A DNA stretch of 64,000 bases from the NCBI RefSeq assembly GCF_006345805.1, contig NC_042997.1, forward strand, positions 152,706,001 through 152,770,000, written 5' to 3'. The notes under the pieces are model-generated. The model did not search any database, had not been told where the DNA came from, and saw only the letters and a program-made list of their open reading frames with translations. Position 1 is the first letter of the stretch. The number at the start of each line of letters is the position of its first letter. Origin of the DNA: Octopus sinensis. Lineage: Eukaryota. Both the position numbers and the translations under genes were made by a program. Shown here one piece after another: positions 1-64,000 of this stretch.

Positions 1-200
1 ATACTTCACGCGGTTAGCGAAGGGGGAGGTATTGTTTTCAGTCAAATTTGTTGGTTTTACTTTGGACAAGATATCTCAAGAACCGCTGAATGCATTCTGA
101 TGAAACTTTCAGGGATGTTTGGCCATGTGACTGCACGAAGTGATGAGGTTTTGGGATCGAACCGGTACCGGACAAGGATTCTGGATTATTTGAACAATTT
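1..200 (+). mobile_element. Non-autonomous DNA element fragment (Crypton-V/Helentron-HINE-like)
   Basis: Motif string GGAGGTATTGTTTTC...GATATCTCAAGAAC...TGATGAAACTTTCAGGGATG resembles the conserved 5' part of these non-autonomous families; no ORF; truncated by the window edge. Confidence 0.35.
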
Positions 201-254
201 ACTTTGCTTTACACGAAGTATTACAATCTTACGTTCTTTCAAGTCTTTCTTAGT

Positions 255-1043
255 TGTCTCCATTTCGGTCACCATTAACAAGGGTGACCGAAAAGAATAC
301 TGAAAGCCTAATCATCGCGGCCCAGGACCAGGCATTGAATACTAACTCAGTGAAAAAGAATATATACCACACAAGTGCATCGGACCTCAGCAGATTGTGT
401 GGGAAGAGGGTCGAAAGTGTGACTCCCATTGTTAGTGCCTGTGAAAGTCTTGCACAGAAAGAGTACAAGCGTAGACACGGCAAAGTAGCCCAAAACCTCC
501 ACTGGTTGCTAAGATGTAAGTATGGATATGAGGTTACGGATGCTTAGTACCAACATACACCGGAAAAGGTAATGGACGAAAAGGGAAGGCAAAAACCCTC
601 TGGGACTTTGATTTCCAAACAAAGTCTTAGAGCACCGAAAGCCGGATATAGTAACCTTTAGGAGGGACAAACAAGAGTGCCTAAAAATCGACGCTGCAGT
701 GCCAGGAGACCAACATATCATCATGAAAGAAAGAGAAAAAGTTGATAAATATGGAGACCTGAGAATTGAGATCGCTAAGATGTGGCAGCTATGAGAGTCG
801 AACATAAAGGTCATCCCTATATTCATCGGAGCATTGGGTTCAATACCACCCAATCTGAAAAAAAAAACATCTGAAAATTTCAGAGATACACTACAATCTA
901 GATGTACTTGGAATTGCACGCATATTGCGTAAAGTACTGTCTGTCTGAGGTCCTTGTTGTGACTTGACATACTGTACAAAACCTTGGTAGACACAATATC
1001 ATCAAGAAACAACCTCACGATATTGTGTATCTTGTACGACGTC
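255..1043 (+). mobile_element. Degraded R4/Dong-like LINE 3' fragment (zinc knuckle + RLE)
   Basis: ESLIIAAQDQAL..(C)RLCGKRVESVTPIVSAC..YKRRHGKVA, then across frameshifts KPDIV..IDAAVPGD..EKVDKYGDL..IFIGALG; ends in (AAT)n. Confidence 0.85.
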
Positions 1044-1107
<64 letters not shown>

Positions 1108-1141
1108 TAATAATAACAATAGTAATAATAATAATAATAAT
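1044..1141 (+). repeat. (AAT)n microsatellite, tail/target of R4/Dong elements
   Basis: Direct reading. Confidence 0.95.
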
Positions 1142-1445
1142 AAATACAAAGACCTGGAAATAGAGGTAACCAGAATGTGGAATCTAAAAACAGAAACAAT
1201 TCCTATCATAGTAGGTGCATTAGGCATGATAAAAAAATATTCAGACAAATACATAACAAAAACACCAGGACTTACAAACACATATAACATACAGAAAATT
1301 GCACTACTAGGCACTGCACACATCCTACGCAGAACACTTTCCATACAATAACCATCAGAGCATCACATCAAATCACAGCACATACCCAAGGAACACAGAG
1401 CTGCGCTCGGTAGTGAAGTGAAAGCACGCTATAAAAAGAACAATG

Positions 1446-1480
<35 letters not shown>
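1142..1480 (+). mobile_element. Young 5'-truncated R4/Dong-like LINE copy (RLE C-terminus, 3'UTR, (AAT)n tail)
   Basis: Open frame KYKDLEIEVTRMWNLKTETIPIIVGALGMIKK..QKIALLGTAHILRRTLSIQ*, short UTR, (AAT)n at about 1447-1480. Confidence 0.9.
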
Positions 1481-1510
<30 letters not shown>

Positions 1511-1590
1511 AAGAAAAGAAGAAGAAGAAAAAGAAGAAGAAGAAGAAGAAGAAGAAGAAGAAGAAGAAGAAGAAAAAGAAGAAAAAGAAA
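1481..1590 (+). repeat. (AAG)n microsatellite
   Basis: Direct reading. Confidence 0.95.
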
Positions 1591-2299
1591 TTTGACCACC
1601 AAATCGGACACATGTATTTGGTGCTCATTCTACGTATCTGTCTTGTCCAGCTGCTAAGTTACAGGGTCGATTTCAAAGAAAAATATCCAGGTGCATGTAT
1701 GGAAAAAACGAGGCAACAACAATCAAGCTGCAATGATGATGTCATAACAAAATAGATTAAATATTTAATCACAGATATAACAAACAATGAACCTACATCG
1801 GTAAAGAAACTGTAACCTTTGCAGGATCAGAGCAACACAAATGAACACCTTCCTCTACGAAAGACTTTTCAACTCCTGGCTGACAAATAATTACCAGAGC
1901 TGGATATATTGATTAACCTGATTTCATAGATACAGGTGAAGATCTGTAAATACTCAGTATGATTTTAATTTCTATTAATCCGTTTAATAAGATAGACTTC
2001 TTTTCAGTTCAAACACATCAGTTTAATTCGTGCCGATAACGTCATGCAATTTTGTTATTTTAAATGTGAAAGCCGAGGAAGATTAAACCAACAAGAGATG
2101 ACTGAAATCGTCAATGTAATTGTTTCATTTGTATAACTTCTTTGAGTTAATGAATTTAATCTGTATATAATCACAATTAAAATTCAATTGTAGAAAAATA
2201 TCTGATTTGCTAATTTCGTAGCCATGACACATAACATATAAAATTATAACTTGTTAAATGATGTGTAGCTCACGTATTGTTAGTGTGGACTGGATATAT

Positions 2300-2975
2300 T
2301 CTCTCAGTACAGGTGAATTTGTTCTATTGTTGTATGATCTGGTCTATTAAGATATTCGTTAACTAATGTTGGTTTTGCACACAAGGTTTTTCTATTTAAA
2401 GGTTCCCCATCGGTTAAATCAAGATGCCCATAAAACAGGGAACACATCACATCTAACCACAAGCTCATAATTAGAATATATTGCAGAAATGTAAGAATGA
2501 AAAGTCTCAAACCTCTTCTTAAACTTGAATCGTCAAACTAACAAATTATGGAATGTACATACGAGAAGCCTCGTAAGTAATCATTTAAAAATAAACATCA
2601 GTACATTCTTGTCGGTTGACTATGCATTTACGAGAATAGTTCCTTACAACTCATTCTATTAAGGCATAGTGAAAAATGGGAAGAAAACATTAGTTAGTGG
2701 AACTGCTCTGTCATATAGAATCCCACGAAAAAAGAGAGAAGAACAATTATGGAAGCTCTACTAGATAAAGCAAAAATCAGTTCACGGATAAATTGCAACG
2801 TAAAATTAATCATAAAATTTATCAAGACTTAATCGTTGTATAATTTGAAATCTAACGTTAGCGTTTTCATATATCACAGCTATTCCCATGATATTGCGAG
2901 TGCTGATGCGAAAATGAAGGGATAACTATCACTTCATTCTGATGATGAGAACGTGAAATGTTAATTAGCTAACGG
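2300..2975 (+). mobile_element. Highly degraded Penelope-like element (GIY-YIG relic)
   Basis: Remnant peptides MYIREAS (YIGET-like) and RRTIMEALL, followed by a CTGATGA..GAAA motif at about 2939-2960. Confidence 0.4.
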
Positions 2976-3276
2976 ATTTAGAACTGATTTACTTCGTAGC
3001 TAAATATAAAGGACTACGAAGGATATATGAAATATTCTTTGTAAAAAAAAATAAACTCAAACATAGTCGTGTTATTGAGATAATGTGCATATAATTGTCC
3101 CCTATTTACGTATAGATATGCAGTTGTGATTGTGTGTGTGTGTATGTGTGTATGTGCATGGGTGTGTGTTTGCGTATGTGCGTGTGCTTATGTGTGCATT
3201 TGCACAAGTGTTTGCACGTGTGCGTGCGTCTGTCTCATAAACTTTTAATCTTGTCTTAAAGAAATATATATATGTA

Positions 3277-3316
<40 letters not shown>

Positions 3317-3714
3317 AATATTTTGTAAATATGTATTTCTGAAAAGTGATTCTGAAGATCACATGATAAACACTTATTTTTGTTCTAAATTTCGATCATG
3401 AAATAGTAAGGAGTATTTTGGCAAGTTTGAAATTAAACATTAAGATAGTGTAAGTGTGTGTGTGTGTGTATGCGTGTTTGCACGCGCATACATACATTTA
3501 CACACACACTCATTCACACACATTCACACATGCACACACACATACACACACATGCACACACATACACACATCTATGTATACACATGAAATGTAATTTTTA
3601 TAACTTAACGATGATATACTGTAAGTATATTCACGTTAAATAAGATACATCGATTACTATTCGGAAGCAATACTTCTTTGGTCACTAATAATGAATGTCT
3701 GTGTGTGTGTACAT

Positions 3715-3745
<31 letters not shown>

Positions 3746-5310
3746 CGTGTATTAACCTTTATATCATACTTAACGTTGATGCTTCATAGGCGCACAGTAA
3801 TATCGCAGTACTCATACAGACTTGTTACTTCTGATAAGGAATTATAAAATGATATAAAAACCGAGTAAGAATTGAAATTTCGCCGAAACGTTATGGTTTT
3901 CAGTGCGAATGCCTCTTCCTCTATTGGACGAGTATGGATTACTCTGAGATGATATGGATTATTTTGAAATTTCGAAGACGCACCTGTTTCGCCCCTGCCA
4001 AGAGAATTTAAAATTTTTAATCTTTAATTAGAAACTTGTTTATTTTCCCTCTTCTAATTTATGATTATAATCTGCTTGATTGGAATATAGAATACAGAAA
4101 ATTGTTTATCGTTTGATCTTTAAATTTCATTGCTACGGCCTAATTTTACTTAAGTAAGTACTCAGGCGCGCGAACACGCACACCTACACACGTACACACA
4201 CACATACATACACGAACGCGCATACACATACACACATGCATATACGCACACACGCACTCTCACTCCCACACGCTCGTATATATAAATACATATATATCTG
4301 TGTGTGTGTGTGTGTGTATGTGTGTGTGTGTTTATGTGTGAGTATGCTACATACCCTTGCCTTTAATACACTGAATTATGTATGTCATATATATGTATTT
4401 GCAAACATACATTTATGTATTTATTAATATATATATATAAGTTAATATTCATTCAGCTCCCTTACAGATAGCAAAAGATTAGATTTTTCCCCTTCAATAT
4501 GAAATATTTCTGTTCGTGCTTGTTGTGTAAGATTAAGCACTCATTCGTCTGTATTTTTTAAGTGCTCAAGATTTCATACAATGATAAGAGTAGCAAAAGA
4601 AAAAAAAAGGATATGCACTTCATTGAAATTGGAGAGGTCTCTGGAGCTTAATGGTACCAGAAGCCAAATTAAAAAGACAGAAAATGAGGTCTTTTCGTAG
4701 TTGCTTTCGCTTGGGTGGCGAATTAGTAGAGTCGTTAGAATATCGGATACAATATCCTGCGATATTTCTTTTGGTACTCGAGGTTCTGAGTTCACATACA
4801 AGGAAAGTCAACTTTAGCTTTCGTTTTTTCGGGTTTGTTAAAAAGAAAAGGAACAATCCCTCACGGTAGATTCGTGGAACTATACGAACGTTAGACCAAA
4901 TGCCTCATGGTCTTTATTCGGCAATTTGCGTTATGTATCAAAATCCTGCTGCAGCGTACTCGAGAAGTACGCCTGGTTTAACCCAACACCACCTATTGCA
5001 AACTTTCGAGCTAAGTGTCTGTTTAGAGGAGACCATATTTTCTCGTCTCACTAGTCATTATGAAATCCATGTGAAGCGTGGTGTGATGGGCAATTCCTAT
5101 GTTCTAGACTGAAAAAAGTTTTTAAAACCTCAGATCAACCTTTATCAAGGAGATCTATTACTAAATATGTTCCGGTCGTGACACTTTATTTATTTATTTG
5201 AAATTGCATTGGCCAATTTGTCATTCGTTTTCTAAAACCAATAGGGTGTGAATTGAAGCTGTGTACAGTCCACATGATTCGGCAATAAACAGTAATCAAA
5301 ACCGATGGTA

Positions 5311-5411
5311 AGCTGGCAGAATCATTAGCAAGTTGAATAAAATGTTTAGCAGGATTTCTTCCAGCTTTGTTCTGAGTTCGAATTCCACAGAGGCCAACTT
5401 CGACTTTTCAC
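5311..5411 (+). mobile_element. Truncated Nin/Deu-type SINE 5' part
   Basis: AGCTGGCAGAATCATTAGCA...TTCTGAGTTCGAATTCC matches the heads at 20883 and 39817. Confidence 0.65.
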
Positions 5412-5604
5412 TGGTGGTGCTCCAGTGTGCTCACAGCCTTAGGGCTGAAACTTATAAAAGAGTAAATGATTAATTAATTTACACACACTAATGGGTTCCA
5501 GTTCTAGCATTTTATATCGATTAATTATTCCTGTGCTTAATAATGTAACAATGTTAAACCTATGGAATATAATAATGTAACAATTATTAAAACAACTATG
5601 AAAG

Positions 5605-5830
5605 CGCGTAAAATAGTGGTTAAGGTATTACACATTTGATCATGGTTTCGATTCATGGGTCAGTCAGTGAATTGAGTTCTTGAAACAAGCGCTTCATTTC
5701 TCATTGCAACAGTCCTGGGAAGTTAGCACTACAATAGTCTAGCGGCCTGTTCAGAGAGGTGTGTTGTGATCTGAGTCCCTTATATGCCACGGAATCTAAG
5801 CTCCGTCTTTATAAGTCTTTTAGCCTCATG
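5605..5830 (+). mobile_element. Degraded tRNA-derived SINE
   Basis: A box-like TAGTGGTTAAGG and B box-like GGTTTCGATTC; similar to the 17845 copy. Confidence 0.5.
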
Positions 5831-6120
5831 AAAGAAAAGCAAAGTCAAAGCAACTGAAACATCCACACATTGTGTTTCTTTCATATTTATCGTTTTACAA
5901 ATTTTATCGACAATGAAATTTTATTCATTGAAGAAATTTATGACAAATTTAAAAAGTCAGATTAATCTACACCAGAATCGGAACTTTATCTATAATTCAG
6001 TGAAATCTTAAGAATAACTCAGTTGCATTTGGACTTTATCATATGGTAATTTATAATTATGAGATCCCGAACACAGTGATTATTAAAAGCATTCATAAAA
6101 TGTATATTTCTAAAACAAAG

Positions 6121-6152
<32 letters not shown>

Positions 6153-6158
6153 CATACA

Positions 6159-6189
<31 letters not shown>

Positions 6190-6369
6190 CTTTTCAAAAA
6201 TGCTCATTATAATGCTACCTTTCACTAATGTCTAAAACTTAAAAGCAAGCATTCATGAAGTAAGCATATTTAATTTATGTAGTTACGTGGATTTGATTAT
6301 GAATGGTTCAGTATTTGAGAAAATTGAGAAAATATACAATTACACAATTACTTGATATTTGTGTGTGTA

Positions 6370-6417
<48 letters not shown>

Positions 6418-6922
6418 TGTGTGCACGCGTGTGTGTGTAGGTAAGAAGTAAAATCTCCATTTTAAAGATGTGACCGCTAGTCATATAATAAATATATTCA
6501 AACATAACAAAGTATACATCTCCCTAGAAGCAGCAGAGAGTAAGTAGAAATTCTTTATAGCGAGAAACATATGAAAGATATTCTGTTCTAAATTGGTTTC
6601 AAAATGGCTGAAGTTTATAGAAATGGGTAATTGATGCTAGACAGCCAAATTTTGCCTTATTTAAAATATTCGTAAATAATTTACTAGTGTACGGCAATTT
6701 GATGTAAGAGAACTCCAAATATGAGTTGAAGACATAATGTCGTATATTATTGTCATTAAAGAGAAACGCTGCTAAGAGAAATATTGTAACATATACTTGT
6801 AGAACGACGTTGTGAATAAATAAATTCTTAACAGACTACCAATTTAGATTCAATGATTATATAGTTTCTATATATTTAGAATGATTGTATATGTATAAGA
6901 GATTCAAGCTACCAGAATTTGT

Positions 6923-6965
<43 letters not shown>

Positions 6966-6980
6966 ATATATATATATATA

Positions 6981-8075
6981 GTGTCTGATGGAAATACCCG
7001 GGACCTCCGTTTTCAAGACGTCAGAACAGCACTAACTGAGAGCCAATATACACTCCCTTATAGACGATGGAATTAAGCGTCCCAAGAAATTAGGCATTAA
7101 AACACTAAGTGAAACAAAATGTAACACCACATCTCAAAACACTACCGTATATATCAACTCAAAACCCCAGAAACAACGAGGCATGCAACACTATTGTGAA
7201 AAATCTACCTATGCTCACTGGGATCCAAACTTGAACAGCATTCTGAAAACACATAGATTCATCAAATGCAAAAAAACAACACAAATCGCTGAAACGACTG
7301 GTGATAAATGCGAAGCTTTACACAACAATCACGAAACCGGTGGTTAAATGTGTATGCCCAAACTGTGGAACATGCTCCAACCTGTTGGAAGGTTCGGAAT
7401 TCCTACTCAAAGAGAGAGGTTTACAATTAAAGCCAACTTTACTTGTGCTAATTTATCTAATTTATGTTATAACTTGTTCAGGTTGTGGACATAACTGTAT
7501 GGGACTGACAAGTATGGCACTTAGACGGAGAACCACACTACATAAGGAACAGGTCCATTTTCCACAATACAGACAGATTTCTTTGAGTGAAGACATAGAG
7601 AGATGTGAAGGTAATACCCAATCAAACTTCAAAGTTTCCTTCATCTCACAGTGCAAAGAAACAATTTCTGTACAAAAACGTTTAAATAAGGAAAATGTAT
7701 TTATCCAAAATACAGAACACACCTAAATATGAACGCATAAACATCTTTGGTTTCAGTATATATTTCAAATCATGCTCACAAGCCCATCACTGTAAATACT
7801 TCATCCCACTACTTTAGCTTTTGAGGTTTTGCATATTTATCTATCCCCCCACCACACGCGCAAAATATAAACATTTACCTAACCTGTCCCGAATAATAAC
7901 GATCACCAATTACCCGAACTTAGATTATTTTTACATGCTGATTCATTTCATTCCCAAACTCCCATACACAACGTGGACTAAAATCTTAAGAAAATACGAA
8001 ATTACAATAATCTCAGTGTCATGATTCGCGAAAGCGAAACCGGTTAACAAACAAAATACTCTTTCAATTATAAAA
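6981..8075 (+). mobile_element. Penelope-like element 3' portion with GIY-YIG endonuclease relic
   Basis: ORF 7301-7726 has CxxxxCxTC then LIYVITCSGCGHNCMGLTSMALRRRTTLH (GIY-YIG pattern); degenerate hammerhead-like motif at about 8017-8049; flanked by (TA)n. Confidence 0.75.
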
Positions 8076-8128
8076 TATATTTAAAATATGTTAAATCTAT
8101 GTAAACTGTGTGTATTTTCCTCCTTTTG

Positions 8129-8182
<54 letters not shown>

Positions 8183-8585
8183 TATATATATGTTTGCATT
8201 ACAACTAACTACGTGGGGTAATCGAAATTCTTTTCCTCTTTAACTCTTACTAAATATATATATATATATTATATATATATATATATTATATATATATATA
8301 TATATATGAATTTGATATCTGGACTTAAGTATTCGCGGTTTTGAGCTACCCATACATCTTTTTAATATTTTCGATTTTGCAATGCATTGACTGTGAACAT
8401 GGTGGCCATTCATGTTGTCATTACCAGTAGCACGCTCGGAGCAAACCTAGATTTTACACATTTTGTTAAAATTTGAAATCATTTGAGCGTCAATTGGCTA
8501 TGTTATTAGACTACAAAATAATGTCAATTTTTTCTTTGGTAGTGGTGGTGGTGGGGTACACCTTGTATGTATATGTACGAGCGGG

Positions 8586-8618
<33 letters not shown>

Positions 8619-8701
8619 TGGCGTTGCTCCAGCATGGACACTGTCTTTGGGTTGAAACATATAAAAGGATAAAAGAATATATATATATGTTTGTGTGTCT
8701 G

Positions 8702-8733
<32 letters not shown>

Positions 8734-8742
8734 ATATATAAA

Positions 8743-8764
8743 GATAGATAGACAGACAGATAGG

Positions 8765-8846
<82 letters not shown>
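8743..8846 (+). repeat. (GATA)n microsatellite
   Basis: Direct reading. Confidence 0.95.
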
Positions 8847-8847
<1 letters not shown>

Positions 8848-9653
8848 TGGTTGTGAGTGTTGGTTACTATTTTTCTATTATTCGTCAATCATTCGTTTTC
8901 TAGTGTAAAAATTTACATTGACACTGTCTGCCATCAAATTTCTATTCAGTAATGTTAACTTACATTTTGTGAACATTTATACTAATGATCTATGCTATTC
9001 CTCTAAATGTTTTCGTTCGTGACAACGTCAAAACATTTTGATGTGAACAATATTCTTTCGTCCCACATCATGTCTTTCTTTTGTGTTTCTTCTCTCTCCC
9101 ACTCAGTCCATTCTTGATATTAGTTCTTTCTATCTCCCTCACTCTACTTTAATTTCTATGACTTCCTCGTTATTCGTACCGTCTCCCACTTCACATTGTA
9201 TTTAACAATATCCTCGCCATAGCCATGTCTCCCTTACTTTCTAATCATATCACTTTCAGAAATATTCACTTAGTCTATCGCTCTTCCAAGACATTCAAAG
9301 TTTTACTTTCTTTTTCTTCAAAATTCTGTATCTGGCTTTAATTGCATATGGTGGATTTTTTAGCTTGTAAAATGCCGTGTCACAATAAATTACCTTTCAA
9401 CATATTGTCACTGTCAGAGAAAACATTATGATAAACTACCGGCACGCTACTATTTTTAAAGTATAAAACAAGTATATGGAGGTGAGGTGTAGGGTGAAGG
9501 GGGGAAAACAGCAAATAAAATCCGTATCAAATCTTATGAGTTAAACTGCAGTAATATTCTGCATACAGTATTGATTTATATGTCAATAAATACACATGCA
9601 CACATACACACACACGCGCGCGCACGCACACATATATATAAATAATATATTCG

Positions 9654-9702
<49 letters not shown>

Positions 9703-9777
9703 GCATATATATATATATGTATGTGTACATGCATACATACATACATACATGTATATATATATACATGTGTGTGTGTG

Positions 9778-9856
<79 letters not shown>

Positions 9857-10367
9857 TTTAAAACAGGATAAAATTGTAAAATTAGAGGAAAACTGTAATG
9901 GTCTTTGCGAGTTTTAAAAATGGAACTAAATCTTTAAGAGACAGAAATGAAAGTAACATCTTTATTTGTTCTTAAACAATTAAACTGAGGATTGTATACA
10001 GAACATTTTAAATGTTGTCCTCCAAATGTCGTCTTATTCTCCCTCTCCTTCCTCTTTTTCTGCTTTTCTTTCTTTTCATACGCACGCGCGCACACACATG
10101 CATGTATGCATTTATATGCGTGTGTATATAGACAGATACATACATGCTTACATACATATAGAGATACATATATACACGCATACATATATGCTGGAAATAT
10201 TAACAATGCCAAAAGACAGCTGAAATTAATAACATTTTCAGCTGGCATAACAATGGAATTTGGCCAAAAGGAATGCACATATTAGATTGCTGAATGAGGA
10301 AAATTATTCCCCTCCCCCTAGACCCAAAGCGTTTGTATTAGTGGTTTCACTATCTCTCTTTTTCCAC

Positions 10368-11275
10368 GCTACAGGTACTTAGGCATTGATGAAATATATC
10401 ATAGCAAGGTACTGTGGATAAAGATAGACTGACCTAAGGATATTATACCAAATTAAAAATATATAGCAGATAGTACTCTCTTCTTACAAGATAATAACCC
10501 ACAATGCATTTGCAGTACCAGTGTTGATTCCAACTTTTGGGATACTTGACTGTTTTTTAACAGAAATCTTCTCCATAGGCCTGAAAACTCACAAGGTGCT
10601 GACATCAACTGGAAATCTCCACAGAAATAGTGATACCGACAGCGTCCCCCTAAGTAAAAGTATAGAGGGGAGAGGCTTCATATAAGTGCATACAGCATTC
10701 GAATGTCGTATAATCTCTCTCAGACAGCACTTGCTAAAGAACTGCAGAAAAATATATACATTAACTTAAGGCTAGAAAGTGGAGGAAACAATTTTCTACG
10801 TATCCTCAGGAAGCAAAAACTTCCTGGTGCTTTCCCATACAACCCCGAAACAAACGGACTGTCATGTCTCCAAAGAGACCTGGAGTTGAAACACTCAGCA
10901 TACAAAAAAAAAAAAGGACTCTGCATGGGTATGTTTCCCGAAAACTTAAAGAAAACAATATTAGTAGCATGAAGCAAAGGCTCTCTTGGACTTGTGACCG
11001 CTACACCACACAGTCAAGTCTACGCATTTGTAATACGAGATCAGAATATTGCTACGAAATACCTAATAAACAAAAGAGACTCTGATGCCTATAGAGTTCG
11101 AAGATGCGAAAAAATGTAGATTATATATTTTTGTGGAAGACGTCACACATGTGATTAGCAGCTACCCTAAAATGTCATCAAAGTACTACATCCCTTTGCG
11201 ACACGACGTTGTTGCAAAAAAAGAAACAATATCCAGTGCCATCCGGAACAGTAAAAATATGCAAGACAATTTTCA
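10368..11275 (+). mobile_element. Degraded RLE-type LINE (R4-like), RT C-terminus to zinc knuckle
   Basis: YRYLGIDE; NAFAVPVLIPTFGILD; HRNSDTD..GRG; LHGYV; KCRL..EDVTHVISSYPKMSSKYYIPLRHDVVAK, with frameshifts. Confidence 0.75.
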
Positions 11276-11394
11276 AGTATAAAATGTGACATTGTTTTCG
11301 TTATCTACATACCAAGGCTGGAACTTTGTATCATTGTTAGAAGCCATCTCTTACCTCAAACGAAGAATTTCAATTATCAAAAGAACATAAGAGA

Positions 11395-11486
11395 TACATA
11401 CATACATACATACATACATACATACATACATACATACATACATACATACATACATACATACATACATACATACATGCATACATATA
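11395..11486 (+). repeat. (CATA)n microsatellite
   Basis: Direct reading. Confidence 0.95.
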
Positions 11487-12103
11487 CGGCTGTGCTGTTG
11501 TACTGAGATATATAATTTTGCGTGGGAATAGATTAGGTGGGGACGGTGAGACTGTAAATGTAGAGAAAGTTAAATTATCAACAATGCAGTGGTGATTGAT
11601 TGGGAAAAGTAGACGGATGATCAAAAATATATTTGTTTGTGAATTTAGATATATTCATAGGAGAGGTTATAATGTACTGGTATGAGTCACTCCAGCTGTA
11701 GTAGGATGTGTTTGTTCGGAATTTTGTTGAGAATGGCTGGTAAAACTAGAACAAACTAGGTAAGAATAGTTTCTAAGTTTACCTACGGAATTGTAAGATT
11801 GGTAAGATAGGCTGTTGATTAGCAAACGTTTGTTTTCAAAGACTTAAATATAATAGCTTATCGTTTTTGGCAAAGAATAGTATCGAAATTTTGATGTCTG
11901 ACTCAGGATAGTAATTATTGGAGTATATTAGAGTAGGCTGCTATGTAGGAAAGTGTTCATAAGTAAACAATATATATATATATTAGTTTAAATCTAGATC
12001 GGAAAAAATATATGCCGACCAGCCTACACATAGAGATACCTACGAATAAATGCGTGCAAACTTTACCACACCATACACACACGCGCAAATATATATAATA
12101 TAT

Positions 12104-12151
<48 letters not shown>

Positions 12152-12504
12152 AGATAAGTAGAATTCTACTTATTATACAACATTACTCTTTTATGTACAT
12201 TCCTTTATGTACACTGATTTGTTCTGCATTTTTATGTTTAACCCTACAGTCTTTTATGTGGTGGTTTAATAAAGTATGTGATTGAGTATTATCTGGTAAT
12301 TGATATTTGATTTAGATGTATTTCTCCATTTTCTTATCTTGTATTAGTAATTTGTGGTAAATCATTTTACCTTTGCCCATATAATACAGTAAATGAATTG
12401 ATTGCATCGCAATCCTTAACTTTTATGTATTAACTTTGTTGGGTACTTCACTAGCAGTATATTGGATATATGTTATCCCATCATTTGTTATCCTATCTCA
12501 ATTT

Positions 12505-12516
12505 GTATATATATAT

Positions 12517-12560
<44 letters not shown>

Positions 12561-12645
12561 AAATATATATACACATATACATATACATATATACATATAC
12601 ATATACATATACATATATATATACATATATATATTATACATGTAC

Positions 12646-12742
<97 letters not shown>

Positions 12743-12755
12743 CACATACACACAG
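12505..12755 (+). repeat. Compound (TA)n/(CA)n microsatellite
   Basis: Direct reading. Confidence 0.95.
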
Positions 12756-12829
12756 TTATACTATATACGTATGCGAATTTATGACAATTGAGAGAAACAG
12801 ATACTACCTGATAACACCCTCTTGTGGGT

Positions 12830-13310
12830 ATCGGATATTGGTTGGGGTAAGTCGTTGTTTAAAGCTTGGCTATATACCTGATAGTATGCCGATTAAAGCA
12901 CTTTCACTCTCTATGGCTAACTGATATCATTCATAGTATTGATAGAAATGCCACTGCATTATTTTTTATTATTATGTCCGTGTTCATTAATTCCACAGTG
13001 TTCGTCAAGTATAGAACAAAGAAAAATAGAAAATGGATTTCACGAGATTCTTTATTAATCAAAGCAATCGTTTCGACCCGTATTACATTGGTCCCTCACC
13101 CGTGAGATACTGTACAACTGGTTTGTGGTGCATCATTCGTTGCAGGTATGTTATGTCCCGTAACTTTACAAAAGGTACCTCGCTGAATAAACTTGGTTTC
13201 GCTTGGTTCGATTATGTTTTAGAGAAACATCGAGTGTTAGTTTTTCATATATTGAATGTTATACATCGTGGAAACAGCCACAGGACCACGTTCCACTAAA
13301 CTCATTTTGT
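12830..13310 (-). mobile_element. Possible degraded Penelope-like GIY-YIG relic
   Basis: Minus strand gives [12 protein letters not shown], resembling a GIY-YIG C-terminus; heavily decayed. Confidence 0.3.
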
Positions 13311-13427
13311 GATACAACAAAAGAAACACATGCACACGCGCACACACACACACGTGCGCACATCCACCAACGCACACGCACACACATACCTGAGCGCGTG
13401 GAACAAATGTAGAAAGTTCTGTGCTAG

Positions 13428-13830
13428 ATATTCTTTTCTACTCTAGGCACAAGGCCCGAACCTTTGGGGAAGGGGGCCAGTCGATTAGATCGATCCCAGT
13501 ACGCAACTGGTACTTAATCTATCGACCCCGAAAGGATGAAAGACAAAGTTAACCTCGGTGGAATTTGTACCCAGAACGTCAAGACAGACGAAATACCTAT
13601 TTGTTTACTACCCACAAGGGGCTAAACACAGAGAGCACAAACAAGGACAGACAAACGGATTAAGTCTATTATATCGACCCCAGTGCGTAACTGGTACTTA
13701 TTTAATCGACCCCGAAAGGATGAAAGGCAAAGTCGACCTCGGCGGAATTTGAACTCAGAACGTACTGGCAGACGAAATGCCGCTAAGCATTTCGCCCGTC
13801 GTGCTAACGTTTCTGCCAGCTCGCCGCCTT
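13428..13830 (-). mobile_element. Nin/Deu-core tRNA SINE, dimeric composite
   Basis: Head GGCGAGCTGGCAGAAACGTTAGC at the 13830 end; two cores (G)CCTTTCATCCTTTCGGGGTCGAT..AAGTACCAG; two different tails. Confidence 0.85.
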
Positions 13831-14539
13831 GTTCCGTGCTAGATATTGATAAACAAAGATTTCACTGATTTAAGTGAAATCTAGCCAGACTATACGTAAA
13901 GTAATACCTGTACTTGAAACAGCCTTATATTAAGATTCCTGTGTATATAATATTTATTATGCCTATACAGACGTAGAATGATACGACCTGTAATATTTTA
14001 TATGAGAGAAATATCTCAAAGAGACTTGTTGTTCCGATATAGAAATCCGTAAACAAAATATTTACTGGTTTGTGCGAAGTTAGCTTTTTTTATTGTAAGA
14101 GGGAGAATCATGTTGTCAGGAGTCAATTTTCATTTAATTTTCAATACTGAATTAAATTCAAGCTTAATGGAATGAAGTATTTCATATAAATATTATACAT
14201 ATATTTCATTCAATTTTCTTTTCTCGTTTCAACTATGAAGTCTATTTCAGTTTAACTGAAAAGTAATGAAGGGCCTATTAATTGCATTATAATATTTACT
14301 TTACAGAAGAAAAAATAAACATTCTGGAAATGAGAGATAGAGAAAAGATATATTATGGAAGTATACAATGTTTGTAAATGTATAATTATATATGTGTGTG
14401 TTTATGTATAAATTCTAAGCTTCTTAATTTTGATTGATCTTCTGAAGAAAATTAAGAAAGCAGATATTTACATGTATGTAGTTGAATATACAAATTTGTG
14501 GAAATTACTCAATACATAGAGAGTATTGTCGAGTGAAGA

Positions 14540-15270
14540 AGACATCTGAAAAGCTGTAGAAAGTTTCTGATTGGGCCAAGAGGGCCGATAAGAAGAAAGC
14601 TATTAAACATCAACGGGTAACTTCTAGTGAGGTTGCAAATCCAACGGATATATCACCCTAATGAGTGGAAATACTATTGAAAATACTTTGAAGATGAACG
14701 AAGAACTTCAAAGAAGGGATCCAATCGCATCAAGAATTCGTTGAATATTAGTTTTGTAGCTTATCATCAGATCTGACCAAAGCAAATTTTGCCCATTTTC
14801 CAATTCAAAGCAAATATATCTCTGAAACATGGAGAGCTGAATGTCTGCCCGAAACAGTTGAATATGTTGAGATTTGAGTTATTGTATGGTGGAAGAATAG
14901 TTTGGACAACAAATAAATCAGAGCTGATTTTCGTTGGATACAAAGTCAATGGACCAAAATGCACACAAGTACTTGAAAACAGCCCATTTCCCGTCTATTT
15001 CCCATCAATCACGCATTTATGTTAGGATAAGACTTGATAATATCCTTCTATTTCAATGAAATTGAGATCCGTGCTAAAGAGGCAAGGTATTACATGCTTG
15101 GAAAAGAACTCACGGAATCGAATCTCTGAAATAGATTGTTCTGAATCCAGGACGTAATCCGAAAGAAAATATAGGAATTCTTAGCTGAAAGTTGTGAGCA
15201 ACATCCTCCAAAATTATATGAATTACTTAGATGAGAAAAAAAATTATGACAGAATTGCTGACTAAATCAA
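14540..15270 (+). mobile_element. Possible degraded Tc1-like transposase relic
   Basis: IRSDQSKF (cf. WSDESKF) followed by LIFVGYKVNGPKCTQVLEN at Tc1-like spacing; many stops. Confidence 0.4.
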
Positions 15271-16049
15271 GTCAAATCCATTTGTGTGAAAGCCGTGATA
15301 TAAGTTCAAGTGAAGCCTGAATAAACTGAGATAAATTTCCATTCATTTTGGATAATTTTTTCATAAAATGGAATTAGCGCTGGGTCTTATATACCCTTGC
15401 TATAAAGTGAAGTCTTTCACGTTTGTTATATTCCAAAAAAGGTTACTATTTGGTCAAGACTCACACGTAGACACGTACAATAGGCCCACACCGTCCAGCG
15501 CATACACATAGTGTGAAAATAAATATATGTGAAAACGAATATATGAAATACTCTAGCAATTATTCACTTATACAAGAAACATTGATTTTTTCCCGTTAAT
15601 CAAAGAAGTTGTTTACTTCGGGATTCTTTTCTTAAGGCTCTATGTGTCTAAAGTATTTACATCTGTGTATATATTCTCATGTATATACATATATCCGTGA
15701 ACCTGTCTATTTGCATTTATGTATTTAAAATCTGGCATTATTTTCTGTCTATTTGTGTCATTCTATCAACAAGCGATACGTAGACGTCTGGAGTTTTATT
15801 ATCCACTCAAGCATACGCCTGGAAACTTTCATTGATTTGCATTTGCGCTCTCACGCACATTTATGCACATGTACAGATATGCATACATATACGTACGTAT
15901 ACATACGTATGTTTACAATCATAAAAGCAAGCTTATATATATATACGCATAAACTCGGACACACCCACACACTTAAATCAATATTGTTGTTTGTTAACAG
16001 ATTATGTATCCTTTTCTCTGCATACTTTTCTGTTTAATGTTGCTATTCT

Positions 16050-16447
16050 TTTATTTATTTCAGTCATTTAACTGTGGCCATGCTGGAGCACCACCTTTAG
16101 TCGAACAAATCGACCCAAGGACTTATTCTTCGTAAACCTAGTACTTATTCTATCGGTCTCTTTTTGCGAACCGTTACGGGAATGTAAACACACAAACATC
16201 GGTTGTCAAGCGATGGTGGGAAGACAAACGCAGACACACAAACATATACATACAAACACACACACACACAAACACACACACATATATATTTCAGGTTTTC
16301 TTTCAGTTTCCGTCTACCAAATCCACTCACAATGCTTGGTTGGCCCGAGGTTATAGTAGAAGACACTTGCCCAAAGTACTACGCAATGGGACTGAACCCG
16401 GAACCATGTGGTTGGTAAGCAAGATACTCACGCACAGCTTCTCCTGC
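16050..16447 (-). mobile_element. tRNA-derived SINE (second family, internal (TG)n)
   Basis: Shares blocks with 18200-18547 and 19625-20115; B box-like GGTTCCGGGTTCAGTCCC on the minus strand. Confidence 0.75.
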
Positions 16448-16464
16448 GCTTATATATATATATA

Positions 16465-16945
16465 TATTATCAGACTATGGATGACTAAATTACAACAGGC
16501 ATATAGCCCATTGTTTGTACTATAGTGCATTGTTGTATCATTCAAAACTTTTTATTCTTTACAAACAATACACAATGCTTCAAGCGAACTACAACATATA
16601 CATATATATTTGGGAGAGTATTGTAGTTCGCTTGTAGCATTGTGTATTGTTTGTGAAGAATAAAAAGTTTTGAATGATACAACAATGCACTATAATACAA
16701 ACAATGGGCTATATACCTATTGCAATTTAGTCATACATAGTCTGATAATATTTCGTAATAAAATACCTTCTTCAGATACTCTTAGGTGGAGTCGCTGCTA
16801 GTTGATAGAATGACACAAATAGACGGAAAATAATGCCAGATTTTAAAACCGATTATAGCAGCGACTCCTTCTAAGGATATCAGAAGAAGGAATTTTATTC
16901 CGAAATATCACCAGACTATGGATAACAAAATTACAATAGGTATAT
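16465..16945. repeat. Overlapping inverted repeats (Penelope pLTR-like)
   Basis: Arms 16465-16594 and 16621-16750; second pair about 16712-16800 and 16856-16945. Confidence 0.9.
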
Positions 16946-17021
16946 ATATATATAGTCAATTTTTATATATATAATATATATATATATAGTCAATTTATAT
17001 ATATATATATATATATAGTCA

Positions 17022-17061
<40 letters not shown>

Positions 17062-17066
17062 TATAT

Positions 17067-17124
<58 letters not shown>

Positions 17125-17133
17125 GTATATATA
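16940..17133 (+). repeat. (TA)n tract with a repeated GTCAATTT unit
   Basis: Direct reading. Confidence 0.9.
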
Positions 17134-17134
17134 T

Positions 17135-17370
17135 TCAATTTAACGAACAAACAATTCAAAAAACGGAGAAGAAAAAGAAAAGAGAAAAAGTGGGGAACAT
17201 AAACTTGGGGACATGCACAAGATTTATATTAGTTGGACGCTCGGTGAAAGGAAAGAGTTTTTAACGTTTCGAGCATGGCTCTTTGTCAGAAAGGAGAAAG
17301 TGAAATGTCCAAAAATGAAGGGAAATCACCAACGGTCCACGCATGGTTCCATATATCTATACTTACACAT
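17135..17370 (-). mobile_element. Short interspersed repeat with a hammerhead-like motif (likely Penelope-derived)
   Basis: Minus strand CTGACAA-A-GAGC-CAT-GCTC-GAAACGTTA at about 17262-17289. Confidence 0.5.
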
Positions 17371-17633
17371 AGTACAGTCATCCATCCACACTCATACATA
17401 CACACAGACACACACACACATATATATACAGAGTAAATCAAAATTCCGTAAATACTATCAGTAATTCTGTATTGACTCGAATGGGAAAATGTGTCCCTCA
17501 AGAAGGACTCCAGTTTGAACAATTTTCATGATGTTTCATATTTAGATGCTTTTATTAAATTCATTCAGTTGTTAAACATAAATTAATCTTGGAATTAAAT
17601 GGTTTTGATATATTATCAGCTGATTTTTGGCCA

Positions 17634-17844
<211 letters not shown>

Positions 17845-18176
17845 GGCGCATGGCTCAGTGGTTAGAGCGTCTAGCTTACGATCGTGATGTTGTGAGCTCG
17901 AATCCCGGCTGCGTGTTGTGTTCTCGAGCAAGGCACTTTATTTCACGTTGCTCCAGTTCACTCAGCTGTAGAAATGAGTTGCGACGTCACTGGTGCCAAG
18001 CTGTATCGCCCTCTGTCTTTCCCTTGGATAACACTGGTGGCGTGGAGAGGGGAGGCTGGTATGCATGGGCGACTGCTGGCCTTCCATAAACAACCTTGCC
18101 CGGACTTGTATCTAGGAAGGTAACTTTCTAGGTGCAATCCCATGGTCATTCATGACCGAAGGGGGTCTTTACCCTT
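17845..18176 (+). mobile_element. tRNA-derived SINE, well preserved, embedded in (TA)n
   Basis: A box TGGCTCAGTGG, B box GAGCTCGAATCCC, then TGTGTTCTCGAGCAAGGCACTT..CACTCAGCTGTA core. Confidence 0.85.
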
Positions 18177-18199
18177 TATATATATATATATATAAATTC

Positions 18200-18547
18200 T
18201 TTCTTTTATTCTCTTGTTTCAATCGAACAAATCGACCCCGAGCTTATTCTTTGTAAGCCCAGTACCCATTTTATCAATCTCATTTTCCGAACCACTAAGT
18301 TATGGGAGTGTAAACACACCAGCATCGGTTATAAAGCCATGTTGCGGGGACAAATCAGACACACAAACACGCACACACACACATATGACGAGCTTCTCTC
18401 AGCTTCCGCCTGCCAAATCTACACTCAAGGCTTTGGTCGGCCCGCAGCTATAGTAGAAAACGCCTACCCAAGGTGCCACGCAGTGGGATGGAGCCCAGAA
18501 CAACGTGGTTGGTAAGCAACCTATTTATCACATAGCCACTCCTGCGG
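18200..18547 (-). mobile_element. tRNA-derived SINE (second family)
   Basis: Homologous to 16050-16447; head GGAGTGGCTATGTGATAA on the minus strand. Confidence 0.75.
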
Positions 18548-18612
18548 CCACGTACAAATATACAGTAAGAGAGAGAAACAAAGAAACATAGACAGAAGAG
18601 GAAGAAAGAGTT

Positions 18613-18613
<1 letters not shown>

Positions 18614-18677
<64 letters not shown>

Positions 18678-18698
18678 CGATAGATAAATAGATAGATA
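18614..18698 (+). repeat. (GATA)n microsatellite
   Basis: Direct reading; abuts the 3' end of the Tx1-like element. Confidence 0.95.
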
Positions 18699-18700
18699 AA

Positions 18701-19430
18701 TTTCTTTATTAGCCACATAGGGCCGAACACAGAGGGGACAAAATAGAATGTAGAGCTTTTCTTTTCGAAAATAGAAAAAAAGGAGAAAAATACAATTTCG
18801 ATCAAAAATGATCGTGTATCACAGAAAAATTTTTAAAGTGTAAAAAGCAAGATTAGATTTATCCGAGGAAAGAAAAGCCTACGGAAAAAAACAAGGTAGC
18901 CTCAGGCAGGGAGGGAATAAAAACATAAGATCAAAGTGCTCTCTCTCACTCTCTTTTTTCGATTTATAGTATCATGCTCAAAGTCATTTCATCACTCACT
19001 CTTTGCTACATTCACCTACCTTTTATTGAAACTTTCACGAGACAAAACTTTACATGATAGACTCGGCCGACAGTCAGACTTGTCCCATACGTGACAGCAG
19101 CCGTTCGACATAAGCCCACAGGTCCGAAACGGCTGGACACTGCACGGGTGTGTGCAGAACCGTATCGTCGCTCTGACCGCATCTCGGGCAAGTCAGTCCA
19201 GTGTGTCTCGAACCGTGCCTGTAGAGCTTATCCCGAACGGGTAATGCTTCTCGATAGCATTGCCAGGCCAGGGATCTCTGGTGATTGTCCATAGGTCACG
19301 GCCCGAAAGTTGTCCTGAACAGGCGGGTCAGGTGTCCCTCGTCGACACCCAGATTCTGCCCGAGAACGACGTCGCACCACACCTCCAAAAATCCTGTATA
19401 GAACACCTTTGTGGAAAAATTAATCACCTC
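18701..19430 (-). mobile_element. 5'-truncated L1/Tx1-like LINE (zf-RVT region and 3'UTR)
   Basis: QRSLAWQCYREALPVRDKL..TCPRCGQSDDTVLH..CPAVSDLW is a zf-RVT CCHC pattern; ends AATAAAGAAA followed by (TCTA)n. Confidence 0.8.
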
Positions 19431-19624
19431 TACAGTACCATTTAGAAAATAATTGAGGGTGCAGGTTCCTGGTTGCTCGATCAAGTGGGAATTGCACATA
19501 AGAATCCTTCAAAATACCTCTCAACTTAAAAAGAAGTATTCATCAGATCATCTATTCTAGCATACACATATACTCGTGAAGATGTAAGAAGCGGTAACAT
19601 CATTCAAGGCGGGAGAAATCTTAT

Positions 19625-20115
19625 GTGTAGCTGTGTGGTACGAGGTTTGCTTCACAACTACATGGTTTGCGATACAGTCCCACTGCATAGCACGTTGAGG
19701 CAGTGTCCTCAACGATAGTTCTGAGTCGTCGACCAAAGCCTTAAGAGTGGATTTGGTAGACGGAAACTGAAAGAAGCCCGTCATATATATGTTAATATAT
19801 ATGTATGCATATATGTGTGTATATATTGTGTGTGTATATACAGAATCACACACACACACACACATGCACACGCGCACATATATATGTATACACGCGCATA
19901 TGTGCATGTGCGTGAGTCGTTGTGTCTGCATTTGCCTTTGCCCCACTGCTTGACTTGACAGCCCATGTTTGAGTGTTTAACTTAGCGGTTCAGCAAAAGA
20001 GCCCGAAAAGGTACCAGGCTTTAAAAAGAATGTACTGGGGTCAATTCGTTCGACTAAAATCCCACAACACAGTGACCAGCATGGCCGTAGCTTAATGACT
20101 GAAACAAAAGAAGGA
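19625..20115 (+). mobile_element. tRNA-derived SINE (second family)
   Basis: GTGGATTTGGTAGACGGAAACTGAAAGAAGCC block and the 3' CAGCATGGCCGTAG..AATGACTGAAAC block are shared with other copies. Confidence 0.75.
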
Positions 20116-20174
20116 AAGCAGATACCTGCTTAATGCGGGCTGACTTGGTAATAAACTGCAAAAACAACAGTGAC

Positions 20175-20472
20175 AAGAATGCTGGTACTCCGTCGGTTAC
20201 CACGGCGAGTGTTCCAGTTGAATCGATCAACGGAGATAAACTTTCATGTGACTAAGCATTCAACAGACACGCGTAACTTTAGAGATACAGCGTGATACAG
20301 AATGTGACATGGTTGGCCTTTTGAATTACAGATGAGTCATTTTTATCAGTTCAGTAAATTGGAGCAATGTGAAATAAACTGTCTTATTGAAGGACGTAGC
20401 GCGCCACTGGGAATCGAGCTCACGACTGTAAGGTCTTGAGTCGAATGCCCTAATCACTAAGCCAGACGCTTT
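20175..20472 (-). mobile_element. tRNA-derived SINE
   Basis: Minus-strand head TGGCTTAGTGATTAGGGCATTCG..GTGAGCTCGATTCCC. Confidence 0.7.
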
Positions 20473-20882
20473 CACGACAAAAGTAGCAGCAACAGTAGCA
20501 GTGCTGATGTTTGCACTGCTTTTAATGCTAAGCCATATACCCCTTCAGAACTAAATGGATTCGACCGTTGCGACTGAAGTGTCTTGGTTTCATCAGGTTG
20601 TGAGTGACATGGACATGAATGAGCCAAATGTCTCTCAGCAAGATATCTGTTCATTATTGAATCAGCCGTTAAATTTCCCAGATAAAAATATATTGATCTT
20701 AATTAGAGCTGTGTACACAAAGATATTATCGATTTTTTCCTTTCGAGATGAAATATCTGAAAAGCAAAACTCAAACATATGAATTCAAATTGTAACTTAA
20801 AGAGAAGTTTCAGAAAAACAGCGGTTCATAGCAGGATGAAGGTAGTTGTGATTTGGCTATTATCATTATTATTATTGAAAAC

Positions 20883-22055
20883 GGCACGCTGGCAGAATCG
20901 TTAGCACGCCGGGCGAAATGCTTAGCGGTATTTCGCCTGCGTTACGTTGTGAGTTCAAATTCCGCCGAGGTCGACTTTGCCTTTCATCCTTTCGGGGTCG
21001 ATAAATTAAGTACCAGTTACGCACTGGGGTCGATGTAATCGACCTAATACCTATGTCTGTCCTTGTTTGTCCCCTCTATGTTTAGCCCCTTGTGGGTAGT
21101 AAAGAAATAGGTATTTCGCCTGCTCTTACGTTCTGAGTTCAAATTCCGCCGAGGTCGACTTTGCCTTTCATCCTTTCAGGGTAGATTAGATAAGTACCAG
21201 TTACGCACTGGAGTCAATATAATCGACTTAATCCGTTTGTCTGTCTTTGATTGTCCTCTTTGTGTTTAGCCCCTTTGTGGGTAGTAAATAAATAAGTATT
21301 TCTTCTGCCGCTACGTTCTGAGCTCAAATTCCGCCGAGGTCGACTTTGCTTTTCATCCTTTCGGGGTCGATTAAATAAGTACCAGTTACGCACTGGAGTC
21401 GATATAATCGACTTAATCCGTTTGTCCATCCTTGTTTGTCCTCTCTGTGTTTAGCTCTTTGTGGGTAGTAAAGAAATAGGTATTCTCTCCTTGATACCAT
21501 CTGAGTTTAAATTTCGCCGAGGTCGACTTTGCTTTTCGTCCTTTTTGGCTCTATCAATTAAATACCAGTTACGTACTCGGGTCTATCTAATCGGCTGGCC
21601 CTCTCCCCACAAATTTCAGGTTTTTCGCCTATAGTAGAAAGGATTGTTATTATTGAAGGCTGTGAGCTGGCAGAAACGTTAGCACACCGGGCGAAATGCC
21701 TTGCGGTATTTCGTTTGCCGCTATGTTCTGAGTTCAAATTACGCCGAGGTCGACTTTGCCTTTCATCCTTTCAGGATGGATTAAATAAGTACCAGATTCG
21801 CACTGAGGTCGATATAATCGACTTAATCCGTTTGTCTATCTTTGTTCGTCCCCTCTGTACTTAGACCCTTGTGGGTAGTAAAGAAATAGGTATTTCGCCC
21901 GCGTTACGTTTTGAGTTCAAATTCCGCCGAGGTCGACTTTGCCTTTCATCCTTTAGGGGTCGACTGATTAAGTTCTAGTTGCGTACTGGGGTCGATCTAA
22001 TCGGCTAGCCCTTTTACCCCAAAATTTTCAAGGCCTTGCGCCTAGAGTAGAAATA
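20883..22055 (+). mobile_element. Array of Nin/Deu-core SINE units (one tetramer plus one dimer)
   Basis: Heads at about 20883 and 21658; six units of about 180 bp with GAGGTCGACTTTGCCTTTCATCCTTTC core; junctions at about 21110, 21296, 21479 and 21889. Confidence 0.9.
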
Positions 22056-22650
22056 ATAATAATAATGATAATATGGTTCTCCTCAAAATATTTTTGTTGC
22101 TCTGCGGTGGATATTTTGTGATAATCTTCAGATTCAATAAAGCCACTATCGCCTTGTGTTCATGGTAAACAATTATTCTATACCAAATTGTTAGAGACTC
22201 AAAATGCAGTCATTATTTCTTTGTTTTTCTACCTTGACTTACTAGACCGCTTAGTGTTCACTTGAGAATATTAAAACTGTAACTTAATTACGGGACAAGA
22301 GGTAACTTTTTGTTTTTGCATTTAGTTTTAGGTAGTAATCTGATTGACTAACGAAATTCCTTCCTAATCTTTTCTTTCATTCGTGTATAATGAATACTAT
22401 CTAGATAATTGATTAAATATTAATATATGTGTCATTGGTCTAATATTCTTATCTCTGTTTCTTTATCTGCTCTGTTATCACTCTTCTTAATTAATTTTCC
22501 TCTCTTCACGGTCGCTTTGGAACATCCATTAGTTAACACTCAAACGGATTTATGCGGTAAATCTATGTATTGTCAATGGCATTCCTTATAGTCGCATATC
22601 ATTTGCAGCATACAACTTGAGATCATCCGTTTACAAAAGATAGTTAATTG

Positions 22651-22652
<2 letters not shown>

Positions 22653-22738
<86 letters not shown>

Positions 22739-22763
22739 CATTATTATTATTATTATATTATTA

Positions 22764-22800
<37 letters not shown>

Positions 22801-22812
22801 ATTATAATTATA
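22653..22812. repeat. (AAT)n followed by (TTA)n (self-complementary microsatellite pair)
   Basis: Direct reading. Confidence 0.9.
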
Positions 22813-23012
22813 ACGTCTTCAAATTTTTCCACAAGGGCAGCCATTTCGGGGAAGGGATTAGTCGGTTACTTTGGCTCCAGTGTTCCACTAGTACTTAATT
22901 TATCGACCCCGAAAGGATGACAGGCAAAGTCGATCTCGGCAGAATTTAAACTCAGAACGTTTAGATAAAATACCACTAAGCACTTCACCCGGGGTGCTAA
23001 CGCTTCTGCCTC
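22813..23012 (-). mobile_element. Nin/Deu-core SINE
   Basis: TCGACCCCGAAAGGATGACAGGCAAAGTCGA core; head at about 23010. Confidence 0.8.
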
Positions 23013-23060
23013 AATAATCATACTAATAATAATAATAATAATAATAATAATTATAATAAT

Positions 23061-23778
23061 AAGCAAAGAACCATGATAAAACGATGGCAAGAAAAACCCC
23101 TTCATGGAAAATACTGGACTAAACTAAATGCAAAAGAAATAGACAAAGAAAAATCCCGGCAATGGTTGAGAAGCTCAGGACTCAAAGCAGAGACAGAGGG
23201 ATTTTTAATTGCAGCACAAGACCAAAGCCTCCCCACCAGAAATTACCAAAAACATGTAATGAAAAGAAATATAACAAGTAACTGCAGAATATGTGGAGAT
23301 GGACAAGAAACAATAAATCATATTATCTCTGGCTGCCCAGTCCTGGCTAAGAAGGAATATATTCACAGACAAGACAGAGTTGGAACCTACATACACTGGA
23401 AGCTATGCCAACATTATGGAATAACAACAGAAAAAAGATGGTATAGCCACACACCAGAAAAGGTCACAGAAAACGAGAAAGCAACCATACTCTGGGATAT
23501 ACCGATACACACAGATAGAGAAATTAAGGCCAACAGACCAGATATAGTTGTCAGAGATCATGAAGAAAAAAAATGCTTTCTAATTGATGTATCAATACCG
23601 GCAGATGACAACGTGTCTCTAAAAGAAATGGAGAAACTTTCAAAATACAAAGACCTGGAAATAGAGGTAACCAGAATGTGGAATCTAAAAACAGAAACAA
23701 TTCCTATCATAGTAGGTGCATTAGGCATGATAAAAAAATATTCAGACAAATACATAACAAAAACACCAGGACTTACAA
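23061..23778 (+). mobile_element. Young R4/Dong-like LINE fragment (CCHC + RLE), open frame, truncated at both ends
   Basis: ORF 23073-23834: KPLHGKY, ETEGFLIAAQDQ, CRICGDGQETINHIISGC, RPDIVV..LIDVSIP..KYKDL; starts after (AAT)n and breaks into (AGA)n. Confidence 0.92.
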
Positions 23779-23800
23779 GAAGAAGAAGAAGAAGAAGAAG

Positions 23801-23995
23801 AAGGAAATTGAAGTATTTAAGCTGTTGGGCATGAAGGTGAAATCAGTATCAGTAATACCTGGAGCATTGGTTAGGAAAAATACATGAACAAAAGCTTCAA
23901 AGCTATAACTGGACCGAAATCCCTACACACTATCAAAGGGTTAACCTGCTGGGCACAGCTCATATCCTATGCAAGGCACTATCTATTTCGATAAT
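23801..23995 (+). mobile_element. Older R4/Dong-like RLE C-terminal fragment
   Basis: EIEVFKLLGMKVKSVSVIPGAL..LLGTAHILCKALSI. Confidence 0.7.
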
Positions 23996-24189
23996 TCAAA
24001 ACAATCCGCAAACGCAAAACACATTCTATAGAGCAAATACCCAATAAAATAACTAACAACCATAACATATACTCTGCAGGCCAAATACCCTGCAGCGGAA
24101 CACATCTCGCATTAAAAACACAACACACAATAAAAACACTAATGCAACAAAAGACTGCAGCTAAGCCCTATAACATAACAAACTGATGC

Positions 24190-24680
24190 AATGCAATACC
24201 TGGAGAAGTTTGCATTTCACCACCAACAGAAAAGTACACACAATGTTGCTCAGTCCCTAGCATCACGTAGGTGTTGCCTAATGCACGTATTAGTATGGGG
24301 ATTATTTCTGCCATCAAGCCCCACATTCGAGTTACTTCTATTTCTAGATCTTTATATTCCACCGTTTCCTTAAGATTTACATTGTCATCTGCTGGAACTG
24401 ATATGTTGTTTAGAAGTTACTTTGCTCTTGGTGGTCGCTGACAATATCTGACGTATTAGTCTTGATCTCTCTACCAGTGTGTATTGGCATATCTAAGGGT
24501 ACAGGTGCTTTGTCACTTTCTGAGACATTTTCTAGAGTATTTTTATACCATCTTTTCCCTGTTCTCATTCTGTAGTGCTGGCACAGCTTCTAGTGTATAT
24601 AAGTCCCAACTCTGTCATGTCTAGATGTATTCCTTCTTGGCCAGGACTGAACTAACAGAGACAACGTGATTTATTTATGT
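24190..24680 (-). mobile_element. Degraded R4/Dong-like fragment, inverted relative to the 23061 copy
   Basis: VLAKKEY..DRVGTYIH..KRWY..DMPIHTGREIK..EYKDLEIEVTRMWGL. Confidence 0.8.
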
Positions 24681-24911
24681 ATTGATTGTTATTACTACAA
24701 TCGCTATTATTACTACTATTGTTATTATTGCTACTACTTACTCCACATTCATCATTACAATTTCAGTAGCCATTTTTTATTGCCTGTTACTCTGCACAGT
24801 CGATTGTAGCTGTGAATTTATATACGTAGTATTGGAAGTACATTATATATGATGTATTTACACTTTACGTTATGTGTGTGTATATATACACACGTCCATC
24901 CTTTTTGCTGC

Positions 24912-24915
<4 letters not shown>

Positions 24916-24949
<34 letters not shown>

Positions 24950-25065
24950 TATATATATATATAATATATATATATTATATATATAATATATATATATATA
25001 TATCTATATATATATATATTATATATATATATATATAGTATATATATATATTATATATATATATA

Positions 25066-25096
<31 letters not shown>
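24916..25096 (+). repeat. (TA)n/(CA)n microsatellite
   Basis: Direct reading. Confidence 0.9.
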
Positions 25097-25284
25097 TCAA
25101 AGATATATACGTATATACGTGTGTGTATGTTTCTCTGTGTATGCACGTATATGTTTCTAAGTATCTATATATCAGCATCTCACTTTATCATTTTTATGAC
25201 AGGTACATTCATTTCAAGTCCTTCCTACAAGATATCTGTATATCAGACACGCGCACACTCACACAAACATACGCAAAAGGATTC

Positions 25285-25415
25285 CCCCATTTATTGTCGT
25301 CCATGGGAATTGATACATCGATAAGGAGATATTTCTTTTCCTGTTGGTCTTTGGCAATAACATATTGACCATTTGCCCCAAAGTTGCCTGCGTAAATCGC
25401 CACGTTCTCACTCAT
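25285..25415 (-). mobile_element. Short RLE fragment (R4/Dong-like)
   Basis: ENVAI..VIAKDQQEKKYLLIDVSIPMDDN. Confidence 0.65.
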
Positions 25416-25675
25416 CACCACTACTGCTAACATCATAACATATTATTGTCATTTTACGATTCTCGTTTATCATTCTATCATCCGCTCTGACCTTGCTATT
25501 GTACATACTTATACCAACTCTTATCTCTGTTACATTATATACTTGTCAGTGTGAATGTGCGCACTTGCTGGCGTGTGTATTTTATACGTATATGTGTCAG
25601 GGATTGTGGTACACACACACACACATATATATATATATTATATATATGCGTATATTTATGGGTCTATATGTGTTA

Positions 25676-25752
<77 letters not shown>

Positions 25753-26559
25753 TGTGTGTGTATGTCTGTGTGTTGTATATGTCTATATGTTATGCATGCA
25801 TATATGTACGTTCTGGATATGACTTCAAATTGCATCTTGTAATGGGTCTGTGGTTCGAGAGTTCCAAAGTTATGGGAAGAGTGGAACCATCTCTTAGTCA
25901 CTATTGTTCTCAGTTCTGCTCCGATCTGAAGTAGTAAAACCCGTCAAGTTCCCCACTACAGGTTACCTAGATTATCTGATGACAATCCCTCTGAGAACGA
26001 GGACTTAGAAATACCCTTGGTTAGTGTCAGAGAGCTCAGTAAAAACAGTTGTCACTACAGCAGTGGAGTACAGAGATTCAGGGATGTAAAACCAGTAGTT
26101 TCATGTGATTACTGGTCATCTCATTTCGGTATATCACTAGATTCTTATCACGGTGACTCAGAGAGTCATACTCGTGTTGTACAGTTGTTTATCACTGTAA
26201 CCAAATGATGCACAGATGCTTCCTTATGGTGACCTCATTTGTCATTTCATCTACTGAAAATCCTATGGCAATAGAAGAGAGGCAACATGTGCAGGCCTAA
26301 CCAGTTAGAAGCAGATAACGACTTTCGTTTATCACTTAAGCTCCAAACTTTTCAGAACGGAAACAGTGCTGAACAACTGTCTGAGTGAACTCATACATGG
26401 AAGTCAAAAATGCTTTTAACAACTGGGAAACACAAGGAGCCTCAGTTATCTGTGAAGATGGAGCAATCACCGTATATGATCTACTTTTCTTAATTCAGAA
26501 TAAATTTTGACCGATCACCTACATGGTAGCAAGGTCAAGAAGAAAGCATCATGTTTACA

Positions 26560-27250
26560 CACCATTCTTTAAATCTTAAGAAGGCCTTGTAGATTTTTAA
26601 AGTCCCCAATATCGTATTCATTTGTAGCGTATGAATTAAGGAATTGCATTCTCACCCTAAGATCACAAGTTCAACGATACTTTGCTCCGTTGCTCTAATA
26701 TTAATAATAGGTGTGAAGCTAAAAGTGTATCTTGGGTACAGAGGATCCAAATTCCTTGTCAACGGTCCATAAATGTCCTCTTTCTCTTGTAATATTCTGT
26801 TTTCTGACCACATTGGTGTCCAGAGGGCAGCTGATTTCCACAACAGAACATACATATTTCCTTGCATGCGTTTGTGTTTTAACTTGGTGGCTGTTTTGAG
26901 TTCCACCGCTATTTTTGTTACCCTTCGGTCTCAATATAGTCAACTTCGTCAGTAGGTGTTTTCTACGGAAACTGACACACAACGGAACTGAAACCGAAAC
27001 GATGGCTGCGTTTATTATACAGACGCAGCCATGCCTGTGTCTATATATAGAAAGAGTCGAAAGCTTGGCATATAAGTCATCAACTGTACGCACTCTTGTT
27101 TCTGTAATTTGCAAAAACTATAACACTAGCAGGAGCGGAACAATTGCATCATGTTTCGACGTGCTTCGCTTACTTCTCCATACTCTTTCAACTATTCACA
27201 AGCTAACTTATACCATCGGAGAAGGTTTTCGGCTAGTCCCGTAGCCACTT
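26560..27250 (-). mobile_element. Degraded RLE-type LINE 3' fragment
   Basis: RRNM/HDAIV (RHD-like) and CSVVEISCPLDTNV..EKEDIYGPL..PII; probably related to the 10368 lineage. Confidence 0.6.
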
Positions 27251-28233
27251 ATGCACCGCTTCCAGCATTTTGTCCGTAGCCAATCGACGATCTCGTAAAG
27301 GCTGTTGAGTTTTCCCAAGATTATTCCAGCGGCTCACAACCCAAAGTTTCAATGGTTTCAAAGCGTGAGCGTCTATATGTTGAAGTGCATTTTTGCGCAA
27401 AATTAATACTTCGTTTGACAATAGACCTCGGTATTTGGTATGAACTGTTGATTTCAGTTTGCTGGCCAGCATTTTACTATATCCTACACTAATGACTCCT
27501 CTTCCAGTATAGGTCTTTTTGCGTCTCCCAGAAACGGGTAGAGTTATTTTCTCTGTTGAAAATTGAATTTTGAATTTATTCTTCGCTGGCATCTCCAGGT
27601 GTTTCCACTTCAAACTCTGCCTTTAGTATTCGTCTCCTGTGACTATTCTCTCCCAAAGGGCTCCTCCTTCGTCGTTGTAGCAGTCGAGTAAGCTTTGATA
27701 GATCTCCACACGATCACGCTTAGCTTTCTGAGCACCCATCTCGGCACGAAGCTTGTGGATGATTTCATATTCAGAATCATTTGCAGTGAACATACCACCT
27801 CATTATCTATCACATGTCGGTTCACCAGAACCATCTTTGGAGCCTTTGGATCTTCACATTAGTGGTGAAGATTGACGTATGTCCTGTTCCCACTTCATGC
27901 TTCATGCTTGTCAGACCGTTTTTAAAATTCTCTATTCACTCACACACATTCCCACATTCCTGCCGTCTCTATATTATACTGAAAGTCTGACATAAATTTC
28001 AGCCCAAGGCACACTTTCAGACGAGATAAATCGACTCACTGATCTCTGTTCTTCCTTGATGCGTACTGCCAGCGAAGAGGCCATATCTAGTCTTAAATAC
28101 TAGGAAAAAAACTAGAGCGATCAATGTCAATTATAAAACAGCAAGAGTGCTACCTTTTAGCAAGCTGAATGAATTGCAACCAAAATAAAGTTAGTTTTGA
28201 CGAAGGTGCGGATAATATTTTCTTTCCTTACAC

Positions 28234-28284
28234 GTACACACACACACACACTCACACACACACACACACGCGCACACACACACG

Positions 28285-28353
<69 letters not shown>
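28234..28353 (+). repeat. (CA)n/(TA)n microsatellite
   Basis: Direct reading. Confidence 0.95.
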
Positions 28354-28354
<1 letters not shown>

Positions 28355-28639
28355 AAAACAAGTCTCAAAAGGTCTCAGAGAATAGTAGAGTGGAAATAGT
28401 ATCTGACATGCTATTTTTTTATATCCAATGAGCTTTGTACACCTTGTCAATATACTGTTTTCAAAGACAAACGGGAAGAGAAACGTTTCCTTATTGATGA
28501 ATCAATCACTAATGTACATTAGTTGGTTACCAGGATATAATTGCAGACTCGTGCATTGTCTCAGTGCAGTTGCCACCAACTCGAGTGAAAGAACTCCCTC
28601 AACACGTCCACAGAGTACTCTTTGTTGACAGTCTGGCTA

Positions 28640-29240
28640 GTGGGAATCCAGGGGATATAGATGATGGCCATGCTGTAGAAAATGGGTAGCACCACGAGCT
28701 TTCTGGTGGAGTTGTGTCTGGCCTCCTTGTGTCTGATAAAGCCAGTACGCTTCCATTGGGCATCGTTTCTTGGTCTCTGGGTTATAACAGTACATTCATC
28801 TTTAGTCGCAGGTTACCAGATGCTCAAATAATCTTGGACAACAAGAAATAGGCTCAGCCATCTTCTTGCTGTTACCGATGTGTCTTTCCTTCTGTTCGTC
28901 GCTGAACAACCTGGAAGCAAACTTTGCACAAATTTTGCGCATGTTCAGATAGTCATGAATAATTCCGTACAAAGTTGTCACACCTACTCCAAACTGTATA
29001 CGTATTGTGTTTACAGACACAAGACGGTGTCCAGAAAATTGCTAGGTCTCCTGCCGACATCTCTCATCGTCGGTAACCTCCTGTCTACCTTTCATAAACG
29101 TCTTGTGCCAGCGAAAAACTGATGCTTGGCTGGTATAAATTAATCCTTAAGCAGTCTAGAGCATTTCGTAAGCTTCTATCTCATTTCTACTCAGTTTAAA
29201 ACAAAATATTATTGTATAATAAGCTTCAAAATTATATTCA
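28640..29240 (-). mobile_element. Mariner-like transposase relic
   Basis: IIHDYLNMRKICAKFASRLFSDEQKERH..LVTCD corresponds to the mariner WVPRxL linker and the first catalytic D (TGDE). Confidence 0.75.
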
Positions 29241-29784
29241 CGACCCGAATACATCCTGAAAACTAGTCAGTTGTGACAAATAGTGTTTAGTAGGGTGTGT
29301 TCAAAATGCTATTACAGCTGTCTCCTTCAATCTCCTTATAAAATGTATAGCAATGATGTACTAAAATTAATTAGATAGGATACTTATAAAATCTCAGAAC
29401 TTTTGGATTGTTTCTCGTATATTTTAGGGAATGAAAATCCTCTCAGCAGTGATTACTGTGAAAGTTAGATGCATTTTTACCTCGTTGACCGTTATCAGTT
29501 GCCTATAGTTAGAGTCAGCCACATGCTTAGACAGATTTTGTCACCACCGATATAAAGGAAAACAGTAAATAAACTTTCACTGGTGTTGCTAATAGTCTTT
29601 ACTTTGTATTCGTTGGCTTCTGTGAAGATGGAAGATATTTCTGAGTTTTTAACACACTAGTATTAATCTTCCATTATTTGTTACTATTTTTGAAATCTTA
29701 GAATTTTATGTATATTATTTGTGACTTGAGTAAGATATGACCGATATGATCATTTTTGCTACTTATATTAATTGCTATCAAAGT

Positions 29785-30420
29785 CGGTGAGCTGGAAAAA
29801 TCGTTAATACATCGGGCAGAATGCTCAGCAGTGTTTTATCCGTCCTTATGTTCTGAGCTTAGATCTTCTTGTCTTATAACGACATTCACATAGGAAGGAT
29901 TCAACTGGCTTCTGTTGAGTTCACCGTGTTGTGAGTTCATAGGAGTTTCAAGGGACGATCAGAGTCCGCCAAAACAGTTCCCATCTGTATTCGTAAGCTA
30001 CCATATATGACCGGTGGGAGGGCATCTTCATGTTACGACTTCTCGCTCTAGGAAGCATGCAGACGCGATTTAGAGCCACGAGGAAACCGTCGAGTTCCGG
30101 AACAGACACCACCTCGAGTTTACTTTTTCCTTCCAGTTAGCGAGGTTGCGGCCCAAGCATCAATGGTGTCGGACCTGTCCGCTTTGGGTGGCCCTACTAG
30201 GAACTCGAAGCCTCCAATAACATAGGTCTGACACTCGTTTAACCTTCCCACCACGATGAGCTCAAGTGTTGGACTTTGAGGAAGCTCAAATGCTGCAGAG
30301 ATCGACTTTGTCTTCCATCCTTTCGGGATTGATAAAACAGGTATGAGATGAAACTGGGGTCGATGTAATAAATGTAGCCCTGCCCCCAAATCTGCTGACC
30401 CTGTGACAAATTTTGAAACC
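29785..30420 (+). mobile_element. Nin/Deu SINE interrupted by an insert of about 420 bp
   Basis: Head 29785-29860, core and tail resume at about 30284. Confidence 0.7.
29862..30283 (-). mobile_element. Probable RTE-clade LINE 5' end fragment
   Basis: GGGTGGCCCTACTAGGA..CATAGGTCT..CCCACCACGA resembles the reverse complement of RTE 5'UTRs as recalled; no ORF. Confidence 0.4.
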
Positions 30421-30508
30421 GATATTAATTACTAATATTATCCCAGAATTTTATGTCAATACCAACGAAGCTGGAATGAATATTATTGAGTATTAATGTA
30501 AAAAAAAA

Positions 30509-30509
<1 letters not shown>

Positions 30510-30561
<52 letters not shown>

Positions 30562-30577
30562 TATTATATTATTATTA
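30510..30577 (+). repeat. (TTA)n microsatellite
   Basis: Direct reading. Confidence 0.9.
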
Positions 30578-32584
30578 CTGAAAAGCTCTTTGTAGAATGT
30601 GTCTTTTGGCCACACACTGTTTAATTGTGTTTCTTAATTTACTTACGCTTCTATATAGTCGTACGGAAGCCACATACAGAGATCCTATCACTTCAGATTA
30701 CCAATATCTTTTTTCTACTTCCACCATTCTATTTCTAGTGTTTTCGGGCATCGCAGTATCGAGTATTACGTATTCTTTTGGCTTGTTGTTCTCTACAACG
30801 ATAGCGACAACATCCAGTGTAATATTTTCTTTTACGAGGTCACATTCGACATTGAATCTCAGAGGATTTTATTCATCTTATTGTGGGTGATATATGTTTT
30901 ATACCATTTTCTTAACTCGTATTAAACATTCCACATAATTTCTAGTTACTATTACAAGCAATAATATTATGCTTAAAAGATATTTGAATATGAAGTTTAA
31001 TGTTTAGAAAAGTTCTTCATTATTAACTGTTAAACCTTTCAAAATCCTTTCTAACAGCAGTTTTGCACTATTGTTTGCCCGCCGTTCCTGACGTCTTCTT
31101 CGCATGTAATTATGTAACTGGTTATTTACAAGCTATGTAAGATCGTACTAATGCAAAACCATTTTCACGTAACTTACTCAGAAGAGGAAAACCAACACCC
31201 GCGACATTTTAAAATGGGAATCGGAAAATTATTGGGTGGAAGGAAAGTAAGTTTACCTGGGAATTTCCTGTGATGCTTGCGACAGTGTGTACTCCGCTAA
31301 AAGTGCCGAAGCGCCGAGTGGTGATAATGGTTGAGGTATCATACTAAAGATAAAAAGAATGAGGAAAGGATCATTGAATTACAGAACTTATGCGAAGAGA
31401 ATAGAGTGGGTAAAGCTCCAAATAGAGCAGGTAAAGCTCGAAAGAACCTTTGGCCTGAGTTGTTAAACGGCATACAACTGTTTGTAGCAATGACATTAAT
31501 AACATCTAAAACCTGTATGTCACATACGTGATGCCAACAACCATGTAAGGATTTCTTGGCGTTCTGTGTACAATGAAAGGAAAGATATGATGTGCACTCC
31601 TAGTTACTCTACACCCACAGCAATGAAAATATTACATCTTCTGCAACAGCAACATCAGATGTAGGAACAGTATATGGAATAGCAACAAACCGTAATAACA
31701 ACAAACTCAACAGAAGCAGCAATAGTAGCAAAAACATCAGCAAGAACAACAGTAGCAACACCAATAAAAATAAAAGCAACCGCAACAGTACATTAGACCT
31801 CAGTGCTCAACTGATACTTATTTTATCGACTCCGAATGGATGAAAGGAAAAAACGACATCGACGGAATTTGAACAACGAATCTAATAATAAAGCCTGCCA
31901 CCATCAAAAAAGTGTTTTCAGCAATGCTTTCATTATTGCAAACACTAACACAAGCGCAGAAAGACCCCCATCTCCCATAAGGAGAGCATGTCATCTTGTC
32001 TTCTTGTTTTCTTTACCATTTGAAAAGGGACTGCAGGTTAAGAACGAGTGATACATGTATTTTATGTCGCGCTACTTTGTTTTTGTTTTGGTGTTGTTCT
32101 GAGAAGGATTCCTACTTTGAAGAGGTTAGCATTACACACTAGCGATGATTTGCTTGCGATTTTGGTTTTTAAATCTGCTGTTATCTCTGCTACTACTCTT
32201 CACGTTGCCCATGATTCTGATACTGTGAGTACGGTTGCTGTTCTGATTATGTTTTCAGCATGCCTGGTTGAATACAGAAAACTTTATAGTGGCTAGTGTA
32301 ACAGCCACAACTTATATTGTAACTTCAGCCACAACTTATATTGTATCCCCATCTTCCAAATAAAAGAAGTGACGGATCTTTGCCAAGTTGTCTAGTGTGA
32401 ACAGCATCAGCAACTCAGGTCGTAGCTCCAATCACTTTTTGAATGGAGTAGATTTTGAAATGACAGATTCATTCTCCTCTAAGATAGGAGTAGAATATGT
32501 TATATTAATTTCTGGTATTTCATTCGTGAATGTGAGCTTAGTTATTCGCTTTTCGTTATAGGATGATTAGTCCACATAACTCCG

Positions 32585-32760
32585 TAAGGTTTCCCGGTTT
32601 CTCTGGCACATATATTTCTCCATGGACTCGAAGCCGCTCCGTCGCAGGATTGCTCATATTTACCAACTGAATAGACTGAAGCAATGTTAAGCGAACTGTT
32701 TTGCTCAAGAACACAACGCATCGCCTAGTCCAACACCCTAACCTCTAAGCCATGCGCATC
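32585..32760 (-). mobile_element. tRNA-derived SINE fragment
   Basis: Minus-strand head GCGCATGGCTTAGAGGTTAGGGTG..TGTGTTCTTGAGCAAAACA. Confidence 0.65.
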
Positions 32761-33562
32761 CATATCGTTATAGGTTGGTAGTAATAAATGTCTGTTGGGG
32801 GAGCCCTGCTTTATTCATAATCGTCTTTTCATCGGGGTATATATCCAACACAATATTGCTTGCCTTCTATACGTACCTTGAAGAATCTCACATTTCCAGC
32901 ATACATTCATTTTCCTATTTCTATCTGGATGTAGTTGAATATTCATTTTGCCCCCCCCCCTTTTATGCTTCTATTATTCAGGGCCCCTCTTTGTATTTAA
33001 TTTTTCTCCGAATCTGGTAGTGCCAACAGATTTCATCGAATTAAACATATTGTATTTGAATTTGAAGTACTCTTTTTCTATTAATGAAGACACTACTTTA
33101 TTTGTGTTTGGGGAAAATTAAGTGGTGACGGTCAGAGTAAAAGTGTTGTGGTTGTTATTGTTGTGGCTGTCATTAGTAACGGTGATAGTGATGATAATGC
33201 TGGAGTTGCTCTTGTAGCTGCTCATAATTGTTTCATTTACTGTCTCCTCTTGAATGGCGAATGTGGTGATGTTATTTTTGTAAATCAATAATTTTGGTAT
33301 GTTACTGCTAATAATGTCCTTTTAATTTTAGCTTATTATTAACGTTTTAGTGTTTATTTCCATCTATTTTCTTCTTATTGTTGTTGGTGGTGGTGGTGGC
33401 AGTCATGAAATATTGTTCTCTGCACTGTGGTGTGTTTTTATTACAGTTGTTCAGCAGACTATTGTTGCTGTATCTATTGTCAACCGTCCTTTTTCCAGAT
33501 GCGGATGGAAAAGTGAATAACATTAAATGGAGGCTTCGTCCACACCGATCCCTTCACTGCTC

Positions 33563-34202
33563 GGATCTTTTCCTTTTGAACGACAGACAATTTCTAGTTA
33601 ACTAAACACTTTAAAACTTCGTATACTGGTAGAATGTGTCAAAATAAAACATTTTTTCTCTTGGCTTTCTTGAGAAAATTGTAATTTGTTTGTTTAACGT
33701 AGTTTAATTTTTCGAATTTTAACCAATTCTATGCTCTGTTTTGAGCTAAATCATTTGCTGCGTCTAAAACTGAGACAACATCCTGTAACTAACCCTAAAC
33801 CTCCCCACTAACCCTAACCCTAACCCTAATTTTTCTTTTCTTAATTGTTAAATTAATTTAATTGTTACTCGTGTAAAAAAACTAAAGCAATGGAATTAAA
33901 TTAATTTAACAATTAAGAAAAAACATTAGGGTTAGGGTTAGGGGGAGGTTTAGGGTTAGTTACAGGATGTTGTCTCAGTTTTAGACGCAGCAAATGATTT
34001 TAGTTGAATGGAGGTAATCGATTGGTTAAAATTGCCGAAATGCTCGGATTTAAGACGAAATATCTTACAAACTATAGAATTTTCTCAATAAAACCAAGAG
34101 AAAATGATGTTTTGTAAACACATTCTACCAGTATACGAAGTTTAAAAGTGTTTAGTTAACTAGAAATTGTGTTGACATCTGCCGTTCAAAAGGAAAATAT
34201 CC
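33563..34202. mobile_element. Fold-back MITE with arms of about 300 bp containing TTAGGG repeats
   Basis: Ends GGATCTTTTCCTTTTGAACG / CGTTCAAAAGGAAAATATCC; arms complementary almost to the centre. Confidence 0.9.
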
Positions 34203-37200
34203 CACTCCTTTCTTGCTAAGAGAAAAAGTAATCGCCCACTAGACGATTTGCTAAGATACGAACCCAAGACCCTAAATAGTAAAAAGATAATTCTGACATT
34301 AAGCAAGACGTATATATAATAAAATAATATGTGTAACGAGGGCTACTCAAACATTTAAGACAATACAAGGAGAAAGCAGAGTGGGGACTGATAAACTCAT
34401 GCAAACAATAGAAACAATATCACTTAACATAGGAATTATAACAAAATTTCATGATAAGGATAGAAGAAAAAGAAGAACAACATGAAAAATAAAAGAGCGG
34501 TAAAAATGGTTGAATGTCGAATAAACGGCTTGTTTTGGTATTCAAATTCGGCGTTACACGTTCGAAACTCAAACTCTCGCCAGAATCTTCACATCCGTCG
34601 CAAAACAAGTACCAGTTATATATTTTGGTTGAAGTGGTTGATTAAACTAATCCGGTGAAATGTTTGACGCGCTGCCAAAGTTAGAAATCGTTTTTGTTAT
34701 ATGTCATTTGTATTGCTTTAGAATTTATCAGGTCTCATGTTTTAAAATGACAGATTCACCTTTGGGAGTTCGACGTTTTCAGACTTTAATGTGAAGTGAA
34801 TTTCATTTTCTTTTTGCAGCGAGTATAATGGCGTTGTATTTTACATTTTATACCTCATTTCCTTTCATGAACTTCAACGAAGCCTTTTATACAGGTGCAT
34901 ATATTATATTGTATAAATAAATTCGAATTCTGATTTAAGGTCATTTCATTATCGTTAAGAACACCATTTTTCCCTGCCTGAGTGGGATTTTCAAAATTAT
35001 CCCTTGGGAATGATAATTGAAAATAACAGATAGAAATTATAGTATAATTATGGTTAAGTTGTATAAATTTAGATCCATTTTCTGCACTGGGAAATCTCCA
35101 GTCTTATAAATCTCTCCGCTCAGATATTTCTCTTCTCTATGCTTTTAGTGTTTTAACAAAAATTATTTTGAATTGTAAAATATTCTCTCTTTGTCTAAAC
35201 TAGCATTAAAACAGCTGCATCACATGCATCAAACATCAAGTCATGAAGCTGGTTGTTGGAATGAAGAATGAGATGATATATATAAAGTAATGTGATGAAA
35301 ATGGACTGAATCTTTTCAGGTCTTTGTGAACATTTTTGATTAGTTCAATTATTAAATATTTCTTTTTCTCTGAGAATACAGAAAGTTAAAAAGAAAAAAA
35401 ATACTTTCACTTAAATGAAACAACTCATCTAAGTGGAGCGTAATTCTATACGTGATGTGACTTTCCAAAGGGGATTTTTAAACCTTTTAAGATCAATTTT
35501 AATGCATTTGTGTGCTCACAAAACGAAAACAAAAATCTCCGTAAATGATATTTTATCATTTCACATCAAATATTCTTGTAACATCATTAAAGTCGCACAC
35601 ATACATCCTCATGTCCACGTATACGTGTGTAGAGATGAACAAAAACAGACATTCATATGCAAGCAAATGATATTCATAGATGGATATGAACATTAGAAGA
35701 AAAGAAAGAGCAATTATAATATTCTTGATTTTGTTTTTTTAAGAGCATTAACGATGGCCATGATGTGTTGCTCTATTCATAAAATCATGAATACAATAGC
35801 GCTAATACGTTAATGATGAGTACCCTTGATTGCCATTTTTAATTGTTTTTATATTAGTTATGCCTTTATCATTGGAGAAAAACATGGCCTACCGACCTGG
35901 TTGGGGTGGAAGGAGAAAGTTACTCTCAGTCTTAAAGTTAAATTTGAAAGCTTACAATATAGGGGACATTGCTAAACTCACCCAAGATCCATGTGGGTTT
36001 GCTAAACCTGGTAATGAATTAAGTTTAAATCCAAGAACAGACACAATCCATCTATTGATATTCAATGTAGTCACAGTTTCCTTTTATCCAATTCCAAATG
36101 TTGACTTCAGAGGAGAGTAGAAGTTATACTCCAAAGATACTCCACAATTAGATAGAAGCTCGAACTTCATGATTACAAAACGAACTTCTGAATTATTTGG
36201 CTAAGTTTGCGATTATTGTACTAGACAAGACACATTCGTAGTTAAATGCTTCTATAGTACCCCTGCACTGCACATGCAAATATACACACGCAAATGTTCC
36301 CAAACATACAAAAGCATGTACATCTATATTGCGTTAATGAATTTCGCGCAAATCATTTGAAGACTAATTTAGTTTCACTTGAGAAAGCAGCTGAACTGTA
36401 GGCTTTGAACTCGTGATTGATGCTATTATACGGGAAAATATTTGGCGTGCCCAAGATTTTATGTTGTTGTTAAGTTACAGTTGTTGTTTATATCAAGGTT
36501 ATCTCTCACAGAGCATACTTGAGATAAAAAGCAATCCAACTGTGACGGGACTCTATATTTCAGATATTATGCATTTAAGACAGCATGCTGCTGTGATAGC
36601 AGCCAAATTCTTTCAAATCATACTCAAATATCTTATATAAAAGGAGAAACATTAATTTTCAGCTTGGAATCAAGAATGTCGCAAGATACAGAAAAAGGGA
36701 AATTGATCTTGATTGCAGCGCATGTGATCATATGTCCCCTCAATCAGATTTGACTTGGGACTGAACAACAATAACAACAATATGTTGACGCAATCTATCA
36801 CCCATCTTGCTTTCGAATACTTTCAGCGGCACCTACTCTATTGAAAGCATTTAGAACAGAAGTCCGTTCTAAGGATAATTTACTTCCTTTTGCTAACTTG
36901 CATCATAGGAACCTGTAAAGAATTCTCTGTCTAATCCTTCTATGAAAAATTATACATAAATACATGGTCCTCCATATGAGACACAAATGCTTTGCTTATT
37001 GCAAACTTTCAACAGAAATGGCCATTGGTTACTTTGTAGAAATATCCATGAATGAGACAGAGATCGTTAAGAGAAAATTAATGAGCCAATCAGCAAATAA
37101 TTATCTTTCCAGTCGATATTCACGTGTTCATTTTTAATTAGGAATTTTCCATTAATGCCAGAATTTATCTCCTTAAAATTTAATTGCTCTTTGAGAACTC

Positions 37201-37864
37201 CAAATTTAAGAAGTCCTACGGATGTGCATGTGTTGCTTTTATTATTTGAAGTTGTTGTTATATAACACCATGTCTTTCCTAATTGGGTACGTCTGCCACC
37301 AAACAGCATCCCAGCCTTGACTACCTAGGTATTTGGGGGTTATGTAAGACTACATTAACCGCAGTATCTTTTTCTTATTTAAGACGGCAAAGTGTATTTC
37401 ATGAGAGATTTAGTTGCTATTTCTAGCGCGTCGATTAAACACATAAAGGACAGCTTGTTTGCACAAACGTATAGTATGAGGTTTTATACAAATCAAGTTT
37501 CTTTTCTCATTAGCTTATACCAAAAACTTCAGATTTAAAAATTACTATTTCGCTGAACAATATATTACATATATATGTATATACAAAAAAAAAAGTTTAT
37601 TTATTACTGAGTGGCAATTTTCCAAAACTTTTATTATCAAATGTGCCAGGTGAAAGCGAAAGATTACAAAATAAAGAGTGGGGGAAGGGAACAGTCGCTG
37701 CTATTAACATCACTACAATAGTTGCCAGGTACGTTTAGTAGCGTTCTCCTGCTTGTGAACATTCGGGGCCGTTCTGCAGTCTGAGATGAATTTTCCTTCA
37801 TCTATCTTACTGGTCTAGGCTGATTGACGTAGCCATTACCCCACCTAATATGACAATATGTTGA

Positions 37865-38315
37865 ACATATTAGTTTCAAATTTTGATACAGGGCCAGCAA
37901 CTCAAGAGAAAGAGCTAAATCAATTAAATCGGCCGCAATACTCAACGGGTACTTATTTTATCGACCCTGAAAGGATGAGAAGCAAAGTCGACCTGGGGTC
38001 GAATTTGAATTCAGAAAGTAGAAACGGTCGAAATGCCGCTAAGTATTTTGTCCGTGTTAACGATTCTGTTACTTCGGCGTTTTAATAATAAATATGATAA
38101 TTCTGTCTAGTATAGGCAGAAGACCTGAAATTTTAGGAGAGAGGTTAAGTCGAATGCATCGACCCCAGTACTCAACTGATACTTAATTTATCGATCCCAA
38201 AGGATTAAAGGCGAAGTCGACCTCGGCCGAATTTGAATACAGACAGTAAAGACGGACGAAATGCCGCTAATTATTTTTGCCTGGCGTGCTAACGATTCTG
38301 CCAGCAGGCCGCCAT
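37865..38315 (-). mobile_element. Two adjacent Nin/Deu SINE copies
   Basis: Cores at about 37960 and 38190; heads at about 38078 and 38313. Confidence 0.8.
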
Positions 38316-38719
38316 TTTGCTTAGGATATTTTGAAATAGCTTTTTGCATTTAGTGCTTAGTTAACTTCAGTGATATCTTTTTGATAGAAAAATGAAAAAA
38401 AAAAATGAAGTCATGCGTTCACATTACTTTGGTTGCTCATGTGCTACATTTGAACAAAGAATTGCGATTACGATGCGACAAATATCATCAGACAAAATTA
38501 TGCGAGAAACAATTAACTAAAACATCTCAATCAGCAGACGAAACTATTTCGCAAACAAATCCTTGAGAGCTTAATATATACATAGATTTGCAATTATTCA
38601 CAATTTTTTGATTCTTTGAGACACATTATGACAAAAGTTTGAGGAATAAGGAATAATCGAATGTATACATTATGCTTATGAATTTGTTTTGCAGGATTTC
38701 TGATGTGAAATCGTGTGTT

Positions 38720-38952
38720 AAAACAAATATTTTGGGATGGCCTTTTTTTACTTGCCAGATATATATTCGTTCTTCCCTCATTTATCATTGGTCTTACTTT
38801 ATCTTATGTCCACCGTCTGGAAATTTTTGGTCATGCATCTGTGACCTCTTCAGCAACTCTTCCTTCACACGTGTATCTTCCTGTTCTGTTTAGTCCATTC
38901 TGTATTTCTATGATGTGTACTCCTACCTGCGCATGAGGTTTGCGCGCGCGCT

Positions 38953-38984
<32 letters not shown>

Positions 38985-39802
38985 CTTTGTGCGTGTTTGT
39001 GTGTATGATTGCGTGTTTGTGTGTGCGTGGCGGCGGCGGCGGCGAACTAGCATTAGATAAGGTAGACAACTTACTTTGAGGAGACGGCACATAGCATAGG
39101 AGAGCTGATAGGCGAGCACTGGCTGGATCTCAAAGAGGAGAAATGTTCGTCAATGTTCTACCAACATGCTCAATTAAAACATAAAGGCTTGGTTAATAAC
39201 AAAGAGGTTAAAGTATCATCGTGTCATAGAACAGACACGACACCTAGATTACGGGGGCCACACACTTGGCAATAGACAGGCCGAGTTTCAACAGAAAACA
39301 CGAATGGAATGATAACAACAACCACCACCACATTACACAACACGATGACTAAAGGTAGAAGGTAAAAAAGCATACATGCAAGCATTATAATACATAAACT
39401 GCTATATACACACAAAAGCGACACGCATGCACATACTTATGATGAAGTATAATAAATAAAGGTAAATAAGTAAATAAATGAAAGAAAAAGCTATTTAAAG
39501 AGCACAGATATAGTAAGCAAACCCATATACACATACAAAACATATAGATACACGTACACACATGTACGCACGCGCGTACACACACATACAGATAAGAATA
39601 CACATCATAGAAATATAGAATGGATTAAAAAGAACAGGGTGACACACGTAAGATAGAAGAGTTGCTGAAGAGGTCACTGATGTGTGACGAAAAATTTCCA
39701 GACAATGGACATAAGGTAAAATAAGTACCTTAATAAACGAGTGAAGAACGAATATATAGTACGTATTTAGATGGCAAGAAAAAAGGGACTGTCTCGATAT
39801 AT
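38720..39802. repeat. Diverged inverted repeat pair of about 210 bp (Penelope pLTR-like)
   Basis: About 38720-38930 is the reverse complement of about 39588-39802 (ORF-track peptides VH(R/C)LEIF..SVTSSATL appear on both strands). Confidence 0.85.
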
Positions 39803-39816
39803 AGCAATACATTATA

Positions 39817-40042
39817 CGGCGAGCTGGCAGAATCGTTAGCACGCCAGGCAAAATGCTTAACCGTATTTCGTCTGCCGTTACTTTTTGAGTTCAAATTCCG
39901 CCGAGGTCGACTTGGCCTTTCATCCTTTCGGGGTCAATTAAATAAGTACCAGCTACGCACTGGGTCGATGTAATCGACTTAGTCCCTTTGTCTGTCCTTG
40001 TTTGTCCCCATTATGTTTAGTCCCTTGTGGGCAATAAAGAAT
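39817..40042 (+). mobile_element. Full-length Nin/Deu SINE monomer with Tx1-like tail
   Basis: Head, core and tail TTGTCCCC..TTGTGGGCAATAAAGAA. Confidence 0.88.
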
Positions 40043-40924
40043 TATATATGTTATTTTTTAAAGTAAATAATATGCAATTCGCAGTACTTTGGTACACTAA
40101 AGCTGGCAAGCTGTCACGGTCTGTATCACTAACTCCTTACCTTTAGAGTCGAACCATTTCAACCATTCGACTTGTAGCCTCCACCAAAACTTCAAACCTT
40201 GTACATATAGTAGAAAGGATTATTTTTAGCCCATTAGATCAGCAACCTGACGAAATACTGTAACTGTTACGCTTGATAACGTTCTGAATTCACATCCTTA
40301 TGGAGGTCTAATTTGAATTTCTCCTCTGTGAATATAAAATAAATACCAGCCAAGTCATTTTCATTGATTGTAAACCTTTCTTAAATTGTTGACTTTCTGC
40401 CAAATTCAGAAACCAGTTTTATTGTCCATATAAGCCACTATGAATCAGAATTAACATTACAATAATCCGTGTGAGTAGTGAAAGGATATTAGTGATAAGG
40501 TCCGTATTTCGGTATAGCACATGTGATATGTAATGAATGATATTCAATGAAGTGAGCTTATAATCAACCACAAAGTATAATGATCACAGATGATTACAAT
40601 CTCTTCCAAACTTTCATACTTCCCCTGACTCATTCACTCTTCCTTATCTTCTATAGTGTTGCTGTAGCTAGCAGAGAGAAACAGGTGAGAAAGCTGTAGG
40701 AAATGTACGATGGAAGTAATATATGTAGACTAAACGTATAAACGAATGCAATTCAAACAACAATAGGTCTTTGTTCGGGGTTCTTGCTTCTAGCAGAGAT
40801 TAGCCAATTAACGGTTCCATACGAACATCATCGACACACGAAGCTAACGATAATCATCACCACTACCATGACAGGGACTCTCACCCTCATACGATAAGCA
40901 TTACCCTCAACAACGCTAATTTAT

Positions 40925-41052
40925 ACTACTACTACTACCACCCAAACCACAAACACCACCACCAACAAACACCACAACCACCACCACCACCAACACCACC
41001 AACACCACCACCACCACCACCACCACCACCACCACCACTACTACTACTACTA

Positions 41053-41088
<36 letters not shown>
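40925..41088 (+). repeat. (ACC)n/(ACT)n compound microsatellite
   Basis: Direct reading. Confidence 0.9.
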
Positions 41089-42244
41089 GGCTGGTTCTGC
41101 ATTCTAACATTCGGCTCCTCAACGTGCAGACATATTTCACAACACCTGAGCTGGTAACTAGATCTGCGATTAATCACATGTAACGCCACCGTACACAATG
41201 AGCTTATCGTATTTCTCCTCTCAGCCTCTCCTTCCATACCATGCACCACATGTAGACACAAGAACTTACTTCAGTGCGCACACACCACACACGTACATAC
41301 ACATATATACCTGCACAAATATGCAATCATACATACATACATAAGCACTTACCACACACTCACGCACTTCTCTACTCGCTTAACCTCACTGAACTAATTC
41401 CATCATTTCCCCTTTGAATTTTCTTCATAAGTTCAGCTGCCAAAGACAATTCCATTTATTTCTATTATCCTATCGCTAACGTCTTTAGCGCATAACCGAC
41501 ATTTACATTTGCTTCTAAATCTCAGAGTTTTTATATCTTACATACTGAAGTTTGCTTTACGATCCATTACGCTTTCAGTTTATTTATCAATTAACTATTC
41601 GTGAATATAGCTTTGTTCGAATTTCTTTAGCATAGCCGGAACAAATATTCTTTTCTATGGTTGTTTGTTTTACGTGTTCCGCTTCTGCTACTATTAGCCG
41701 CTCCATAATTCAATTCCATTTTATTCTTATTCAATCACAACTGCTTTTGAATTTTAATGGTCCACATCTGCTCAACAGTTAACCTTTCCTTCCCTAACCC
41801 TCCGCCTCATTTTCACATACTCCTTATTTTTTTAACTTTTAGTCACAAATCCTTGCCCTATCTGTAACAACCAACCAGCAACTGAGCACCTCAGAAAATA
41901 TGTGACTTCTACAGCTGTAATGAAGGCAACTAGGAGCTCTGCACTCTCTCAAAAAATACTAATTCCTAATAAAATGCAGTAAATCCAGTAACTTGACCAC
42001 ACTGATTCCTGTCTCAAGATAATCCCAGTTTTTTTTTTTTTTTGCTGGGTGTGTGAAAGAGATATGCACCAAAGAATTTAATACCATTTCTTCGTCCATA
42101 TTTATCTTAGTGGTGTTCACTCTGTTCCAACTATTTGTACCACATATTCATCAGAATTAGGAAATGTCTAAATTTTCGATCCATAACGCACATTTTTCTA
42201 TGGGTAGCGCCACTATTCATCATAACGTGTAAATGAAGAGAAGG

Positions 42245-42608
42245 TTTCCCAGCGAAGACCCCTTGCAAGATACTACAAGGGTCCGGTTACATGAGTGCAA
42301 TGGCATTGAGGTGGGCATCGTTTGCACAGGTGTTCTCAGTGGAAAATTTGCATCTAACACTACCATCCCAATTTACCTGTGGTTGGTATCGGTGACATCT
42401 TGCATCGACTCATTAAAACGAGAAAAAGAGAGTGAAAGAAGGAAAGAAACAATATAACATAGAATTGATGACAAAGAAAAAAACATAAAGAATATAAAAA
42501 ATAAAATAAAAATAAAAATAAAAATTGTTACCAGATAAAAAAATAAAGAACAACAAAATTTCCCAACGAAGAATCCTTGCAAGATACTACAAGGGTTCGG
42601 TTACATGA
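42245..42608. repeat. Two 50-bp direct repeats with an internal hairpin
   Basis: 42245-42294 and 42559-42608, both containing CCTTGCAAGATACTACAAGGGT. Confidence 0.85.
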
Positions 42609-42610
42609 CC

Positions 42611-42732
<122 letters not shown>

Positions 42733-42907
42733 TTTTTTTTTCTTCTTTCAAATTTTCTTCCATTTCTTGCCGAGTGTCTTCCCGACTCCTAGGGCAAAGA
42801 AACTCATAGTGTATATTGGTAGGCCATTAAACCAAACTCAGTAGTTCGTTCATTTTTTTTTTTTTTTTTTTTTAAGTTAAATTAAAATGCATGAGCAGCA
42901 ACAGTTC

Positions 42908-45900
42908 TCACATCGACAATGCTCTTCTCAATACGTGTGATGTACCAGTTAAGACAATCTTTTGCACTTCTTGCAGGGATGGTAAGCCAGGGATCATTCT
43001 CATATAATTTTCGGTTCCCTTCTTGATCATTCCTAGTGCTCCTACGATCACTGGTATTGTAACCGCCTTGAGATGCCACATTTTCTCAATTTCAATGAGT
43101 AGGTCTTTATATTTTCTGAGCTTGTCAAACTCTTTCGCTGAGATATTATGATCACAGGGGATGCTCATGTCGATCAATAAGCAAACTTTATTGTTTTGGT
43201 CTTTCACAACAATATCTGGTTTATTGGCCTTGATGGTTCGGTCTGTATGTACTGGAAAGTCCCACAGAATGGTTACATTTTCTCCTTCAGTTACAGCCTC
43301 AGGGTGGTGATTATACCACTTGTCGGCAGTTTTGATATTGTAATGCCGACTTATTAGCCAGTGGAGATATTGGCCAACTCTGTCATGTCTTAATTTATAC
43401 TCCACTGGTGCTAAGACTTTACATCCAGAGATTAGGTGGTCCACTGTTTCAATTATGTCGTTGCAGAATCGGCATTTTGGGTCAGCTCCATTTTTCATCA
43501 CATTGGCCTGGTAGTTCCGGGTTGATAGGCTTTGGTCTTGAGCAGCCAGGATGAAACCTTCGCTCTCTGCTTTTAGCCCTGAGCTCCGCAGCCACTGATG
43601 GGTTTGCTTCTGGTCAACATCAGCTTGTTTGCTGCGGGTCACATATTTGCCGTGCAGAGGTTTCTCCTCCCACCTATCAGCCAATTGCTCGTGCGCTTTT
43701 TTCATTGCCATCATTTTCACCTTCTTTGCAACAATAGTTGCCGTACTTCCCTCGGGTTGTTCAGTTTGGGTATCCTGCACGAGATCAATAGCAAATTTTT
43801 TGCTTTCCTTGATGATAGAATGAAGCTTCTTTCGTCTCTCGTGATTTTCCACGAGCTTTAGCATCCAGTCATTCGATATTTCGAGATATTTGGCCAGTCC
43901 AATTGTGGTTGTTTTGTAAGCTAGTTCAAATTGGATCAGGCCTCGACCTCCTTGGGCTCTGGGAAGGTAAAGGCGATCTACGTCTGCCTTTGGGTGGTGC
44001 ATCCTATTACAACTCAGCAGCTTGCGTATTTTTCTATCCATATTCTTTACTTCAATCATATTCCAGTTCAACACATTGTAGCTATAAGTAACACCTGGAA
44101 CTGCTAGGGAATTTATAGCTAACACCTTGTTACGTGCATTTAGTTCAGATTTCAGGACTGCACGAACTCTCCTATAACATTCCTTCCTGATTTTCTCTTT
44201 CATGCTTGCATGCTGAATACCAGAGCCTTCATTTATCCCTAAATATTTGTATGTTTGTTCTTGCTCAAGCTCTCTTATGACTGTGTCAACATCTAACACG
44301 ACTGAATTTGTGGTCTTCATTTTCCCTTTCTGGAAAGTGGCCTTGGCACACTTCTCAAGTCCAAACTCCATCCCGATGTCATCGCTGAATGATTTCACGG
44401 TGCGCAATAGGCCTTCAAGTTCATTATTGTCTTTACTATAAAGTTTTAAGTCATCCATATAAAATAGATGGCTTATTTTTTTATTGGCAATTTTATACCC
44501 ATACCTTATTCTGTTTAATTCACTTGTAAGGGGTATTAGGGCTATGCAGAATATTAAAGGTGAAAGTGAGTCACCTTGAAAAATTCCACAGTTGATGTTT
44601 ATATTTTCTGAGGCAAGTACTCCATTAGAGTGGTATAATTGGAGATTCGTATTCCACAACGACATATTGTGCTTCAGGAAGTTTGAAATCACAGGGGAAA
44701 TTTTGAAGATGTCCAGCGATCTCAAGATCCATGGATGCGGTATACTGTCGAAGGCTTTTTTATAGTCAATCCATGCGGTGCTGAGATTTCTGCGCTTGTT
44801 GTGACAGTTCTCAAGGATCATACGATTGATTAGCAGTTGATCTTTGCATCCGTAAGAGCCTCGGCGGCACCCTTTTTGTTCAATGGGGAAAATATCGTTC
44901 TTCTCCATGAATGCATATGTTTTCTCCGCCAGGATAGATGTTAGAATTTTATACGTGGTGGATAGACAGGTTATAGGCCGATAGTTTTTTGGAAGGTTGG
45001 TTTCGTTATTCTTTGGGAGTAGGTAAGTAATGCCACTTGCTAACCATTCAGGTGTTTTCTTTGGGTCTCTCATAATTCCATTGAGCAGCAGAACTAGCTT
45101 ACCGTGTGCGCACGGGAGCGATGCGAGCCAGAAATTCGGCACCCTATCTTTACCGGGGGATTTCCAATTATGGGCCTTCGTGAGTGCCTTTCTTAGGTCT
45201 GCTATTGTGATGTCTTCCCATGCTTGTTGTAAATTTTGGTAGGATCCTTCAGTTTGTATAATCCAGTCTGCATTTATGTTGTACGTCTTCTTGTCACTCC
45301 AAATCCTTTTCCAAAAGTTTTGAACTTCTTCCATGGGAGGGGGGTCTTTAACGGTTACTTTCTCCTTCCCTATTTCTTTGTAGAATTTTTTGGCATTGGA
45401 TGTGAACAGCTTATTTTGCTTGTAAAACTTGTTTCTCTTCTCAAATCTTCGTATTCTTTGGGCTTTTGCTTGGACTTTTTGTTTCAGCGTTTCTTTTATT
45501 GATATCAGTTCTTCTCTTGGTGAGGATCCAAATTTTCTCTTCATCTTTCTTCCTGTTCTGGATCTTACATCATTTCCACATATTAGTTCATTTAATATTG
45601 ATATTTCCCCTCTCATAAATTCAATCTCTTTTTCAATTTTACTTCTCCAGGTTTGATTTCTTCCCAGGTTTTGTTTTCTTTGTTTTTTCGGGGGCATACA
45701 GCTGGTTTCAATTGCCCTAGCAGAAGCGTAAATAATTTCATTTAACTCAGTAAAATCAGGTTTTAATTCTCGTATTATTTCATTTGTTACATAGTTGCCA
45801 ATTTGGATTTGTTTTTTATTTTGGTTTGTATTTGAGAGTTTATGAAGCGGTTCTCTATCATTCATACTTGTATGTCTTACAACTTCAAGCGTATTCAGGA

Positions 45901-46228
45901 TTTTCTGCCTCATTTCTGCTATAGACTCTCTGTGTTCTTCAGCAAATGCGAGATCTTCAGTTACTGTTGTTTTTTCGTTTTCCTGGCTATCTTTAACAGG
46001 TACAATAGAATTTCTTGTATCTTCAGGCCTTTGCGTACTTTGGTCAGATGGCAGTCTTTCAATTAAGCCTCGTGGCGGGCTATACTGTTCATCTGATTCT
46101 TCATTTCCTTTGTGTCTTATATTTATGTCATTTTCCGTTGCGTGCTTGATCGCGCTTATTTCACTGTCTGTGAGTCTGTTATTTCTAAAGATATCCCTCC
46201 TCACATTTGCTAATTTGTTCTCGTCCAA
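42908..46228 (-). CDS. Reverse transcriptase with CCHC zinc knuckle and restriction-like endonuclease (main open part of the R4/Dong ORF)
   Basis: WKSPGKD, NYRPITCL, WIDYKKAFDS, GIFQGDSLSP, FYMDDLKL, YKYLG, CRFC..ETVDHLISGC, RHD, KPDIVV..IDMSIP..KYKDL; the TTG start is artificial. Confidence 0.93.
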   Translation of the reverse strand: MDENKLANVRRDIFRNNRLTDSEISAIKHATENDINIRHKGNEESDEQYSPPRGLIERLPSDQSTQRPEDTRNSIVPVKDSQENEKTTVTEDLAFAEEHRESIAEMRQKILNTLEVVRHTSMNDREPLHKLSNTNQNKKQIQIGNYVTNEIIRELKPDFTELNEIIYASARAIETSCMPPKKQRKQNLGRNQTWRSKIEKEIEFMRGEISILNELICGNDVRSRTGRKMKRKFGSSPREELISIKETLKQKVQAKAQRIRRFEKRNKFYKQNKLFTSNAKKFYKEIGKEKVTVKDPPPMEEVQNFWKRIWSDKKTYNINADWIIQTEGSYQNLQQAWEDITIADLRKALTKAHNWKSPGKDRVPNFWLASLPCAHGKLVLLLNGIMRDPKKTPEWLASGITYLLPKNNETNLPKNYRPITCLSTTYKILTSILAEKTYAFMEKNDIFPIEQKGCRRGSYGCKDQLLINRMILENCHNKRRNLSTAWIDYKKAFDSIPHPWILRSLDIFKISPVISNFLKHNMSLWNTNLQLYHSNGVLASENININCGIFQGDSLSPLIFCIALIPLTSELNRIRYGYKIANKKISHLFYMDDLKLYSKDNNELEGLLRTVKSFSDDIGMEFGLEKCAKATFQKGKMKTTNSVVLDVDTVIRELEQEQTYKYLGINEGSGIQHASMKEKIRKECYRRVRAVLKSELNARNKVLAINSLAVPGVTYSYNVLNWNMIEVKNMDRKIRKLLSCNRMHHPKADVDRLYLPRAQGGRGLIQFELAYKTTTIGLAKYLEISNDWMLKLVENHERRKKLHSIIKESKKFAIDLVQDTQTEQPEGSTATIVAKKVKMMAMKKAHEQLADRWEEKPLHGKYVTRSKQADVDQKQTHQWLRSSGLKAESEGFILAAQDQSLSTRNYQANVMKNGADPKCRFCNDIIETVDHLISGCKVLAPVEYKLRHDRVGQYLHWLISRHYNIKTADKWYNHHPEAVTEGENVTILWDFPVHTDRTIKANKPDIVVKDQNNKVCLLIDMSIPCDHNISAKEFDKLRKYKDLLIEIEKMWHLKAVTIPVIVGALGMIKKGTENYMRMIPGLPSLQEVQKIVLTGTSHVLRRALSM

Positions 46229-46593
46229 ATAGGGCCTACTGTCTTGATTCCGTGTTCTCTATATACTGTAAGAGTTTGCGGTGTGTCTCTCTTGAGATGG
46301 CCTACCTAATGCATGTAATAAGCGTATATTACTTCTTTATACTCTTCTCGGGTCCATTTGTTCCGCTTACATTTTTCTTTCTGTGGTGGTTGTGGTGGTG
46401 AACTTGGAGGGCTCGAGTTGGGGGATTTCCCGTTCAAGTGACCATCCATGTCCGTATTCGGAGAAGAGTTTGTGCCAGTTGATGACTTTTCGATCCCAGG
46501 CTGGCTCTGCCCTGGGGGACGCGCTTCCAGATTAACCATAGGACAAGCGATTTGGTATACTGATTTAGTTTTCCTTTTAGTTTCCAAAAACAT
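46229..46593 (-). pseudogene. Disrupted N-terminus of the same ORF (Myb-like motif)
   Basis: ATG at 46593, KRNKWTREEYKEVIYAYY; frameshift at about 46313 and in-frame TAG at 46259-46261. Confidence 0.85.
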
Positions 46594-46727
46594 TTTGGTG
46601 CTACGATAATGTTATCATTTTTTTTTTTTTTTTTTTAGCTTTGATTGACTCGTGGGAAGACGGCCATCATTGCCGTTACAATTATAATCGTACCATTATA
46701 GCAGCCGTAGTCGGCTTATTATTGTTA

Positions 46728-46820
46728 TTATCATCACCATTACCATCACTATCATCATTATCACCACCATTACCATCATCATTATCATCATCACCATCAC
46801 CATCACCACCATCATCATCA
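46728..46820 (+). repeat. (ATC/ACC)n low-complexity tract
   Basis: Direct reading. Confidence 0.85.
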
Positions 46821-47019
46821 ATGATATTGTTTTATGTGTAGTCACAGCAGTATCTTATTATTGTTATTTTTGTTTTTTTATCATTATCACCATCACAGTA
46901 GTGTCTGTCTGTCTCGTTGGCTGGCTGACTGTCTTTTTTTTTTTTTTTTTTTTTAGGTGCGGTTCTATCGGTCAAAAAAAGTTCAGATGTTTACTACTAT
47001 TAGGCTTAAGAAAAATTAA

Positions 47020-47947
47020 GGAAGGGCGGTTCTGTATTGTTTGTGAATAGAGAAGTTGTGTTCGACCAGAGAGAATCGTAGCATCATCATTTTTTTTTTT
47101 TTTTTTTTTTCCACGTGCGTTTGTGTTATTGCAATAAAAAGTGTTTGTATATTTCCTGTAAGGTAATATTGTGGAGGTTGAAGTTGACTTTTCTAGAGAT
47201 GTTTGTATGTCCAGTTAGAAGAACAGGTGTGTTTTTACAATAAAAAGTATATGTTTACATTTATATTTGAATATTCAGGGAGGAAGCAAAGAAAAGTCAG
47301 ATTTTCATAGAAAGTTTTAGGGTTTTGTAAGTCCACAAAAAGAAAAAAAAAAAGAAAAGCGTGATGTTTTTAGAGAGAAAAAAAAAAAAAAAAGTATGTT
47401 TACAGAGGCAATTGTGGGTATCAAAGTTTTTAAAGCTGGTCGAATGTATGATTGAAAACTGTAGATATGTAAATTTGTAAATTTTCTTAACTTATTTTGA
47501 AGGGCTATTCTGTATTATTTGTGAATAGAGAAGCTGTGTTCGACCAGAGAGAATCTTAGCATCATTATTTTTTCCATGTGCGTTTGTGTTATTGCAATAA
47601 AAAGTGTTTGTATATTTCGTGCAAGGTAATATTGTGGAGGTTGAAGTTGACCCCTCTAGAGATGTTTGTATGTCCAGTTAGAGGAACAGGTGTGTTTTGC
47701 AATAAAGAGTATATGTTTACATTTATATTTGAATATTCTGGGAGGAAGCAAAGAAAAGTCAGATTTTCATAGAAAGTTTTAGGGTTTTGCAAGTCCACAA
47801 AAAGAAAAGCGTGATATTTTTAGAGAGAAGAAAAAAAAGGGTGCTTACAGAGGCAGTTGTGGGTATTAAAGTTTTTAAGGCCGATCGGATGTATGTTTGA
47901 AAGCTGCAGATATGTAAATTTGTAAATTTCTTAACCCACTTTGAAGA
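47020..47947. repeat. Tandem duplication, two diverged units of about 450-480 bp
   Basis: TTCTGTATT.TTTGTGAATAGAGAAG.TGTGTTCGACCAGAGAGAATC recurs at about 47029 and 47507, with collinear continuation. Confidence 0.9.
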
Positions 47948-48062
47948 GAATTTCAAATACTCACGAGGTATTGTAGATGTTCCAGTCTTTGAGAGTTATT
48001 TTTCCCCGTTGCTAAACTGGCCCATATTAGTGTTTCTATGCCACCGAACTGTCAGAGCACTC

Positions 48063-48063
<1 letters not shown>

Positions 48064-48151
<88 letters not shown>

Positions 48152-49790
48152 TTCTCATTATTGCAGGTTTTGTTGGAGGTACTAGTGTCTTGCATGCATA
48201 GCGGGCTTACTACCTGCAGCCTACGGTACCTTGCTATTCATTCTTTTGAGTTATCAAATGCTTTCCTGATTATTCTGGCCGTACCAAGGAGTCGAAGCTT
48301 TTGTAAGAGTTCTACTGGGCATTCTCTTCCAATTTCCTTCATATTCCTCTTGTTGCCTTCTGATACTGTGCCTAAGGAACCAACAATAATTGGCACTATT
48401 TTCATCTTCTTCGTTTTCCATAGCCGGGCTGTATCTATCTTTTTATGCAACATCAACTATATAGCATATGTGGTGCACCTTCTCCACCACTGCTAGGTTC
48501 TGTCTGTTATACTCTAGCACCTGATCTCTTTAGATTGCAAAATACCAGAGGATTTTGCTAATGTCCGAATCTACCATTCTCTGTGGTTTGTGCTCATACC
48601 ACGTCTTGCCTCTCTCTAGCCCTCACTTTTTGCACAATTTCCAATGTAGCACTTTCGCTAACTGGTCGTGTCGCCGCAAGTTGTAATGATTTTGGGCGAG
48701 TCTAGGACATGGGCAATGGTTTCATCTACTCTATAGCAGATGTGGCACAGCGGAGACAACTGTTCATTCCTAAGGTTGACCCTCCAGTTCATAGCCAGAG
48801 CTTGGTCCTGCACTGTCAGCATAGTGCTCTCAGCCTCTTTTTTAGAGTTCCTTTCATCGGCCAATCCCACCGATTTTTTCCAGTAACTTCTATTGAGGTC
48901 TTCATGTCCTTTTTATACTTCTTTGTTTTCCATTTTACTCTGCACTCAATGCTCCCTCGTTCCTAACTGTCACTAGCAAGCTCTCTTTACTTTGGAATAG
49001 GTATCTCATTAAGCTCTCGAGTTCGATACGCACTCAGTCTTCTACACTAATCAGTCCCCTTCCTCCATTTGCTCTCTTCATATATAGGTAATCATTGTTG
49101 TGCACGTGGATGATGGTCTCCATGCAACGTTAGGAGTTTTCTTGACTTCCTGTTCACCTCCTTTAACTCCTCCTCGGTCTACTTCAGGATTCCAGTGCTA
49201 TATCGAACTACTGCAACTGCTTCCGAATTTACTGCCGAAATTATTTTTCAGGCATTCAACTTTGAAGCCAATATTTTTCTCACACTCCATTTTAATATTA
49301 TTGGAGATGATTCGCACAGACTTGACTAGGCTGTCCAGTTCTGTTTCAGTGTTTTTTAATAGCTTCAGGATGTCAATGAATAGCAAAGTGGTTTAGTTTT
49401 TCCTTACCTCCTCCCAGATCGTATACCAACTTTGTTTTCTGTAGTATTTCACTCAAGGGTAATATTTCCCAACACGAATATCAGTGGGGGGGGCACTGTC
49501 TCCCTGGAAGCTTCTTCCCTTGATTTTCACCTTTCCTAGTACATGCTTCTCTGCTGTCAATTCCGTTCTCCAGTATTTCATGTTATTCCATATAAGGCTT
49601 CTCATATTCTCTGCTACTCCATATATTTCCATCGTTTGTATTATCCAGGAGCATGGTATCACATCGTATGCTCAGGTTTGTTCTTCATAGTTATATTATT
49701 AATTAAGAGTTGATCCTTTGTTCCCCGACTCCTTTTTCGGTACCCATTCTGTTCAATGTATAGCCGCCGACATTTTTTCCAAGGTCAAAC
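48064..49790 (-). mobile_element. Old degraded R4/Dong-like LINE (RT to RLE) with (TAA)n tail
   Basis: AYDVIPCSWI, FQGDS, LFIDILKL, EAESTMLTVQDQAL, CHIC..DETIAH, IVPIIVGSLG..LLGTARIIRK; (TTA)n at 48064-48150. Confidence 0.85.
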
Positions 49791-49944
49791 AGCGCATGAC
49801 CTTGCAGGTGAGGTCCAGTTAGAATTTTCTTCAGGTCGAGTAGCCCATCCCGCTCCTGAGTCCCTAAATAAGGGTTATTTAAGGGTGTTGAAAGAAACAC
49901 CAATATTTCCAAAGGTGAATTATCCAATCACCAAATAATTCATC

Positions 49945-50169
49945 TCAATACATGGTTATGATACTTCTGCTCGAAATCAGAGATGCACATATCGCTCGCC
50001 ACTAAGGGACATGTTCAACTGGTTAAAGTCAAACAACTGACAAGCTAATCTGTGGTATTGAGCAGAATATTTGCTATAGTTCATCTTTTATAGCAACCCA
50101 AAACAATGTACATGATAACACTTCCCATCAGTTATGATCAGAAGCCATGAGAGCCCCTGCCTGGCACTG
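49945..50169 (-). mobile_element. Probable SINE-like interspersed repeat
   Basis: GC-richer non-coding segment next to microsatellites; family not identified. Confidence 0.3.
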
Positions 50170-50232
50170 CACCAGGGCATTTATTATTATTATTATTATT
50201 ATTATTGTTATTATTATTATTATTATTATTAT

Positions 50233-50265
<33 letters not shown>

Positions 50266-50318
50266 CAGCAGCAGCAGCAACAGTAGTAGTAGTAGTAGTA
50301 GTAGTAGCAGCAGCAGCA
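50170..50318 (+). repeat. (TTA)n(TAG)n(CAG)n compound microsatellite
   Basis: Direct reading. Confidence 0.95.
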
Positions 50319-50319
50319 T

Positions 50320-50555
50320 TGTCTTTGCACAGCTCCTAACGCTGGAGATTTACTACAGTGTCAGCTGTTCACTATCAGTGAACTAAAGTAACACCTCTTA
50401 TTTTTCGAGCACCTTCCGGGCGGTTCCATGCAGTGCTTTTTTCCGCTTTTTTCATGCAGTGCTCCATCCTTATTGCAGCCCCTATTTGTTCCAAGTACTT
50501 CTTGAGATTTTTGCTCACTGTTCCCAGGGGTCCGACAATTATAAATCGACTGAGG
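50320..50555 (-). mobile_element. Short R4/Dong-like 3' fragment
   Basis: IIVGPLGTVSKNLKKYLEQIG..ALHGTARKVLE. Confidence 0.7.
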
Positions 50556-51902
50556 AGACAAAATTTTGAAAAACAACACACTTTTCGAATTAAATCCTAA
50601 TTTTCAAAATGGATTTCATTCTTTCACCCTTTCCGGCCGGTCGACCGACCTGTAAGTGGGGATTAATTTTGCAGGTGAAAATTTTGTCTGCAACCAAAAG
50701 AACCCATCACACAAAACCACGAGTATAGCAATATCCATAAGAATATCAACAACAAGGATCACAGCGCAGTGCAACAACAATGAGAGTAAAGTAAATAACA
50801 AGAACAGCAGCGGCAATGTATGTAATAGAGAGCCCGGCGACAGCAGGAAAAACAATGCCGTAGTCCACAAAATCACAAGCGAGAAAGCTGTTCATTGCTA
50901 ATGCAAACCTTTCCTACAGCAATAAACTGTAGCAGCAACAGCAATAAAACCACCGGTAGTAAACAAGAAACAAGTAGTGGCATTAAAACAGCAACAAAGA
51001 TAAGAGGAACAGTAGCTTTGGAAGCACTTCATTAGCCAGTGTTGCAAAATCTTTTGATGTAATCTCACTGGACAAAAATACCGATAGCTTGAGGAAGCAC
51101 AACGTATCAACAGTCTACGAGGAAAATATTCACTAAAGTTATCAGAGGAATTCCATAGTAAACAGTGTTATACAGATACATTTCATTGAAGAAACATCAA
51201 CTGACGTTAAACTTCTTAGACTTCCGAGATAAAAACTAAACTCTACATGAAAAGCACCTTGTAAACCAATATGGCTACATGAGGGTGAACTTTCTCCCAA
51301 AGAGCCTAGCCAAGAAAAACTTCACCGATTTACGTTTAAGTGAATAATTTACACTACCTTCAGTTTACCTAAGGCCGTGGGTAATCGGGGGAAAATTGCA
51401 AAAATACCACTAGAAATACATTTCTAGTGGATAAAGAAATATGCTGTGGTGGAGATGCCTGGACGCTGTTAAAGGTAACAAAAAAGAATTCTGAAAGTAA
51501 AGCTAGATTCGAAATAGAGTCGGAGATCCTGATGTAAGTGAATGCTGATATACTGAACATGATTCCCAACGTAACAGAGATCCCAGCAAGTGTGGGTGAG
51601 GGTAAAGTGTAGAAGGCCTATTTACCGCGATTGAAGGAACACCGTTCTGGCCAACACAACAACAGATAGTGACAATTCAAACATGGTTTCTAATTCTGCA
51701 CTACTTAAGCATCAACGATGACAACAAATGCAACTACAACGCCAATAGCGACTGCAATGTATAAAAGCACACACATACATACACACGCACATGCAGATAT
51801 ACATACATATATGCATGTATATATTTATATTTGAGTTGCATGATAGTGGTTTTATCTCTAATTTATATATATATATATATATTATATATATATATATATA
51901 TT

Positions 51903-52143
51903 AATTTCTTTACTACCCACACGGGGCTAAACACAGAGGAGACAAACGAGGACAGACAAACGGCTTAAGTCGGTTATATCGACCCCAGTGCGTAACTGGT
52001 ACTTATTTATCGACCCCGAAAGGATGAAAGACAAAGTCGACCTCGGCGGAATTTGACTCAGAACGTAACGGCAGATGAAATACGGCTACGCATTTCGCCC
52101 GGCGTGCTAAAGTTTCTGCCAGCTCGCCGCCTTCCAATATATA
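51903..52143 (-). mobile_element. Full-length Nin/Deu SINE with Tx1-like tail, flanked by (TA)n
   Basis: Head at about 52143, core at about 52012-52040, tail ..GTGGGTAGTAAAGAAA. Confidence 0.9.
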
Positions 52144-52147
52144 TATA

Positions 52148-52195
<48 letters not shown>

Positions 52196-52204
52196 TATAT
52201 ATAT

Positions 52205-52569
52205 GGTGTTGCTACTTGGTTTCACTTCATGGAGGCTTTCTAGCAACTGCTATTTGGTGCATGAGAGAGTTCGATGCAGCTGCCCTCATCTGCCCCTCCT
52301 GCCGTGAAGTTGGTTCATCTGGGACACCTGACAGGAAGAGATCCAGCTTCATTTTAAAGACATCTGTATCCACCCCATGCAGGTCTCTCAGGTTCTTCGG
52401 GAGGATATTGAAGAGCTGTGGGCCTCGGAAGCCCAGGCTATCACAGAATCTTGTCCTACATCTTGATGGCAGGTTTGGAGTCCTAGGCACCACGCAGTGG
52501 CGCCCAGTTCTGGCATTTGCGTAACTCTCGATGCCAAAGTTCAGGACACTTCCCTCCAGGATCTTCCAG

Positions 52570-52570
<1 letters not shown>
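52205..52570 (-). mobile_element. 5'-truncated CR1/Jockey-group LINE 3' end
   Basis: IWKILEG..; [33 protein letters not shown] is the typical ORF2 C-terminus; flanked by (TA)n. Confidence 0.75.
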
Positions 52571-53632
<1,062 letters not shown>

Positions 53633-53852
53633 TAGAGAGATGTACTTGCATAGCGAGTGATGCAGCACGAAGTTTTGTCAGTGAACAGGTCGCGGTCTGA
53701 AAGCGACGAAAATATTTTGAAAATTAAATTTAAATGTTGAAGTGTGTTTCTTAAATGGCTTATAGACACCTTCCGCGCTGCAATTGTTTATATATATATG
53801 AAAAAACAAGTCAAAAATAGAAAATGCTAAGATGATTTTATAGTGAATCTTT

Positions 53853-53890
53853 CAGTACCGGTTTCGGTCATTTTGAGACCTTTTCAACTG
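53853..53890 (-). ncRNA. Minimal hammerhead-ribozyme-like motif (variant core)
   Basis: CAG-TTGAAAA-GGTC-TCAAAAT-GACC-GAAAC-CG-GTA-CTG. Confidence 0.45.
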
Positions 53891-53940
53891 TAACGATTAA
53901 ATAATTATTTAGAAAAATTAGAAGAAAGGTTTTTTTAAAG

Positions 53941-53942
<2 letters not shown>

Positions 53943-54033
<91 letters not shown>

Positions 54034-54037
54034 ATAT
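53943..54037 (+). repeat. (TA)n microsatellite
   Basis: Direct reading. Confidence 0.95.
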
Positions 54038-54164
54038 AAGATTTTATAGTTTGCTTGAAGCATTGTGTATGTGTGTTGAAAGATTTAAAAGGCCGAACAA
54101 TGCAATAGGTTTAAAGATGAGGTAACGTAACCTAAAAATGAGTTATCTGGTAATCTTTGGTCTT

Positions 54165-54218
54165 ATATGTATCCACTATTTCGGGACATACAAGTCCCTT
54201 CTTCAGGGTTAAATAGGA
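54165..54218 (-). ncRNA. Hammerhead-ribozyme-like motif in a Penelope pLTR-like repeat (about 54040-54370)
   Basis: CTGAAGA-A-GGGAC-TTGTAT-GTCCC-GAAA; the neighbouring GCTTGAAGCATTGTGTAT also occurs at about 16630. Confidence 0.55.
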
Positions 54219-54395
54219 ACTGTCTTTGGTAAGATGATTTTTGTCGGAGATAAAATAATTCTATGATTATATTTGAATTTTCTAGCGTTTCTCTTCTTCG
54301 TGAATGTTAGTGACGTCAACTATTGACTTATCGCTCCAGGTAACTTACTTTAAGTTTACGTCACGTCATCTTTATATATATATATCTATATCGAG

Positions 54396-54609
54396 ATGGC
54401 AGAAACGTTAGCACGCCGGGCGAAATGCGTAGCCGTATTTCGTCTGTCGTTACGTTCTCAGTTCAAATTCCGCCGAGGTCGGCTTTGCCTTTCCTTCTTT
54501 TCGGGGTCGATTAAGGACCATTTTCCAACTGGGGTCGATGTAATCGACTTAATCCCTTTGTCTGTCCTTGTTTGTCCCCTCTATGTTTAGGCCTTTGTGG
54601 GTAGTGAAG

Positions 54610-54614
<5 letters not shown>
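54396..54614 (+). mobile_element. Nin/Deu SINE with Tx1-like tail, flanked by (TA)n
   Basis: TGGCAGAAACGTTAGCACGCC..GTCCCCTCTATGTTTAG..GTGGGTAGTGAAGAAA. Confidence 0.88.
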
Positions 54615-54645
<31 letters not shown>

Positions 54646-56449
54646 GGCTAGCTCCCATACAGATTCATTCTCACGAGTTCCATTGATGACTAATTTCTCA
54701 GCTCATTTCTTTTGTAGAAGTATTTTACTCAACTACCAAGGAGGATAGAACCCGGAATCAGAGGATTTCGAAATGAACCTCTTAATCACACACCCATTGC
54801 ACGATGCAACTTCTGTTCCTATTTACACCAACATGACATTAATATATCATCATTCATTTAGAAAGTTCCGAAGATGACAGATCTATATTTAATTTCGTAA
54901 ACTTCTGTCTTCACTCTTGCGTGAGAACAATTCACTTAAGGATCTGTGGTTTTATAATTCTTACGTCCTTCACAATAACGGTAGTTTAACATGTGATATT
55001 TTACTCACTCTGATTTAATATATCAAGATGGAATACACAACACAAAAGTGTTCCAAAAGAGTTCAAGATATTGACAAGTGTGAAAAATATTCAGTTTAAT
55101 TTGGCAGCGCCTTTGCAATGAAAATCTAAAGAAATTAATCTTTCGGCTTTTCATTAATATTTCAAAATGTTATTGATTCTGGTCGCAAGGCAACGGAAGG
55201 TAGAACTGGCAAAACAGTAGATAAAATTCCTTGTAATATATAGTTACGTCATCTGCGTTCTGCGTTCAAATCCATACAGAAAACATAAATAACTCCCAGG
55301 AATTACAAAATCGACTTCAAAGACTATTCTTCTCCGTCTGCAGAAAACGTGCGCAAAATCTGTGTTTGTGTATCTATGTTGTTAATCATTATTACGCTGA
55401 TACAAGCAACGGAAAGAATTGCTTCAGTGGGGGAAATATCAAGAAATAAGAGAAAGAAAAGCTTGATAGAAAACAAAACGAAAAATGAACAAACGAATGC
55501 AAAGAAAAACATCTATTTGTAAATAAGGTATTTCGCAAGACACACAAATCTAAGGAGCTTCAGCGATAAATCATGATTTATTGATTCCGATAAGAACTTG
55601 ATGAATATTAAGTTCTATCAAAGAGTAAAGATAAGTATTATGTAAGGTAATGAATGATGCGTGATTGGATGAGAAGAATTAGCAATGATCTTCATAATCA
55701 AATCAGCAAACATAAGAAAACTACATTATGGTAAATAATTACTAACTCGATCCTCCGATTTTAGTTGCTGTATATCATATATGAGTGGTTACATTTGCGT
55801 ATGTCTATACAGTACTCTATTGGCCAGCCATTTGGCTTGGTTGTTTTTTCTTGTTCTTTTTTTTAATATGGGAAGCTGTCTCTAATCCACATATTTTTAA
55901 TTAAAAGCGTTTTTTTCTGATTATTTTTCATGTTCTTCATACTTAGAAGAAAAAATTAAACGCGCTATACAGTTTTCTCCTTTTGGAATGGTAATTTATT
56001 TTGTATGTGAGACCAGAGGCTAGAGAAAATGAATATTTTCTTCGAAGTGGGCTCGGAATGAAAGTTGGTTTCAATGGCTTTAGGATATATTTTTAGATGC
56101 CAAGCACGAAGGCTTTATTATTACAATGCTGTTCTTTATGTGAGAAATGAACATTGAATTTGAGATACAATAATGTAAAAATTCTACTACTAGCTTTCTT
56201 GAGGGCAAATATAGTTGCTTGACGGTTATCTCGTACGGAAGACATCTCGCAGTTTCCAGGGGACTAAATGAATACCAGAGAAAGATATCCCCGGTTTAAT
56301 GATTTTCCTTTGGAGATCAAAGCAAATTGAACAATTATACTACAGGGCGAAAAGCTAATTATAGTGCAGGCGTGAAAAGTTAATTTTTAAGGTAGAATAC
56401 ACATTGATTATGATCAATTGAAGGCATCAATAAGCTCCAAATATAGGTT

Positions 56450-58620
56450 GCTTTTACAGTAGCTAACATTTGACACTGAACTCTGTTTAAGGAAAATATG
56501 GTATGAAATCAAGTGTGTGGGACCTGCCCATAGGTTCGGACACATCTGAGTTATTTTCCACTCGAAGATCATAAGCGAGAAGCTTGTACCACAAAGTTAA
56601 CTGAGGCGGGGAGTGACCTGAGTGAAAATGTCAATAATACCACCAGCATTAGCCTTCTGGAAGAGGTGGAATGTGGGGTTTCGGAAGACTCTTACACATT
56701 ACTAAAAATGAAAGATCCTGAAAAGTGAGTTGGATTGTGATAGGGTTGAAAATAATGATTCAGGTGAAACCTGAGACACTGCACAATTTTCCCGACTTCG
56801 CAGAGATCTCAGGAAGGCAACAACAGCAGGTGGTAGTGAAAGACAGAAGGTCTCGATGCCATAATTGTGGAAACACTAATCAGTTCAATAATTTCTGCCC
56901 CCGACAACAACACAAAATAACAGCCAATAGAAAGTCTATATTGCTGTCAACACCACATTTCATCACTAACTACCACAACATAAACAATAGCAGCAACTGC
57001 AACCAGTGCAATCACAGCAACGATGATTGAAACTCCTGATAAATAATTGAAGGCAGAACCGAGACAAACAACAACAATAATACCAAGAGGGGAAAAAACC
57101 GCGAAAAAATAGAAAAAAAAGGAAATTGTATCATCAGTAGTTACCACACAACAACAGTAACTGAGAACTCCGAAACCACAGCAACAATATAATTAGTAAT
57201 GACCCTCGGGACATGTTCCTTCTTGTCTCACATCAGTCATATATTTTGTGTGAAGGTGACGGTGAATAGCCTAAATTACATAAATTGTCCAATGCAAAAG
57301 AAAAGTAAAGCAAAAACACACCAACACAAAATCTGATAGATACAACAGGTGGGAGATATGCTTATATATACGAGCAGTATACACACGAGTACGCCATTAT
57401 CCTCTCCACTGCTACCACTGTCACATACACCGTCATTATAGCATAAACGCAACTTACTTCATACACAACAGCCAGATCCCGCACGCCAGCATGAACAAAA
57501 GAATAATCACACAATTCTAACTAAGCATATGTCATGTAGAATATCCAAAGTTGGGGAAAATGTAAGCAAATGATTATATAAAAATGTAGAAACACCCACA
57601 GCCAGCTGGAGGTGGGGATTAAGGAAAGGTACTCTTTTTAATGTTTATCCGTCTGATTAATGGCTTTTCTTAGAATAAACAGTATAAATGTGTGGAGCCT
57701 GTGGATCACCATGGAGGTGAGGTCACCAGCTCGACAAAGTCAGTTCATGAGCCATGTTTGATCACGCCTATTTTTCAGAGGATAAGATGTGTACACATAT
57801 CTAAGTCGACCTGCATTAGGAAAGTGGAATTGCTGTCGTGACTTAGATGGTCTGGATTTCACGATGTCGATTATGTTCTTTAACCAGAAGGTAATTGATG
57901 ATTATGGATGTGAAAAGTAGCGAAGAGGGTGCCTTTAGACTAGTAGCCATTTAGGTTCTGACAGGAGTAGAACAGTCGGATTTCTGCATATGTTAGGAAG
58001 TTTTCCTTGGAACATCCCGTTGTTTAATGCGAGTGGACGACTTGAACACCTTTTTAGATGCACATTTGGATTGTTTGGATTTGCTGATAGAAGAATGCGG
58101 CTCAGCAAATCTTGTCAGACGTCTCCAACTGTCTGACAGGTACCGACTGATTTCTCGAATGTGCTACTGTGTACATAGACACATTGTATCAGCTCTGCCA
58201 GACCGTATCTAGACAGAGTATTCTGCAGGACAGTTGCTAAAGGTAACTTAGGATTCCCACATCTAAAAACTGTTGGTTATAGATACCAAAAGTCGATCAA
58301 GATAGCCATCGTATGCAGGAACCAGGTGACTAGAAATTGAACACTTTGCCCCACGTCATATCAGTTTTAGTGAGACCGGCTTAGCGAATTACTAAAGTGG
58401 TGTTTATGAGGGCAATCGTAAACAACAAATTGTGGATCCCCTTGAAAATGCAACTTTGTATTCATAAGGCTTAGTAAGTTCGTAACGATAGAGAAATTAG
58501 GATGGAGAAAGCACTAAGAGATGCTTAGAAAGGGCATCGCAACTGTCCTGTCGTTAGCGAGATTGGCCCACAACCAATTCTTTAATGTAAAGCACAAAAA
58601 CAACACTGTTAGAACTAAGA
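56450..58620 (+). mobile_element. Degraded L1/Tx1-like LINE: ORF1 zinc knuckle and ORF2 AP-endonuclease relic
   Basis: VVVKDRRSRCHNCGNTNQFNNFCP (CCHC-like); then SINVWSL, FRLVAI, VDDLNTFLD (GDFN-like), DRI, *KLNT. Confidence 0.6.
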
Positions 58621-59169
58621 AGCGTGCCCTAAGACTCGAAAGACGAAGTTGTTTGATGGACCATACTGGAACGGGTACAACATAGTAAGAAAGCCAGTGT
58701 TATGGTTGGCAGACCTAATACTTACATCCTTACTACGCATATTGGTCGACCCAAAACATATGTGTAAAATTTTTTAGTAACAATCATTCTGTCGTCTGTT
58801 TGTAATGAATGGCGGACAGGAACAGCCACAACAGAAATAACAAGACCGTCACCACTTCAGTCAAGCAAACAAATTAAACAACTCCAATACAAAATACCCA
58901 GCTCCGTACTCATTAGAAGGGGCGAGGAACTGATGGATCTCGTAACACAAAACATTGAATTCGGAACAGGAGAGATAATCGACTTGAGCACATTTCGCGA
59001 ATGTAACTTACTTTTGGTGCGAATGTCGCTCGAACCCTACACAGAAATTCGAGAGAGCTTTCCGGAGGACGTGGAAACCCCGAATGTGAGACCCACGTCG
59101 AGAGCATGAGTTCCCCAAAAAACCTCACCAATTATGTAAGTCGAATCACCCGACCATCACAAGACACCA

Positions 59170-59345
59170 GGAGGTAAGTCATCAACAACAGGTGGTGGGT
59201 GGCTCTCAAAAGAGAGTTTAGAGTAATATCGAGAGGGTTTAGCAAACAAATAGCGTTAGAAAAACATAGAAAGGAGGAGGAGGGTTTAGTAGCTAAATTA
59301 GGCGAGGTTATTTGTAATCGCATTTTAACCGACGTGCTAGTAAAA
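59170..59345 (+). mobile_element. L1/Tx1-like ORF2 linker fragment
   Basis: INNRWWVALKREFRVISRGFSKQIALEK; collinear with the relic at about 58415-58520. Confidence 0.5.
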
Positions 59346-59402
59346 GTCGGTGGGCTTCCAACTTGGTACCTGGAGAGACAAGTCCATGCCGTCCAACAGC
59401 GT

Positions 59403-59503
59403 TGGTAAATTAAGTACTAGTTGAGTACTGGGTCGATGTAATCGACTTGCCCCTTACCCTAAAATTTCAGGCATTGTGCTTATAGTAGAAAGGATTATTA
59501 TTA
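59403..59503 (+). mobile_element. 3' half of a Nin/Deu SINE (tail B)
   Basis: TAAATTAAGTACTAG..GTCGATGTAATCGAC..TAGTAGAAAGGATTATT. Confidence 0.7.
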
Positions 59504-59575
59504 CTATTATTATTGCTATCATCATCATCATCATAATTGGTTGTTGCAGCAGTAGTGGTGGTGGTGTTGGCGTTG

Positions 59576-59617
<42 letters not shown>

Positions 59618-60549
59618 TGGATTTCAATGTTTAAAAATAGTTTACTTTTAACGACTTATACACGGAAACTATAAAGTATTTGCTTTTGCCATAAATATTC
59701 CTTGATACAAGAAAAACAGAAAGGAAACTTAGATAAGTTTATTATAATCGAGTTCTCCCTAAGAGTATCAACATAAAATCGCTATGAATTGAGAATACAC
59801 TTTTTTTTCTTTTCTAGTTCGTTCTCTATTATCCTTAATGCTAAATGTAACAACAATAACGAAAAAGAAACAAAGATATTTATTATTCGTGACGTAAAAG
59901 GATGCAAAGGACAATTAATTAATTTTATTCCATTTTTTTTTGTAAGCTTAATAACAGAGAATATACAGAAAACAAATGATAACCAAATGCACAAAGAAAT
60001 AAAAACCGCCATATTTATTTTAAAGCTTTATTCAATCTAAAGATTTTCCCGAAATCATGGAAGAGGTCTACTCAGCATTTTCTTAGATGAAGTCTTCTTT
60101 GTTTCTTTTATAGACAATCTTGCCTTGAATATGATAAAAATCTAAATCAATATGTCTGAGATGAATTGTGTATCATTATTTTTTATCTGTTGTATATGTA
60201 ATTTTTTTTATTCTTCGTTGTGGGTGTATTTTTCATATAAGAGGAAATGATATTTTCTTTAGATAATATTGTCTTAATGTTTATTCATTTAAAGAACAAT
60301 TGGTACTTGTGGGTATTTATTTTATAGTTTTTTGTGATTATGTAAGATTTTGTAGTAGAGCGTAAAAAATATATAACTAAATATTCGTTTCGATCTATAA
60401 TAAAAGAAAGAAAAAAATTATAACCCAGAAAATATTTATATTCACAAAAAAATGTTTTGTGTTTTGGTAGTAATTGATTCATTTTAATGGAATGGTGCGA
60501 GGAAACAGTTATTTTAATTCATGGGTGTAACCAACTTAAACGAACATAT

Positions 60550-62600
60550 TATACACAGTGTGCTCAATTCAATACTAGCGTGCAACATAGACATGAATGT
60601 AATTTTATCCAGTGTGGCTATATTAGCAATTTATAATCATTTGATATAGAAGTACAATACGTCAGCTGCAGTGAGTTTGTGTGACATTTATTGTTTTCGT
60701 TTTTGTGACATAGATTTGGCAGAATAAGAGTGGTGTCAACAAAATAGCAGGCAATTTCGGAATGGTTTACAATAAGATTATATCAGCATCACAGCGATCC
60801 AAATCTAATATTTAGATATCTATTACTAAATGCGATCCAAAAAGAGATTGATTAAATTTTGTTCGGTAAAAGACAGTCTCGGTAGATAGTAAGATTAAAG
60901 TCCATTCTTCTAAAATACATCATAGCACAGATGACGTCATACAATACCTGTTCCTATTTGGTCCGGTCATCATTGATTGCTCAGATCAGTGATTAAATGC
61001 ATTTAAGTCGGGAACATCTAGTCCATTTTTACCAGAAATAAATGTACATGTAAAACTATACATTGCAATGTATTTGTTAAAATTGTAACGAGAAGGTTGT
61101 GATTGAGGGAGTTATATTTGCTATTTCTTGAAGACAGAGCGATTGCGTTGAAAATATCTTATTAACTGGCAAAGGTGGTTTTTTAGAATCTTTGACTGAT
61201 TAATGAACTAATTAATTTATTGTTTTCTTTTCCTGTAATGTCAACTTCCATCTAAAGAAAGAGAGGCTGGTCATTTGGTATTATGACTTAACGCTTCTCT
61301 GAAGCATTACATTTATGAGCTAATACCTTGAATTCTCTCAATATAAATCAGGTTTAATATTACCACACTGCACTTCTTCGAACAATTCAAGGTCGTATAG
61401 ACACTCATCATTAAGAACAGTCGACTCCAAACCATCGGTCTTTCTCTTGTATTAACCAGTATGAACGGCTTTCAGAAATTCGGACCTGCTGGCAACCTAT
61501 TTTTCTATCAGACACACTAGTAGAGCATCGCTTCCCGAAAACTTGATTAAAACACTGTCAACCATCAAAGTTTGCGGCCGTGCCTCGCAAGCAAATTTCC
61601 AGCTAAAACAGCTCTTTTATTGGTTATACTATCTTCTCTTCTGAATTGATGGTTTCTTATGCGATTGCACCTTCCAGCTCATGCTGAAGTTCTAACTGAG
61701 CTACAGTCTTTCAAGTCTGGTGATTATCAAAATTCTAGTTCACCCTTAAACTGTCTTCTATGTACAAGCGACCTTTTTGCCTTAGAACGTCTACTAAATG
61801 AGAAGCCCGTTTATTCCATCTAAAAGGAGCTCTTAAATGTTCCTTATTAATTAGTTTCTTCAGCTTCCCTATTAATATTGACTTAATGTGCGTTAATAAT
61901 GATCTTGCTTCAAAATAGATTAACTTGTTATCTTATTTGAGAACACAGTTCTCTTTGAAACTTCATAATGACCCAAATTCTCCTACAGCTTCAGTGTCAT
62001 CAATTAATGCTGAGCTATTAAGATCTTTAACAAGCAAATGTCAATTATTTTCATTCAGAACCAATGAGACATATAACTCTGATGTCCCTGTCAGATTCAA
62101 TTTATGGGTCAAAAAGCTTTGATATTTCTATAAGTAATCCATCAAACTCACCTAGATTGAAATTCTGAAATTCTACGCCTTATTTTGATTCATTCAATGC
62201 AGAAGTTTTAAATATTACAGTTATCTGACTGTGAGTGTCAAAACAAATCTTAAAGTGAAGATTCTCGAGTTTAAATTGATTAACCATGTATTCTTAAGCA
62301 AATTTTGTAAATATTTTCAAAATGAGCATTTGCTAACTTTTCAATTCTTCCGCATCTTCAGCATCTTTGTATATTTACATTCCATCTGAAAGAGATTTAC
62401 TTTTTTAAGCACATTTTTCAATAGCGGGACATTTGGATGGTGCAAACGTCTATAACCCAACCAGTTTAGAACTATATGCACAAATGTTTCTATCTATATC
62501 TAACAGGTTGATATAATAACCACGATCATAGTTGCCACCTATTTATTCAATAATCGGAAATTTAGAATATTTTCCAGATACTGAATGGTAGCATTAAGCT
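60550..62600 (-). mobile_element. Possible very old DNA-transposon (DDE transposase) relic
   Basis: Minus-strand remnants ICAYSSK..KCPAIE and LLARHGRKL loosely resemble the FDICxC..C..KVP..E and LACRHHxxEL motifs; many stops. Confidence 0.3.
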
Positions 62601-62639
62601 TAGAAACAAATGACTGATGATAATCTAATGATTTTATGA

Positions 62640-62885
62640 AATGCTCAGGTGTATTTGTCTTTGTGCCCCATCATCGCTTAACAACCGGTGTTGGTTTGGT
62701 TATGTCCGCGTGACCTTGCAGTTCGGCAAAGCAGGCCGATAGAATAAATACCAAGCTTTACAAAGTTAGTACTGTAATGTGTGTGTGTGTGGGGGGGTTG
62801 TCAATTCGTTCCACTAAAATCCTTCAAGCCGGTGCCCCAGCATTATCGCAATCAAATGACTCAAACAAGTGAAAGATGAAAGATG
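62640..62885 (+). mobile_element. 3' part of a tRNA SINE (second family)
   Basis: CAACCGGTGTTGGT..GTTCGGCAAAG..CCGATAGAATAA..CCCCAGCAT..AATGACT. Confidence 0.7.
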
Positions 62886-63499
62886 TAAGATACATAGAAA
62901 TAATTATATGAGTAGACAGACTGCTACATAGATAAGTAGGGAGAGAAAGGTGAGTGCGTGTGCCTGTCTGTGTATGTGAGAGAGAGAGAGAGAGAGAGAG
63001 AGGGGAGGGAGAGTGATAGACCTTTATATACGAGGGCAATTATTCATTGAGTCCTTAAGAATTTTCCGACTGCACCTACTGTCAACAGTCATCGATGTCA
63101 TGATACTTGAAAAGTTTTTTCTAAAACCAGCGAACCATAAACATGAAACATCTAGAACAACATAACCGACCAATTCTCCAGAAATGTGCTTATACTAAAC
63201 GGGAAAACAATATTAATTAACAAACAAATAACTGGATGCCAGTTTCATCTAAGGAATAAACCATGAATGATTTTCACCCGCAGACAGAAACCTATGAGTC
63301 GAAGAAAATATGATTTGACACAGAAGTGTTTTGGAGATTGAATTCGAGAATAAAGAATAATTAATTAGTTATCCTGTTTTAAAGCCGAACACGAATGCTG
63401 GCTTCCTTTTACGTTTCTTCTTGTTTTTTTTTTCTTTAATGAAAATGATTAGTCAGCTAAACATGCACATGCACACGTAAAATCAGCTGCTCATACTAA

Positions 63500-63627
63500 C
63501 ACACAGATTCATACACACAAATAAACACACACATATGCACACGCACTCACTGATACACATATATATGTATGCGCGGGTATGTTTGTGTGTGTTTATACAT
63601 GCACATACGTATGTATGTCTGTATATG

Positions 63628-63661
<34 letters not shown>

Positions 63662-63694
63662 ATATATATAGATATATGTAATCATGCATGCATA

Positions 63695-63734
<40 letters not shown>

Positions 63735-63912
63735 ATATATATGTTTGTGTGCATATATATACGCGTGTATATATGTATATGTATATATATATGCATATAT
63801 ATACTATCCACTTATACATACATGAATATTTATATAGATATATACATACCCATACATATGCATGTGTGTATACACATAAACACATGTGTATATGTACATG
63901 TGTATATATATG

Positions 63913-63970
<58 letters not shown>

Positions 63971-63995
63971 TGGATCCTTTGTCATATATATACAC
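63500..63995 (+). repeat. Compound (CA)/(TA)/(TG) microsatellite region
   Basis: Direct reading. Confidence 0.9.
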
Positions 63996-64000
63996 TATAC

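Follow-up and report, generated by a model that had tools for sequence, protein, structure and literature searches.

A 42-nt 3' end that a LINE and a SINE share in a 64,000-nt stretch of the Octopus sinensis genome (contig NC_042997.1, positions 152,706,001 to 152,770,000 of the forward strand; hereafter the window) terminates the members of a whole radiation of Tx1-like LINE families. We consider it likely that the SINE took its tail from this radiation, and that it is copied by the clade containing families C and F and not by family A, to which the LINE of the window belongs. A further proposal, to which we assign slightly less than an even chance, is that the partnership forms a closed loop, in which a Tx1-like lineage copies the tail-carrying SINE and lands only in the promoter region of that same SINE.

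Shared tails are a standard sign of a SINE/LINE partnership. In the window, the LINE 3' end (18742-18701, minus strand) aligned without gaps to a SINE tail (21066-21107, plus strand) with 35 of 42 positions identical (blastn E value 1.6e-7), and upstream of both 42-mers the similarity between LINE and SINE collapsed, so that the first-pass annotation was confirmed on both points. In 300 shuffles of the LINE 42-mer, at best 24.0 positions on average and never more than 27 could be matched anywhere in the window, while six other SINE tails in the window matched it at 31-35 of 42 positions and one at 26. Family A was then sampled by a genome search yielding 4,950 first-look candidates; 40 of these were scored, and sequence was retrieved for 29 other loci. 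Of these 29 copies, 27 ended in the same tail with TATC-type repeats behind it (26 by pattern, L006 by eye), and L005 and L027 lacked it. The 42-mer was thus a genuine LINE 3' end as first supposed, and an independent SINE fragment at this position, the contrary case named in the annotation, was ruled out. SINE tails are indeed very common, with 85,399 exact genome matches to a 27-base tail-A pattern, and one might invoke the insertion of a truncated SINE tail behind a single LINE copy, or plain chance; nevertheless, the recurrence of the tail in 27 of 29 copies with family-specific letters, together with the ceiling of 27/42 among shuffles, renders this explanation practically negligible.

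The family A copy in the window (18701-19412, minus strand) is 5'-truncated and decayed, with about 188 nt absent near 19050, and it matched young family A copies at about 90% over 19053-19412 and at 72-76% over its 3' part. The segment at 19053-19412 (minus strand) was recognized by translation as an ORF2 remnant carrying a zf-RVT zinc-binding motif, and aligned by tblastn to residues 944-1066 of P0002 (78%). The shared tail itself (18701-18742, minus strand) comprises a pyrimidine stretch, a 4-bp hairpin, and a AATAAAGAAA end. Outside the tail lies a (TATC)n microsatellite (18613-18698, minus strand), a repeat that also occurred at 7 of 11 examined 5' junctions of family A, the remaining four being internal breaks. 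Since (TATC)n stands on both sides of the copies, it represents the target, and its interpretation as a tail repeat was ruled out.

In 20 long fetches, the family A element measured approximately 6.1 kb and encoded ORF1 and an ORF2 with endonuclease, reverse transcriptase (RT), and zf-RVT domains, young copies being 98-99% alike. Pfam identified PF03372, PF00078, and PF13966 in ORF2 of families A, F, and C; this order of N-terminal APE endonuclease, RT, and C-terminal zinc-binding domain is the Tx1-type ORF2 plan, and the best PDB match of the LINE ORF2 was human L1 ORF2p. An ORF1 with a CCHC zinc knuckle is a feature of the Tx1 clade. The knuckle (PF00098) was found in ORF1 of family F, whereas a Pfam search of family A ORF1 gave no knuckle match and the motif was visible there by eye only. 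Preference for a target sequence, likewise a Tx1 feature, was displayed by family A for (TATC)n and by family F for the SINE head. The best-ranked named relative carries the automatic label 'Transposon TX1 149 kDa protein'. Judged from domain order, target preference, and this automatic name, with a tree free of curated Tx1 references, family A is best described as Tx1-like, in line with the original assignment.

The SINE is approximately 230 nt long; its tRNA-like head is followed by a body and by one of the tails A, B1, or B2. It is short, interspersed, and present in high copy, it contains no ORF, and it is flanked by target duplications, which accompanied 20 of the 41 tail-A-ended elements examined, compared with 3.6% of mismatched-flank controls. 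A- and B-box-like motifs were recognized in the head by eye, although ARAGORN and Rfam gave no tRNA match, and an Rfam search with the SINE returned no match at all. Directly after the head follows a UCON3-like body of about 50 nt, which in the window (20969-21015, plus strand) was identical to UCON3_CM at 38 of 47 positions by hand count against the published alignment (PMC7245038, supplement Fig. S2). In contrast, comparison by eye with the mollusc Nin sequences printed in the supplement of PMC4758252 revealed only a short gapped motif in common, and the Meta/MESC body showed no match by eye. The 'Nin-core' label of the first-pass annotation is therefore probably wrong and UCON3 probably applies instead, as judged by eye and from mollusc Nin sequences only.

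Both single and joined SINE units were present in the window. The first unit of the multimer that carries the original match (20878-21109, plus strand, 5' end approximate) has a tRNA-like head, the body, and tail A (42-mer at 21066-21107), and its head includes, between the A- and B-box-like motifs, the site at which family F or tail A is joined in other copies (20927-20942, plus strand; hereafter the head site). Three headless units beginning at the head site follow (21110-21643, plus strand, end approximate), two with tail A and the last with tail B1. Two dimers, each with tail A and then tail B1, were located at 21655-22053 (plus strand) and, within an outer target duplication, at 13433-13830 (minus strand), the ends of both being approximate. 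Tail-A monomers were found within (TA)n at 51903-52142 (minus strand, 5' end approximate) and 54397-54614 (plus strand), and at 39816-40044 (plus strand).

A zf-RVT genome search, in which 150 of 24,041 candidates were scored and 30 fetched, and follow-up searches that added families, revealed the shared tail at copy ends of families B, C, D, F, G, I, J, K, and L besides A, with the same end architecture kept in all sampled families. For each tail, the identity to 79 SINE tails was averaged over the terminal 28, 44, or 64 nt. Over 28 nt, family C was closest (25.5-26.5), followed by G (22.8), I (22.7), F (22.1), the window copy (21.0), young family A (20.0), and D (18). Over 44 nt, the values were 38 for C, 36.1 for I, 35.8 for the window copy, and 33.5 for F, and over 64 nt family D was best (49.4/64), by virtue of the upstream tail segment. 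By these identities the SINE tail appears to be a mosaic of D-like and C-like parts. A genome search for a LINE combining the D-like upstream part with the C-like hairpin gave five matches, all of them SINEs with internal duplications; since the upstream segment is closest to D, the donor may have been a family that has died out or escaped sampling. In an RT tree of 41 rows, whose relatives are unnamed and which holds no curated Tx1L, Keno, Kibi, or Koshi rows, 19 rows from this genome grouped with one database protein (99/97), families C, F, G, I, J, and K formed one clade (100/99), and A and L formed another (100/99).

Family F was shown to insert in the SINE head. Its tail gave 139 exact genome matches, and the first 30 by position comprised 29 LINE copies and one SINE with an F-like tail. 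All 29 copies ran into the SINE body at the one head site, and in 20 of 20 long fetches the front of a SINE head lay upstream, with a duplication of 14-16 nt. The elements in these fetches were about 5.35 kb, with an ORF1 of 520 aa and an ORF2 of 1134 aa where open. The LINE parts were 99.5-99.8% alike, whereas the host SINE halves were 89% and 92% alike; the insertions were therefore independent, and mobility of F and its SINE halves as one unit was ruled out because the hosts differ far more than the LINE. The hosts at the 30 loci were tail-A SINEs in 21 cases by pattern and about three more by eye, with three true B1 hosts; compared with these 21 of 30, the tail-A share of bodies in a random sample was 19/66. 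All 20 long-fetched copies (L376-L395) were full length, which is unusual for LINEs, in a set biased by selection on an 800-base match to a query that included SINE sequence. The junction letter of F was C or G and, by eye, matched the upstream head in 20 of 20 copies; as proof of a target-derived duplication this concordance is weakened, because it is only among the youngest F copies that G occurs.

The same head site receives SINEs. The 393 distinct bodies from all fetched loci, for which F loci had been fetched on purpose, were preceded at the head site by the SINE head (201), by tail A (105), by the F tail (47), or by other sequence (40, about a quarter of which is tail A by eye), and never by tail B. 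Conversely, a sample of 111 tail-A ends, drawn from position-ordered and random loci, continued into the SINE body at the head site in 43 cases, into (TA)n in 13, into (TATC)n in one, and into other sequence in 54. Plain junctions between tail A and the SINE body carried G in 78 of 97 cases and never C, and two insertions (L253 and L075) contained at the junction an extra GG that was absent from the target copy, pointing to templating by RNA. Two further arrangements were observed: four loci (L080, L173, L338, and L373) in which tail-A SINEs joined the opposite strand of another SINE body at a GGTACTT site, and four (L111, L169, L180, and L295) in which one tail-A variant was followed by a SINE from its A-box-like motif, a second preferred site.

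In 13 tail-B-ended multimers, the distance from the tail-A majority was 0.038 for the first body, 0.100 for the head, and 0.142 for the last body; the first body is thus young and the last old. The multimers might alternatively descend from a small number of dimer source genes or have arisen by local duplication, with the junction recalling one old nested insertion and the targeting of the SINE by F a separate matter. Such an origin would agree with the near-constant junction letters, with the search for an upstream head remnant that found none in any of 15 multimers, with the single outer duplications around some dimers, and with an array in which 8-10 units recur about every 186 nt (L435, G000:C1:8969300-8972800). 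However, the last units differ among themselves and belong to the old subfamilies B1 and B2 while the first units are young, and three nested cases, the only clear ones, retain both remnant and duplication. We regard this origin as rather unlikely, and it would in any case leave the shared tail intact.

As to which LINE mobilizes the SINE, the first-pass annotation had named the family of the window. In favor of that family stand the 35/42 identity, the 44-nt comparison, in which the window copy (35.8) is near C (38) and above F (33.5), its abundance (4,950 first-look candidates) and young copies (98-99% alike), and some SINEs with (TATC)n on both sides. Its insertion-site preference nevertheless did not agree with that of the SINE. 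While TATC-type repeats followed 27 of 29 family A copies, (TATC)3 followed only 89 of 85,399 SINE tails, against approximately 160 expected from the background in 400 kb of evenly placed genome sample, that is, at chance level. About 39% of the tails are internal units; even so, no (TATC)3 enrichment was present after SINE tails. In addition, the hairpin of family A differs in register and loop, young A copies share only 20 of the 28 terminal bases, a weaker match than that of C, and sister family F shares the SINE landing site. The proposal was thus not upheld, and family A is very unlikely to be the partner.

Members of the C/F clade are the likely mobilizers because F sits at the head site, tail-A units join SINEs at that same site, and the C tail is the closest. 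Several observations stand against this assignment. None of the families recovered combines the tail of the SINE with its target: C is closest in the tail but showed no head-site insertion (its pattern gave 42 exact matches with mixed flanks, and none of 30 loci checked by eye ran into the SINE body at the head site), and F occupies the site but shares only 22 of the 28 terminal bases. Moreover, F is rare, with its 139 exact tails, and very young, whereas tail-A SINEs are 4-6% diverged, so that present-day F cannot have made most of them. A single mechanism is also opposed by the junction letters, which are mostly G and never C for the SINE and C or G for F, and by the 15 multimers, in all of which the upstream head remnant was missing.

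Alternatively, the SINE could be promiscuous, with its tail a clade-wide signal read by many Tx1-like copiers and its sites determined chiefly by base pairing between its read-through RNA and the target. This is a real, though doubtful, possibility. The single end architecture of all sampled families, the mixed targets (head site 43, (TA)n 13, other 54, and TATC 1 of 111), the extra GG in L253 and L075, and the mosaic of D-like and C-like parts all fit it. On the other hand, the absent (TATC)n enrichment suggests that the abundant family A contributes little, and the use of the strict head site by F and tail A, and not by tail B, points to one machinery.

A mechanism by which the C/F clade would act on the SINE can be proposed. 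Most probably, a template switch involving a C/F-clade element would have supplied the SINE with its tail, as in established SINE biology (PMC4824008). The ORF2 protein would bind this tail and begin target-primed reverse transcription there. RNA extending beyond the tail, into the site where the element had landed before, could then pair with the nicked target and steer the insertion, which would account for the constant junction as well as for the extra bases at two insertions. Read-through RNA has its precedent in the R1 and R2 elements. Finally, through the homology of donor and host heads, the 5' end could be sealed with no remnant left behind, which would produce arrays of headless units.

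The tail was also assessed for a shared stem-loop. In most families a hairpin of 4-5 bp lies 10-12 nt short of the end, with stems differing between families and with a register and loop in family A unlike those of the SINE. The fold z-scores ranged from +0.8 to -1.6, with 8-48% of shuffles scoring equally well (one of the six folds, L205, being off-register). No covariation term was found in the tail alignments, in which one row each was mis-cut (L296 and L290), and the stems were conserved no better than neighboring positions. The stem-loop whose search had been proposed at the outset thus appeared as a short hairpin in most families, but folded no better than shuffles. Recognition of the tail by the partner may be stringent; the 42-nt end kept across all families may instead serve polyadenylation or RNA stability.

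The first-pass view that a stringent-type SINE partnership with an L1/Tx1 element is less common agreed with the literature, in that three SINEs with L1-clade tails appear among 58 pairs, all in plants and a green alga in the available parts of those surveys (Ohshima, PMC3472496, PMC3747384). The pairs ZmSINE2/3-LINE1-1_ZM and SINEX-3_CR-L1-1_CR resemble the present one in sharing a 3' end of about 45-50 nt with a hairpin and in their L1-clade partners, but differ in having a compensated hairpin, which is weak here, and, as far as those accounts extend, in lacking target specificity. The crocodilian SINEU is tied to Tx1-Mar by a common target, with no LINE carrying the SINEU-1 3' end found in the consulted portion of the report (Kojima 2015, PMC4494074). 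That system is similar in the link of a SINE to Tx1 through the target, in the tandem SINE insertion at one site, and in Tx1 families that target other repeats and microsatellites; however, SINEU has snRNA heads and poly(A), and its target is Mariner and not the SINE itself. Family A, microsatellite-flanked on both sides and found in tandem stacks, is comparable to Kibi in (TC)n, Koshi in (TTC)n, and the crocodilian Tx1 in (TTCC)n or (TTTC)n (PMC4494074), but its target is (TATC)n, and the likeness is one of target type.

The SINE shares a tRNA-like head, a UCON3-like body, and exchangeable tails with the UCON3-domain SINEs (Kojima 2020, PMC7245038), which, by contrast, were described from Chordata, Nematoda, Cnidaria, and Xenacoelomorpha with RTE- or CR1-type tails; the available part of that paper contains no mollusc UCON3 SINE and no Tx1 tail. 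Alu likewise has a single-base hotspot for its own kind (Levy et al., PMC2836564), although this is a statistical hotspot within a relaxed L1 system, and human L1 is not confined to it, unlike F with 29 of 29 copies at the site. A search of the open full-text literature found neither an animal Tx1/SINE shared tail nor a SINE-targeting LINE. An animal Tx1-like tail-sharing SINE is thus unusual in the literature searched, and prior annotation in Repbase, Dfam, or SINEBase (OK/OR1/OR2) is possible.

A tail-sharing SINE present in at least 85,000 copies alongside an animal Tx1-like clade would mean that specific recognition of the 3' end reaches this branch too, and would bear on whether the relaxed poly(A) recognition of L1 is derived. 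One tail combined with different targets among sister families (microsatellites, possibly U1, and the SINE head) offers a means of studying tail recognition apart from target choice, and young open-frame copies of the sister families exist. The SINE-targeting family F would offer a mechanism for the SINE arrays that fill the genome, whose repeat content points to a likely octopus host (compare PMC13282606 and PMC8967140). If the closed loop is true, the SINE multiplies the targets of the LINE while a SINE promoter is interrupted each time the LINE inserts, head-to-tail arrays grow from SINE-into-SINE events, and the pair is the first of the shared-tail, stringent type for animal Tx1.

Several other Tx1-like arrangements were encountered. 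Family L (L309, G000:C5 near 65684000) ends in a hairpin with a CTTGT loop and then (ATT)n, and (ATT)n also follows 17 of 34 tail-B1/B2 SINE ends, for example at window 21600-21650; this family is a candidate partner of the older SINE subfamilies with tail B1/B2. At one locus, a Tx1-like copy stands directly before a full U1 snRNA (L221:2200-2391; G000:C15 near 29053160), possibly representing a U1-targeting family. A young Tx1-like family (L222-L227 and L229, 98-99% alike) has identical downstream sequence in 7 of 7 loci, for which L222 gave no Rfam match; a fixed target and a tandem head are both candidates. Tx1-like copies also lie head to tail at 3.6-5.7 kb spacing (G000:C9:76607599-76623724 and G000:C3:72501693-72528860).

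The window contains another reverse transcriptase, an open frame of 1116 aa (42908-46258, minus strand) followed by a (TAA)n end. A restriction-like endonuclease motif was visible in it by eye, Pfam giving RVT_1 only, and we take this element to be Dong/R4-like.

Follow-up and report, generated by a model that had tools for sequence, protein, structure and literature searches.

Three SINE composites lie in the 64-kb stretch of DNA analysed here (the window), each with a single head followed by several body-tail units, and they raise the question of how units can be added at one internal position of a SINE while no second head appears. The first-pass annotation had proposed that copies bearing one tail type (tail A) are reverse transcribed site-specifically into existing SINEs, with the 5' end resolved by homology. 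The composites were found where that annotation had placed them, with refined bounds of 20880-21642, 21658-22056 and 13433-13828 (minus strand). Composite 1 consists of a head, three body-plus-tail-A units and a body with a second tail type (tail B); composite 2 of a head, body plus tail A, and body plus tail B; composite 3 is a dimer with the layout of composite 2. These and the other relevant elements of the window are as follows.

20865..20879, plus: target-site duplication of composite 1, 5' copy (one mismatch against 21643-21657)
20880..20926, plus: single 47-nt head of composite 1, with an A-box-like motif, first bases decayed
20927..21109, plus: composite 1, unit 1, body (B-box-like motif) and tail A, 96% identical to the A-body consensus
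21110..21294, plus: composite 1, unit 2, body and tail A, resuming at SINE position 48
21295..21478, plus: composite 1, unit 3, body and tail A, with several variants common to units 2 and 3
21479..21642, plus: composite 1, last unit, older body and tail B, 80% identical to the A-body consensus
21643..21657, plus: target-site duplication of composite 1, 3' copy
21658..21888, plus: composite 2, head, body and tail A
21889..22056, plus: composite 2, body and tail B, resuming at position 48
13598..13828, minus: composite 3, head, body and tail A
13433..13597, minus: composite 3, body and tail B; a 17-nt target duplication flanks the composite (13831-13847, 13416-13432)
18700..19451, minus: 3' fragment of a Tx1-like LINE, its last ~45 nt resembling tail A, adjoining (TATC)n
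39814..40044, plus: tail-A monomer (C variant), followed by a TA-rich flank
51904..52131, minus: tail-A monomer within (TA)n
54385..54614, plus: tail-A monomer within (TA)n
38090..38313, minus: older monomer, listed as tail-B, a copy of the type used as host

A fixed joint at SINE position 48

All five joints of the composites (21109/21110, 21294/21295, 21478/21479, 21888/21889 and, on the minus strand, 13598/13597) directly followed the final base of tail A and resumed at SINE position 48, downstream of the 47-nt head, so that the restart point claimed in the first-pass annotation was indeed fixed; point changes were present at two of the five. The sequence that begins at this position, GGTATTTCG, was counted seven times in the window, where 0.40 occurrences were expected; five lie inside the composites and two (11055 and 55527) in places unrelated to them. 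Target-site duplications flank composites 1 and 3, and the (ATT)n taken earlier for a component of tail B turned out to be flank, composite 3 having none. In composite 1, three young units (92-96% identity to the A-body consensus) stand ahead of the old last unit (80%), which is likely to be the host copy; the variants common to units 2 and 3 might reflect a local duplication or the insertion of a multimer. Contigs from four runs, dominated by copies of the repeat, contained both flanks of the locus and, for three of the runs, the junction of composites 1 and 2; no single contig spanned the locus, and neither an empty nor a shorter allele was read in them.

The SINE monomer is ~230 nt long, and 160 bodies were counted in 1 Mb of evenly spaced sequence from the 2.7-Gb host genome. 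Fifty target-site duplications of SINE copies measured 9-30 nt, with a mode of 15-16. The A-box-like and B-box-like motifs, between which position 48 falls, are presumed to be such from inspection by eye against the box consensus; a search of Rfam gave no match to the SINE at E<=1, and a hairpin in the tail folded no better than shuffled sequences (z -0.04 to -1.6). Alignment relates tail A to the 3' ends of three LINE-type sequences.

Other elements of the window were recorded in the course of this survey. A third and older type of tail is also found on this SINE body (38090-38313 and 22781-23010, both minus), often beside tail-B copies in (ATT)n, and tail-B and older SINE copies cluster head to tail. 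An unbroken frame of 1,116 aa with an RT domain (42908-46258, minus) ends in (TAA)n and has related fragments near 23001-23834 and elsewhere; its C-terminal motif is of a kind that we take to be that of a restriction-like endonuclease, and hence of an R4/Dong-like LINE. This LINE was ruled out by comparison as the source of tail B, for which no LINE source was found.

As a measure of how general the joint is, the sequence following tail A was tabulated. Among 70 tail-A ends in the random 1 Mb, 15 resumed at position 48, four at position 15 and four at further SINE offsets, and 47 lay outside SINEs. Genome-wide exact counts gave 30,775 instances of tail A followed by GGTATTTCG, 314 followed by its C-first counterpart CGTATTTCG, 2,201 followed by AGAAACGTT (SINE position 15), 7,028 followed by GGTAT and a non-T base, 2,948 followed by AGAAA and a non-C base, and 10,964 followed by TATAT. 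The joints were thus not heterogeneous, the one at position 48 being repeated throughout the genome; the idea of one single target did not hold, given the second site at position 15 and the many unique GGTAT, AGAAA and TATAT sites. By a rough estimate, inflated by duplicated and re-mobilised arrays, tail A precedes 33% of SINE GGTATTTCG sites, whereas for GGTAT[ACG] sites elsewhere the share is 0.27%.

Sixty regions around joints, taken from the first 100 listed, yielded 68 arrays. The last unit was labelled tail A in 32 of these (two of which proved on inspection to be decayed tail B), tail B in 27 and bare body in nine. Tail B is therefore not an obligatory last unit, and the earlier statement that it always comes last is true of the window alone.

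Insertion into existing copies and the routes to a single head

The pattern of a host head, the site, a short spacer and a new head was matched exactly 90 times, and a control pattern 0 times. After five overlapping loci had been left out, 25 distinct two-headed loci were inspected, and in 18 of them an exact duplication of at least 9 nt surrounded the inserted copy; 14 of these 18 duplications repeated host-specific bases on both sides. The target duplications at two-headed loci measured 9-17 nt. Outer (host) heads were on average 82% identical to the consensus and inner (new) heads 89%, and the hosts are accordingly older than the inserts. These loci are ordinary target-primed insertions into an existing SINE, made many times at one fixed base. 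They are also scarce, with none in the random 1 Mb and one in the 60 array regions (about one array in 68).

The one-headed composites were then compared unit by unit, after removal of duplicate window loci and of any element whose head or tail was truncated. In those ending in tail B (n=49, of which 29, L002-L030, had been picked by their likeness to the window dimer), median divergence was 2.7% in the first unit vs 5.6% in the last (p=2e-8); the remaining 20 alone gave 3.4% vs 7.8%. Composites ending in tail A (n=29) showed the same order, with 3.4% vs 4.8% (p=0.001). No linkage was detected between first and last units of the one-headed composites (Mantel r=0.09, p=0.09; r=-0.11, p=0.95), and body and tail within a single unit were linked (r=0.38, p=0.0005; r=0.13, p=0.016). 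Host-specific duplications, younger first units and the independence of first and last units all bear out the proposal that tail-A copies enter existing SINEs site-specifically and independently, at the base before GGTATTTCG.

One alternative is that all composites descend from one ancestral dimer, the number of units being altered only through unequal crossover or slippage between its bodies. The variants common to units 2 and 3 of composite 1 fit such a descent, as do the near-identical neighbours of some long arrays: in L345, five neighbouring pairs were 0.97-1.00 identical, and L308 has a two-unit pattern. On average, however, neighbours were no more alike than random pairs (0.888 identity over 57 adjacent pairs vs 0.886), homogenisation within arrays being confined to five of the 57 pairs, all in one seven-unit array; the last units are diverse, and the independent target duplications with host-specific bases, together with a LINE found at the same base (see below), refute the ancestral dimer as sole cause. 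We therefore regard this origin as highly improbable, while crossover or slippage remains a contributor to the long arrays. Neither of the findings that the first-pass annotation had named as fatal to its proposal, a single dimeric master or heterogeneous joints, was obtained.

Three arrays (L308, L322 and L345) reach 7-10 units, with a higher-order pattern of two units in L308 and near homogeneity in L345; we refer to them as incipient satellites.

How one head is lost was approached through rare variants common to the first and last unit. These were enriched in the first 20 nt alone (nine vs 1.7 expected) and came from six of 65 dimers, most clearly L294, which retains an old head and old first bases and then switches to a young unit. 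Judged from sequence, this sharing is as expected if it marks a hidden target duplication whose 5' copy was joined seamlessly. The head carried the variant of the incoming lineage in 19 of 78 one-headed loci, by a test which is weak in that it uses two diagnostic columns and 35% of tail-B heads score as A-like; in such loci the crossover may sit near the 5' end, or the multimer may have been copied whole. C-first heads are common among SINE copies. The 5' end resolved by homology, as earlier envisaged, thus stands for those loci in which seamless joining is visible, and falls as the sole route.

Copying of whole multimers does occur. Among 13 headless composites, two (L242 and L339) had a clean outer duplication and are 5'-truncated multimers; in L339 (plus), the multimer piece starts and ends within SINE bodies and is flanked by a 23-nt repeat. 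It might then be argued that most one-headed composites are whole copies of a few multimeric masters which arose from rare insertions, self-insertion being real but minor. The scarcity of two-headed insertions is in keeping with this, as are the truncated multimers with outer duplications, a trimer contained within one duplication at L184, and heads that are mostly of the young A type. Against it stand the lower age of first units and their lack of linkage to the last ones, the variety of last units in both type and age, and the hidden duplications in the first 20 nt, so that we consider such an origin unlikely for the majority. Re-mobilised multimers and tandem duplication are nonetheless additional sources of single-headed copies, and two-headed insertions occur too; on this point the assumption of homology only was too narrow.

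A head fragment followed by a new head at position 15 was matched 40 times, and 24 of these loci were inspected. A true insertion bounded by a duplication was found in L193 alone, the other 23 being 5'-end repeats, and the pattern by itself therefore proves nothing. Many SINE copies in this set (L192-L215) open with a repeated 15-27 nt of their own head, within the outer duplication, which suggests template jumping at the 5' end. Two related structures were noted: a head-only tandem run of six heads with a 65-nt period ahead of one body (L167, G000:C1:195358955-195359248), and a stretch with numerous repeats of a 26-nt piece of the head (G000:C10381:37343-37971).

A probable LINE partner and the choice of target

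The first-pass annotation had pointed to the Tx1-like fragment of the window (18700-19451, minus), and its 3' end does resemble tail A. The family of this fragment encodes an APE endonuclease, an RT and a zinc motif, with a full example (ORF1 and ORF2) in L279. Its 3' ends, however, adjoined (TATC)n 4,593 times genome-wide and GGTAT 0 times, and 18 further ends that were read also included none at GGTAT; the fragment was rejected as the partner. The label Tx1-like follows from match scores: the RT region of L279 scored 130 and 116 bits against proteins named Tx1 and 54 against human L1, and one match of 127 bits was named LINE-1. The best named match of the LINE protein was in the octopod Argonauta hians (67%).

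A re-screen of 505 tail ends left 29 without a SINE body, and a different LINE was met among them (L216). L391 and L216 together make up a full-length element with a zinc-knuckle ORF1, an APE endonuclease, an RT and a C-terminal zinc motif (L216); it occupies position 48 of a SINE and is bounded by a 16-nt duplication, and alignment to tail A covers its final ~45 nt. Copies of this SINE-homing LINE occupied the same base at 121 of 140 exact 3' ends and in all 19 further copies read. The expectation that Tx1-like LINE 3' ends would abut the SINE joint was thus borne out by a separate family, and not by the window's own fragment, which targets (TATC)n; the endonucleases of the two families are 46% identical. 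A similar 3' tail and the same target base make the lineage of this young LINE the likely engine of SINE insertion. The family itself is small (159 copies), nearly invariant and very young relative to the SINE wave (~3% divergence), which therefore probably used an earlier member of the lineage; no older member was found in the loci examined here.

Three more Tx1-like sequences were seen. Two belong to further families with other 3' ends (L036, plus, 5970-7000, whose end adjoins TC-rich repeats, and L129, minus, 3978-2600). In L241 (minus, upstream of 1518), a gag-like zinc knuckle stands directly before a tail-A-like end (ORF1-only type) at SINE position 15.

The SINE and the SINE-homing LINE differ in first-base preference. 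The first target base of the LINE was C in 59, G in 40 and T in one of the 100 matches listed, whereas 99% of SINE joints are G-first (30,775 vs 314 C-first); the LINE tail is of the C variant, and the T variant was present in 97 of the 100 SINE joints listed. The enzyme alone leaves unexplained both this G-first rule and the heritable targets of the SINE subfamilies, GGTAT vs AGAAA, hinting at RNA-guided priming. Among the matches listed, the T variant made up 98 of 100 GGTAT[ACG] ends and 97 of 100 GGTATTTCG ends, and the C variant 88 of 100 AGAAA[AGT] ends and 86 of 100 AGAAACGTT ends. The association of subfamily and target (p=3e-40) held even in unique DNA, and a second marker gave p=2e-7. 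Since the SINE encodes no protein, the difference must stem either from its RNA or from different LINEs having been its partners in turn.

One possible explanation, which we hold tentatively and at somewhat less than even weight, is that the transcript runs past tail A into the flank and that this extension pairs with the nicked primer. On this view each SINE lineage would tend to land in sites resembling the one that its master occupies, masters located inside SINEs would go on hitting SINEs, and the endonuclease would be only loosely specific in trans. Four consecutive T are absent from the unit consensus and present in 62 of 246 copies, so that transcripts would carry flank. The motif lies within the duplicated target in 16 of 30 GGTAT and 18 of 25 AGAAA cases, and the base after AGAAA was T in 70 of the 100 matches listed, the same as the tail's own end. 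The G-only rule, unlike the behaviour of the SINE-homing LINE at C and G sites, points the same way. According to the parts of the sources consulted, L1 priming requires about four matched terminal bases (PMC3649969), a co-transcribed target can strengthen targeting (PMC4494074), and R2 is able to prime without pairing (PMC11194090), so that pairing is not a universal need. Two observations weigh against RNA guidance. Several Tx1-like families with differing targets are present, namely (TATC)n, position 48, position 15 for the ORF1-only type (L241) and TC-rich repeats (L036), so that the links between subfamily and target could reflect which LINE was active when; and nearest neighbours predicted the target class in 164 of 201 cases, hardly better than shuffles (mean 155.7, maximum 164). 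A succession of partner LINEs is as plausible as RNA guidance.

Proposed mechanism, meaning and known systems

The joint is fixed, two-headed copies are bounded by duplications, inserts are younger than their hosts, and a LINE occupies the same base with a 16-nt duplication. Tail-A SINEs at position 48 inside older copies of the family were probably placed there by the endonuclease and RT of the lineage of the Tx1-like LINE, with mobilisation putatively in trans. In the mechanism that we propose, the LINE protein would bind the 3' tail common to LINE and SINE, its endonuclease would nick the bottom strand at the position-48 site, and the SINE RNA would be copied starting from the last base of tail A. 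In a diverged host the 5' end would join in the ordinary way, leaving two heads; in a similar host the new cDNA would be likely to pair with the matching host head, leaving one. Promoter spacing would be restored by the remaining single head, which would also offer a fresh site for the next round. Transcripts of multimers are copied as units as well, and the longest arrays grow through tandem duplication. Where a SINE transcript continues beyond tail A into flanking DNA, its RNA may, putatively, pair with the nicked primer and so sharpen or shift the site. Two further observations limit the mechanism: the 47 of 70 tail-A copies outside SINEs in the random 1 Mb are the majority, and seamless joining is directly visible in only the six of 65 dimers described above, heads of the incoming lineage being expected from re-mobilised multimers also.

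Self-insertion is real and genome-wide, largely as first guessed, a guess that is partly supported in that the LINE partner is a different one and the routes to a single head are several. An element inserting into its own family thereby accounts for a large share of repeat structures here, with more than 30,000 exact joints. Such a family is a safe landing place which multiplies as the element spreads and in which promoter spacing survives insertion, and it shows how dispersed SINEs can become multimers and satellites with a starting point other than recombination. For annotation, the multimers should not be named as separate dimeric SINE families. The mismatch between the targets of the LINE and of the SINE subfamilies makes the respective shares of endonuclease and RNA-primer pairing in non-LTR target choice testable. 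It is conceivable, with rather less confidence than in the role of the LINE lineage, that the loop is closed: the SINE would be both passenger and landing pad of the SINE-homing LINE, and the last site of each lineage would act as a 3' read-through guide steering priming. If so, a non-coding RNA reprogrammes the insertion site of an L1/Tx1-type enzyme at tens of thousands of natural loci.

Zepp and DIRS-1 are retroelements that insert into their own existing copies; both are autonomous, whereas here a non-coding SINE does likewise, putatively in trans. Ohshima and Okada (1994) reportedly described abundant tRNA-derived SINEs of octopus (OK, OR1 and OR2), which in abundance, and putatively in tRNA type, resemble the SINE of this octopod. 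The open-access literature searched yielded no description of a self-targeting SINE system. The portions consulted of papers on cephalopod and mollusc repeats report abundant SINEs and L1-Tx1 elements and no such nesting (PMC13282606, PMC8967140, PMC4758252).

The nearest parallel is SINEU (especially SINEU-3) with the Tx1-Mar LINEs of crocodilians, in which a SINE and a Tx1-group LINE likewise favour the same site in a repeat, target duplications measure ~16 nt and sequential insertions give tandem copies (PMC4494074). In crocodilians, a Mariner DNA transposon provides the target, and the tandem copies sandwich a duplication (PMC4494074). The octopus SINE, in contrast, has its own family as target, mostly one head with no visible duplication, and subfamily-specific targets; no snRNA-derived head was recognised (no Rfam match), and SINE and LINE share position 48 as their target, with a differing first-base preference. 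It resembles SINEU in its workings without belonging to it. The octopus case is thus a variant of the known targeting of other transposons by Tx1 elements and SINEs, new in that the target is the element's own family. Among Tx1-group LINEs with fixed targets, Tx1L inserts into Tx1D, Keno into U2 and Kibi and Koshi into (TC)n and (TTC)n; the window's LINE family on (TATC)n behaves like the last two, and homing of a LINE into a SINE that shares its tail has no counterpart among these elements as summarised there (PMC4494074, in part).

Squamate satellites derived from SINEs also consist of head-to-tail repeats of partial SINEs, with uniform long arrays; in the sections consulted they arise mainly through unequal recombination at satellite-like loci, whereas the arrays of the octopus SINE are short and dispersed and begin with a site-specific insertion (PMC10702118). 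Dimeric and complex SINEs such as Alu and B1-dID are likewise built of several units and can be copied as one RNA (PMC3531059, in part). Halves of equal age that are linked to each other, by which a dimeric family is recognised, were not what the one-headed composites displayed. Alu and B1-dID, according to the same partial source, descend from a fixed master (PMC3531059), whereas in the octopus the joint has been remade at many loci and in different hosts.
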